NCBI GenBank assembly: GCA_018304325.1
Contig: JAGVWM010000021.1
Coordinates: 1 to 47,866 of the forward strand
Reading direction: 5' to 3'
DNA from: Candidatus Pacearchaeota archaeon
GTDB taxonomy: Archaea > Nanobdellota > Nanobdellia > Pacearchaeales > GW2011-AR1
Length of the DNA stretch: 47,866 bases
A program made the translations under genes and the position numbers. Position 1 is the first letter of the stretch; each line of letters opens with the position of its first letter. This document shows, in pieces, positions 1-47,866 of this stretch. The notes below the pieces were generated by a model, which saw only the letters and a program-made list of their open reading frames with translations, was not told the origin of the DNA and searched no databases.

Positions 1-431
1 CTTTGCAAAGTTGTATAAGATGCTTGCTGTCCAACTAAACAACATCCTAAAGAACATTGAGGAATTGAATCAGGAGTGCCTTCATTCCATAAACCATTTG
101 CTTGTTTACAAGCTTCTTCTGGAACATTTTCCATACATAATCCTTCATCACTATCATAACATGTTCCTTTTTGACAAAAACTAGTTGCTTCACAACTTGT
201 TGGGGTGCTTCTTAAACTAGCATCGCAATCTGATAAAGGAGCGTTTTGACAATAAGCTCCATCTTTAGTTCTTTCACAACAATAACTTACCTCTCCAGAA
301 GTTGTACTAGATGTTGTTTGAGCGTAAACAAATGAAACACTTAATGTAAACATTAAAAATACTGATAATGTAATTATACTTAACAATAATCTTTCTTTTT
401 TAATAACCCTCTTTTTATTTTCTTTTTCCAT
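1..431 (-). CDS. Cys-rich secreted/surface protein, N-terminal part (CDS runs off the window edge)
   Basis: The minus-strand frame is open from the ATG at 431-429 to the window edge, so it is absent from the ORF track. It reads MEKENKKRVIKKERLLLSIITLSVFLMFTLSVSFVYAQTTSS... (signal anchor), then Cys-rich sequence ending ...PQCSLGCCLVGQQASYTTLQ. This is colinear with GCCFDT...CELGCCILGQEAQLTTERRC of ORF 4361..5713. Confidence 0.6.
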   Translation of the reverse strand, partial: MEKENKKRVIKKERLLLSIITLSVFLMFTLSVSFVYAQTTSSTTSGEVSYCCERTKDGAYCQNAPLSDCDASLRSTPTSCEATSFCQKGTCYDSDEGLCMENVPEEACKQANGLWNEGTPDSIPQCSLGCCLVGQQASYTTLQ

Positions 432-432
432 G

Positions 433-534
433 TTAAATTAAAGCCCTAATAATACCGTATATCAAGGCTATAGCTGCAATAATCCCAACTGCCCAGGCTA
501 TACAGTACAATATTCTTAGTTTTTTATCTTTCAT
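433..534 (-). CDS. Possible 33-aa single-helix membrane peptide
   Basis: Minus-strand ORF MKDKKLRILYCIAWAVGIIAAIALIYGIIRALI ends 1 nt before the start of the Cys-rich CDS. It is hydrophobic but too short to be sure. Confidence 0.3.
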   Translation of the reverse strand: MKDKKLRILYCIAWAVGIIAAIALIYGIIRALI

Positions 535-590
535 TCTTCCCCCTTTCATTTTTTATCTTTCCCATTTTGTATTTTTTATTTCATTTTGGG

Positions 591-609
591 AACCTTTTTT
601 TAAAAGGTT
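591..609. promoter_or_regulatory. Palindrome AACCTTTTTTTAAAAGGTT upstream of a Cys-rich gene unit (candidate TATA/operator)
   Basis: An identical 19-mer recurs at 5735-5753, again just 5' of a Cys-rich paralogue on the minus strand. Confidence 0.4.
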
Positions 610-884
610 TATTTTAAATCCACAATCTCTTTTTCTTATTTATCTTATTTAATAATCATATTTCCACTTATTTTTAATTTATTATTTATGTCCATAAATC
701 TAAAACCACATTCTTTAGAATGTGGTAGTAACTTTAGGGTTTTAGATTTTGGATCATCCAGAAAACCACTAAACAAACCACACCTTTTAAGGTGTGGTAA
801 ACTCAAGGTTTTCTTGATTTTGACCATTTCTTTTTTATCTTCCTTCATTTTTTATCTTCCTGTTTTTTAAATATTCGTCGCTGT

Positions 885-956
885 TGGACGAGCCGAGATT
901 TGCACCCGGATACCTTAGGCGACGGCTAAGGACATTAACTATTATGTTACTCGCCC
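885..956 (-). tRNA. tRNA-Asp(GTC)-like, non-canonical
   Basis: Hand-folded cloverleaf. Acceptor GGGCGAG/CTCGTCC (one G-U); D stem ACAT/ATGT. Anticodon stem CTTAG/CTAAG with loop CCGTCGC (anticodon GTC). 4-nt variable region; T stem CCGGG/CTCGG with loop TGCAAAT; discriminator A; no encoded CCA. C at position 33 and G at 55 are atypical. Confidence 0.55.
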
Positions 957-1045
957 AACTATGAATAGGAAGTTTTAAATATAAGTTATTATTATAATTA
1001 TAGACGGCTAAGGTATTAGTTATTATGTTACTTTTTCTTTTCATT

Positions 1046-1939
1046 TTAAAATCCATATCCTGGTGGCCATGCCAGACTCCTCACAGCAAACTGAAATTTA
1101 TCATTAGTATTTCTATCAGTTAATATATATACAGTTGTTCCATCTTCTTGTTTATATTTTTCCACTTTTACTCCAGGATATAATATCATATATTGTAAAG
1201 GATCACTATCACCATATCTTGCCTCATAATTTAACAAACTTGTACTTAATCCAACTAATTTGTAAGCATTACTTGGAATGCTTATTTCAAACCCCTCAAA
1301 TCTTTGAGTATTATCTTTTGTAACAGCAAGATCATAATTTATTTTTATTATTACATTTTTATTAGCTAAATTAACCTCAAAATTATAATTTCTACTACTT
1401 AATGTATAACCTTTAGAAGTTAGATCTTCTTGTAATGTCTTAACACAAGAATCAACCTGATCTTTAACTGCTTTTTTTATTTCTGATTCAACATATGAAA
1501 CTAAAAGAGGTTTTTGCATATAACAAGTCTGATAATACTGATTTGTATAGCATAGATATTCTATTTGTTTTCCTTGATACTGATAGTATAACTTTGGTTC
1601 ATTTGTTCCGCCTTGTAATAAAATATTATTAATAGAATTTTTAATATCATCATTTTGTAAACACTCTCTTAAGTTTTGTTCAACATTTATTTCCTGGCTA
1701 CCAAATACTTGTTGAGTTAAATTTTTACCCTGCTGAGTTATAGTAAAAAATAAAACAATTCCAACAACTATCACAATTGCAATGATTACAAATACTGTTA
1801 CTTGCGAGCGCTTTGACTTTACCAAATTATTATTAGAACTAAAAGTCAAAGTGCGAGTTGCTTTTTTATCACCCTTTTTTATCATCTTCATTTTAACGAG
1901 GATTTTATTTATAAACTTAATTACATTTTGTGATGTCAA
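1046..1939 (-). CDS. Pilin-like protein with class III (type IV prepilin-like) signal peptide
   Basis: ...KKATRTLTFSSNNNLVKSKRSQVTVFVIIAIVIVVGIVLFF is a basic stretch, then KRS/Q, then a hydrophobic helix. It is a paralogue of ORF 5779..6606 and shares LCYT..C spacing and the C-terminal FQFAVRS / MQFALRN. The true start is probably the internal MIKKGDKK near 1885. Confidence 0.6.
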   Translation of the reverse strand: MTSQNVIKFINKILVKMKMIKKGDKKATRTLTFSSNNNLVKSKRSQVTVFVIIAIVIVVGIVLFFTITQQGKNLTQQVFGSQEINVEQNLRECLQNDDIKNSINNILLQGGTNEPKLYYQYQGKQIEYLCYTNQYYQTCYMQKPLLVSYVESEIKKAVKDQVDSCVKTLQEDLTSKGYTLSSRNYNFEVNLANKNVIIKINYDLAVTKDNTQRFEGFEISIPSNAYKLVGLSTSLLNYEARYGDSDPLQYMILYPGVKVEKYKQEDGTTVYILTDRNTNDKFQFAVRSLAWPPGYGF

Positions 1940-2061
1940 GATTTTTTTGAAAACTATACATTTTAGTGTCTAGTTAAATCTTGATCATCCAAAAGTCCAA
2001 ATAAACTATACTTGCAAGGTACATTAACATTTAGACTTTTTGATATTTATATCTTGCATTT

Positions 2062-5000
2062 TTATTCAGCAGCCTGATATGGTTTAACAACTGCTGAACA
2101 CTGATCTGGCTCATTACTCCATATATCTTTGCATTTTATGTATGAAATTGATTTTAAGTTCCATACAGTTTTATGAATTTTAGTATTTCCGAAATCCATA
2201 CTTGTGCCATTTGCAAATCTTCATCTGTTTCTATAACTAAATCTCCAAAGTCATAATAAATTCTTGTAATTCCGGGAGGAATTGTGTCTAATTCAAGATT
2301 AAAGTTAGTATTTCCATATGCAAGATTTCCAGCACTATCAATACATCTTACATCTATAGAATAATTTCCTATATTTAGCGATGTAAATGTCTGCTTGTGT
2401 TCATTTGAAAGAGTTTGTGCAAATGTGATATAAGGTTGTGTATTTATAGAATACTGGCACGCTGCTTCACCAGAACTAAAACCTCCGGTTGTACTGACTA
2501 TTAAATCTACTTGAGATGTTTCACTTCCTCTTGTTATTGTTCCAGATGGAGAAATACTACTTATTGTCAAATCAGTTGAAGTTTTTTTCAAAGTATATAC
2601 ATAACCTGCCCCAATATTTCTTTTAGTATCTTCCCCTAACCAAGGCTGATCTCTGCATTTAATATAAAATTTATTTTCATCTTCAGGTAAAGAAAGTCCA
2701 ACTGTGCAAGGATACCCAAGTAGAGTTGCATCATTTAAATTATTTTTACAATTCAATGTTTTAGTCATTTCAAAATATCCGACATCACTTGTATTATATT
2801 TACATTCTGCAGGTTCATTAATAAAAAATGTAGTTATCCATGAAGTTGTATTTTTAGCAACATAAGAATCTGATTTTGGTGCAGTTGCTAAAACAACAGG
2901 AGGAGTTAAATCAGGTCCTGGTTTTACGCAGAAATTTACTTCATATACCCCAGTATTTTCTAAACCATTCATATTCCTACATTTAACATAAAGGTTAATT
3001 TCTCCCGCTTTATCCAGTATTGAATCATAAGCTGTTTGATTATTTTTTATTATTTCACTTGCCTGAGAAAATTCTGCAGGATTATTTGTTTCACCTGCAA
3101 TAATGCTATCAACACTTGGGAAAAATGTTAGTGCAGTATGATTTTTACTTAATACTTCTCCTTCTAAGAAGTTTCCAGACATTTCTTCATATGTTTCTCC
3201 AGATTCTTCTGAATATCTGCAAGATGAAAGAACATTTGTATCAATCCCAATTGTTACTGGGGAAAATGGATTTACACACTCTCCGCTTGAAGTTCTAACT
3301 TCAAATCCATTATTACTTACACTTTGGTATTTATATCCCTCAGTTAAAATTTTTTCATCAGCGCTTAAAATAGGAGGACCATCTTCTCCCTGAATTGAAG
3401 TACACTTATCATAACCTGTTCCTTCATTAACTATTTTACAATTTGATCCTAGAGATTCACATCTATATTTGCTACATGGTTTCTGAGGATCATTATTACA
3501 GAAATCACAATTGCCTCCAGAAGGTTGTGTCCATGCTTTGCATTCAAATGTTATCTCTGTTTCTTCTTGCTTTCCACATCCTAATGCATACATAATTCCA
3601 ACAACAGCCAATGCTCCAATAGCTGCTAACCCTAAAGGAGATATTACAGTAAGGGTGCTTCCTCCAGCAAAGCCAACTCCAACTCCTCCAGTAGCAGCTC
3701 CTATTCCTCCACCAATACCTGCACCAACAGCAGCTCCTCCAACAGTTCCACCTAAATTTGAACCAGAAAACATATTTCCTAACTGATCATCATTAGCGCT
3801 AACCTTTCCAGCAGAAAACATATCTTCAATTCCAAAGTTTTGCAAAAGGTTCATTCCTTGCACATTATTATAAAATCCAGGATCAGCACTTCCAGTTATG
3901 CTTGTTAATCCAGAAGAAAATGCATTTATTGCATACATTTTTTCCAAACCCATAAGTCTTGGAGGTTCTTTTGCCTTGCCCCCTTCTTTTTTTATTGAGT
4001 AACCACCATCAGTTGTTTTTCCAGCAATATTTGTATAAGCTCCGCAATCTCCTAAAGTTCTGCAATAATTATTCATTTGCTGTGTGAACTGTATTTTTTC
4101 ACACTCGCAGTTTTTTACACATTCCCATCCACCAGGACATTTTTTTTCATAAACTACAACACATGTTTTTGTTCCTGCATCACAAATACTTTCACTTCCT
4201 CCACTTCCTAAATTTCCTACATCTCCTAGTGCCCCTCCTCCTAAATTTCCCCCTAATTCACTTCCCACAGCACTTGTTATAGCTCCACCTTGTCCAAATT
4301 CATTTCCGGGAGGATATTGTGGAACACAGGCAGTAAAATAAAAATCCTCATCTATATAAACTACTTTAGGAGTGCAGTCAGGGTTTTGAGAGCATGTAGC
4401 AATATTTCTTCCAGAACAATCTTCCCACATATTAGGTCTGCAAAAAGCTCCACTTTGATCAGGATTTTGAGAAAGACGCTACTACCTCCACCTAATCCAC
4501 CAGTTAATTCTCCTCCCAAATCACCACCAAAAATATCTCCAATTGCATTTCCAGTTAATCCACCAAGCAACCCATTTCCACTTAAAATTTCACTTCCAAA
4601 TCCACCTGTTTCCACACAAATTTCTTTTCTATAATCAGCACATGGTTCTGTTTGTATTTCTCCATTTACACACAACTCTCTAAAATGCCTGCTTCCAACA
4701 ACATCATTTCCATTTCCAACTTTACCATCATAAACACACCAAGATTCTCCGTTTGTCCTGATTTTTAATTTATCTCTGCAATTTAGATCTCTACAAACAT
4801 AATCTCCATCAGTTTTCTTTTTGTCTTGTCCAGACTTATAAGCAGCACATAAACTTCCTTCACCATAATCACAATTCCCACAACCTTGGGATCTTATATT
4901 ATTACTTCCCACTCCACAAGAATTTTCTTTGCTCAAAATTTTTCCATCATTAAAAGATCTATCTTTATTAGAGTCATAAATATTCTCTCTATTTCCACAA

Positions 5001-5713
5001 GAATCAAACCAATAAATTTCATCTTTACCTTCAACACAATTAGTATTAACTTGTTTTTCACAATTAGTTTTCAATTCAGGATTACTACATAAATAATTTT
5101 CATAAAATTCTCCACCTATTGATTGACATTCAGTTTTTGTTCCAAACTTACAAGTATTTTCTCCACCTTCGCTATCAAGAATAACACAAGCACCTTCACT
5201 TTGGCTGTCAGCTAATCCAACACATGTTAATTCATCTTTTACACTTGAATCAAACTTTCCAGGTATTCCATTTAATTCTTCAAGTTTTTCACATCTTCTT
5301 TCGGTTGTTAGCTGAGCTTCTTGCCCAAGAATACAACATCCCAACTCACACTGATTTACTTCACATGATGTTGAAGAAAACCATTGACCATCTTGTTTAG
5401 ATTCACACTGAGTTTTTATAGAGTTTGGGGTACACAATCCTTCATTGGTATCAAAGCAACATCCATTTCCTCCACTTCCACTTAAACTGCTTAAAGAACT
5501 TCCCCCAATACTAGACAAATCTGGAAGTGATTGTGCAGAAACACTAGGAATTAAAATAAAAAAACTATCAACTTCGTTAATTAAATCATTATTTATCTGA
5601 TACCCAGATAAAATAAAACTAAAACCTAATATTGAAGAAACAAATAATATTATTTCAAATACGGCAATATATTTCTTTTCTTTCTCTTGATTTTCCTCTT
5701 TTTTATTTTTCAT
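2062..5713 (-). pseudogene. Giant (~1200 aa) Cys-rich, Gly-rich surface protein, interrupted by two apparent 1-nt frame shifts
   Basis: ORFs 4361..5713 and 2154..4430 overlap. The frame of the second is open from 4478 and reads RLSQNPDQSGAFCRPNMWEDCSGRN, continuing the first after ...GGLGGGSS. A third frame after ...IETDED (about 2225) reads FANGTSMDFGNTKIHKTVWNLKSISYIKCKDIWSNEPDQCSAVVKPYQAAE, with its stop at 2062-2064. There is an N-terminal signal anchor and many C-x-C modules. Confidence 0.55.
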
Positions 5714-5733
5714 TCCTTTTTCATTGTTTTTGA

Positions 5734-5754
5734 GAACCTTTTTTTAAAAGGTTC
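5734..5754. promoter_or_regulatory. Palindrome GAACCTTTTTTTAAAAGGTTC upstream of the giant Cys-rich gene
   Basis: Lies 20-40 nt 5' of the ATG at 5713. It has the same 19-mer core as 591-609. A second partial palindrome, AAGCCTTTTTCTAAAGGTTT, follows. Confidence 0.4.
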
Positions 5755-5778
5755 ATTTGGAAGCCTTTTTCTAAAGGT

Positions 5779-6606
5779 TTATTTAGGTGTAGGTTGTACA
5801 CAATTTCTCAAAGCAAATTGCATTATCTTTCCAGTTTTAGTATCAGTTACAGTGTAAACTTTTTCATCATCTCCTGTTTGATCTTTGGCTATACTAACCC
5901 AAGTATTTGTTCTCATAATTAATGTGTAATCACTATTACAATATATTGCTTCTTGGTAAATTATTTTTTGGATTATTATTGCCATGTCATACAAAGGAGT
6001 AAAAGTTGATATTTCTACTGAACTGAATTTTCTTTGCTCATCAGCTTTTTTTATGTTTATATCTGCATCAATACTAACTTTAGCTTTATCAGGAACTAAA
6101 CTTATTGCAAACCCCTTATAATTAACACTTACTTGATAAGCTTTAGATTCATAATCAGCTTTCATCTGGTTCACACAATTAGATACTTTATTATTCATAT
6201 AAAGATGAATTTCATTTTCTAAATGTTCTATCCAAACAGCTTCCGAAGGATAACATTTTTCCCCAGTATTTCCAGTATAGCATAAATAAGGTAAATCTCG
6301 CCCTTTGTAACTTTTTGTCTTTTGAGGAAGTTGTATATATCCTGAGTTTGTAATAATTTTATCTACAGATTCTTCTAAACTACTTTGGATACAACTTTCC
6401 AAAAAATCTTTAGGATTATCAGAGCTGGTAGGTTTTATAGACAAATCATTTTTCTTGAATAATACAAAAAGGAGTATTATTGCAACAACTATAATTATTG
6501 CTAATATTACAAATATTGTCACTTGCGAGCGCTTTGACTTTACTAAATCATTATTAGAACTGAAAGTAAAAACGCTAGTTGCTTTCTTATTTTGTTTTTT
6601 TAGCAT
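5779..6606 (-). CDS. Pilin-like protein with class III signal peptide (paralogue of 1046..1939)
   Basis: MLKKQNKKATSVFTFSSNNDLVKSKRSQVTIFVILAIIIVVAIILLFVLF, with the same architecture and conserved Cys positions as 1046..1939. Confidence 0.6.
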   Translation of the reverse strand: MLKKQNKKATSVFTFSSNNDLVKSKRSQVTIFVILAIIIVVAIILLFVLFKKNDLSIKPTSSDNPKDFLESCIQSSLEESVDKIITNSGYIQLPQKTKSYKGRDLPYLCYTGNTGEKCYPSEAVWIEHLENEIHLYMNNKVSNCVNQMKADYESKAYQVSVNYKGFAISLVPDKAKVSIDADINIKKADEQRKFSSVEISTFTPLYDMAIIIQKIIYQEAIYCNSDYTLIMRTNTWVSIAKDQTGDDEKVYTVTDTKTGKIMQFALRNCVQPTPK

Positions 6607-6610
6607 TTTC

Positions 6611-6820
6611 TTATTTTACCATCCATAAATTTACACCATCTTTTTTTATTCTTTCTATTTTATTATCTACAACTAACTCTAATAAATACTTGTCGGCAGT
6701 ATTCCAGGATATCTTGAAATGTTTCGCGACTTCAGAACTAGTAACAACTCTACTTTTTTTTATAAATTCTAAAATTTTATTGTTATGAATATTCATATCA
6801 TAAAACATAGTAATAATCAT
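6611..6820 (-). CDS. Small winged-helix DNA-binding protein
   Basis: KILEFIKKSRVVTSSEVAKHFKISWNTADKYLLELVVDNKIERIKK is an HTH-like pattern. It lies 4 nt upstream of the pilin-like gene. Confidence 0.5.
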   Translation of the reverse strand: MIITMFYDMNIHNNKILEFIKKSRVVTSSEVAKHFKISWNTADKYLLELVVDNKIERIKKDGVNLWMVK

Positions 6821-6895
6821 ATTATTATTTATATGAAGATAAATATTACTACTAATATGTATAATAATACAAAGTATTTAAACATTTTTATTGGT

Positions 6896-6916
6896 ATACA
6901 TTGTTACTTTAATTGG
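6896..6916 (+). repeat. Left terminal inverted repeat
   Basis: ATACATTGTTACTTTAATTGG, preceded by TATTGGT. Confidence 0.8.
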
Positions 6917-6980
6917 CCTTTTTGTCTTTTGAGTTTTAGGGTGCCGATATATTTAAAAAGTTCTGGCACCTAATTAATTT

Positions 6981-7139
6981 ATGAAAATAATGAAAGTTTT
7001 GGACAAAAAAATTGGTGATGTGGAGTATATTAAGTTTAGAATTAATCTACCTAAACAAGTTGTTGAAAATTCAGGATTAAAAGAAAAAGAAGTTAAAGTT
7101 AGAGAAGAAAAAGGGAAAATTATAATTGAGAAGGAATAA
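6981..7139 (+). CDS. AbrB/SpoVT-like small DNA-binding protein (52 aa)
   Basis: MKIMKVLDKKIGDVEYIKFRINLPKQVVENSGLKEKEVKVREEKGKIIIEKE fits the swapped-hairpin pattern (x-I-x-I/L-P-K-x-V/I ... G-K-I-I-I). It is below the ORF-track cutoff. TATA-like GATATATTTAAAA lies about 23 nt upstream. Confidence 0.5.
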   Translation: MKIMKVLDKKIGDVEYIKFRINLPKQVVENSGLKEKEVKVREEKGKIIIEKE

Positions 7140-8487
7140 TTCCCTTTACTAAGTATTTGCTTGTCTTTGTTGTTCCTTGATGTTCTAACAACCCTGCACT
7201 AACCAATTCATTTAATATTTTTAAAGCAGTTACTCTTGAAACACCTAGATATTTCATTACATTTGATGAGGTTATTATTTTATTTTTCTTTATCATCGTG
7301 TATAATCTTATCATCTTTATATCTTTAGATATTTTTGAACTCAAGCTTATTTTAACATAGAATGAAGATGGCGAATCTCCAATTACCTTAAATTCAGGCT
7401 CTATTTTACGTAAACGTTCAAGTTCTTCTTTTATTTTCCATATACCTTCTCCTCTACCTTCATATAATTGTTTTGGATTAAGGAATGTATAAAGTCCTTC
7501 ATTAGGATGATATGTAGTATGACTAAATAATATATCTGCCCACATTTTTTCAGAAACTACTGCAGGATTGCTTATATCAAAACAATCTGCAAATATTCTT
7601 ATCCTAATGTGCTCACTACTTCGGTAATTTCTATGAGCTACAGAGTTAGTAATGACTTCACGGATTACACTTACAGGAATTGTTGGGGATTCAATCATCT
7701 TAGCACCCTCGTATCTTCTTTCAATAGGTAAGTTTTGTATAAGTATTTGAGTCGCTTCCTCAATTAAGAGACCTGCAGGTCTTGACAACTTTATTGAAGT
7801 TCCGATTGGAATTGGAGAACTACCCAAAACATTTTCATACTTTTGAATTTCTATAAATGCTCCTTCAACATATTCAACTGGATTTTTAGATAATGCAATT
7901 ACTCCCCGTATAGTAATTGAACCATTATGGGTAATGCTTTCTAGGATATTTTTTTCATCTTTAACCAGAAGTTTGGAATATTTTTTTAATTCATCTTTAT
8001 CAACATCTTCTTTGGTAGCATGAGTTGGTAAATTTTCAATATTAACACCCCCATAAACAATATGATAACGCCTTACTTCTTCAGGTTGCAAAGGTAAACA
8101 TGATTCTCCTTTTCTTTCGTAGAAAGTTTTTTTATAAGCACATGGCTTTAACTCCCCAACATCTCTAACTTCTATAAGACCTAAGTTTTTGCCTTTATAT
8201 AAAATAATCTTAGATTTAGTTAATGGGGAAGGTTTAACATTATTAATAGCTTGAGAAAATGTTCGCTGGAATTCATCTTCATCAACTCCAATTATTTCTC
8301 CCCCTTGTTTCAGGTCTCTTTGCCCAACAAGAATTACGCCACCAATTTTAGTCCCAAAACTTGCTATTCTAATTCCTATATTTTCCTGGTCACAAGTAGT
8401 TCTGTCAAAAGTTTCACTTTCAGAGTATTCTATAAGCTTCTCACTACTTAAATTATAAATCGTGTCTAATGCTACTTTGTCTTCCAT
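7120..8487 (-). CDS. AlbA_2 (Schlafen-like) + HATPase_c_4 + C-terminal wHTH putative regulator / ATP-binding protein
   Basis: N-terminus: ...IASFGTKIGGVILVGQRD...IGV...LIEVRDVG..P..YKKTFYERKGESCLPL (divergent AAA/AlbA_2 pattern). Middle: VIREVITNSVAHRNYRSSEHIRIRIF (HATPase_c_4 pattern). C-terminus: SSNVMKYLGVSRVTALKILNELVSAGLL (wHTH). Confidence 0.6.
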   Translation of the reverse strand: MEDKVALDTIYNLSSEKLIEYSESETFDRTTCDQENIGIRIASFGTKIGGVILVGQRDLKQGGEIIGVDEDEFQRTFSQAINNVKPSPLTKSKIILYKGKNLGLIEVRDVGELKPCAYKKTFYERKGESCLPLQPEEVRRYHIVYGGVNIENLPTHATKEDVDKDELKKYSKLLVKDEKNILESITHNGSITIRGVIALSKNPVEYVEGAFIEIQKYENVLGSSPIPIGTSIKLSRPAGLLIEEATQILIQNLPIERRYEGAKMIESPTIPVSVIREVITNSVAHRNYRSSEHIRIRIFADCFDISNPAVVSEKMWADILFSHTTYHPNEGLYTFLNPKQLYEGRGEGIWKIKEELERLRKIEPEFKVIGDSPSSFYVKISLSSKISKDIKMIRLYTMIKKNKIITSSNVMKYLGVSRVTALKILNELVSAGLLEHQGTTKTSKYLVKGIIPSQL

Positions 8488-8490
8488 AAT

Positions 8491-8534
8491 AATTGTTTAA
8501 TTGTTTAGTATATAAACTTTACTATTAAACAATT
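8491..8534. promoter_or_regulatory. Operator-like inverted repeat around the TATA box of 7120..8487
   Basis: AATTGTTTAAT (8491-8501) and ATTAAACAATT (8524-8534) flank minus-strand AAAGTTTATATA. AATTGTTTA is also tandemly repeated. Confidence 0.4.
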
Positions 8535-8593
8535 AAATATCTTACTATTTCGGGTTCCGAAAGGTTTATATAGTTCGGGTGCCTAATTATTGT

Positions 8594-9505
8594 ATGAAAA
8601 CAGAAATAAAATGTCCAAACTGTAAAAGCCAAGAAGTAGTCAAGCGTGGTTTCTTTCAGACAGAAGTTCATGGAAAGCAACAAAGATATTTCTGTAAGAT
8701 TTGTGGTAAAAAATTCATAGAACAAACTCCTTTTTACAGAATGAGAAATAAATCAGAAAAGATAACACTTTGTTTAGATTTATTCTTTAAGGGAATTTCA
8801 ACAAGACAAGTTCAATCACATCTACAAGCATTTTATCCTCATAATTCAAGTCATAAAACAATTTACTTATGGGTTGTTAAGTATTCTAACTTGATTTCTA
8901 ATTATACTAATAACCTTAAATTGAATGTCGGTAAAGAATTGCAAATTGATGAGATGGAAATAGGAAGCAGAAAGTCAAGGTATAGGGGTTGGTTTATTGA
9001 TAGTATCGATACTGAAACAAGATTTATGGTTAGTTCCGAGTTTAGTAAGAAAAGAGATTTAAAAGAAGTAAAGAGAGTTTTAAGTCAAGCTAAAAAGAAA
9101 ACTGAAAATCAAGTAGAAACTATTACAAGTGATGGGTGGTTAGCATATCCAAAGGCTGTTCAAAAGACCTTTACAATAAAAAAGAAAAGTAATACTAAGA
9201 AATATGGAGTTAATCATCAAGTTCTTAATGCTTCTCAAGGAGATGGTTTTAATATTAAGATTGAAAGATTACATAATTCAGTTAGACATAGAATTAAAAC
9301 ATTCAGAGGATTTCACGGAAGTGTTAATAGTGCAAATTCTATAATGAAAGGTTTTGAAATTCATTATAATTTTATCAGACCACATTTAGCTTTGAAAGGT
9401 AAAACTCCATCAGAGTTAGCTACTGATATAAAATTAATGGAGAGTAATAAATGGTTGGAGTTAATTAATTTATCTTCTCTTAACCCAAAAGAATCCAGCA
9501 ACTAA
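8594..9505 (+). CDS. DDE transposase with IS1-InsA-like N-terminal zinc finger (IS1/IS6-type; family uncertain)
   Basis: CPNCKSQEVVKRGFFQTEVHGKQQRYFCKICGKKF. Candidate D-D-E triad in QIDEMEI, ITSDGWLAYPKA and IERLHNSVRHRIKTFRGF, followed by HYNFIRPHLALKGKTPSELA. The ATG at 8594 is preferred over the GTG at 8579. BRE/TATA GAAAGGTTTATATA lies at 8559-8572. Confidence 0.7.
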   Translation: MKTEIKCPNCKSQEVVKRGFFQTEVHGKQQRYFCKICGKKFIEQTPFYRMRNKSEKITLCLDLFFKGISTRQVQSHLQAFYPHNSSHKTIYLWVVKYSNLISNYTNNLKLNVGKELQIDEMEIGSRKSRYRGWFIDSIDTETRFMVSSEFSKKRDLKEVKRVLSQAKKKTENQVETITSDGWLAYPKAVQKTFTIKKKSNTKKYGVNHQVLNASQGDGFNIKIERLHNSVRHRIKTFRGFHGSVNSANSIMKGFEIHYNFIRPHLALKGKTPSELATDIKLMESNKWLELINLSSLNPKESSN

Positions 9506-9657
9506 TCCAATAATTAAACATCCTGCTCCTATGAAATTAGAAGTTGAATTAGTCATGTTTCCAATAACATTTCCAGTTATATTATTTGATAAAAAAAATA
9601 TGCCTCCTAATAAACCAATAATTGCTGTTGTTGATATGATTAAAGGAACAATAGAAG

Positions 9658-10035
9658 TTAGACTTTTCTTCTTCTTTCTTTAAATCGTTCTATTTCTTTT
9701 TCATCTCCTGCTCTCTCATAACATTGCTCAGCCTTATCTAAATAATGATTCCTAATAGAATCACCTGCAATCCTTGAAAAAGAGTGAACTCTTTTACTTT
9801 TCTGTTCATATAATTCACCAAGAACTTTATAAATACTTTTTCTTGTACCCCTCGAAAAAGGTTTTTTACTTTTATCATAAAAATAAGGTTCATTATGAAA
9901 ACCATCTGGAAATCCCTGAGTTAAAATGTCTGCAAGATAAGTGATTTTAGTATTTGTTGTCGCCTTATTTTTTAGATGCTCTTTTACTTCATCAGTAGTC
10001 ATGTATCCTCTTTTAGCACTTTCTTTTTTCACCAT
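9658..10035 (-). CDS. Hypothetical protein (125 aa), transposon passenger
   Basis: Clean ORF next to the right TIR. No motif recognised. Confidence 0.45.
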   Translation of the reverse strand: MVKKESAKRGYMTTDEVKEHLKNKATTNTKITYLADILTQGFPDGFHNEPYFYDKSKKPFSRGTRKSIYKVLGELYEQKSKRVHSFSRIAGDSIRNHYLDKAEQCYERAGDEKEIERFKERRRKV

Positions 10036-10085
10036 ATTTAATTAAAAAAAAGCCTTTTTAATTATTTCTAGAGTTTACATTTAAG

Positions 10086-10106
10086 CCCAATTAAAGTAAC
10101 AATGTA
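10086..10106 (-). repeat. Right terminal inverted repeat
   Basis: CCAATTAAAGTAACAATGTAT, followed by TATTGGT. Confidence 0.8.
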
Positions 10107-10139
10107 TTATTGGTAATAATAAAACAGGCTTTGCTCGCC

Positions 10140-10865
10140 TTAATCCTCATTTTCAACCCTTGGAGCAAGTATAAATGATAGTTCAAAAGTATCTTTTTTA
10201 AATTCTAATTTTATTGGGCTATCGCTTGAAAAATTAACAAATATCTTATCAGCAAGCTTGCTGGCTTTGATGAATTTTTGAAGATATTCTAAACTATATT
10301 TTGACTTAGAGTTTCCAGATATAATTTTTACCTCATCACCAGAAAATTCAGCCCTTGCTGAATTCAGCCCTTGAGCTTCAATTATAAAATTATCTGGAGT
10401 AGATATCATTGTACATGCATCACTAACTATAAGGCAATCTTCAATAGCATCTACAAAATCACCTGGAGATATTTGAATCTGACTAAGAAATTCTAATTTT
10501 GGAGGATCTTTGTCTTCCGATTCAACTTCTATAAGAGCAAGAGAAAAGCTTCTTTTTATTTTATCTAAAATATCTAAGTCAATTGTAGTTTCATGACTTT
10601 CCATTATTAAACTGCTCCCAGGTTTAGTTCTCCGTAAAACTGCTTTAAAATTATCAAGATTAATTCCTAAAATTTCATGTCCAGACTGATACTCACTAAA
10701 TGAACTTCTTGGTAATTTGAAATAAACCATTGCTACATTTGCAGGATCTATTGCAACTATAGATAACCCATCTTCATTGAATCTTAACTTAACCTCTGTT
10801 ACTAACTCTGAGATTATAGAAACAACCTCAGAAAGTAGTTTAGGATGATCTAGTTTTGCCCTCAT
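10140..10865 (-). CDS. pcn: DNA polymerase sliding clamp (PCNA)
   Basis: 241 aa. ...VSIISELVTEVKLRFNEDGLSIVAIDPANVAMVYFKLP... and the C-terminal ...FILAPRVE are typical of archaeal PCNA. Confidence 0.85.
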   Translation of the reverse strand: MRAKLDHPKLLSEVVSIISELVTEVKLRFNEDGLSIVAIDPANVAMVYFKLPRSSFSEYQSGHEILGINLDNFKAVLRRTKPGSSLIMESHETTIDLDILDKIKRSFSLALIEVESEDKDPPKLEFLSQIQISPGDFVDAIEDCLIVSDACTMISTPDNFIIEAQGLNSARAEFSGDEVKIISGNSKSKYSLEYLQKFIKASKLADKIFVNFSSDSPIKLEFKKDTFELSFILAPRVENED

Positions 10866-10941
10866 TTTAGTCTTTTTTCATAATGGCCGGAAGCTTTTAA
10901 GTATTATTGTTCTAAACTGAACAAAGGTATTTAAAATTACA

Positions 10942-12501
10942 ATGGCTTTTGATAAAATGAAAAAAGAGAAGGTAAGTTCACTATCTCTGCCTTATTATTC
11001 AAGAAAAGACGTTCTTGAGGCTCTTTTTAATTTTTCAAACAAAAGAGAGGTAGCCCCAAGATACTTTGACAGCTTTGGTAAAAGACCGGATAGTTTTCAA
11101 TATCCCTCAGATATAATTGCTTTAGTAAAAAAGGGTGCTTCAAGTTTCCATTGTTCTGAGGAAAGATGGCAAGACCCATTGCAACTTAAGACAGGTATGC
11201 CTGAAACAGAGCTTAGTGAATTAAGGGAAGGTTGGGATTTTATTATTGATATTGACTGTAATTGGATAGATTATAGTAAAAAAGCAGCTATTGCTATAAT
11301 AAAAGCTCTTGAATACAGAGGAGTAAAAAATATTGGAATTAAATTTTCAGGTAGTAAAGGTTTTCATATTATAGTGCCATGGGAAGCTTTTCCAGAAGAT
11401 GTAAACGGAATAAAAACCAGTTCAATGTTTCCAGAATGGCCAAGGGCAATAGTTGGTTATATAAAAGAACTTGCTCGTCCAATTTTAGAAGATTTAATTA
11501 AAGAAACTGAGTCTGACTTTTTAAAAGTTAAAGGTTATTCTGGAGTTAAATGTGAAAATTGTAACAACCTAGCAGATCTTAGATTTGAGGTAACTGTAAG
11601 ATGTGATAAATGCTCTCCACCACATATAGAGATATTCAAAACTTCAAATGAAAATTATAAAAATAAAAAATGCCCCATTCATAATAAAACTGACTTAATT
11701 GAAACAAAAAAACAGAAATTTTATTATTGTCCAAGATGTACTCTTAATTCTTTAGAAAATAAAAAAAATTTTAGTGAAAGGATATCAATTGATATTTTCA
11801 AAGTTTTAGGTTTAGATTTACAGTTAGTTTCTCCAAGGCATTTATTTAGAATGCCTTATTCATTACATGAAAAAACAGCTTTAGCAAGTATTGTGCTTGA
11901 TAAAGATAAAATATCTAATTTTGAGATAACAGATGCAGATCCTCTTAGTGTTGTTGTTAAAGAGTTTATTCCAAAAGTTAAAAAAAATGAAGCTAAAGAA
12001 TTACTTTTAAGCTCAATAGATTGGTATATGTCTCGGAGAAAAGAAGATAAGTTAGATTACTCTCAAGTTGATAGAAAAGATAAAGTATTTGAAATGCCTA
12101 AGATAAAAGTTAAAGATGATTATTTTCCTCCAATTATCCAAAAAATTCTAAAAGGAATGGAAGATGGAAAAAAAAGAGGCTTATTTATTTTGCTTAATTT
12201 TTTCAGATCTTTAGGATTTCCAATTGAAGAAGTGGAAAGTAAAATAGAAGAATGGAATAAAAAAAATAATCCTCCTCTTAAAGATGGTTATATTAAAGCA
12301 CAATTAATCTGGCATGCCCGTCATCCTCCTGTCATGCCACCAAACTTTGATAATGAAATCTATAAAGAAATAGGAGTTTTTGATACAGACAACTTAAGTG
12401 AGAAAATAAAAAATCCAGTTTCTTATGTTATTGCAAAAGAAAAATTAGATAGGAAATTAAGCGGTAAAAAATCAGACAAACAAAAGAATTATAAACTATA
12501 G
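10942..12501 (+). CDS. priS: Archaeo-eukaryotic DNA primase (PriS-like catalytic domain, Zn knuckle and C-terminal helical domain)
   Basis: DFIIDIDC (DxD), FSGSKGFHIIVPWEAF (SGxGxH) and Cys clusters CENCNN...CDKC / CPIH...CPRC. The C-terminal part reads DGKKRGLFILLNFFRSLGFPIEEVESKIEEWNKKNNPPL (PriCT/PriL-like helical module). Confidence 0.75.
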   Translation: MAFDKMKKEKVSSLSLPYYSRKDVLEALFNFSNKREVAPRYFDSFGKRPDSFQYPSDIIALVKKGASSFHCSEERWQDPLQLKTGMPETELSELREGWDFIIDIDCNWIDYSKKAAIAIIKALEYRGVKNIGIKFSGSKGFHIIVPWEAFPEDVNGIKTSSMFPEWPRAIVGYIKELARPILEDLIKETESDFLKVKGYSGVKCENCNNLADLRFEVTVRCDKCSPPHIEIFKTSNENYKNKKCPIHNKTDLIETKKQKFYYCPRCTLNSLENKKNFSERISIDIFKVLGLDLQLVSPRHLFRMPYSLHEKTALASIVLDKDKISNFEITDADPLSVVVKEFIPKVKKNEAKELLLSSIDWYMSRRKEDKLDYSQVDRKDKVFEMPKIKVKDDYFPPIIQKILKGMEDGKKRGLFILLNFFRSLGFPIEEVESKIEEWNKKNNPPLKDGYIKAQLIWHARHPPVMPPNFDNEIYKEIGVFDTDNLSEKIKNPVSYVIAKEKLDRKLSGKKSDKQKNYKL

Positions 12502-12517
12502 TTCATACATATAAATT

Positions 12518-13066
12518 ATGGTTGAGATATATAAACTTGAATTTACAATATTACAGCAAGAGATTTTAAGGTTTTTATTTTTAATGGCTGGGAAGTCATT
12601 TAATGCATATAATTTATCAAAATATCTTGATGTTTCACAAACAGCAGTAGCAAAAGCATTACCATATATAGAGAAAAAAGGCATTATAAAAATAAGCAAG
12701 GATAAAGAGTCTAAAAGATGGTCTATTGAATTAAATAGAGAAAATAAGCATGTACTAAACTTAAAAAGAGCTGAAAATTTAAGGGTTGTTTATGAATCTA
12801 GATTAGTAGAATTTTTATCTGAAAAATTCCCATCATCGACACTAATTTTATTCGGAAGTTATTCTTTTGGAGAAGACACTTTTAATTCAGATATAGACAT
12901 TGCGATAATTGGAGCAAAAGAAAAAAATATTGATCTATCTGAATTCAACAAAAAATTAAAAAGAATAGTTTCAATTAATTTTTACAAAAATTTTAAAGAA
13001 ATAAATAAAAATCTTAGAGAAAATATATTTAATGGAATTATATTAAAAGGGGGAATTGAATTATGA
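12518..13066 (+). CDS. wHTH + minimal nucleotidyltransferase (MNT-type antitoxin-like)
   Basis: LFGSYSFGEDTFNSDIDIAI (GS-x-G...DxD). There is a 4-nt ATGA overlap with the HEPN gene. Confidence 0.65.
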   Translation: MVEIYKLEFTILQQEILRFLFLMAGKSFNAYNLSKYLDVSQTAVAKALPYIEKKGIIKISKDKESKRWSIELNRENKHVLNLKRAENLRVVYESRLVEFLSEKFPSSTLILFGSYSFGEDTFNSDIDIAIIGAKEKNIDLSEFNKKLKRIVSINFYKNFKEINKNLRENIFNGIILKGGIEL

Positions 13067-13497
13067 AAGAGTTCAGAGAATTTCTCAACAAAGGCATAAT
13101 AAAAAAGCAAACAGCCAATAAGTCCAGAGCAAATGATTTAATTGAAGAGTCTGAAAGAAAAGAAAAATCATTGAAGGAAATACTAAATAAAATAGGGTTA
13201 AGTAATAACAATTCAAATGATATACTAGAATACTGTTATGACATACTGATTGGATTAATAAGAGCCAAGCTTTATTTAGACGGGTTTAAGTCTTCAGGAG
13301 AAGGATCTCATGAAGCGGAAATTTCTTATTTGAAAGAGATTGGTTTTTCTGAAACAGAGGCAAAAGTAATGGATGAACTAAGATATTTTAGAAATGGAAT
13401 AAAATACTATGGAAAGAGGTTTGATAGTGAATATGCAAAGAAAATTTTAAAGTTTTCAGGAGAGACTTCTATTAGACTAAAGCATCTTTTTAAATAG
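13063..13497 (+). CDS. HEPN-domain protein (toxin-like partner of MNT)
   Basis: Helical, 144 aa. ELRYFRNGIKYYG resembles the HEPN R-x4-6-H region, but by eye a Tyr sits where His is expected. Confidence 0.55.
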   Translation: MKEFREFLNKGIIKKQTANKSRANDLIEESERKEKSLKEILNKIGLSNNNSNDILEYCYDILIGLIRAKLYLDGFKSSGEGSHEAEISYLKEIGFSETEAKVMDELRYFRNGIKYYGKRFDSEYAKKILKFSGETSIRLKHLFK

Positions 13498-13602
13498 TTA
13501 ATATAGCTAATTTAAGGATTTCTTTATATATTATAGTCCATACATTTAATTATTAAATAAATTAATAGAAAAGTTTATATATTACTTATTATACATTTAA
13601 TA

Positions 13603-14244
13603 ATGATAAAAGGAACTAATAAGTATGAGAAATTAGCAGAATCACTTGAAGGTTATGAAACCATAGAAACTCTTAGTGAAAAACTCAAGATAAATAGAGC
13701 TAAAGCAATTTATGTTATATATCGTTTAAGAAAACTTGGATTTGTTAAAACTTCTTATGTTGTAGGAAAAAAGAGATTTTACTATATATCTTTAAGCAAT
13801 AAGCAGAAAAGAACAAGCTATGCTGAAATAATTAATAAATTTGCTCCAATTGGAATTGCATCTTCTAATCCTTATTATATTCATGGAAGAATTCCTTCTT
13901 ATGAAGAAACTCTTATCTATGCAATAAAAAAGAAAGATATTAGATATTTAATTGCCTCTTTGGTTTTGTTTAGAAAAATAACTAATTGGAGTCTATTATA
14001 TAATTTGGCAAAAAAAGAAGATTTAATAACTGAAGTTGCAGCTCTTTATGAGGTTTCAAGAAGAGTTGTTAAAAAAGTAAAAAGAATGCCCAAGAGATTC
14101 ATAAATCAGGCAAAAAAAAGAAAGACTAAAAAATTTAAATATATGGTTGAGCATTTTTCTTCAGATGATTTTAAAGATATAGAACAAAGATGGAAGATTT
14201 ATATTCCTTTAAATATTGCAGACTTAGAGGAGTATAAAAAATGA
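13603..14244 (+). CDS. wHTH protein, AbiEi-like antitoxin candidate
   Basis: N-terminus TLSEKLKINRAKAIYVIYRLRKLGFVK (wHTH). There is a 4-nt overlap with the downstream NTase-fold gene. Confidence 0.45.
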   Translation: MIKGTNKYEKLAESLEGYETIETLSEKLKINRAKAIYVIYRLRKLGFVKTSYVVGKKRFYYISLSNKQKRTSYAEIINKFAPIGIASSNPYYIHGRIPSYEETLIYAIKKKDIRYLIASLVLFRKITNWSLLYNLAKKEDLITEVAALYEVSRRVVKKVKRMPKRFINQAKKRKTKKFKYMVEHFSSDDFKDIEQRWKIYIPLNIADLEEYKK

Positions 14245-14927
14245 TTAATATAAAGCAGCAGGAAGAGATACTCATTAAAATAGGTAATATTCTTGAGAAG
14301 AAGATAATTGTTTATGCAATAGGCGGAACTGCAATGATGCTTAAAAGTATCAAAGATTCAACACTAGATATTGATTTTGTCTTTGATAAAAAAAATGATA
14401 GAGAGAAATTCATTCTTGTACTTAGAAAGTTAGGGGCTAAAGAGTCAGACACAGCTCTTGTTTATGGCCTGAAGAATAATACTCCTATTATGCTTGAATT
14501 AGATAATGCTCGTTTTGATTTATTCATGAATAAAGTTATTAGCTCAACATTCTCTGAAAAAATGAAAGATAGGGCAAAACAAGTTCATGAGTTTGGTAAA
14601 AATCTTATAATAAAAGTTGCAGATTCTCATGATATTATAATTATGAAAAGTGCAACCTCAAGAATTAAGGATTTAGATGATATCATTACAATTGTTAAGA
14701 AAGATAAAATAAATTGGGAAATTATTATTGAAGAAGCAAAAGAGCAGATTAATCTAGGGAATAATAATTTCGTTCTTTCTTTAGGAGAAAAACTTGAAAA
14801 ACTTAATAATCAAAAAGAAATTGCAATTTCAACTCCAATTCCCAAAACTGTTTTAGATCAGCTATGGAAATTGCTGAAGAAGCAAGTTAAAAACAAAAAT
14901 AAAGATAAAAAGCCAAGAGAAAAATAA
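14241..14927 (+). CDS. Nucleotidyltransferase-fold protein (AbiEii/DUF6036-like toxin candidate)
   Basis: VYAIGGTAMMLKSIKDSTLDIDFVF (G-G-x-A...DxD) and HDIIIMKSATSRIKDLDDI. Confidence 0.45.
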   Translation: MINIKQQEEILIKIGNILEKKIIVYAIGGTAMMLKSIKDSTLDIDFVFDKKNDREKFILVLRKLGAKESDTALVYGLKNNTPIMLELDNARFDLFMNKVISSTFSEKMKDRAKQVHEFGKNLIIKVADSHDIIIMKSATSRIKDLDDIITIVKKDKINWEIIIEEAKEQINLGNNNFVLSLGEKLEKLNNQKEIAISTPIPKTVLDQLWKLLKKQVKNKNKDKKPREK

Positions 14928-14954
14928 AAAATAAGCTCATAAAATAATTATTTA

Positions 14955-16671
14955 TTATTCACATTTATGATCTACACAAGTATTTTTTCCAATTTTAATA
15001 CAATCTTCATCAAATTTACAATTTCCTAAGAAACATTTTCGAGGCTTGTCATATACAGGTTCACCATTAATCATTTGAATATCACAGATATACCCCTTTA
15101 GACAGTCATTATTTCTCCTACATTCATCACATTTCCCAAAAAAGTCATTACAGTATGGTCGTTCTGATGGACAGTCTTCATTTTTAATGCATTCCACACA
15201 TTTCGATCGTGCGGGCAATTTTTGGCATTTGTTTAATCCAGGAAGAACTCCAGAATCACTTAAAAATTTACATTCATTATCAGTTAAACAGACCGAACAT
15301 AGAGCTCCACCCATCCCTCCGGTAACACATACTATCCCTCCATTTTTGTCGAAATTACAGTCGGGATTTCTATATCCTTCAGATGTTTTAGTATTTTTTT
15401 TAGGAGTGCATTCTGAACAAATATTATCAACACAATATTTGTATGTGCCAGAATCTTTACATTCGGAATTTTTTCCAGAGAAGCATGTTGGACCATCTGG
15501 GTACATAGCTACACATTTTTCATTAATACACTCTTTGCCTTCTGGACAGTCACTACTATAAATACATTCAGATATCTCTTCTTCTTCAGCCACACAAGAA
15601 GCTGGAAAATTTGGTTCTTGCTTACATATCTCATTTTTATCACACTCAATATTATTCAAGTAGAAATTTTGATCTTTCTTGCATACTATTTGAAAATCTT
15701 CTTCAGGAGTATCTTCATTGCATTTCTTTGTATTTTTATTACATTTTTTTAATTCATCGTCTTTTGAAATGCAACTTCCCTGACTGCATATTTCACCATT
15801 TTCACAATTCTTTTTTTCCCATCCAAATCCGTTGCTTCTGCATATTTTAAAATCTGTTTTATCCTCAGGTTTAGCTTTAAAATCTGCTTTATTCTCAGTT
15901 TTAGCTATGCATTTAGTTGCTCCAGGAGTGCATCTTATACCTCTTTCATTTCCTCCAGCAACACAAACATTTTCATAATTGCAAATTAATCCTTCGTTAC
16001 AACCTCCTCCGCACTCTCCTCCACAACCATCATTTCCGCATTCTGTTCCAAGGCAGTTCAGCCATGCATTGCATGAGCTTCCTGTACACACACCTGCATT
16101 GCATGTTTCTCCTGTTGAGCACGATCCACAAGTAACATATCCTCCACAACCATCTAACCAAGTACCACATTCATATCCATAAGATGGACATGTTTGCGGA
16201 ACACAATTTCCACCATCATCACTTACACAATCTCCATAATCATTGCAAGTCTCTCCATTATTGCAGTCGTTATTTTCATAACACTCTCCACAATATCCAT
16301 TTTTGCAGTATGGCTCCCTATGTCTTGAGTCATCCCGGCAAAATTCATTAGTTCCATCATGCCTATTATTATCATCTAGTTCTCCATCATCTGAAAGTTC
16401 CCCATCATCTGAATTAAGGGAAACATCACATTCCACGCCCTGAACTACATTACCAGTTATTCCAATAACATTACCTGATATAACTTCTCCAGTTAAACTG
16501 GATTTATTTTTAATTAATAATCCGATAATAATTAATGCAAGAACTAAAATAAAGTTAAACTGGATTTATTTTTAATTAATAATCCGATAATAATTAATGC
16601 AAGAACTAAAATAATAACACAGATAGCAATTAATAATCTTTTATTAAAATTAGTTTTATTTTTGTTCACCA
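14955..16671 (-). pseudogene. Cys-rich surface protein whose signal-anchor is disconnected by a 62-bp tandem duplication
   Basis: The ATG at 16671 gives MVNKNKTNFNKRLLIAICVIILVLALIIIGLLIKNKSSLT, then a frameshift and stop at 16510. Removing one 62-bp copy joins it in frame to ...GEVISGNVIGITGNVVQGVECDVSLNSDDGE (ORF 14955..16436). It is a paralogue of 24677..26359. Confidence 0.65.
16491..16614. repeat. Perfect 62-bp tandem duplication (2 copies)
   Basis: GTTAAACTGGATTTATTTTTAATTAATAATCCGATAATAATTAATGCAAGAACTAAAATAA(A) occurs at 16491-16552 and again at 16553-16614. Confidence 0.85.
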
Positions 16672-16923
16672 TCTTTTTATTATTTAATTTATGGAGTGTT
16701 ATTTAAAAAACTTTGTATAGGTTAATTTCAGACATATTATACTTTATCTTATTTACTTAATTGTAAAACTACAATATCTTTACCTTGTTTATATATATTT
16801 AATTGAAATCCATTTGTTTGTATTACATTTGCTTTATTTATTTTTATTACCCAATATAATTTAGTCTAGTTTGAAAGGTTTATGTGCAACAAACTTTTTA
16901 AACTCCTCAACACTCTATTAAAC

Positions 16924-18789
16924 ATGAATAAAAAAGAAAGATGGATTACTTTTGTAATAGTTCTATCAATTTTATTTTTATCATTACCATTAATTTCTGC
17001 AGCGTCAAATCAATCTAAAATAGACGATGCTTATAAATGTTTAAAAGATCAAATAGGAGATTCATGTTCTAAATTAACCTCAGAAGAACAGATATATGCT
17101 ATTCTTGCATTAGGAAATTATAAAGATTGTAAAAGTAAAGTTTTAGAAAACTCAAGAGACCAAGAGTGCTGGCCAAAGGCTAATTGTAAATTAAAAGATA
17201 CTGCCCTTGCATTGCTTGCTTTAAATCAGGCAAATGCAAACACAGAAAAAGTTGAAAATTGGTTGTTAAATCAGACCAAGGTTGCTGACGATTTAATTTG
17301 GTATTTACAGATTGATACAAATGATGCTTCTTTATGTACAATAAAATACAGCTCAAGTTCTTATCCAGTAAATATACTAAGTACAAAAAAAGTCTCTTCA
17401 GGAGCAGGTTCTTGTTTATCAATAAGTGAAAATGGTTATTGGTTAAAATTCGGTACAGGAAATTGTTTAAACAATGAATACATAATTTCTTGTGATAAAG
17501 AATTTACAACAACTTTGCTTTATAGAAATGCTGAATCATCAACAATACATGTTTCTCAAAATCTCCATTCAGAATCATCCAATGGTGAAACAGCTGAGAA
17601 AATAACATACAAATGTTTTCAACAAGCAGGAGCTTGTAACTATGAAGGTTCTTTATGGGCTACAATATCCCTTAATTCATTAAAACACGATACAAGTTCT
17701 TATTTACCTTATTTATCTGCTTCTGTAGACGAAAATGATAAATATTTCCCAGAATCTTTCTTATATGTTTTAACAAGAGAAGATGATTATCTTTCAAGTA
17801 TATTGCAAGATAATTTTAACGGTAAATTCTGGCAAATAGGAACATATGGCAAATTCAAAAGTACTGCTTTAGCTTTACTTGCACTCCAAGGACAAACTTC
17901 TAATGAAGCAGATAAAGCTATGACATATATCGTAGATGAAACTCAAGGAGCTAATGGATGTTTCAATAGTAATTTTATTGATACAGCTTTTCTTCTTTAT
18001 TCAGGGTGGCAAGATAATTCTGGTGGCGGAGGAGGTACAGGAGAATGTTCATCAGATTTAGACTGTTCTTCAGGTAATGAATGTCTTAATGGAATATGTA
18101 CTCCAATACAAAGTCAAAATTGTGTATCCCAAGGACATTTTTGTGTTCCAAGTTCTTCATGCGCAGGAATTGAATTTTCAGAACTTAATGGATGTTTAAG
18201 TTTTGAAGTTTGTTGTTCAGAAGACCTACCAACATGTTCACAATTAGGTGGAAAAGATTGTGAGTTAAATGAACAGTGTAATGGAGATTTAACAGAAAGT
18301 TCTGAAACTCTTAATTGTTGTATTGGAACTTGTGAACCAAAAGTAAATCCAGAACCTGAAATATACACTTGTGGAGTTGAGTCTAATGAAGCCTGTCAGA
18401 GTAATTGTATAGGTAATGAAGTCCAGGATAGAACTTTAACATGTTCTCCAGGACAAGTTTGTTGTGTAACTTCAAAATCTGGAGGAAGCTCATGGTGGAT
18501 ATGGGTATTATTAATCTTAATACTTATTGTAGTAATTGCAATTATATTTAGAAAAAGACTTAAGTTATTTATATTCAAATTTAAATCTAGATTCAAAAAA
18601 GGACCTGCACCTAACCAAACAAGGCCGCCATTCCCTCCAGGTCCATCATATAGGCCATCATATCCATCTAATACTCATCCTCGTCCAGTTTTTCCAGCAA
18701 ATGCACCTAGACCAATGCCTAGAAAAACAGGTGAAAAAGATAAAGAATTTGAAGAAACTATTAAGAGATTAAAGGAAATGAGTAAGTAA
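16924..18789 (+). CDS. Type I membrane surface protein: alpha/alpha-toroid (prenyltransferase/terpene-cyclase-repeat-like) ectodomain, Cys-rich stalk, TM, Pro-rich tail
   Basis: Signal peptide MNKKERWITFVIVLSILFLSLPLISAAS. Repeated ...ALALLALNQ / TALALLALQGQ motifs. Cys-rich CSQLGGKDCELNEQCNGDL...CCIGTCE. TM WWIWVLLILILIVVIAIIF. Tail ...RPPFPPGPSYRPSYP. Confidence 0.6.
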   Translation: MNKKERWITFVIVLSILFLSLPLISAASNQSKIDDAYKCLKDQIGDSCSKLTSEEQIYAILALGNYKDCKSKVLENSRDQECWPKANCKLKDTALALLALNQANANTEKVENWLLNQTKVADDLIWYLQIDTNDASLCTIKYSSSSYPVNILSTKKVSSGAGSCLSISENGYWLKFGTGNCLNNEYIISCDKEFTTTLLYRNAESSTIHVSQNLHSESSNGETAEKITYKCFQQAGACNYEGSLWATISLNSLKHDTSSYLPYLSASVDENDKYFPESFLYVLTREDDYLSSILQDNFNGKFWQIGTYGKFKSTALALLALQGQTSNEADKAMTYIVDETQGANGCFNSNFIDTAFLLYSGWQDNSGGGGGTGECSSDLDCSSGNECLNGICTPIQSQNCVSQGHFCVPSSSCAGIEFSELNGCLSFEVCCSEDLPTCSQLGGKDCELNEQCNGDLTESSETLNCCIGTCEPKVNPEPEIYTCGVESNEACQSNCIGNEVQDRTLTCSPGQVCCVTSKSGGSSWWIWVLLILILIVVIAIIFRKRLKLFIFKFKSRFKKGPAPNQTRPPFPPGPSYRPSYPSNTHPRPVFPANAPRPMPRKTGEKDKEFEETIKRLKEMSK

Positions 18790-18892
18790 CCATTTTCTTT
18801 GTATCAATACCATTCCCAATTCTTTAACATTGTTACCACTACATAATTTCTCAAAGAGAAAACTTTATAAATAGACCATTTATTAATAAATT

Positions 18893-19585
18893 ATGGAAAG
18901 TGTAGAGTGTGGAATAGTTGATGTAGAACCAAGAAGTTCACTTCCAGAAACAAGATTAGAAACAAGATTACTTAGAGTTCCACACAAAAATGGGATATTG
19001 GTTGTTAGATATCCTGCTTTTGGACCAAATTCTTATTCAAGTAATTTAGAAAGTATGGGAAAAAGATATTTTCATTCAACCCGATTTCCAGATATTTCAT
19101 TCAGACCAGCAACTACACCTGAATCTGTTTCAGCATCTGCTTATAAATTTGGAAAAATAGCAAAGAAAGAAATTTTTAATCCAAATTGTTTACAAGTAGG
19201 ACCTATTGTAAGAACATCAGAAGGAGTTTTTGCAAATACTAAAGAAGTTGATGAATCAGTTCTTAAATTTGCATATACAGAATATGAAACATTTAAGAAT
19301 GGATTTCAAGATTCTAGAGATTTTTCTGAAAGTGGTTTAGCAAGGCTATTAGAGCACACTTGTGAAAGCTCAGCACCAAATCTAAGAGAAATTTCTTCAG
19401 CTGAAAATTATCCAAATGGAGTTAAGGTTTTTGGATTTGATAGTGTTAAGGAACCTGTATTAAGAGTTGCCGGTCTGTATTCCTACGGGAGCGGATTGCG
19501 TGTTGATGGCGGCCTTGGTGACGGGGGCGGTTATGCTTTTGGGGTGCGTAGTACAGACGCCTTAGGCGTCGTCGAAAAAAATTAG
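18893..19585 (+). CDS. DGR target protein (C-terminal variable region)
   Basis: The last ~37 codons (GLYSYGSGLRVDGGLGDGGGYAFGV...) align to the A-rich template at 19840-19914. No signal peptide. Confidence 0.7.
   Translation: MESVECGIVDVEPRSSLPETRLETRLLRVPHKNGILVVRYPAFGPNSYSSNLESMGKRYFHSTRFPDISFRPATTPESVSASAYKFGKIAKKEIFNPNCLQVGPIVRTSEGVFANTKEVDESVLKFAYTEYETFKNGFQDSRDFSESGLARLLEHTCESSAPNLREISSAENYPNGVKVFGFDSVKEPVLRVAGLYSYGSGLRVDGGLGDGGGYAFGVRSTDALGVVEKN
19475..19546 (+). repeat. DGR variable repeat (VR1)
   Basis: CTG TAT TCC TAC GGG AGC GGA TTG CGT GTT GAT GGC GGC CTT GGT GAC GGG GGC GGT TAT GCT TTT GGG GTG, in frame with ORF 18893..19585. Confidence 0.75.
19556..19570 (+). promoter_or_regulatory. 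GC-rich hairpin just 3' of VR1 (candidate DGR target-recognition element)
   Basis: GACGCC-TTA-GGCGTC. It is absent at the equivalent position after the TR. Confidence 0.5.
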
Positions 19586-19839
19586 AAGGTTTTATTAATA
19601 AATAATTCTTGTTCATCTAGTCTTAGTTTGGTATTAATGCCTTTCTAGGGCCACACGCCTATTAACCAGTACATCATTTAAATTTATTTTATGTTATAAA
19701 ATACAATCTTGACATTAAGTAATAATTTTAATAAGAATAAATTATGAAATATGAAAAGATGGTGCTTCCTTTGAGAAAACTCATTGACTAGAAGTCCTTT
19801 TTAGGAAAGGTTAAGAGGCTATGTAGTTCTGTCGCTTAT

Positions 19840-19914
19840 CTGAATTCCAACAGGAACAGATTACATGTTAATGGCAACAACCTTGATAACAGGAACGGCT
19901 TTGCTTTTGGAATG
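19840..19914 (+). repeat. DGR template repeat (TR)
   Basis: CTG AAT TCC AAC AGG AAC AGA TTA CAT GTT AAT GGC AAC AAC CTT GAT AAC AGG AAC GGC TTT GCT TTT GGA ATG. It is non-coding, and 8 of its 25 triplets are AAY. Confidence 0.75.
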
Positions 19915-20027
19915 GCCCTAGTTCTAAGACCTTTTATTTTTTTAATGCTCTATAAAAAGATTACAAAATATCCACCCATAAATTTTCGCATAATTAAATT
20001 TATTAATCCTTATTCTATATTAGTTTA

Positions 20028-21311
20028 ATGAAAAGAGGAATTGCAATATTTTTTATTCTAATATTTAGCTTTACATTAATGTCTGCTTTAAACATAACTC
20101 TTGATAAAAATAGTTTTAACAAAGGAGAAACTCTTATTTCAAGTATTTCTGGTGTTATAACAGAACCTATTGATAAATCAAATATAGGTTTTTATAATGG
20201 TCATGTGCAAATCCCAATAACTTTTGATATTGTTAAAATTAACGAAACATATTACATCTATGGCATATTGCCATTTCAGGAAGGAAATTATTCATTAAGA
20301 GTAAATGAAGTTAATTATAAAGAGTTTAATCAAAATAAAAAACAAGACTTAGATGTTAATTTCACAGTTAGTTCAGGTGTTGCTGATTTTGCAATAAATC
20401 CAGGTGCTTTTATAACAAGTTCAAGCCAGGATTTAACTTTATCTAATTATCTTGATAAACAAATAACTATTTATTATGAAACTGATAACGAGAAAAATAA
20501 ATCATTTACAATTCCACCACAAGAAAATAAAAAGTTTTCACTAAATACACAAGATTTTGATAATACTTATGCAGGAATGGTTATTTTTACATCAAGTACA
20601 GGTTTTGTTTATAATATTCCTGTTTATGTAATAAAAAATGAAACAAATAATGTTATAAACAAAAATGAAACAGAAAGACTTTCTTTTTCTTTAACTAGTG
20701 TTGATGCTCAGCTAAAAAAAGGAGAATCATATGTTTATACATCAAATATAAAGAATAAAGGTAATAACTTGGAAAACATAAGTATTTTCGTTTCTAAAGA
20801 TATTAAAAAGTACGTTAACATTTCAATTTCTAATTTAAGTTTAGATAAGGAAGAAGAAAAAGAAATAAAAATAGGTGTTTTGTTCGATAAAACGGGAAAT
20901 TTTTCAGGAACAATAACTGCTACAACATCTAATTTTTCTGATGTTATTAATTTAGAATTCTCAATTGGAGAAGATACAGTACCTGTAAGTTCAACATTTA
21001 ATAACCGAACATGCTCAAATTTAAATGGGAAAACATGTTCAAGTTCTCAGAAATGTTCTGGGAATATTGAATTTACAAAAGATGGAAGTTGTTGTATAGG
21101 TTCATGTGTTAATAAAAATATTACCCCAGCTACTGGAAGTTCAACAAATTGGATTGCAGTTGTAGTAATTGTTTTAATATTAATTGCTATTGCTGGCTTC
21201 TTTTTTTGGAAAATAAAGAAAACAAAAAAAACTCCAAGAGATGTTTTAAAAGATAAGTCAAAGTCTTTTTCAGATAGATATGAAACTAAGGGTAAATTAA
21301 GAAATTACTAA
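20028..21311 (+). CDS. Surface protein with signal peptide, beta-rich ectodomain, Cys-rich stalk and C-terminal TM anchor
   Basis: MKRGIAIFFILIFSFTLMSA; ...CSNLNGKTCSSSQKCSGNIEFTKDGSCCIGSC...; TM WIAVVVIVLILIAIAGFFFW. Confidence 0.6.
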   Translation: MKRGIAIFFILIFSFTLMSALNITLDKNSFNKGETLISSISGVITEPIDKSNIGFYNGHVQIPITFDIVKINETYYIYGILPFQEGNYSLRVNEVNYKEFNQNKKQDLDVNFTVSSGVADFAINPGAFITSSSQDLTLSNYLDKQITIYYETDNEKNKSFTIPPQENKKFSLNTQDFDNTYAGMVIFTSSTGFVYNIPVYVIKNETNNVINKNETERLSFSLTSVDAQLKKGESYVYTSNIKNKGNNLENISIFVSKDIKKYVNISISNLSLDKEEEKEIKIGVLFDKTGNFSGTITATTSNFSDVINLEFSIGEDTVPVSSTFNNRTCSNLNGKTCSSSQKCSGNIEFTKDGSCCIGSCVNKNITPATGSSTNWIAVVVIVLILIAIAGFFFWKIKKTKKTPRDVLKDKSKSFSDRYETKGKLRNY

Positions 21312-21865
21312 TTTTGCTTTTTCTTTCCAGATTTTTTACTAGTTTTTTCTTCTTTAATTTCATTAGTTTTTTCTTGTTCTGATGAATTACTTATTGATAA
21401 ACCAGTTTGTTCCATCAAACTTTTTAGTTGATTTTCAAGTATTTCTCTATCAACCAAAATCTTTTTAGTTATTTCATCATATCTATGAAGTCTCACTACA
21501 ATTCCTGTAAGTATTCCACTAATATCATTATTTTTTAATATAAAATTCTCAGGAGAGATAATTTCTATATTGGATGGCATATAATTAAATGTAGCCATAA
21601 GTAAATGTTCTACCTCATCAAATTCAACTTCAATATCTGCAAATGTTGTAAAAAGCTTTTGTTTAACACTTATTTTTTTATTCTCATTTTCCCCTTCCAT
21701 ATTGTATTCTACAGGATCATGAACTGTTTTTTGCAATATTTTTGTTCCTTTTTCATTACCCATCCTATCAATTAACTGTTCCATTGTTAATTTAACATGG
21801 TCTGCTGGACGTCCAAGTATCTCTATTATAAATCCAACCTTTATTTTTTGTTTTTCTTGAGCCAT
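21308..21865 (-). CDS. Hypothetical protein (185 aa, Lys/Glu-rich tail)
   Basis: Clean ORF with a 4-nt overlap with the convergent neighbour. No motif recognised. Confidence 0.45.
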   Translation of the reverse strand: MAQEKQKIKVGFIIEILGRPADHVKLTMEQLIDRMGNEKGTKILQKTVHDPVEYNMEGENENKKISVKQKLFTTFADIEVEFDEVEHLLMATFNYMPSNIEIISPENFILKNNDISGILTGIVVRLHRYDEITKKILVDREILENQLKSLMEQTGLSISNSSEQEKTNEIKEEKTSKKSGKKKQN

Positions 21866-21866
21866 T

Positions 21867-22592
21867 TTAAAGTTTTTTTAATATTAGTATTATTAAAATA
21901 AAGACTAAAAAAAGAGTGAATCCATAAAAAGAATACTCTTTTATTTTTTCATTTTTTGATTTACTAACTTCTATTTTACTCTTGTCATCTTGGTTTTTTA
22001 TATCTTGTGGTGATGATTTTAAGTATATAATTTCATTTATTTGGTCATCTTGTGTATGTTCAATTACACTTTCTACATTTATTTCTTCTTGATTTCCAGT
22101 AGTTTGATTTTCTTCTGATTTTTCTTTTGTTACAACTTTATTTTCTTCTTTAATTTCATTTTTGTCTATGGTGTTTGATGTAATAGTATTTATTTCTGAA
22201 GAATAATCTTTAAATGAAAAAGTTTTATCCTTTGAATCTCTTATTTTAACATCAATATTAATCTTACCAATATAACTTTCTGTTAGCTTAAAGATAAAAC
22301 TTTGCCCAATCTCACCATTTTTAATTCCCTTGTCAATATAGTAATAAGTAGACTTATAACCAGATCCAGAGTCGAAAATATTAGCAACCCTTTTCCCATT
22401 TCCAAGTATATCTATTTTAATATCATAATTATCATCTGGAAAATCTTTCAAAGTTAAATTAATACTAAAATCTTCAGTATTTATTATACTAGGGTAATCA
22501 AGATCAATTTCACTAGCATAAACTAAAATAGTTAAATATAAAGTTAAAAAAATTAATGCCAAACACCTGGAATTTTTTTTCCGCAAGTACAT
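21867..22592 (-). CDS. Secreted protein with C-terminal TM anchor
   Basis: N-terminal hydrophobic CLALIFLTLYLTILVYA and C-terminal FYGFTLFLVFILIILILKKL. Confidence 0.5.
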   Translation of the reverse strand: MYLRKKNSRCLALIFLTLYLTILVYASEIDLDYPSIINTEDFSINLTLKDFPDDNYDIKIDILGNGKRVANIFDSGSGYKSTYYYIDKGIKNGEIGQSFIFKLTESYIGKINIDVKIRDSKDKTFSFKDYSSEINTITSNTIDKNEIKEENKVVTKEKSEENQTTGNQEEINVESVIEHTQDDQINEIIYLKSSPQDIKNQDDKSKIEVSKSKNEKIKEYSFYGFTLFLVFILIILILKKL

Positions 22593-23548
22593 TTTCCTTC
22601 TTTTATGTTATTTTCAATTAAATTATTATTTTCCCTAGTAACTAATTTTCTTTTGCATTCAGAACAAAAAGTAGTAACTCCTTCTTCCCATCCAGGTATA
22701 TGTGAGTAAACATATTTCATACCTGCATCCATAGCTATTTTTCTTGCTTTTTTCAAAAGTTGTTCATCAACATAATTTTTAGACACAAAATGTAAAGGGA
22801 CTTCTGAACTAAGATTATTTAATACCCAAGATATAATCTTCCTCACATCATATAAACTATAATGTATCTCAGTTATCACTGGCATATAAATTTCTAGCCA
22901 TACTCCTTCGTCATAGAGAATTTTTGTTGATTTCAGGACAGAATCTAAATTTCCATCCAAGACATTTTTGTAAAAATCTTCAGTCATACCCCTTATTTCA
23001 ACAACAGCCCCATTTAATTTTTTAGATATCTCCTTTAAAGGGTCTTCTTCAATAAAGGCATTTGTTTGTATAACATGTTTCAAGGATTTATTATTCGTAA
23101 TTAAGTCGTCTACAAATTCATATGACATCATAGGTTCATTATAACCATGACAAATTATATTTATCTTTTTTTTCAAAACATCTTTTCCTATTTGGCTTGG
23201 AGTTTGGTTTACAGTGGGAATATTATCTACGTCTTTTCCACTTAATTCGTTTTCATACCACTCTTTATCTAAAATATTTCCTACTGATGAAATCAATAAA
23301 GCTTCATTACCTGGAAGAAAATGGAAAAAGCCTAACTCTTCTATAGAATTTGTTCTGCTCAAGTAAATTTTACCATAATTCATAGCCTTTAATTTACCAT
23401 CAACATTTTGTTTTACTTTACATTTTCCAGTTTCACCATTACCAATTATGCACTTATGAGGACATAACTTACAGTGCACTTTTTTGTCATTTAACTTTTT
23501 GTAAAAAGACGCCTCTTTGAATCTCATGCTTTTTTTAAGAATAAGCAA
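22553..23548 (-). CDS. AmmeMemoRadiSam-type radical SAM enzyme homologue lacking the CxxxCxxC cluster motif
   Basis: N-terminal VHCKLCPHKCIIGNGETGKCKVKQN and C-terminal TTFCSECKRKLV...EGKCTCGKKIPGVW match the family. The expected VGCNxxCxxCQNWEIS region reads VGNILDKEWYENELS. Confidence 0.6.
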   Translation of the reverse strand: MLILKKSMRFKEASFYKKLNDKKVHCKLCPHKCIIGNGETGKCKVKQNVDGKLKAMNYGKIYLSRTNSIEELGFFHFLPGNEALLISSVGNILDKEWYENELSGKDVDNIPTVNQTPSQIGKDVLKKKINIICHGYNEPMMSYEFVDDLITNNKSLKHVIQTNAFIEEDPLKEISKKLNGAVVEIRGMTEDFYKNVLDGNLDSVLKSTKILYDEGVWLEIYMPVITEIHYSLYDVRKIISWVLNNLSSEVPLHFVSKNYVDEQLLKKARKIAMDAGMKYVYSHIPGWEEGVTTFCSECKRKLVTRENNNLIENNIKEGKCTCGKKIPGVWH

Positions 23549-23552
23549 TTTA

Positions 23553-23762
23553 TTAATATTTTTGTTCTGGATTTTTATCTTTTTTTAATTTGAATACTGA
23601 AAAATTGTCATGATTTCTGGTTGTATCTTTAGTCCAGTCTTCATGTTTATCAACATAATTACTAATTGTATCATCTAAATAACTAACAGTTTCACATCCA
23701 CTAGAAGAAATAATCATAACTGAAGATAAAACCATAGCATAAAATCCTCTCCTTATGTCCAT
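23553..23762 (-). CDS. Small putative lipoprotein
   Basis: MDIRRGFYAMVLSSVMIISSSGC is an RR-containing n-region, an h-region and a lipobox-like SSGC. Confidence 0.4.
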   Translation of the reverse strand: MDIRRGFYAMVLSSVMIISSSGCETVSYLDDTISNYVDKHEDWTKDTTRNHDNFSVFKLKKDKNPEQKY

Positions 23763-23804
23763 TTTTTCATTTTGTAATTTATTATTATAAACATTATTGT
23801 AATG

Positions 23805-24191
23805 TTATGATATTAATTGACCAAGTCTTTTACCGCTTTTTTTAGCATCTTCAAGAGAAATAGCCCAATTGTTTCCTGTATCTCTGAGATTCTTAGGTTC
23901 AATAAACAACCAACCTTCTCTTAGAAATTTTAAAGCAATAATTGGTTTTAACCCCATCATACTGGCAAAAACAATAAAATCATTTATCTGATCCTTGCTT
24001 ATATACTGGATATTTTTTCTTGTAGATTTACATTCTATTGCAAGTTTCTTTCCGACTTTTCCAGCAATTATATCACAGGGACTTTCATCATTCACCCCGC
24101 TTCCAGCAACTCTCGCAGCTCTCCATCCGTTTTCAGAAAACATTTTTAATAATTCTCGTTCGTTATTTGACCCTTTGTGTTTGTTGGACAT
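23805..24191 (-). CDS. hjc: Holliday junction resolvase Hjc
   Basis: KGSNNERELLKMFSENGWRAARVAGSG...PCDIIAGK...LAIECKST...IYISKDQINDFIVFASMMGLKPIIALKF. Confidence 0.8.
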   Translation of the reverse strand: MSNKHKGSNNERELLKMFSENGWRAARVAGSGVNDESPCDIIAGKVGKKLAIECKSTRKNIQYISKDQINDFIVFASMMGLKPIIALKFLREGWLFIEPKNLRDTGNNWAISLEDAKKSGKRLGQLIS

Positions 24192-24275
24192 AATTATAGG
24201 TTAAATAGAAAACTTTAAATACTAGTTTAGTCACTTAATAGTAGTTATAAATAAGGTAAAATAGGTAAAAATAAA

Positions 24276-24674
24276 ATGCAAACACGAAGGGATTTTTTAA
24301 AAAGTGCAGGTTTAGGAATTTTAGCTTTAGCTAGTGGATGTACTACAACTGATTATACTAGTAGAGATGATTTTTCAGAGTTTACAAGATATCTTGGAAG
24401 GTCATGGAATAGTTTACCGAATGATAAAAAAAGAGAAACTCTTGAAAAATGGGATGAATATACAGACAAGGAAAGAAATTTTATATTAGAATTTTATAAA
24501 AAACCAGAATTAAAAGACAATGAACTTGATAAAGAAGAAATTGAAGAGCTTAAAGAAATAGTAGATTATTTTCCGTGGATTAATAAAAATGAGTTATCAG
24601 TTAGAGATAAATCTTTTTTATTGAAAGCTTATACAGAAACTATTAATATGTTAGCAATAGTTGATAGATTTTAG
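24276..24674 (+). CDS. Putative Tat-signal lipoprotein
   Basis: MQTRRDFLKSAGLGILALASGC carries a twin-arginine motif plus a lipobox. Confidence 0.5.
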   Translation: MQTRRDFLKSAGLGILALASGCTTTDYTSRDDFSEFTRYLGRSWNSLPNDKKRETLEKWDEYTDKERNFILEFYKKPELKDNELDKEEIEELKEIVDYFPWINKNELSVRDKSFLLKAYTETINMLAIVDRF

Positions 24675-24676
24675 TC

Positions 24677-26359
24677 CTACTGAGTTGGAATATTTACAAA
24701 ATTGCAGAATGGTAATCCTCCTGGATGATTGTCACATACCGCAGTTTTTGGACAACATTGTTTGTATCTTATGTTATCTTTTGTTCCAGAGCATAATCTT
24801 TCATCATCTTGATTTCCAACAATATTATCTATTCCATCTGAATCACAAGAGTTTTCATTTATTGGAACGCATACTGGTAAATTTCCTATAGTTGAAAGTT
24901 CACATTTTTCCACATCATCGGGTGTTCCCTTTATACTATCTGGTCCAACATCACAACAAATATTTTCTCCACTATCTATTGTTCCACAATAGTTTTGAGT
25001 ATTTTTATCGCAAGTTCTACCTTTAGGTACACAAAAACCAACATTACCTGCTGGAGAAGAAGTTATTCCACAAGTATATTCAGCTTTTTCACAGCAAGCA
25101 GCTCTCACAACATTTGCTCCTGTACAAAAGTTATAATTATCTTTAGGTTCAGGACAATATTTGGGAACGCATTTATTTATTCCAGATGTTTCACATATTT
25201 CTCTTGGACTATCACAACAAAAATCAATAGCTCCATTACAATAAATAGTATCAAAACTACATCCACCACAAGTTGTTCCTGAACTAAATGTGGCCTTGCA
25301 ATTATTTCCTTTATTGTTAAGATAGTCCTTACATTCACTATTTTTAACATTTTTTGGATCGTTACAATTTCCTCTAAAACCTTCATTAACCCAGCTACAG
25401 CACCCATAAATTGGATTGTTTTTATCTTCTAAGCAACATGTACTTCCAGATTCTTTACAATAATAATTATCATCTTTATTTTGACAATTTACTTCAGGTT
25501 TACATTCATAAATTGATTTTCCATCATTACTTAATTGTCCTTTAGGGCACAATGGTTTTACATCACATTTCACGCTTCCATCAGTAGATTTTGTACATGT
25601 TGGATGAGATGTACATTTGCCTTTAATACATAATTCATCTTCATTACAATCAAAAGGTCCAGCCCAAAATAAACTATAAGTGCAAACTTCAAATTGTGTA
25701 CTTATGCCATCATTGTCTTTATCAACGCATTTCTTTTTCCCATTTCTTTTGCATTGTCCAAAGCATTTTTCACAATAACTTCCTCCACAATCTATCCCAG
25801 TTTCATCTCTATTTTGTATTCCATCTGAACAAGTTCCTTCATTTGGATCAGGTGTGCATCTTTGTTGTTCTAAAGGCCTTGTGTCAGAATTACAATTGCT
25901 ATTAACATCATTACATGTTCTCCATTGATATCCTTGTAATGAACAAACACTCCAAGGGTCACACAACCATTCACAGCTATTGCCTCCTCCACCACCAGTT
26001 GAAGAAACACAATCTCCATAATAATTACAAGTCTCTCCAGTATTGCAGTCGTTATCTTTATAACACTCTCCACAATATCCATTCTTGCAATATGGTTCAC
26101 TATGGTCAGATTCATCTCGGCAAAATTCATTAACTCCATCATATCTATTATTATCTAGTTCCCCATCATCAGAATTAAGTGAAGGATCGCATTCCTCGCC
26201 TTGAACTACATTACCAGTTATTCCAATAACATCTCCTGTTATTGTATTTGCTGTTAAACCAAACTTATTTTTTATTAATAATCCAACACCAATTAATGCA
26301 AGAACTAAAATAATAACACAGATAGCAATTAATAATTTTTTATTAGAACTGCTTTTCAT
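24677..26359 (-). CDS. Cys-rich surface protein (intact paralogue of 14955..16671)
   Basis: MKSSSNKKLLIAICVIILVLALIGVGLLIKNK...ITGDVIGITGNVVQGEECDPSLNSDDGE...YCKNGYCGECYKDNDCNTGETCNYYGDCVS. The rest is >10% Cys and diverges from the paralogue. Confidence 0.65.
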   Translation of the reverse strand: MKSSSNKKLLIAICVIILVLALIGVGLLIKNKFGLTANTITGDVIGITGNVVQGEECDPSLNSDDGELDNNRYDGVNEFCRDESDHSEPYCKNGYCGECYKDNDCNTGETCNYYGDCVSSTGGGGGNSCEWLCDPWSVCSLQGYQWRTCNDVNSNCNSDTRPLEQQRCTPDPNEGTCSDGIQNRDETGIDCGGSYCEKCFGQCKRNGKKKCVDKDNDGISTQFEVCTYSLFWAGPFDCNEDELCIKGKCTSHPTCTKSTDGSVKCDVKPLCPKGQLSNDGKSIYECKPEVNCQNKDDNYYCKESGSTCCLEDKNNPIYGCCSWVNEGFRGNCNDPKNVKNSECKDYLNNKGNNCKATFSSGTTCGGCSFDTIYCNGAIDFCCDSPREICETSGINKCVPKYCPEPKDNYNFCTGANVVRAACCEKAEYTCGITSSPAGNVGFCVPKGRTCDKNTQNYCGTIDSGENICCDVGPDSIKGTPDDVEKCELSTIGNLPVCVPINENSCDSDGIDNIVGNQDDERLCSGTKDNIRYKQCCPKTAVCDNHPGGLPFCNFVNIPTQ

Positions 26360-26454
26360 ATAGTATTAAGAATAATGACATTTATAAATATTAATGACTT
26401 TTTTATTAAATCTTATTAAGTATTATTTAAAAAGTTTTCTTGTATATTTTCTTA

Positions 26455-27066
26455 ATGAAAAAAGAAGTTATTATCAAAATATTAGGAGTATTTCTTATTA
26501 TTTTTGGATTATTAGCTATGATTCAAGCCATCAGTAAAGGTGAACCAATTTTGATATTTTGGATCTGTTACATAGGAATGATAATAATTGGCATTGGTTG
26601 TTTATTAAATAAAAGCTATTTAATATCAAGCCAACTAAACATAATAACAATTCCTTTGATTTTATGGGATATAGACTTTTTCTCTTTTTTGATGTCAAAA
26701 AGTACTCTATTTGGGCTTGCTGATTATTTTTTTAAGGAACCATCATTAATATCAAGATTAGTAAGTTTAGAACATTTATTTTTAATACCTCTAGGGATAT
26801 TGGCATTTTACTTAGTTAGAGATAAAAAAGACAAAAAACAGAATAATAAAAATTCCTTATTAATTTCAATTTTAGAGGTCACAATTTTGTTTATTATTTT
26901 AAGAATTATAAACATTTCAGACAAAAACATAAATTGTGCATTTTACTCATGTATACCTTATCTAAATCCAGAGCCATATGTGCTATGGTGGTTTGTAATA
27001 GTTTTTCTTCTGATTTTTTTGACTAACATTATTTATAGATTTTTCTTCTGTAGTAAAAATATATGA
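26455..27066 (+). CDS. Polytopic membrane protein
   Basis: Several hydrophobic helices. The ATG at 26455 is preferred over the TTG at 26440. Confidence 0.5.
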   Translation: MKKEVIIKILGVFLIIFGLLAMIQAISKGEPILIFWICYIGMIIIGIGCLLNKSYLISSQLNIITIPLILWDIDFFSFLMSKSTLFGLADYFFKEPSLISRLVSLEHLFLIPLGILAFYLVRDKKDKKQNNKNSLLISILEVTILFIILRIINISDKNINCAFYSCIPYLNPEPYVLWWFVIVFLLIFLTNIIYRFFFCSKNI

Positions 27067-27709
27067 CAAAAATAGCAATAAAACTACCAATCATATTGAA
27101 AACTAAATCTAAAGCAGTGTTATAATATCCTCCAACTCCTGTGCTCGGGAAAGCTACAACTGCAACAAATTCTACAATTTCATTCAAAGCACCAAGACCC
27201 ATAGCAATTGCGATAAGTACAGGGTAAATTATCTTATAATTTGTTTTTGAGTTAAAATAAGGTTTAAGTAAGCTATATGCAACTAAAGTCGTTGTCCCAA
27301 AACCAAAAGCATGTACAAACTGATCAAATTTTAAAACAATTGTATCTCCAATACTAAACAACTTTACTATTTCAAGGCTATACAAAACTCCACTTCCTTT
27401 GAAAATCCAAAATCCATTTCCAATCCATATCCCTCCACCAGCCATGTGTAAAAATCCCCATATACTCAAAAGCCATAAAATAAGATAATCAAAATTTGTT
27501 TTTCTAAGGGTTAAACCAATTAATAAAAAGAAGAAAATTAAAACAACAACATACCATAAAAATTCATAATTTTTTATACTTAAATAATAAAAAGCGAAAG
27601 CTAATATGTAAGCTAAATTGAAAAATACTAAAAACCACTCACCATTTCTTAATCCCAGAAAACCAGTTGGTTTTCTGGACCAAAAATTCTTTGAATTTTG
27701 TGGCTTCAT
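27029..27709 (-). CDS. Polytopic membrane protein (possibly DUF2238/YjdF-like)
   Basis: Six to seven hydrophobic segments. The family guess is weak. Confidence 0.45.
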   Translation of the reverse strand: MKPQNSKNFWSRKPTGFLGLRNGEWFLVFFNLAYILAFAFYYLSIKNYEFLWYVVVLIFFFLLIGLTLRKTNFDYLILWLLSIWGFLHMAGGGIWIGNGFWIFKGSGVLYSLEIVKLFSIGDTIVLKFDQFVHAFGFGTTTLVAYSLLKPYFNSKTNYKIIYPVLIAIAMGLGALNEIVEFVAVVAFPSTGVGGYYNTALDLVFNMIGSFIAIFVIYFYYRRKIYK

Positions 27710-27870
27710 TTTCCCATATATCTATTAGTAATTAATCCAATTGCAATTATTATTAATACTATTGGTATCCAAGGTATATTTATTGTTATTATATTAAGCT
27801 CTGTTAAAAGCCAAATAATACCAACAGCTAATAAAATAGCTGCAAGAGTTGGAAATTTTTTCTTAGACAT
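27706..27870 (-). CDS. Possible 54-aa two-helix membrane peptide
   Basis: MSKKKFPTLAAILLAVGIIWLLTELNIITINIPWIPIVLIIIAIGLITNRYMGK. Its stop overlaps the ATG of 27029..27709 (ATGA). Confidence 0.35.
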   Translation of the reverse strand: MSKKKFPTLAAILLAVGIIWLLTELNIITINIPWIPIVLIIIAIGLITNRYMGK

Positions 27871-27951
27871 TTTTATTTAACCTCCTTTTCTTTTTAATTT
27901 ATATCTTAAAAACAAGTAATATTTATAAAGCCTATCAATTCTCTAAAGATT

Positions 27952-28380
27952 ATGCAAACAAAAATAGTTGCTTTAGATGTTTATGGAACAATTTTAAATA
28001 GCGAAGATATTGAAAATGCTTTGCCACCTATAAAAGGTTTTGGGAAATTTGTTGTAAGTGTAAAACAAAATAATTTAATTCTTGTTACTTCTTCTGACGC
28101 TGACTTAAATAATTTAAGACTAGATTTGGAAGCCACACTTTCTAAAATAGGCTTAGGTTTAGGTATTTTTGATGGGTTTTATAAGCTTGATACTTGTCCG
28201 AAAGACTTTAGAGGGATTATTGATGAATATGGAATTAAACCAGAACAATTATTTGTTGTCGGAGATAACTATTTTAAAGATATAGTTGGTGCAGAAGAGA
28301 TAGGGTGTTCAGTGTTAAGAGTACCAGAATATGGGAGAATTGATTATGGGTTTGATTTTGCAACTGTAGAGATACCATAA
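27952..28380 (+). CDS. HAD-superfamily-like hydrolase
   Basis: VALDVYGTIL is motif I-like, but with DxY rather than DxD. VVGDNYFKDIVGAEEIG is motif IV-like. Confidence 0.45.
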   Translation: MQTKIVALDVYGTILNSEDIENALPPIKGFGKFVVSVKQNNLILVTSSDADLNNLRLDLEATLSKIGLGLGIFDGFYKLDTCPKDFRGIIDEYGIKPEQLFVVGDNYFKDIVGAEEIGCSVLRVPEYGRIDYGFDFATVEIP

Positions 28381-28388
28381 TATTTTAG

Positions 28389-28763
28389 TCACTTTTTCTT
28401 AAACTCAACATTTTTCATATTTTCAAATTCCTTATCTCCTGTAACAAAATAATATCCATTTTTAATAGAAAATATATATCCTACTGCATCAAAAAAAGAA
28501 ATATTTTGTTTTTTATGTTCATACCTGAACTTTACTGCTTCAATTAGGATTTCTATACTAACCTTTTTTGAGTATATCTGCAATTTTTTTAACCATAATT
28601 CAGCTTCATTTTCCCCATATTCCCTTAATAAAATTCCATAATATTCTGCTAAAGTTAAGTCATTTACAATAAACTCTTCATTTAGATAACCAGAAAATTT
28701 TTCATTACCTAAATATATTTCAATAAGAGCATAGGTATCTAAGAATTTGATCATTTTAGCCAT
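28389..28763 (-). CDS. vapC: PIN-domain toxin (VapC-like)
   Basis: FLDTYALIE..., FFDAVGY, VTGDKEF acidic positions. It overlaps the upstream AbrB-type gene by 13 nt. Confidence 0.65.
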   Translation of the reverse strand: MAKMIKFLDTYALIEIYLGNEKFSGYLNEEFIVNDLTLAEYYGILLREYGENEAELWLKKLQIYSKKVSIEILIEAVKFRYEHKKQNISFFDAVGYIFSIKNGYYFVTGDKEFENMKNVEFKKK

Positions 28764-28978
28764 TTACTATCATATTCTTTTCTAAAATCTTCAACCATTT
28801 TTTTAGCAGGTTTTTTAAATTTAGCTTTACCAAACATTTCTTTTAATACATTATTTTTCTTTTCAATGTTTATTATGATTTCTTCTCCAGACTTCAAATT
28901 TAATTTAATAATAGTTTCTATAGGTATAACTACTCCAATTGAATTTCCCCATTTTTTTGTTTTAACTTCAATCGCCAT
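28751..28978 (-). CDS. vapB: AbrB/SpoVT-type antitoxin (VapB-like)
   Basis: KKWGNSIGVVIPIETIIKLNLKSGEEIIINIE. Confidence 0.65.
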   Translation of the reverse strand: MAIEVKTKKWGNSIGVVIPIETIIKLNLKSGEEIIINIEKKNNVLKEMFGKAKFKKPAKKMVEDFRKEYDSKWLK

Positions 28979-29305
28979 TGTATAACTTTAATGTATAACT
29001 ATTATATAAATCTTGCTAATTGTATGTTAAGTATTAAGGTTTACTTAACATAATTCAGAATCTTATATCTTACAAATCCCTTCCAAGCAAAGTTCTCCTG
29101 TTATTTGCCTTTGCCCCTTTTTATTCCATCTTTTAAAATATCTTCAACAACTCTTTCAAGTTATCAAGAAACATCAGCAGAAACACTTGATATAGATTTT
29201 TCTTTATCGAGCTCTTCAATTGCTTTCTTAATATTATTTTCTTTTATTAGTCTGCTCATTTTTATCATTTATATTAAAAATAATTTATTAATAAACTTAA
29301 TAAAT

Positions 29306-29569
29306 TTATTTTATTATGCCCTTTAATTCAGGGAGATTCATTTCTATAAAATATACAATTTCTTGTTTATATTCATTATTTAGTGAAATTCCAGTATAAC
29401 TTGGTTTATTATGTACTATAACCCATCCAATCTTAGAAAGTTCTTTTATTATGTCCTTTAAATTTTGAAATTTCTTAAAATGTTCCATTCTATCATACTT
29501 ACCACCCCAATTACCTTTTCCTCTTGCTAAAATTGACATAAGTTGAGCTTTTTCAAGATCACTTGCCAT
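29306..29569 (-). CDS. Hypothetical small protein (87 aa)
   Basis: Clean ORF. No motif recognised. Confidence 0.4.
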   Translation of the reverse strand: MASDLEKAQLMSILARGKGNWGGKYDRMEHFKKFQNLKDIIKELSKIGWVIVHNKPSYTGISLNNEYKQEIVYFIEMNLPELKGIIK

Positions 29570-29666
29570 AATAATATAAAAATTCCACTTATTTAAATGT
29601 TGCTATTATTGAAATATTAATATACTTAATAGAAAGATTTAAATATCATATAAATATAATACCCAT

Positions 29667-29993
29667 ATGAAACAAAAAGAAAATAAATCATTTTTTTTAA
29701 TGCAATTTGGAGACACTCCCCAGCTTAGAGTTATAGATTTTTTAATAGGATTTCGTTTTTTTGATTATCCTATGACTGAAATAGCTAAAGAAAGCAATGT
29801 AAGTTATAATTCAATTAAATTATTCTTCCAGAATTTTATTGCTTCTGGTTTAGTTATTAAAACAAGAAAAGTAGGAAAATCAGATTATTATAAGTTAAAT
29901 ATGGATAATGATTTTGTAAAAAACCTTGTTAAGTTGGACTGGATGCTTGTAAAGAAAAATGTTCTTTCAGAAATTAAGGAAGCTGCTGTTTAA
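29667..29993 (+). CDS. Winged-helix transcriptional regulator
   Basis: PQLRVIDFLIGFRFFDYPMTEIAKESNVSYNSIKLFFQNFIASGLVIKTRKVGKSDYYKLN. Confidence 0.5.
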   Translation: MKQKENKSFFLMQFGDTPQLRVIDFLIGFRFFDYPMTEIAKESNVSYNSIKLFFQNFIASGLVIKTRKVGKSDYYKLNMDNDFVKNLVKLDWMLVKKNVLSEIKEAAV

Positions 29994-30033
29994 CAGCAGC
30001 TTATTCTGTTACCACTAATAAATTTATATAAAT

Positions 30034-30783
30034 ATGAACACAAAAAAACTGACTGGAAGATTTGAATGGCAAAGGCCAGAAGTAATGCCTTCTTTTGTTA
30101 AAGGTGATGATGCCCAAGAATTATGTTATGCTGTCAAAGAAGGTTTTGGATTTTTTGATTACGATGCTAATGAAAAATTAATGAAAGGAAGCAATCCTTT
30201 CATTTCAGCTAGAATTGACACAGAAGTAAGACCTTTAGGATTAAGGGTTGCTAACTTAAGAGATTTAAGCAGACCAGAAGTTATGGCTATGGTTGAAGGC
30301 AGATATTATTCTGATAGCCCAGTTTTAGTTGTTAGGAGCAATAAAGATTCTAATACAAGAAACCTGCCTCTTATAAAAATAATTTCAGAGCTGACAGAAG
30401 GTGTAGATGGGAGAGTTGAATTTCCTTTTATGCTAACTGGTTATGATGTTGTTAAATTGCCAGAAGATGAAGATGGTTATGGAGTAGATATTGTTAAAAG
30501 AGAGGATTTTAAAGCTGTGCATGATGACAGACTTTCTGGAAAATATAATGGCTGGAAATTTGATAATGTTGATGAAATAGGTTTGCCTTCAGGTTTAAAT
30601 AAATCAAAAGGATCTAGGACTTTATATACAAAGGATGAAGGGCTTGCTGGGTTCTGCTTGGACTGGGACTTAGACTTGGTCTCGGTTGATGGTAACCTTC
30701 AGGGTTCGAATGCTATTGGTCGGGTAGTCGTCGTAAGCGCCTTCAGCGCTTCGCAAAATTTGGATAAATATATAGAAGATTAG
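30034..30783 (+). CDS. Second DGR-target-like protein (VR-like C-terminus), directly abutting the RT remnant
   Basis: The C-terminus LAGFCLDWDLDLVSVDGNLQGSNAIGRVVVV shares the scaffold L-x-V-[DN]-G-x-L...[AF]-[FI]-G with VR1 and the TR. It is A-poor and is followed by a GC hairpin. Confidence 0.55.
   Translation: MNTKKLTGRFEWQRPEVMPSFVKGDDAQELCYAVKEGFGFFDYDANEKLMKGSNPFISARIDTEVRPLGLRVANLRDLSRPEVMAMVEGRYYSDSPVLVVRSNKDSNTRNLPLIKIISELTEGVDGRVEFPFMLTGYDVVKLPEDEDGYGVDIVKREDFKAVHDDRLSGKYNGWKFDNVDEIGLPSGLNKSKGSRTLYTKDEGLAGFCLDWDLDLVSVDGNLQGSNAIGRVVVVSAFSASQNLDKYIED
30658..30723 (+). other. VR2-like segment (no cognate TR in window)
   Basis: TTG GAC TGG GAC TTA GAC TTG GTC TCG GTT GAT GGT AAC CTT CAG GGT TCG AAT GCT ATT GGT CGG. 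The GTT GAT GGT AAC CTT block aligns to TR GTT AAT GGC AAC (AAC) CTT. Confidence 0.4.
30735..30751 (+). promoter_or_regulatory. GC-rich hairpin 3' of VR2-like segment
   Basis: AAGCGC-CTTCA-GCGCTT. Confidence 0.45.
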
Positions 30784-31378
30784 GGGATATTGCTTAAAAG
30801 CAGATATAAAACATTACTTTGAAGAAGTTGATAATGATATTTTATTAGAAATAATAAAGAGAAAAATAAAAGATGAAAAAGTTATATGTCTTATAGAAAA
30901 GATTTTAGGAAACAATTCTGTTGGGAAGCATTCAGACAAAGGAATGCCATTAGGCAATTTAACTTCCCAATTTTTTGCAAATATTTATCTTAATGAATTA
31001 GACTATTTTGTCAAACATAAATTAAAAGCTAAATATTATATAAGATATGTTGATGATTTTATCATTCTCCATAATTCAAAATCACAACTAAAAGAATGGA
31101 AAAATGAAATTAATAACTTTTTAAAAAATGGGCTGAAGTTAGAACTGCATCCAGACAAATCAAAGATTATTTCGCTTTCAAGTGGAGTTGACTTTGTTGG
31201 ATTTATAAATTTTTATTATTTTAAATTACTAAGAAAAAGAAACATAAAAAACATTGAAAGAAAAATTAAAATGTTTAATGAAGGTTTAATTAGCAAGGAT
31301 AAGTTGTTAGAAAGTTTTCAAGGATGGAAGGCATATGCAAAATGGGCAGATAGTTATAAATTTAATAAACAATTTTAA
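30776..31378 (+). pseudogene. DGR-type reverse transcriptase, 5'-truncated (fingers motifs 1-2 missing)
   Basis: The frame is open from 30776: KIRGYCLKADIKHYFEEVDNDILL...GMPLGNLTSQFFANIYLNELD...YIRYVDDFIILH...GVDFVGF. The LGxxxSQ and YVDD motifs are DGR-RT-like. Only ~200 aa are present, and homology starts immediately after the upstream gene's stop. Confidence 0.7.
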
Positions 31379-31386
31379 TAAGTGGA

Positions 31387-32802
31387 TTATAGCTTAATTT
31401 TCTCTTTTTTATTCTCTTCAATTCCTTCAGGTTTCAACAACGGAAATATAACTGTTTCTCTTATAGGCCGATTAACTAAATAAGAAAATAATCTTTCACT
31501 TACTCCAAAACCACAAGTTGGAGGCATTCCATATTTCAAAGCTTCCACAAAACCCTTATCATGATCCATACTTTCACTATCTCCTGCTTTCTTCATCTCC
31601 ATTTGTTTTTTCAACCTTTCATCTTGATCAATAGGGTCATTTAATTCAGAATAACCATTTCCTAATTCAGTTCCAGCAATTATAACCTGGAACTGCTCAA
31701 CTTTTCTCAAGTCTTTAGAATCTCTTTTTGCTAAAGGAGTAATTTCAACAGGCTGTCCAATAAGGAATCCAGGCCCTGAAAGCTTTTTTCTACAATATTT
31801 CCATAAACTATCTACTAGTCTCCATTTTTTCATTTTAGGATCATATTCAACTTTTAACTGATCTAATTTTTTCTTTATTTCAGATTCAGAAGTTTTCCAA
31901 ATATCAACCCCAGTATGTTTCTTAATCAATTTATCATATTCATAAATTTCCCATTTTTTCCCGAGGTCTACTTTATATCCATGAGTTTCAAATTTCAGGG
32001 TGTTTAGAACTTCTTTTGCAACTTTCTTATACATTTCTTCAACTAACTTCATCCCATCTTTATAACTTGCATATGCTAGATAAAATTCCATTTGAGTATA
32101 ATCTTGTAAATGTTCCATATCCATACCTTCATTTCTAAATTGTCTTCCAATTTCAAAAGTTTTTCCATAACCAGCAACCATTAACTTCTTTTGCCATAAT
32201 TCTCCCATTGAAATTCTTAAGTAAACATCTATATCAAGAGCGTTATGATGTGTTTTAAACGGAGTCGCTGCTGCTCCTCCAGCTGAAGTTTCCAACACAG
32301 GAGTTTCTACCTCTAAAAATCCTTTATCTAATAGAAAGCTCCTTATTGTTTGCCAGAACTTTTGTTTTTTAATAAACAGTTCTCTAATTTCCAGATTCAT
32401 TAAAATGTCTAGATATCTTTTTCTTAGCTTTTCTTCATCATCAACTAAACCATGGTACTTTTCAGGAAGTGGAAGTATAGACTTTGTAAGTAATTCAATA
32501 TTCTTAATTAATATAGAAAGTTCACCTGTTTTTGTTCTAAGCATAATTCCTTCCACCCCGATAAAATCCCCAGAATCAATATATTTTTTAAAAAACTCAA
32601 ATTTTTTAGATGGAGTTTCATCTTGTTGGGAGACTAATTGTATTCTTCCAGAAGAATCTTGTAGTGTAGCAAATGATATTTTTCCAAGATCTCTTTTAAT
32701 TATAACTCTTCCAGCAACAGAAACCTTATCTTTAGTTTTCACTTTTCTCAAATCTTCAACTTTCTTAATTCTAGATTCAATGATTTGGTCTTCTCGTCCC
32801 AT
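31387..32802 (-). CDS. lysS: Lysyl-tRNA synthetase, class II
   Basis: OB-fold N-terminus (VSVAGRVIIKRDLGKISFATLQDSSGRIQLV). Motif 2 region FEIGRQFRNEGMDMEHLQDYTQMEFY. Motif 3 region PPTCGFGVSERL. Confidence 0.85.
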   Translation of the reverse strand: MGREDQIIESRIKKVEDLRKVKTKDKVSVAGRVIIKRDLGKISFATLQDSSGRIQLVSQQDETPSKKFEFFKKYIDSGDFIGVEGIMLRTKTGELSILIKNIELLTKSILPLPEKYHGLVDDEEKLRKRYLDILMNLEIRELFIKKQKFWQTIRSFLLDKGFLEVETPVLETSAGGAAATPFKTHHNALDIDVYLRISMGELWQKKLMVAGYGKTFEIGRQFRNEGMDMEHLQDYTQMEFYLAYASYKDGMKLVEEMYKKVAKEVLNTLKFETHGYKVDLGKKWEIYEYDKLIKKHTGVDIWKTSESEIKKKLDQLKVEYDPKMKKWRLVDSLWKYCRKKLSGPGFLIGQPVEITPLAKRDSKDLRKVEQFQVIIAGTELGNGYSELNDPIDQDERLKKQMEMKKAGDSESMDHDKGFVEALKYGMPPTCGFGVSERLFSYLVNRPIRETVIFPLLKPEGIEENKKEKIKL

Positions 32803-32910
32803 ATACTACTTTAGAAAACTGAATTTAAATATCTTCTTGAGTTTAATTAAAAGAAGCTCATAAAATAACCTTGCATTTAAAGGAAAGTTGATAAGAAAAC
32901 CTTGGTGTTC

Positions 32911-33186
32911 TTATATGTGCAGGACTTTAAACTCTTTGAAATCTTGAAAAGGAGATTCATTTATACTTACATTTTTTATTTTAGCATGCCTTGGACCTGT
33001 TTCACATATTTTACATAGTTGATCAACATTTTCAATCTCTCCTTCAGCAAACACTTCAATGTTTCCACTATCTAAATTCCTTATAAATCCTTTAACATCA
33101 AGTTTATCAGCTTCTTCTTTTACAAAATTTCTGAAAAATACTCCCTGAACAGTGCCATTTATCAGCATTTTTATTGCCTTTTTCAT
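32911..33186 (-). CDS. acyP: Acylphosphatase
   Basis: INGTVQGVFFRNFVKEEADKLDVKGFIRNLDSGNIEVFAEG, 91 aa. Confidence 0.8.
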   Translation of the reverse strand: MKKAIKMLINGTVQGVFFRNFVKEEADKLDVKGFIRNLDSGNIEVFAEGEIENVDQLCKICETGPRHAKIKNVSINESPFQDFKEFKVLHI

Positions 33187-33274
33187 AATAAAATAACTCC
33201 TTAGTGTTTTATATAAAAAGACTAGACTATTTATTAATTATTCTATACTTCCTTTTAATCTTTCTTAAGTAAAA

Positions 33275-33994
33275 CTATCTAAAAGAACCACTAGATAAAC
33301 TAGTGTAGAGAAAACCTATCCAAATTAGCATTAAAATAGCTATAACCACTAGCATTGATATAATTGAGATTATAGCTGATTTCCCTGTTTTTATTTTATT
33401 GAAATAACTAGTACTTTTTATTAAAAATGTGAAAAAGTGTACTATTTGTATAATTCCTAATATAAGAAGTATAAGTGCTCCAGGCTGACTAAAGTAAACT
33501 TTGTACAGTTGTGTAATATTTGTTATATCAGAAGTTGCTAGTATCCCTTGCAGATATGACTGATCTATTGGTATTGTAAGCTGTATTATAAATGAAGCTA
33601 CTAAAATTATAAACCCATAAATTACCCATATCATTAATGAATATGAGACAGATTTAACATTTTCTTTATAGTTAGTTTTTGCCCTGCTTAACTTTAAGAG
33701 TAAATGAATAACTCCTGATACTGAAAATAAAACTACTAAGATAACTAAACCTTTTCCAATTATATTCTGTAAAGTTAAAAATAACCAAGATAATATAGCA
33801 ATAGGCTGTACCGCCCCATTATCTTTGAAAAAAACAACTAAGTTAAGAAAAGACTCAATTACTAAATATACAATATAAAACAATATTAATTGAAGTAAGG
33901 CCTTTGTCCATTTACTATCTGACTTTCTACCTAAGAACTTTGAAGGAGAAATATACATTAATTTAATATTATTAAAAAAACTAAGTTCACTCAT
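33275..33994 (-). CDS. Polytopic membrane protein (Yip1-like?)
   Basis: Five hydrophobic helices after a soluble N-terminus. The family guess is weak. Confidence 0.45.
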   Translation of the reverse strand: MSELSFFNNIKLMYISPSKFLGRKSDSKWTKALLQLILFYIVYLVIESFLNLVVFFKDNGAVQPIAILSWLFLTLQNIIGKGLVILVVLFSVSGVIHLLLKLSRAKTNYKENVKSVSYSLMIWVIYGFIILVASFIIQLTIPIDQSYLQGILATSDITNITQLYKVYFSQPGALILLILGIIQIVHFFTFLIKSTSYFNKIKTGKSAIISIISMLVVIAILMLIWIGFLYTSLSSGSFR

Positions 33995-34082
33995 TGTTTA
34001 ACAAGAGAATAGTGTTTTATAAATTTTACCAAGTATAAATTATCATATAAAATCTTATTAATATGCCAATTCAATAAACTTA

Positions 34083-34799
34083 ATGAGGGAAGAAAGGATT
34101 TCTGCAGGATCTTACGATTTGAATAAATGGCTTTTTGGAGGTTATGAAAAAGATATTATAACTACCATATATGGCCCGGCAGGAAGTGGAAAAACAAATT
34201 TCTGTTTACTATCAGCTGTTTCACAAGCTAAAAAAGGAAATAAAGTTATATTTATTGATACAGAAGGAGGTTTTTCAATAGATAGATTTAAGCAGATTTC
34301 TGGAGAAGAAGAGTCATTGAGCAATATTCTTATCCTAAAACCAACAAATTTCGAAGAACAAAAAAAATCATTTGATACTCTTTTGAAAACGATAAAATCA
34401 GACAAACAAGTAAGCCTTATAATTGTAGACAGTATGACTATGCTTTACCGTTTAGAATTATCAGAAAAAGAAGAAAACAAAGTAAAAGAAATGAATTCTG
34501 AGCTTTCAAGACAGCTTAGAACTTTAGCAGAAATTGCAAGAAACAAAAACATACCAATTATCATAACAAATCAAATATATTACTCCTTTTTAAGTGAAGA
34601 AGAATTCCAAAGTGGAAAACAAAGAGATGTTAATATGGTTGGAGGAGATATATTAAGGTACTGGAGCAAATGTTTGATTGAGTTACAGAATAATAATTCT
34701 AGAAGAAAAATTATACTTAGAAAGCATAGAAGTTTGCCAGAAAAAGAAATGGAATTTATAATTGATAATAAAGGAATAAGGAAAAGAGGTTTATTCTGA
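34083..34799 (+). CDS. radB: RecA-family recombinase paralogue RadB
   Basis: LNKWLFGGYEKDIITTIYGPAGSGKTNFCL (Walker A) and LIIVDSMTMLYR (Walker B). Its 238 aa fits RadB rather than RadA. Confidence 0.75.
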   Translation: MREERISAGSYDLNKWLFGGYEKDIITTIYGPAGSGKTNFCLLSAVSQAKKGNKVIFIDTEGGFSIDRFKQISGEEESLSNILILKPTNFEEQKKSFDTLLKTIKSDKQVSLIIVDSMTMLYRLELSEKEENKVKEMNSELSRQLRTLAEIARNKNIPIIITNQIYYSFLSEEEFQSGKQRDVNMVGGDILRYWSKCLIELQNNNSRRKIILRKHRSLPEKEMEFIIDNKGIRKRGLF

Positions 34800-34841
34800 A
34801 TCCATACAAAACTTTATAAGATAATTTTATCTCATTTATAA

Positions 34842-36922
34842 ATGAAAAGAGAGGTTAGAAGTATAATTTATATTAAATTATTATTACTAATATTAGTATC
34901 ATCTTCTGTTTTTTTAATAGCAATATTTTTTTCCCAACCAAGAAATATAAATATTACTGCAAATGCAGTAAGTGATTTTAACAATAACTTAATATCTTAT
35001 TATACATTAGATAACAATGCAAATGATATTATAGGAATTAATAATGGGACGATTAGTGGTGCTACTCAAAACCAGAATGGAGTTTATAATAGGTCTTATC
35101 AATTTGACGGAGTAAATGATTATATTGGAGTGTCTAGTGCAAATTCGCTGAATATTAACAAATATACGGCAAGCGTATGGGTAAAAACCTCTTCTGAACA
35201 AGGAAGAATGACTATTGTTGAATTTACAAAATCTTCTGCAAATGGAAATAATAGGAGAGGTATTGCAATCTCAGGAAATAATAATTTAGGAAAACCAATT
35301 GAAACTGGCACCATATTGTTGTTATTTATGACAGCACTGATTCTAGTATGTATGTTGATGGAGTTAGTGCTACCTTAGGGGCTGAAGATACCACTAATAG
35401 TGGGTCATTTTCCTCACAGTTGAAGATAGGTAATTCTCTTACTAGTCAGGAAAACAGTTATTTTAATGGCACTATTGATGATGTAAGAATATATAATAAG
35501 GCATTAACATCAAATGAAGTTTTAGAATTGTATAACTATGAAATACTAAATTGTATTGATACAGATGTTAACTTAACTTACTCTGATGGCAAAAATTATT
35601 ATTTGCTTGGAAATACAAATGTAACAAGAAATGGTCATTTGTGGAGTTCTAATACAGATCAATGTCCAACAAATACAAAAGTTAAGGAGTTTTTTTGCTC
35701 AAACGGGAATTTTAACAGTATAGATTATGATTGCCCTACTGATTATTCATGCCAGAGTGGCGCCTGTATTAAAAATATCAATGGCTCGGCATGTACGCAA
35801 AATAGTGAATGCGGATCTAAATCTAACTCTTTAGTTTGTTATACAGGTAATATATACAATCAAACAATTACCCCTTCTTGTTCTGGAGGAAGTTGTGATT
35901 CTTCAAATATAACAAGAATATTAAACAAATCATGTTCTTATGGATGTAATCCAACTACTGTAACATGTTTATCACAAACACAATCACAGACTTGTTTAGA
36001 TTCTGATTCAGGCACAGATGGATTTGGAGCAAGTGCATTTGGGCTATATGGTAAAGGTAATGTTTCAGTATTAAATTCAACTTCTTCAACAACATCTTAT
36101 TATTTAGATTCATGTTCAAATTCAACTGCGGTTTTAGAATGGTTTTGCGATTCTTCAGGAGATATTTACAATGTAACCTATAATTGTCCTGCTGGATGTT
36201 CAAATGAAGCCTGTGTTTCAAATCAAAATTATCCAGATGAAATATGTGATGATAGTGATAATGGAAAAAATTATACTTATTCAGGAGTTGTTGATTATAC
36301 TTTAGACTTAATAGATTTATCTTTTCCAGATGAGTGTGAGCAAAATCAAGTTATAGAATACTTTTGTTCTAATGATAACTATGTTGATTTTGTAAAGCAA
36401 TCCTGCGGTTCAACTAAGATATGTTCAAATGGAAAATGTATCCCTCTTTCAAATAATCAAACAGATGGGAATGTAAATGTAAGTTTAGAATGTACTGATG
36501 GTACATCAAGTTGTGATGGATCATATTATATTTATTGTGCAAATGGCCAATGGCTAGATTCTCAGCAGATTCCTGGACAGTGTGATTATCAAAGTAGCAC
36601 TCTTGGTAATAATCTTCAAGGAAGACTGGATAATGCAGGTAGTTCTGCTGAACAAGGCTCAAAATGGCTGTTTTATCTTTTAATAATTTTAATAATTTTA
36701 ATAATAATTGGAGTTATTTCTGTAATTTCTTTTTATATAATAAAAAGAAAGAATAAATCACAAAATACAAAATCACCTCCTTCAAAGTCTTCAACATCTG
36801 GCCCAAAATCTCCACCATTTCCACCATCTTCCGGGAATAGTTCTCAAATGCCTCCGGTGAGAAAAGGATTTGCTTCTTTAAGATTACCAAGTAATATTCA
36901 AAATCCGGGAACTAAGCATTAA
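34842..36922 (+). pseudogene. LamG/concanavalin-like + Cys-repeat surface protein with TM and Pro-rich tail, split by a 1-nt frame shift near 35303
   Basis: ORF 34842..35378 reads ...YYTLDNNANDIIG...SYQFDGVNDYIGV...YTASVWVK. The frame of ORF 35348..36922 is open from 35303 and reads NWHHIVVIYDSTDSSMYVDGVS...GTIDDVRIYNKALT, completing one LamG domain. Three repeats E(F/W/Y)FC...C...C..G.C follow, then a TM and the tail KSPPFPPSSG. Confidence 0.6.
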
Positions 36923-36925
36923 ATT

Positions 36926-39247
36926 TTATTCTTTAGTTTCTTTATTTTTTCTTGATTCACACTCAGGATTAAAACAAAATATCCAAGGCCTCTTACCCTT
37001 TTTTATAGACATTAACATAGGAAAACCACAATACTCACATTTTTTTTCAGATTTCTTTATTAAAGAATTTGGAGGTAATGAATAAGTTTTTTTACATTCA
37101 GGATAATTACTACAACCTAAAAAGTATCTTTTGTACTCTTTAGAATATTTCAAACCTAAAGTCCCCTTTTCACACTCTATACAAGGCATTACCTCATTAT
37201 CTTTTTTTTCAGCTTCCCATAAAGTTTCAGTTGCTTTAACAAGGTCATCTCCTATTTTATTCTTATTTTTTTCAAAATCTTTCCCTATCGAAATAATAAT
37301 CTTTTTTGCTTCATCAAGTATTTTTTCTTCACTTTTATTCGGATTTTTTGAATTTCTTATGTTTTCAAGATTAAGCTCTATATCTCGCGTTAGTTTTTCA
37401 TCAATTATTATCGGAGAATTTTTTTCTAAAGTGTTAATTAAAGATAATCCTAAAGAAGTTGCTTCAATACTTTTTTCTTTTATATAACCTCTTTGATAAA
37501 GTGTTTCAAGAATATTTGCTCTTGTTGCTTTAGTTCCAAGATTTCTTTTTTCAAGCTCAGATATTATAGATGCAGGACTATATCTTTTTGGAGGCTGTGT
37601 CATTTTCTCTTCTATAACACTTTTTTTAATCTCAGCATCTCCATCCATATCAGGTATTTCATTCTCTTTTATTATTATTGGATAAACTTCCACCCAACCT
37701 TTTTTTGCAATTCCAAGGCCTCTTGCATAAAAATTCATTCCATTATATGAAAATGTTATTTTCTTATTGTCAATTATAGCATCTTCACAGAAACAATTAA
37801 CAAATCTTCTTACAATTAATTCGTAGATTCTTTTATCATCTTCTTCTAATTCATGGAACTCTCCAGTAGGATATATAGATGGATGTGCAGGATCTGTTTT
37901 TTTACCTTCTATAGGGGTTTTTCTTTTAGCTTTGTCAACAAATGAAAATCTTTTTTTTAATCGATCTAAAATAACATCATAACCTATTTCTTTAGGTATT
38001 TTCTGGCTTGAGGTTCTTGGATATGAAATAACTCCTCCAAGATAAAGTCTTTGAGCAATTTCAAGTGTTTTATTCGGATTTATTTTATACAATCTATAAG
38101 ATTCTGTTTGTAAACTTGTTAAATCAAATGGGGCATTTGGAGGCATTTCTTGTTTGTTCTTCTCTGTTTTAACAACACCTTTCTTGCCTTCAATACCATT
38201 AAACTTTGAAAGATCTTTTTCATTAGTTATATCTTTTTGGTATTTTACTTTAACATCATTTTTTTTATCACTAATATCTAAAAATACTTGCCAATATTTC
38301 TCAGATTTAAATCTCTGTATTTCTTTTTCTTTTTCTACTATTATATGTAATGCAGGACCCTGAACTCTTCCAATTGACATTAATCTAAATTTACCAGTAG
38401 ACTTTATAGCATCCATTAAAGCTCTAGATAAATTAATGCCATAAAGCCAGTCTAAATAGTGCCTTGTTTCTCCAGCAATTCCCTGCCCCCAATCTAAACT
38501 TTTGCTTCTTTTTTCAAATGCTTCCTGGATTTCTTTAGATGTAAGAGTTGAAAATTTCATTCTCTCAGCATCTTTTTGACCACATATATAACGGACAATA
38601 TTCATGCCAATAACCTCACCTTCTATATCATAATCTGTAGCTACAACGATTTCTGAAGCATTTTTTGATAGTTTTGCTATAACATTATAATACCTTTTTG
38701 TAAAATCATTTTTTCTTACTAAATAATTTGGAGCCCACTGAATATCAAATGTTGGCCATTTATTTCTTGCATTAACCTGTGCAATTGAAAAAAGATGTCC
38801 GACAGCACAAACAACCTGAATATCTTTTCCATTTCTTTGTAAAGTGTAGTAAGGAACATTTCCCAAAGAATTTTTAATTACTTTGCCCTCTGTCAATGCA
38901 TCAGATATTTTCTGAGCTGCTTGGGGTTTTTCAGTTATTATTAAGATATATCCTTTATCTTTTAACTTACTATTCATGGGTTTAAACTTTTCAGTCCATG
39001 ACTTCCCATTTGTTTTTCCAGTTGCCTTTTTCTTTCTATTTTTTATTTTAGTTTTTTTAACTTTCGTTTTGTAAACCTTTTCGTTAAAAGGTTTATTTTC
39101 AATTGTCTCTATGTTATCTCTTGATTTTACAAGTACATCAACAGCTCCAGCTAAATCAGATTCATCTACTGGAACAAAATCCTCTCTTATTGATTGCTCA
39201 CCATAGTGCTTCACAGGATCTTCAACATTTTTCTTCTTTGGAGGCAT
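36926..39247 (-). CDS. topA: DNA topoisomerase, type IA, with C-terminal zinc ribbons
   Basis: Toprim ILIITEKPQAAQKI and ATDYDIEGEVIG; SIGRVQGPAL; active-site region ISYPRTSSQKIP; C-terminal CIECEKG...CSNYPEC, CEYCGF...CFNPEC. Confidence 0.85.
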   Translation of the reverse strand: MPPKKKNVEDPVKHYGEQSIREDFVPVDESDLAGAVDVLVKSRDNIETIENKPFNEKVYKTKVKKTKIKNRKKKATGKTNGKSWTEKFKPMNSKLKDKGYILIITEKPQAAQKISDALTEGKVIKNSLGNVPYYTLQRNGKDIQVVCAVGHLFSIAQVNARNKWPTFDIQWAPNYLVRKNDFTKRYYNVIAKLSKNASEIVVATDYDIEGEVIGMNIVRYICGQKDAERMKFSTLTSKEIQEAFEKRSKSLDWGQGIAGETRHYLDWLYGINLSRALMDAIKSTGKFRLMSIGRVQGPALHIIVEKEKEIQRFKSEKYWQVFLDISDKKNDVKVKYQKDITNEKDLSKFNGIEGKKGVVKTEKNKQEMPPNAPFDLTSLQTESYRLYKINPNKTLEIAQRLYLGGVISYPRTSSQKIPKEIGYDVILDRLKKRFSFVDKAKRKTPIEGKKTDPAHPSIYPTGEFHELEEDDKRIYELIVRRFVNCFCEDAIIDNKKITFSYNGMNFYARGLGIAKKGWVEVYPIIIKENEIPDMDGDAEIKKSVIEEKMTQPPKRYSPASIISELEKRNLGTKATRANILETLYQRGYIKEKSIEATSLGLSLINTLEKNSPIIIDEKLTRDIELNLENIRNSKNPNKSEEKILDEAKKIIISIGKDFEKNKNKIGDDLVKATETLWEAEKKDNEVMPCIECEKGTLGLKYSKEYKRYFLGCSNYPECKKTYSLPPNSLIKKSEKKCEYCGFPMLMSIKKGKRPWIFCFNPECESRKNKETKE

Positions 39248-39248
39248 T

Positions 39249-40061
39249 TTATAAACTATCTAAAGGAGATTTAATATTCTGTAACTGGAAATTAGAAACA
39301 TGGGTATATATTTGTGTTGTTTCTAGCTTATTATGCCCTAAAAGTTTTTGGATAATTCTAATATCAACCCCATTTTCAAGCAGATGTGTTGCAAAACTAT
39401 GCCTTAATGTGTGGCAGCTTGCTTTTTTATTAATTGCAGATTTTTTAAGTGCACTTTCAAAAATTTTCTGAATAGTTTTTATTGTAATTTTTCCATTTCT
39501 ACCTTCAAATACATATTTACTATTATTTAGGGAAATATAATTTTTTAGTTCATTAGACAAACTTTCAGGGAGATTTACATATCTGTCTTTTTTACCTTTA
39601 GCTTCTTTGATTAATGCAATTTTCCTCTCAAAATTAACATCCTGTACCTTCAAATTTTGCAGTTCACTTACTCTTAAACCTAGTCCATATATTGTTTGAA
39701 GAATTAATCTATGTTTGGGATTATCTAAAGAATAAATTATTTTTTTTACTTCTTCTTTTGATAAAACAGAAGGTAGCCTTTTTTCTTTAGTTGGCCTTTT
39801 AATATCAAGCTTACTATTATAAATTCCAAAAGCAAATTTTAACGCACTAATTACAACATTTAAAGATATATTTGTCTGCCCTTTTTCATTTAAATAAGCC
39901 AAATATTTTTTCACATCTTCCTCATTTGAGAAAGATAAATCTTTATTGCTGAATTTAACAAAGTTTTCAATTATATTGGTATAAGATTTCTTAGTTTTAG
40001 GGCTAAAACCTCTTGCACTCATTTCTATTTTAAGTTTTTCAATACCATTTAGTTCACCCAT
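39249..40061 (-). CDS. Tyrosine recombinase, XerA/XerC/D-like (no IntI-type insertion seen)
   Basis: LGLRVSELQNLKVQDV...KGKKDRYVNLP...CHTLRHSFATHLLENGVDIRIIQKLLGHNKLETTQIYTHV. The start is taken at MGELNGIEK (40061), which has TTTATATACTTTATATGG upstream. The track's TTG start at 40214 reads through GC-rich non-coding DNA. Confidence 0.75.
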   Translation of the reverse strand: MGELNGIEKLKIEMSARGFSPKTKKSYTNIIENFVKFSNKDLSFSNEEDVKKYLAYLNEKGQTNISLNVVISALKFAFGIYNSKLDIKRPTKEKRLPSVLSKEEVKKIIYSLDNPKHRLILQTIYGLGLRVSELQNLKVQDVNFERKIALIKEAKGKKDRYVNLPESLSNELKNYISLNNSKYVFEGRNGKITIKTIQKIFESALKKSAINKKASCHTLRHSFATHLLENGVDIRIIQKLLGHNKLETTQIYTHVSNFQLQNIKSPLDSL

Positions 40062-40326
40062 ACAGGGAAATAACCATATAAAGTATATAAAATTATCTTT
40101 ATATGGAGTTGCTTGGCTTCGCCCAAATTGAGATTTCGCCCTTCTGGTTACTTGCTTTCCCCTTTTTTTCCGACATGGTGTTTTTGTCCCTGCTCCCTGC
40201 CCTTTAGGTTGCAAGTAATTCTCAGCCTTTTGATTTCTCGCTCAGTTTAACCTCACAAAAAGAAAACAGAAAAGAAATGCTTCGCACTTCTCATAACAAA
40301 GGTTAAACTAAATTGCTGAAACAGAC

Positions 40327-40713
40327 TTAATCTTCTCTCCAAACTTTTCTACAATGTTGGTCATAAATTACCCGTGCCGATTTGTATAATCTTTTTATTC
40401 CTTCAGAGTCAAATTCGCCTTTGGTAAATCTACGATAATGTCTTTGTATTGTTCTTTGTGAGACATTATCCAAATAAACTCCAAGCAGTTCTCTTTCCCC
40501 ATCATACATCGAGCTTTTGCTTTCCATACCAAAGGCTTTTTGTAAGAGAACATATTTCATCTCATCTAAGGTCGGATGTTCTTTTCTCATAATCTCTTCT
40601 AATCTTTGCCTTTCTTCTTCATACATTTTTAACATCCTCCCGATTGGACTATTTTCATGTTCTCTTCTTAACTCTTCAGTCATTTTTTCTATTGAACTTT
40701 TCCTTTTTGCCAT
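40327..40713 (-). CDS. Small basic protein with HTH-like segment (128 aa)
   Basis: LGVYLDNVSQRTIQRHYRRF is HTH-like. The ORF is bracketed by short nested inverted repeats. Confidence 0.45.
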   Translation of the reverse strand: MAKRKSSIEKMTEELRREHENSPIGRMLKMYEEERQRLEEIMRKEHPTLDEMKYVLLQKAFGMESKSSMYDGERELLGVYLDNVSQRTIQRHYRRFTKGEFDSEGIKRLYKSARVIYDQHCRKVWRED

Positions 40714-40979
40714 ATATTTTTGCGTTATGACCTGTATTTAAACTTTTGTTTGGGGTTTCAGCAACTACGCTACGAAATCGGCTGAGAACGAAATCTCAAC
40801 TCTCGGGGCACTTCGTGTGCCAGCCCGAGCCTTCCGCTTCGCTTCAGGTCAAGCAACAGCAGATTAAGAGGTAATTTCTTTTTGCTCCGCAAATCGCTTT
40901 CGTAGCGACCAGAAATTAGCCCAAATTTTTCAGTCATTTCTATTTTCAAATTAGCTGAAAAACTTCTTTTACCCCCAAT

Positions 40980-41150
40980 GTTAGTTTCAATTGCAAATTC
41001 TCTATACTTTGAAATAAAAACTGAAAATTAAGAGAGGACACTTCAATTCCCCAGACCACCCGCCCCTAAATTGTAGAAATTGTTGTAAATAAAAAGTGAG
41101 CCGCCTTGGTGCTTCGCACATTTTGTCTTGACTTCGTCAAGCAGAAAAAC
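40980..41150 (+). repeat. Long direct repeat, copy 1 (~171 bp)
   Basis: GTTAGTTTCAATTGCAAATTCTCTATAC...GGTGCTTCGCACATT has 7 mismatches in 143 nt against 47276-47418 by hand. It is followed by hairpin CTTGAC-TTC-GTCAAG and CAGAAAAAC. Confidence 0.8.
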
Positions 41151-41186
41151 AAAAGCTTTTATTAGTAGGTTTTATTTATTTCTATT

Positions 41187-42686
41187 ATGAGCAAAACATC
41201 TAAAAAACAAATAGTTGTTGGTTATCATCCTATTGCTAATCGCATTGGAGAAAAAATTTTGAATTCTGGCGGAAACGCTTTTGACGCTTTTGTAGCAACA
41301 ACTGCCGCCGAATGTGTATTGGGTGAAGGGGTAACAAGTCTTGCAGGTCCTTTAGGGGCTTTGCTTTATGGTTCAAAATCAAAAAAGTGTTATTATCTTG
41401 ATGCTGGTTTTAACACGCCTCTGAATATTGGTAAAAAAGATAAAATTGGTGCAAGAGTTCCCGGAGCACCGGCAGGTCTTGAAGCTATTTCTAAAAAATT
41501 TGGAAAATTGCCTTTTCACAAAGTTCTTGAGCCGGCAATCCAACTTGCACGTAATGGTTTTAAGTTAAATAATTTGTATGCAGATTTAATTTTCTTCAAC
41601 AAAGAAAAATTGAAAAAAAGCCAATACGGGAAACAAAAATTTTTTCAAAATAATAAACCTCTTGCAAAAGGAAAGATTTTAAAGTTTCCAGAAGTTGCAG
41701 TTGTTCTTGAATCTCTTGCTAAAAAAGGCTCAAAATATATGTATGAAGGGGAATGGGCTAAAAAAGTTGTTAAAGAAGTGCAAAAGAAAGGCGGAATTCT
41801 TACTATGAAAGATTTTTCTCAATATGAAATAAAATGGAGAAATCCAATCAAAATAAATTATAGAGATTATAAAATATATTCTACATCTGGAAGAACATTT
41901 GGAGGACTAGCGGTTTGTTTAGCATTAAAAGCTTTGGAGAATTTAGATATTTCTTCCTTTAAGAATCATTATTCAAATGATGCCACGGCTCTTGAAATTT
42001 TAATAAGGATTAACAATGAAGCAGAAAAAGTCGTGAATAATTTTAAACCTAAAGAACTCGATAATAATTTCCTTATCCAAAAATTAATTAATAAGAAAGC
42101 GCATGAAATATTGGAAAAAGTGCAAAAGGAAATAAAAATAAATAAATCTGTTCATGGAAACCATAGTTATCAAGTTTCTATTATAGATAAAGAAGGAAAT
42201 GCAATCACAGGAACAAATTCTATTCAATCTCTTCCTTGGGGAGAAGGGATTTTTGTTGAAGGAATTCCCTTAACTGCAAGCGGAATAGTAACTCCTTTTA
42301 GTACAAATTCCGGAGAAAGAGAATTATCTGCTTTATCAATGCACATGGGAATGAAGAGTTCAAAAGTTGCTTTCATAAGCGGAGCATTTGGTTCTTCATT
42401 AATTCCTGCCGAATTTCAGTTTCTAGTTAATATCATAGATTATAAACTTTCTGCGAAAAAAGCAACAACTCTTCCTAGATTTGGGACAACAGCATGGGAA
42501 ATGAAAAATAAAAAATATATACAAAAAGGAATTTGGCTAGATACGCGAATTAAAAAAAGCATAATCAATACCTTAAATAAACGAGGTTTAAAATTTGAAC
42601 AAGAAGGTTGGGTTGATACAGGATTCGGTTCCATTATACTTGTTAAACCTGATGGTTCTGTTGAGGGTTCAATTGCACCTGTTTAA
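41187..42686 (+). CDS. ggt: Gamma-glutamyltransferase-family protein (no signal peptide)
   Basis: HPIANRIGEKILNSGGNAFDAFVATTAAECV...; processing-site region GNHSYQVSIIDKEGNAITGTNSI. Confidence 0.7.
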   Translation: MSKTSKKQIVVGYHPIANRIGEKILNSGGNAFDAFVATTAAECVLGEGVTSLAGPLGALLYGSKSKKCYYLDAGFNTPLNIGKKDKIGARVPGAPAGLEAISKKFGKLPFHKVLEPAIQLARNGFKLNNLYADLIFFNKEKLKKSQYGKQKFFQNNKPLAKGKILKFPEVAVVLESLAKKGSKYMYEGEWAKKVVKEVQKKGGILTMKDFSQYEIKWRNPIKINYRDYKIYSTSGRTFGGLAVCLALKALENLDISSFKNHYSNDATALEILIRINNEAEKVVNNFKPKELDNNFLIQKLINKKAHEILEKVQKEIKINKSVHGNHSYQVSIIDKEGNAITGTNSIQSLPWGEGIFVEGIPLTASGIVTPFSTNSGERELSALSMHMGMKSSKVAFISGAFGSSLIPAEFQFLVNIIDYKLSAKKATTLPRFGTTAWEMKNKKYIQKGIWLDTRIKKSIINTLNKRGLKFEQEGWVDTGFGSIILVKPDGSVEGSIAPV

Positions 42687-42695
42687 ATCTTTTAC

Positions 42696-42725
42696 CTTCT
42701 TTTTTAGAAAAAAAGAAGCAAAAAA
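42696..42725. terminator. T/A-rich palindrome CTTCTTTTTTAGAAAAAAAGAAG + CAAAAAA after ggt
   Basis: Lies 10 nt after the ggt stop, between convergent genes. Related copies are at 43471-43500 and 46914-46940. Confidence 0.4.
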
Positions 42726-42742
42726 TTAAGTGCACTTTTCCC

Positions 42743-43147
42743 TTATTTGATCAACAGCAATGCTTCTTCAGGGCTAACAATCTTTATTCCTTGATATTCT
42801 TTTAATTTTAATAGATGTTTATCTTGACTTATAATTAAATCTGCATTTCCGCTTATTCCAGCTTCAAGAAATTTATTATCGTCAGGATCTTCCTTTATGA
42901 CATTAAGTTTTATTTTTGGATTAATAATAACAGAACTTTCGATGATTAAATTTCTCCATTCTTCAATCATTTCATCAGACATTTGAATTTTGAAATTTCT
43001 TAATGTTTCTGCAAATTCTTTTAAAATATCCATAGAACTGACTAACTCAAATTTCTTATTTTTCCATTTGTCTATTATTTGGGAACAAAAATTTCCCTCC
43101 CAGAAAATTCCAGAGACAAAAACATTAGTATCAATGATTGCTCTCAT
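42743..43147 (-). CDS. PIN-domain toxin
   Basis: AIIDTNVFVSG...; DPDDNKFLEAGISGNADLIISQDKHL. Confidence 0.65.
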   Translation of the reverse strand: MRAIIDTNVFVSGIFWEGNFCSQIIDKWKNKKFELVSSMDILKEFAETLRNFKIQMSDEMIEEWRNLIIESSVIINPKIKLNVIKEDPDDNKFLEAGISGNADLIISQDKHLLKLKEYQGIKIVSPEEALLLIK

Positions 43148-43404
43148 TTTTTCCGAGTCTGTTTGATTGCATTCTCTACATCAGGCTCTTTTATTCCTTT
43201 CTTTTTAGCAAAATCTCTTGTTTTTTTGAGTAGTTTATCTATTCCGCTAAAAGAAGGCATTTCCAACTTTTTCAATACAATTGTACTATCTTCCCCAATA
43301 ACAACAAACTTTTCTCCCTCGTGAATTTTCATTTTATCTCTTAAACTCTGGGGAATTACAACTTGCCCTCTTGAACTTACGCTTGTTATTTCAACTTTTT
43401 CCAT
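43144..43404 (-). CDS. AbrB/SpoVT-type antitoxin
   Basis: VSSRGQVVIPQSLRDKMKIHEGEKFVVIGEDSTIVLKK, with a 4-nt overlap with the PIN gene. Confidence 0.65.
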   Translation of the reverse strand: MEKVEITSVSSRGQVVIPQSLRDKMKIHEGEKFVVIGEDSTIVLKKLEMPSFSGIDKLLKKTRDFAKKKGIKEPDVENAIKQTRKK

Positions 43405-43470
43405 TTTTACCTCCTGATAAGTTTATATGATTGGTAAGATTATCTTATTTATAAATCTTTCGTTTAGAGT

Positions 43471-43500
43471 CTTCTTTCCCTAAAAAAAGAAACAAAAAAA
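43471..43500. repeat. Degenerate copy of the T/A-rich palindrome
   Basis: CTTCTTTCCCTAAAAAAAGAAACAAAAAAA. Together with 42696-42725 it brackets the PIN/AbrB module as imperfect direct repeats. Confidence 0.5.
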
Positions 43501-43732
43501 GCGCGCGCTTCCGTCCCCCACCCTAAAATAGTGCAGGTTCTCAAACTCTCTCCGCTTCGCTCCGAGCCACGACTTGCAGGCTCTCACTTTGTTCTAGGCG
43601 TTGAACAGACATTAAAAGGAAAATCCTTGCAGGATTTTGCCCAAATTTCTTGCTTATTGATAAGCTTTTAGTTAGGCAAGAAACATCTTTTAATGTCATA
43701 TGTTCTATTCAATAATTTCAGGGGCTAACGAA

Positions 43733-43774
43733 AGGGGCAATTTTAACTAAACGAAACGACGGGGGGAATTCCGT
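43733..43774 (+). repeat. Inverted repeat, left arm, flanking the AsnB-fusion gene
   Basis: AGGGGCAATTTT-(16 nt)-GGGGGGAATTCCGT. The outer 12 nt and inner 14 nt are exact reverse complements of 46944-46985. Confidence 0.75.
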
Positions 43775-43831
43775 AACGACGACTTTAAAAATAGCAATGT
43801 TTATAATTAAATTAGATAATATTATATTAAG

Positions 43832-46800
43832 ATGTGCGGAATAACTGCTATATTTGGAAATTATAAAGAAAAAGAGGATTTCGTAAAGATTTCTCTAGAT
43901 AAAATTCAACATAGAGGAACGAGCATATTTGAATATAAAATATTTAGTAATGGCGCTCTTGGTGCAAATAGGTTGCCTATTGTTGATAGAGAACACGGAC
44001 AACAACCTCTATCAAATGAAGATAATACTATTTTTGCAGTTCAGAATGGGGAGATATTTAATTATATTTCAATAAAAGAAATGCTTCAAAAGAAAGGTCA
44101 TAAATTTAAGACTAATTGTGATACTGAAGTTCTTGCTCATCTCTATGAAGAGTTTGGAGAAAAACTAATTGATTATATTGATTCAGAGATGTTTTCTTTT
44201 GTAATTTATGACTCAAAAAAAGATAAATTCTTTGTCGCTCGAGATAGATTTGGAGTAAAACCCTTATTTTATGCCATTGATAAAAACAATTTCTATTTTG
44301 GTTCTGAATTAAAACAGCTAGTTCAATTTGACTTTATCAAAGAAGTGAAAATCTTTCCAAAAGGGCATTATATGGCTGATGGGAAACTAAAAAAGTATTA
44401 CGATTTAAAGTATGATAATTCTATTAAAAACTTAGAGCATGCCAAAACTAAATTAACGAATTTAATCGTAGAAGCAGTTAAAAAAAGAGTAGATACGGAT
44501 TTACCTATTGCTGTTTTGCTAAGCGGTGGAGTGGACAGCAGTTTAATTATGGAAATAGCCACAAGATTCCATAAAGATGTTACTGCTTTTATATTGGGTA
44601 TGCCTGGTTCTTCTGATTATGAAGCCGCAGTTAAGTTATGTAAAGATAATAAATACAAACATAAAATAGTTTACCCTAATGTTGATTATGCCAAAGAATT
44701 TGAGAAATTGATTTATCATTTAGAATTGTATGAGGCACAAGTAATCAGACAATCTTTTGCGTTGGATATTCTCGCAAAAGAAGTAGTAAGAACAGGTTAT
44801 AGAATTGCTTTAGTTGGTGAAGCATCAGACGAAATATTTGGAGGATATAATGAGTTTTCTCGTTTGAATAATGAAAATATCAATAAAGGATGTTTCATGA
44901 TTACTGATGATTTAGAAAAAAGTCATAATGTTAGAGTGGATAGAATGAGTATGAAACATGCTCTAGAAACAAGAGCACCTTTCTTTGATACAAAAGTTGT
45001 TGAATTTGCTATGAAAATTGATGGAAAACTTAAAGTAAAAAGAGAAAATCATCAAATAACAACAAAATATATTTTAAGAAAAGTTGCTGAACAATTTTTG
45101 CCTGATTATATAACTTGGAGGTACAAGGTTCCTTTTGCAAATGGTGCTGGGATGAATGTTGGATATAATTTTAGGTCTCAAGATGGAGATGTTGCAAAAG
45201 AAATATTATCCTATAAAAAGGCAAGTTTAGACAAAAAAACTAAAGAAAAGTATGGGTTTCTAACTGATGAAGAATTAGTTTATTTTGATGCATACAAAAC
45301 TTTCAAATTCGACAAACTTTTCAATAACTGGCAGAGAATTATCACAAAGGAAACACTTAGCAAAATAGATGAAAACACTAATGAAATCAGAATTCTTGTT
45401 GCAGAATTTGGGAGACTTCCTCTTTATTTCCCAGTTTATCTTGCTTCTAGAGTAAAAATATACAAAAAACATAAGTTAGATGTAGATTTTATTACTTCTG
45501 GCGGTGATGATTTAACTTATAATTCCTTATTATCTGGTTCTGCTCAGATAGGAATAGCAGACCCAATTTTTACATTTACAGAGAATTTTTCCACTAAGGG
45601 GAAGATTATCGGACAATTGGTTGGAAAAGTGCCTATTGTTGCTGTAACTTTGAATCCTTCAATAAAAGTAACTCAAATAAATGATTTAGAAAAATATAGG
45701 ATTGGAACATTTCAAGAATATTCAACAACTAATACTTTAATGAAAGAACTGCTTCCAACTAAAGAATTAATCCCAATAAAGTATTCTGAAATTACTCAGG
45801 CATTAAAAGATAGAAAAATTGACATAGGAATTATGACTCCTGATCTGGCGTATGACTTAATAGGGAAAGGCGGCCATATTATATACAAATTTGAAGAGAA
45901 ATTTGGAGATTATCTATTTACAGGCGTAACAATATGTGATAATCTAGACCCGAGATTTCATCCCGCCATTAAATCATTCTTAGCATCTATTAAAGAATCT
46001 GTAAATCTTATAAAAAAGAATAAGAAGGAAGCATTTGCCCAGTTTAAAATGGAATTCCCAGAAATGCTTAATCATGAAGAAATGTTTGATTATCTGATTC
46101 ATTTTTGGAATAAAAAACTTACTATATCTGAAAGTGGAATAAAGAGAGCAAAACATACGTGGCAAAAAGTATATCCTTGGTTAATAAAATCTAATATGCC
46201 TCAATTCATAAAACCACGACCAGAAGATGAAATCTTAAGAATCCTAAGCGATAGAGATATATCTAGAGATATTCCTTATATGGAAGATAAAATGGCAGAT
46301 ATTATATGCCAGAATATAAAAGAGAAAACTCCAATATCTCTAGTTGGATTTTGGGGTGCTTCTGACAAGCATAAATTCGATGAAAAAGATAATAATGCAA
46401 TAAACAAGCTTAAGAGCCTAAATTCTGAAATTAAGAATTTGCATAAGCCAGGAATTGAATTTACTTTTATTTTAGCAGATGAACACGCAAGATTAAATAA
46501 ATGTAATAAAGAAGCATATAGCCTATATTTAAAAGAAATTGAAAAAAAACTTAAAGAAGCGGGATTCAAAACTATTTTCTTAAGCGAAATCTGGAAGAAA
46601 TATAAAATCTCTGACGAGTTAATCTACGCAAAACTAAAGAAATTAAAAGATTCTGAATGGAGAGACGTAATAAATCATAAAGAATTAGAAAAGTCATCAA
46701 GAAACAGGGAATTAAAAGATTATAAGCAAGAAGCGAAACGATACTTTATTTGCAGAAAGATGGAATCAGAAGCTCTGCTCAAAGAATTTCCAAATATGAT

Positions 46801-46912
46801 ATTTAACACATATGGAGAAGATATACACCAAAATCTATTCCCTGATTGCCCAATCATTTACTTTTGGGTAACTAACCGAGGATATACGATTTCACCTTGG
46901 TTGGATAAATGA
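43832..46912 (+). CDS. Three-part fusion: asparagine synthetase (glutamine-hydrolysing) + periplasmic-binding-protein-like (NMT1/SsuA-type) domain + unknown C-terminal domain
   Basis: The N-terminal MCGI (Ntn Cys2), SGGVDSS PP-loop and EASDEIFGGY match AsnB. The middle, RILVAEFGRLPLYFPVYLASRVKIYKKHKLDVDFITSGG...GIADP, looks like a type 2 PBP. The last ~230 aa (LVGFWGASDK...ILADEHARLN...TISPWL) are unassigned. Confidence 0.7.
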   Translation: MCGITAIFGNYKEKEDFVKISLDKIQHRGTSIFEYKIFSNGALGANRLPIVDREHGQQPLSNEDNTIFAVQNGEIFNYISIKEMLQKKGHKFKTNCDTEVLAHLYEEFGEKLIDYIDSEMFSFVIYDSKKDKFFVARDRFGVKPLFYAIDKNNFYFGSELKQLVQFDFIKEVKIFPKGHYMADGKLKKYYDLKYDNSIKNLEHAKTKLTNLIVEAVKKRVDTDLPIAVLLSGGVDSSLIMEIATRFHKDVTAFILGMPGSSDYEAAVKLCKDNKYKHKIVYPNVDYAKEFEKLIYHLELYEAQVIRQSFALDILAKEVVRTGYRIALVGEASDEIFGGYNEFSRLNNENINKGCFMITDDLEKSHNVRVDRMSMKHALETRAPFFDTKVVEFAMKIDGKLKVKRENHQITTKYILRKVAEQFLPDYITWRYKVPFANGAGMNVGYNFRSQDGDVAKEILSYKKASLDKKTKEKYGFLTDEELVYFDAYKTFKFDKLFNNWQRIITKETLSKIDENTNEIRILVAEFGRLPLYFPVYLASRVKIYKKHKLDVDFITSGGDDLTYNSLLSGSAQIGIADPIFTFTENFSTKGKIIGQLVGKVPIVAVTLNPSIKVTQINDLEKYRIGTFQEYSTTNTLMKELLPTKELIPIKYSEITQALKDRKIDIGIMTPDLAYDLIGKGGHIIYKFEEKFGDYLFTGVTICDNLDPRFHPAIKSFLASIKESVNLIKKNKKEAFAQFKMEFPEMLNHEEMFDYLIHFWNKKLTISESGIKRAKHTWQKVYPWLIKSNMPQFIKPRPEDEILRILSDRDISRDIPYMEDKMADIICQNIKEKTPISLVGFWGASDKHKFDEKDNNAINKLKSLNSEIKNLHKPGIEFTFILADEHARLNKCNKEAYSLYLKEIEKKLKEAGFKTIFLSEIWKKYKISDELIYAKLKKLKDSEWRDVINHKELEKSSRNRELKDYKQEAKRYFICRKMESEALLKEFPNMIFNTYGEDIHQNLFPDCPIIYFWVTNRGYTISPWLDK

Positions 46913-46913
46913 T

Positions 46914-46940
46914 CTTCTTTTTGTAAAAAGAAGCAAAAAC
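46914..46940. terminator. T/A-rich palindrome CTTCTTTTTGTAAAAAGAAG + CAAAAAC after the AsnB fusion
   Basis: Starts 2 nt after the stop codon and belongs to the same family as 42696-42725. Confidence 0.4.
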
Positions 46941-46943
46941 ACG

Positions 46944-46985
46944 ACGGAATTCCCCCCTACGAAACGACGACTGAAAATTGCCCCT
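46944..46985 (-). repeat. Inverted repeat, right arm
   Basis: ACGGAATTCCCCCC-(16 nt)-AAAATTGCCCCT. Confidence 0.75.
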
Positions 46986-47275
46986 TGATACTTATTCTTG
47001 ATGGCTCACTGTGTTCGCTTGATTGAATACGCCCCTGAAATTACTTTGATTTTTTGCTCTTCGAGCATCGTTGCACTAAAATTCAAGTCCTAACGGACGA
47101 GTTTAACAGGGCTTAACCGACTACGAAACCTTGCAGGTTTCTCCGTCCAAATTTTGCCCCATCTCTGAAAATTTCTCCAGCTCTGTTCTGATTTTCCAGC
47201 TCTGAACTGTGGTTCGAGGGAAAATCCTCACGAGGTCGAAATTTTCGAGGGGTCAAAACTTCGTATATCCCTGAC

Positions 47276-47447
47276 GTTAGTTTCAATTGCAAATTCTCTA
47301 TACTTTAAAATAAAATCCAAAAATTAAGAGAGGGCACTTCAATTCCCCCGACCACCCGCCCCTAAATTGTAGAAATTGTTGTAAATAAAAGGTGAGCCGC
47401 CTTGGTGCTTCGCACATTTACTCTCGCTTTCAGCGAGGCAGAAAAAC
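47276..47447 (+). repeat. Long direct repeat, copy 2 (~172 bp)
   Basis: Same core as 40980-41122. It is followed by a different-sequence hairpin CTCGC-TTTCA-GCGAG and CAGAAAAAC. Confidence 0.8.
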
Positions 47448-47532
47448 TTCTTTTATCCGACCAACGAAAAACTCACGAAATTAAAATTTCGTCCAACAAA
47501 GGATAAAAGGCTTCGCCCAAATTTTTTTGATA

Positions 47533-47866
47533 TTATTGGGGAGTTTTCTTAATATCCTTTTTCATTTCCTTTAATAAATCTAATAATGAATCTCCTAAAT
47601 CATTACGATAAAATGTTTCTTCTTTAAGTCCTGTTTTTGTATGAGAATAAATTTTCCATCCAACCCCTTTATTAGAATCAATAAAAGAATCTGCCAATCC
47701 ATCATATAGAGTTTTATCCTTTCCTGCTTTTTGGAATTTGGCTAAAGGAACTCTGACTTTTGTAAAGGTAGTTAAAACTTCATTAAGTTTTAGTTTGGTA
47801 TTTTCACTCAATGAATTTCTTTTTTTATCAATATCGTTTAGAAATCTAATTAATTCATAAGCTCCT
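47533..47866 (-). CDS. Hypothetical protein, C-terminal part (frame open to window edge)
   Basis: The track starts at a TTG. The same frame continues upstream (AYELIRFLNDIDKKRNSLSENTK...) to the end of the window. Confidence 0.45.
   Translation of the reverse strand, partial: GAYELIRFLNDIDKKRNSLSENTKLKLNEVLTTFTKVRVPLAKFQKAGKDKTLYDGLADSFIDSNKGVGWKIYSHTKTGLKEETFYRNDLGDSLLDLLKEMKKDIKKTPQ

Follow-up and report, generated by a model that had tools for sequence, protein, structure and literature searches.

The analysed window is a stretch of 47,866 nucleotides (positions 1-47,866 of contig JAGVWM010000021.1) from a Candidatus Pacearchaeota archaeon, a member of the DPANN archaea (assembly GCA_018304325.1), and coordinates refer to its plus strand unless stated otherwise. 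A gene at 43832-46912 codes for a protein of 1026 aa in which an AsnB-type amidotransferase is joined to an NMT1/solute-binding-like domain and to a C-terminal domain (Pfam). This fusion family occurs widely in both CPR bacteria and DPANN archaea; it was not found in genomes of the same genus, and the protein had no match in the set of genome contigs searched for related loci. The gene is preceded by an A/T-rich leader with the TATA-like boxes TTTAAAAA and TTTATAAT (43775-43831), which is kept in the window and in contigs L015, L025 and L028 and which is the putative promoter of this cargo. To the right of the cargo stands a framework element that we call PAL, an AT-rich perfect hairpin of the form CTTCTTTTT-GT-AAAAAGAAG followed by CAAAAAC (46914-46940). 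The PAL centre ranges in length between 2 and 5 nt, which favours a terminator hairpin over a Xer/dif core, a candidate that we rejected for the arms and for PAL; PAL is likely a bidirectional oligo-T terminator.

Gene, leader and PAL are bracketed by three nested pairs of exact inverted segments of 13, 13 and 14 nt. Two of these, reported in an earlier note as outer and inner arms, were found where that note had placed them: H2 (AAGGGGCAATTTT, 43732-43744) is matched by its reverse complement H2' (AAAATTGCCCCTT, 46974-46986), and H3 (GGGGGGAATTCCGT, 43761-43774) by H3' (ACGGAATTCCCCCC, 46944-46957). The third pair had been overlooked, and consists of an outermost left arm H1 (TAATTTCAGGGGC, 43713-43725) and its exact complement H1' (GCCCCTGAAATTA, 47031-47043), the latter continuing into a conserved CTTTGATTTTTTGC (the whole at 47031-47057). 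Also overlooked was a 4-bp TCAA (43709-43712, contiguous with H1 as 43709-43725) that pairs with TTGA at 47046-47049. The spacing is unequal, with 6 nt between H1 and the next arm on the left side and 44 nt on the right.

Between H2 and H3 lies an A/C-rich left spacer (AACTAAACGAAACGAC, 43745-43760), and between H3' and H2' a right spacer (TACGAAACGACGACTG, 46958-46973) that is kept in other cassettes with the same bracket. The spacers of the two sides are not inverted copies of each other. The same-orientation repeat ACGAAACGACG to which the earlier note drew attention is real (43751-43761 and 46959-46969) and conserved within this bracket type, and the CG steps of the two spacers are in register and pair. 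The A/C-rich "direct core" is an unpaired spacer with pairing CG steps, and not a recombination core.

The bracket is unlikely to be a chance feature of the window, in which the inner arm was observed twice against an expectation of 0.02 (up to 2 mismatches) and the core ACGAAACGACG twice against 0.03 (up to 1 mismatch); the 12-nt outer arm is weak when taken alone, with at least two matches in 9 of 100 shuffles. Inverted pairs of 11-mers no more than 6 kb apart were not enriched across the 663-kb draft genome (416 inverted vs 716 direct), which rules out a genome-wide habit of gene bracketing, and among the inverted pairs listed for this genome the AsnB bracket is the sole nested trio of exact pairs of at least 13 nt. 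A dispersed repeat was also ruled out, since the arms occur nowhere else in the draft, solo copies included, and an exact pattern search did not find them in 60 relatives.

Just outside the bracket we found sites resembling the attC recombination sites of integrons. The site before the AsnB gene, attC_a (43600-43708), was identified by pattern scan and folding and is made up of R'' GTTGAAC (43600-43606), L'' GACATTAAAAG (43608-43618), L' CTTTTAATGTC (43687-43697) and R' GTTCTAT (43702-43708); a 52-aa ORF that overlaps it (43541-43699) is probably spurious. The closing site, attC_b (47101-47282), has R'' GTTTAAC (47101-47107), an imperfect L box and R' GTTAGTT (47276-47282). Both window sites fold as attC-like hairpins, which gives at least two same-orientation sites less than 4 kb apart, and the array runs on in contig L029, where one and the same strand holds further sites at 15009-15092 and at 16454-16554. 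A scan of four genomes and metagenome contigs with a pattern of our own making rather than HattCI or IntegronFinder, in which the AAC, the GTT and an 8-bp box are fixed by construction, retrieved 17 sites. Each consists of R'' RYYYAAC, a single A, a perfect L box 8-12 bp in length, a spacer of 3-4 nt and R' GTT(A/C). These sites are 84-205 nt long, keep a single orientation throughout, show 2-4 pair types per position in their L boxes, and share the form of published archaeal attCs (PMC9668308 Data S9). Genome-wide the pattern is not enriched (16 matches, vs 4-17 in shuffles), a count to be read with the window holding a small share of the array and attC_b being imperfect.

The boundaries of the cassettes could be observed where related contigs part from the window. 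L076 is identical to the window up to 43700/01 and then enters another cassette (GTTAAGTGAAAT...), and L025, L040, L043 and L028 likewise switch sequence at their GTT. As in integrons, the boundary falls at G|TT and the first bases of a cassette are complementary to its own R''; exact complementarity of this kind is found in L088, L093 and L097, with GTTCTAT as the first bases of the cassette and ATAGAAC as its R''. The exception is attC_b of the window, whose R'' GTTTAAC does not complement the R' of the AsnB cassette. Several variant junctions lie away from the GTT: within H3', where L037 and L045-48 end and L033 diverges; after CTTTGATTTTTTGC, where L034 ends and L036 diverges (both at 47057); and at the R'' end of attC_b, where L083 diverges (47108). 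No circular or empty-site junctions were observed among the assembled contigs, and cassette-only contigs of 3.3-3.6 kb, considered as possible circles, proved to be linear fragments broken where the shared framework meets the cargo. To the right, the left bracket of the next cassette (47276-47545) corresponds to a "165-bp direct repeat" whose other copy lies at 40959-41123; this next cassette starts at 47277 and carries restriction-modification genes.

Nested complementary segments just inside the boundaries are a general property of these cassettes, being present in 10 of the 10 examined and summing to 11-46 nt. Left halves match the right halves of their own bracket type only, with left and right halves of unrelated types scoring 0 in nearly all combinations. 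The identical three arms of the AsnB bracket also surround at least five (probably six) other cargos on 11 other archaeal MAG contigs. These cargos, 1.4-5.7 kb long and named by eye, include restriction-modification-like enzymes, a 424-aa secreted protein, an ABC-transporter-like operon and others, with AsnB in none of them. Conversely, the AsnB cassette occurs behind different upstream sites. One cassette behind different sites and one framework with different cargos point, if indirectly, to cassette mobility, and the mobilisable unit suggested by the earlier note is supported by these observations.

Divergent from the cassette array, a gene on the minus strand (39249-40061) codes for a XerA-type tyrosine recombinase. 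Its product scored 238.7 bits against NF040815 (XerA; cut-off 220) and 215 bits against TIGR02249 (integron integrase), below the cut-off of 265, the latter match falling into two stretches with about 50 profile positions skipped (about 186-236). The best PDB matches were Pyrococcus abyssi XerA (4A8E) and then IntI4 (2A3V), again in two stretches, and the additional domain specific to IntI was not found in the TIGR02249 and 2A3V alignments. A recombinase of this kind stands divergently beside arrays at four loci in three genomes, the arrangement of the window recurring in contigs L059, L061 and L063; a second paralogue lies among ordinary genes on contig C28. By its position the enzyme is a candidate for the recombinase of the array, although it may also be a housekeeping protein, as it lacks the IntI domain and passes the XerA equivalog cut-off.

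Taken together, we consider it somewhat better than even (a probability of roughly 0.55) that this is an integron-type array beside a XerA-type recombinase, in which the AsnB-fusion gene with its arms forms one cassette (43703-47276), the bracket belongs to a reusable framework, or "chassis", and not to the gene, and the arms are a split extension of the cassette's attC hairpin. The nested segments start 0-4 nt past the cassette's first bases, R' GTTCTAT, and the last of them stops about 55 nt short of the cassette's own attC-like site. Excision with joining of the ends, or single-strandedness, would make the right and left halves neighbours around that site, and they could then zip into one long hairpin with about 45 further bp, interrupted by unpaired A/C-rich loops (G/T-rich on the bottom strand). 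Integration at G|TT would split the hairpin again and leave its halves flanking the cargo. Such pairing would probably act on single-stranded bottom-strand DNA and presupposes that a 2-6-kb cassette is at some stage single-stranded or circular, so that its halves can meet. By pairing, the halves might stabilise the free cassette's attC fold or present it, or might bring the two flanking sites together, with the XerA-type enzyme as the presumed recombinase.

Folding and strand bias are consistent with this reading. A circle-junction construct folded as single-stranded DNA forms H3, H2, H1 and the attC-like stem (-82.4 kcal/mol, z = -8.0). On the top strand, the triloop hairpins of the arrays have the loops TTC in 32 cases, TGC in 10 and GAA in none, as compared to 17 TTC and 12 GAA in the rest of the genome. 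GNA triloops make very stable DNA mini-hairpins, and the array loops read GNA on the bottom strand. The 32 : 0 bias of TTC over GAA on the top strand thus points to folding of bottom-strand single-stranded DNA.

The most serious alternative, which we find unlikely on balance, treats the bracket as what is left of a long framework hairpin whose tip exchanged one cargo for another, its complementarity having no present function and stemming from the descent of both halves from one hairpin, or from homogenisation in a circle. One bracket around many cargos, and one cargo within three brackets, would be expected of such a relic, as would the decay that is seen in places: the left arms of L088 carry 6 mismatches, H2 has lost its partner in L033, and a GGT/toxin-antitoxin unit has a left bracket and no right one, which indicates that pairing is not required for a cassette to persist. 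The comparison of AsnB alleles speaks against it and for the split-hairpin reading. In L015, whose protein is 94% identical, the inner arm carries two precise double changes (A-T to G-C and T-A to A-T) that restore complementarity, and the framework positions of H2 and H1 are occupied by GAGTTTGTCGCTT/AAGCGACAAACTC and CCGAATGTCAGC/GCTGACATTCGG, pairs unrelated to those of the window; L025 has yet another set of paired arms, its inner arm being likewise a compensatory variant. Across AsnB alleles the predicted pairing is kept and the sequence is not. Moreover, most copies in distant MAGs have exact arms, and on both sides the spacers stay unpaired and share one strand bias (C exceeding G on the top strand).

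Inverted arms near a tyrosine recombinase could also mark an invertible segment, the gene between the inner arms being turned over as a switch by that enzyme or through repeat-mediated recombination; invertons and shufflons likewise have inverted repeats next to a tyrosine recombinase. One relative, L088, does carry a fixed inversion between the inner arms, its interior being reversed relative to its bracket such that the PAL side adjoins the left H3 and the GTCGTTTGTT side the right H3'. Nevertheless, the AsnB cassette and its alleles were never inverted in about 45 assembled contigs drawn from more than 15 samples, and PAL stands on the right-hand side of the cargo in 8 of the 9 cassettes that have the AsnB-type bracket and in 3 of 3 of the other type, independently of gene orientation. 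In contrast to invertons, the arms vary by cassette type and have no repeat consensus or shared recognition motif, and since the putative promoter and the PAL hairpin both lie inside them, a flip would switch nothing. That the invertible unit suggested by the earlier note works as a switch is therefore improbable.

We regard as similarly improbable that the arms act in RNA, with a top-strand transcript of the array forming a long-range stem for the processing, circularisation or insulation of cassette RNA. Pairing as such is strand-neutral, and the top-strand spacers, which stay unpaired, are rich in A and C. The helix mismatches, 7 of the G-U type and 3 of the A-C type when read on the top strand, are compatible with RNA but not significant either way, and hence uninformative on the pairing strand, the bottom strand not being favoured by them. 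The arms lie outside the presumed promoter-to-PAL transcription unit, however, and the polarity of the bracket is the same around minus-strand cargos such as the restriction-modification cassette; both points also led us to reject pairing between the 5' and 3' ends of an mRNA. In addition, the loops are UUC/UGC on the top strand, but the bottom strand, read as DNA, gives loops of the stable GNA kind, a bulge-helix-bulge processing stem was rejected as the required geometry is absent, and no Rfam family matched at or near its gathering score, which leaves no known RNA family.

Least probable of all is a foldback element or non-autonomous transposon with the arms as its terminal inverted repeats, or a composite of two opposed copies of a small element as the earlier note also envisaged, for while long multipartite subterminal arms, their unequal spacing and the same ends around variable cargo in many genomes recall foldback, long-TIR and MITE-bracketed units, there is no target-site duplication outside the arms (TCAA and TTGA being complementary, not direct), the genome holds no solo ends, the cargo includes no transposase and no transposase family is associated, the strand-biased spacers are not inverted, the helices are mutually unrelated and replaced between types yet still complementary, and the unit always lies between attC-like sites with a GTT junction.

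Integrons in Archaea were first reported in 2022, for the most part as clusters of attC sites that had no integrase (Ghaly et al. 2022, PMC9668308); clusters were listed for Pacearchaeales MAGs, and IntI is missing from most archaeal arrays. The array described here resembles these integrons and CALINs in its accessory and defence genes, including toxin-antitoxin and restriction-modification cargos, in its sites, imperfect hairpins bounded by R'' RYYYAAC and R' GTTRRRY, in the conservation of structure over sequence, in the single orientation of its sites, in the G|TT junction with first bases complementary to the cassette's own R'', and in a tyrosine recombinase divergent to the array. It differs in having about 45 bp of extra complementarity past the R box, arranged in 3-4 helices and separated by the whole cargo, and in its large cassettes (1.4-6 kb), which are often multigene and have apparent promoters of their own, a framework hairpin and a reusable chassis; its recombinase, in turn, is of the XerA type without the IntI-specific domain. 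A split hairpin at the cassette ends, just inside the recombination sites, is a feature not described for integrons. If the reading of the arms as a split extension of the attC hairpin is true, a recombination site would fold differently in a free and in an integrated cassette.

These results suggest two additions to what is known of archaeal integrons: chassis ends that are complementary for about 45 bp past the R box in Pacearchaeota/Woesearchaeota-type genomes, and a XerA-type recombinase in the position of the integron integrase at four loci in three genomes. More tentatively, and with the odds still against it, DPANN archaea may harbour an undescribed class of integron-like elements, run by XerA-type enzymes without the IntI domain, whose attC hairpin is several-fold longer, split by integration, and refolded only by the free single-stranded or circular cassette; such a class, if real, would explain why most archaeal attC arrays lack a recognisable integrase. 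The chassis carries restriction-modification and accessory genes between distant DPANN lineages, plus a gene family shared with CPR bacteria, and in moving such genes it would be a concrete vehicle for gene flow in reduced genomes.

The pdif modules of Acinetobacter offer a further comparison, as they are toxin-antitoxin or accessory modules bracketed by inverted sites, with a Xer-family recombinase implicated. The pdif sites, however, are 28-bp XerC/D cores of conserved sequence in an 11-6-11 format, with inverted 11-bp arms on either side of a 6-bp spacer, whereas the arms here are nested, type-specific sets; no such 28-bp core was found at the arms. The inner arm does contain an 8-bp palindrome, GGAATTCC, which is confined to the window allele, L015 and L025 having GGAGTTCC instead.

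The AsnB-fusion gene (43832-46912, plus strand) lies in a cassette spanning 43703-47276, and the inverted arms with a same-sense core that had been described around it in the earlier note are indeed in place in the window sequence. The arm H2, AAGGGGCAATTTT (43732-43744), has its exact complement at 46974-46986; the arm H3, GGGGGGAATTCCGT (43761-43774), at 46944-46957; and the core ACGAAACGACG starts at 43751 and 46959 in the same orientation. Outside these lies a third exact pair, H1, TAATTTCAGGGGC (43713-43725, complement at 47031-47043), separated from the next arm by 6 nt on the left side as compared to 44 nt on the right. The 663-kb draft genome contains no further copies of the arms and no enrichment of inverted 11-mers (416 inverted versus 716 direct pairs), and the bracketed AsnB unit shows no target duplication. 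The arms are best read as the outer stem of an integron-type cassette chassis, split into two halves.

The gene itself is accessory: no AsnB fusion was found in same-genus genomes. Its 1026-aa product belongs to a family of ~1028-aa proteins across CPR bacteria and DPANN archaea; the genome encodes TBP, and the organism is therefore an archaeon. This AsnB/solute-binding-like fusion family is large, with CPR members including Falkowbacteria, Moranbacteria and Pacebacteria, and its distribution suggests cross-domain transfer between CPR bacteria and DPANN archaea.

An exact-pattern scan, run on one genome from each species, retrieved the H2-spacer-H3 arm from 11 more MAG contigs (labeled Woesearchaeota or Nanoarchaeota, with some doubtful bins), most of which carried H1 or its complement near the matched arm, and seven of which contained both bracket halves in the same order. 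The bracketed cargos (1.4-5.7 kb), named by eye, included restriction-modification-like enzymes, a 424-aa secreted protein and a putative regulator with an ABC-transporter-like operon, among others; none was AsnB. Since the same arms surround non-AsnB cargos, they belong to a reusable chassis. Cassette-only contigs in many assemblies end at H3' (the right-hand complement of H3) or at CTTTGATTTTTTGC, because the assembly graph branches at the shared chassis/cargo junction.

Neighboring cassettes have brackets of their own, as seen in L029, another assembly of the same locus that extends 6.4 kb past the window. The restriction-modification cassette carries H1 GAGAGGGCACTTC / AAAGTGTCCTCTT, H2 TAGAAATTGTTGT / ACAACAATTTCTA and H3 GGTGAGCCGCC / GGCGACTCAC; the VTT cassette carries AAATTTTGGCGCGC / GCGTGCCAAAATTT, and the 133-aa cassette TTCAGAATTCGGGC / GCCCGAATTCTGAA. 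The HTH gene adjoining the recombinase (ORF 40327-40713) is bracketed by three pairs (40313/40755, 40219/40780 and 40128/40789), and a "165-bp direct repeat" (40959-41123 and 47255-47419), dispersed among relatives, is the left bracket of two cassettes. Brackets, the same or different ones, also enclose cargos of 1.8, 6.2 and 5.3 kb in genomes of other species (G003 and G022). When left halves were compared with right halves in a 10 x 10 matrix, cognate pairs shared exact complements of 11-46 nt, and nearly all cells between unrelated bracket types scored 0. The framework is constant: GTT-start, TCAA, H1, C-rich spacer, H2, A/C-rich spacer and H3; then the cargo, in either orientation, followed by an AT-rich perfect hairpin (PAL, likely a bidirectional oligo-T terminator) and CAAAAA; then H3', H2', H1', CTTTGATTTTTTGC, a small hairpin and GTTGCACTAAAA.

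Two loci of the window bear other arrangements. A 64-nt site (40245-40308) containing the perfectly complementary GTTTAACCT / AGGTTAAAC precedes the HTH ORF, and is spanned by the bracket pairs 40219/40780 and 40128/40789 (region 40128-40799). At 41187-43510, a GGT gene and a PIN/AbrB toxin-antitoxin pair share one unit with a type-A left bracket, two PAL copies (42696-42725 and 43471-43500) and a foreign right end of GCGCGCGC plus a C-rich spacer; this unit looks like two cassettes fused through deletion.

Close AsnB alleles from metagenome contigs point to what is conserved in the arms. The L015 allele (protein 94% identical) has the inner pair GGGGGGAGTTCCGA / TCGGAACTCCCCCC, which differs from that of the window by two double changes, both pair-preserving; its other two helices, GAGTTTGTCGCTT / AAGCGACAAACTC and CCGAATGTCAGC / GCTGACATTCGG, are unrelated in sequence to those of the window, with complementarity intact. 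The L025 allele (89%) carries GGGGGAGTTCCG, GAGTTTGTCGC / GTGACAAACTC, GAGAGGGCACTTC / GAAGTGCCCTCTC and TTGCAAATT / AATTTGCAA. Therefore, pairing at fixed framework positions is kept, not sequence. The AsnB cargo was found with three different brackets, and no arms were found in more distant homologues (81% and 74%). In L028 (1-700), window-type left arms, the leader and the first 54 AsnB codons are followed in frame by a ferredoxin-like ORF rich in cysteines (CxxCxxCxxxCP), a gene-level recombinant employing the cassette 5' end.

The sites between cassettes share one form, in which RYYYAAC and A are followed by 8-12 bp, a variable part with small hairpins, the complement, GAT or ATAT, and GTT(A/C)xxx. 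The layout, R''-L''...L'-R', is that of integron attC sites, and archaeal attCs (PMC9668308 Data S9), such as GTATAAC...GTTATAC and GCCTAAC...GTTAGGC, have the same form. We found 17 attC-like sites of 84-205 nt, every one in array orientation; the two flanking the AsnB cassette (43600-43708 and 47101-47282) each fold into a hairpin in which the R and L boxes pair. Population variants place the cassette boundary at GTT: L076 is identical to the window up to 43700/01 and continues as GTTAAGTGAAAT; L025, L040 and L043 diverge upstream of GTTAGTT and are identical downstream; and L028 has a window-type left end behind a different site. In L088, L093 and L097 the first bases of the cassette, GTTCTAT, are exactly complementary to its own R'', ATAGAAC, as expected of integron cassettes. 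In minimal sites R'' and R' stand just 3-4 nt apart (L029 15866-15890, GTATAAC-AAGG-GTTATGT; L015 ~3535-3560, AACTAAC-ATC-ATTAGTT), and nearly all fold energy of such cassettes would come from the bracket. A 52-aa minus-strand ORF (43541-43699), wholly within the region of the left attC-like site, had no family match and is probably not a gene.

The mixed inverted/direct architecture described earlier stands as to the direct core and is reinterpreted as to its nature. In several genomes, the top strand of both H3-adjacent spacers of the AsnB-type bracket contains ACGAAACGA(C)GA; set antiparallel and anchored at H3, the spacers have their CG steps opposite and paired, with A runs opposite A runs. 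The mixed look therefore arises because a quasi-palindrome (CG-AAA-CG) keeps its A positions mismatched. The left spacer, of 16 to 32 nt, is made of AAC(G/T)A-like units, and top-strand C exceeds G in the spacers of both halves (75/34 and 72/41). A C-rich motif also occurs in the same sense in both H1-H2 spacers (CCGACCACCCGCCCC left, TTCCCGCCGTCC right). Among triloops on stems of at least 4 bp, in arrays oriented via attC-like sites (L029, L025, L059, L060, L063, L064), the top strand had 32 TTC, 10 TGC and no GAA, as compared to 17 TTC and 12 GAA in the rest of the genome. Read on the bottom strand, the array loops are GAA and GCA, of the GNA class, which is known for unusually stable DNA mini-hairpins and is also the loop of attC-aadA7. 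This bias fits integron recombination via a folded bottom strand. Helix mismatches are all transitions; 7 would be G-U-compatible if the top strand paired and 3 if the bottom strand did, a split that is not significant for either strand.

When the right end was joined to the left end, single-stranded DNA folding gave a single hairpin that takes in H3, H2 and H1 as well as the attC-like stem (-82.4 kcal/mol, z = -8.0). In the proposed mechanism, a free cassette is linearised within a long hairpin upon integration at G|TT: TCAA, H1, H2 and H3, as the 3' strand of its outer stem, would go to the left end, and the 5' strand (H3', H2', H1', TTGA) would remain at the right, ahead of the attC-like site. 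In a free cassette, single-stranded or circular, the halves would be adjacent and able to zip up; in an array they lie 1.4-6 kb apart, and the fold of the site would follow the cassette state. Alternatively, paired halves might bring both flanking sites close to each other so that excision can occur. Neither a circular form nor an emptied site was observed.

The recombinase (39249-40061, minus strand) passed the archaeal XerA model, with P. abyssi XerA as its best solved relative, and failed the integron-integrase model, which it matched in two segments with ~50 profile positions skipped; it therefore does not qualify as an IntI. Same-type recombinases, without the IntI-specific domain, stand divergent beside arrays at four loci in three genomes (the window, G003 twice and G047), the loci other than the window being L059 9031-9795, L061 2577-3347 and L063 6802-7603. 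A second paralogue in the window genome (contig C28 13116-13985, 44% identical) sits among ordinary genes. Pacearchaeales MAGs are listed with attC clusters lacking an integrase (PMC9668308). XerA-type recombinases may supply the integrase that archaeal attC arrays are missing.

The invertible unit suggested by the earlier note found no support as an active switch: 0 of ~45 contigs with the AsnB cassette or its alleles were inverted. PAL lies right of the cargo in 8/9 cassettes of this bracket and 3/3 of the other type. In one cassette with the same bracket (L088 1256-4003) the interior is inverted relative to the bracket, with the PAL side next to the left H3 and the left arms decayed by 6 mismatches (1 + 3 + 2); repeat-mediated inversion can therefore occur, and looks occasional. 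Elsewhere in the draft genome, a 33-nt inverted repeat (66-98 / 6033-6065) near both ends of the 6.1-kb contig C24 may represent either a small element bounded by terminal inverted repeats or an artefact of assembly.
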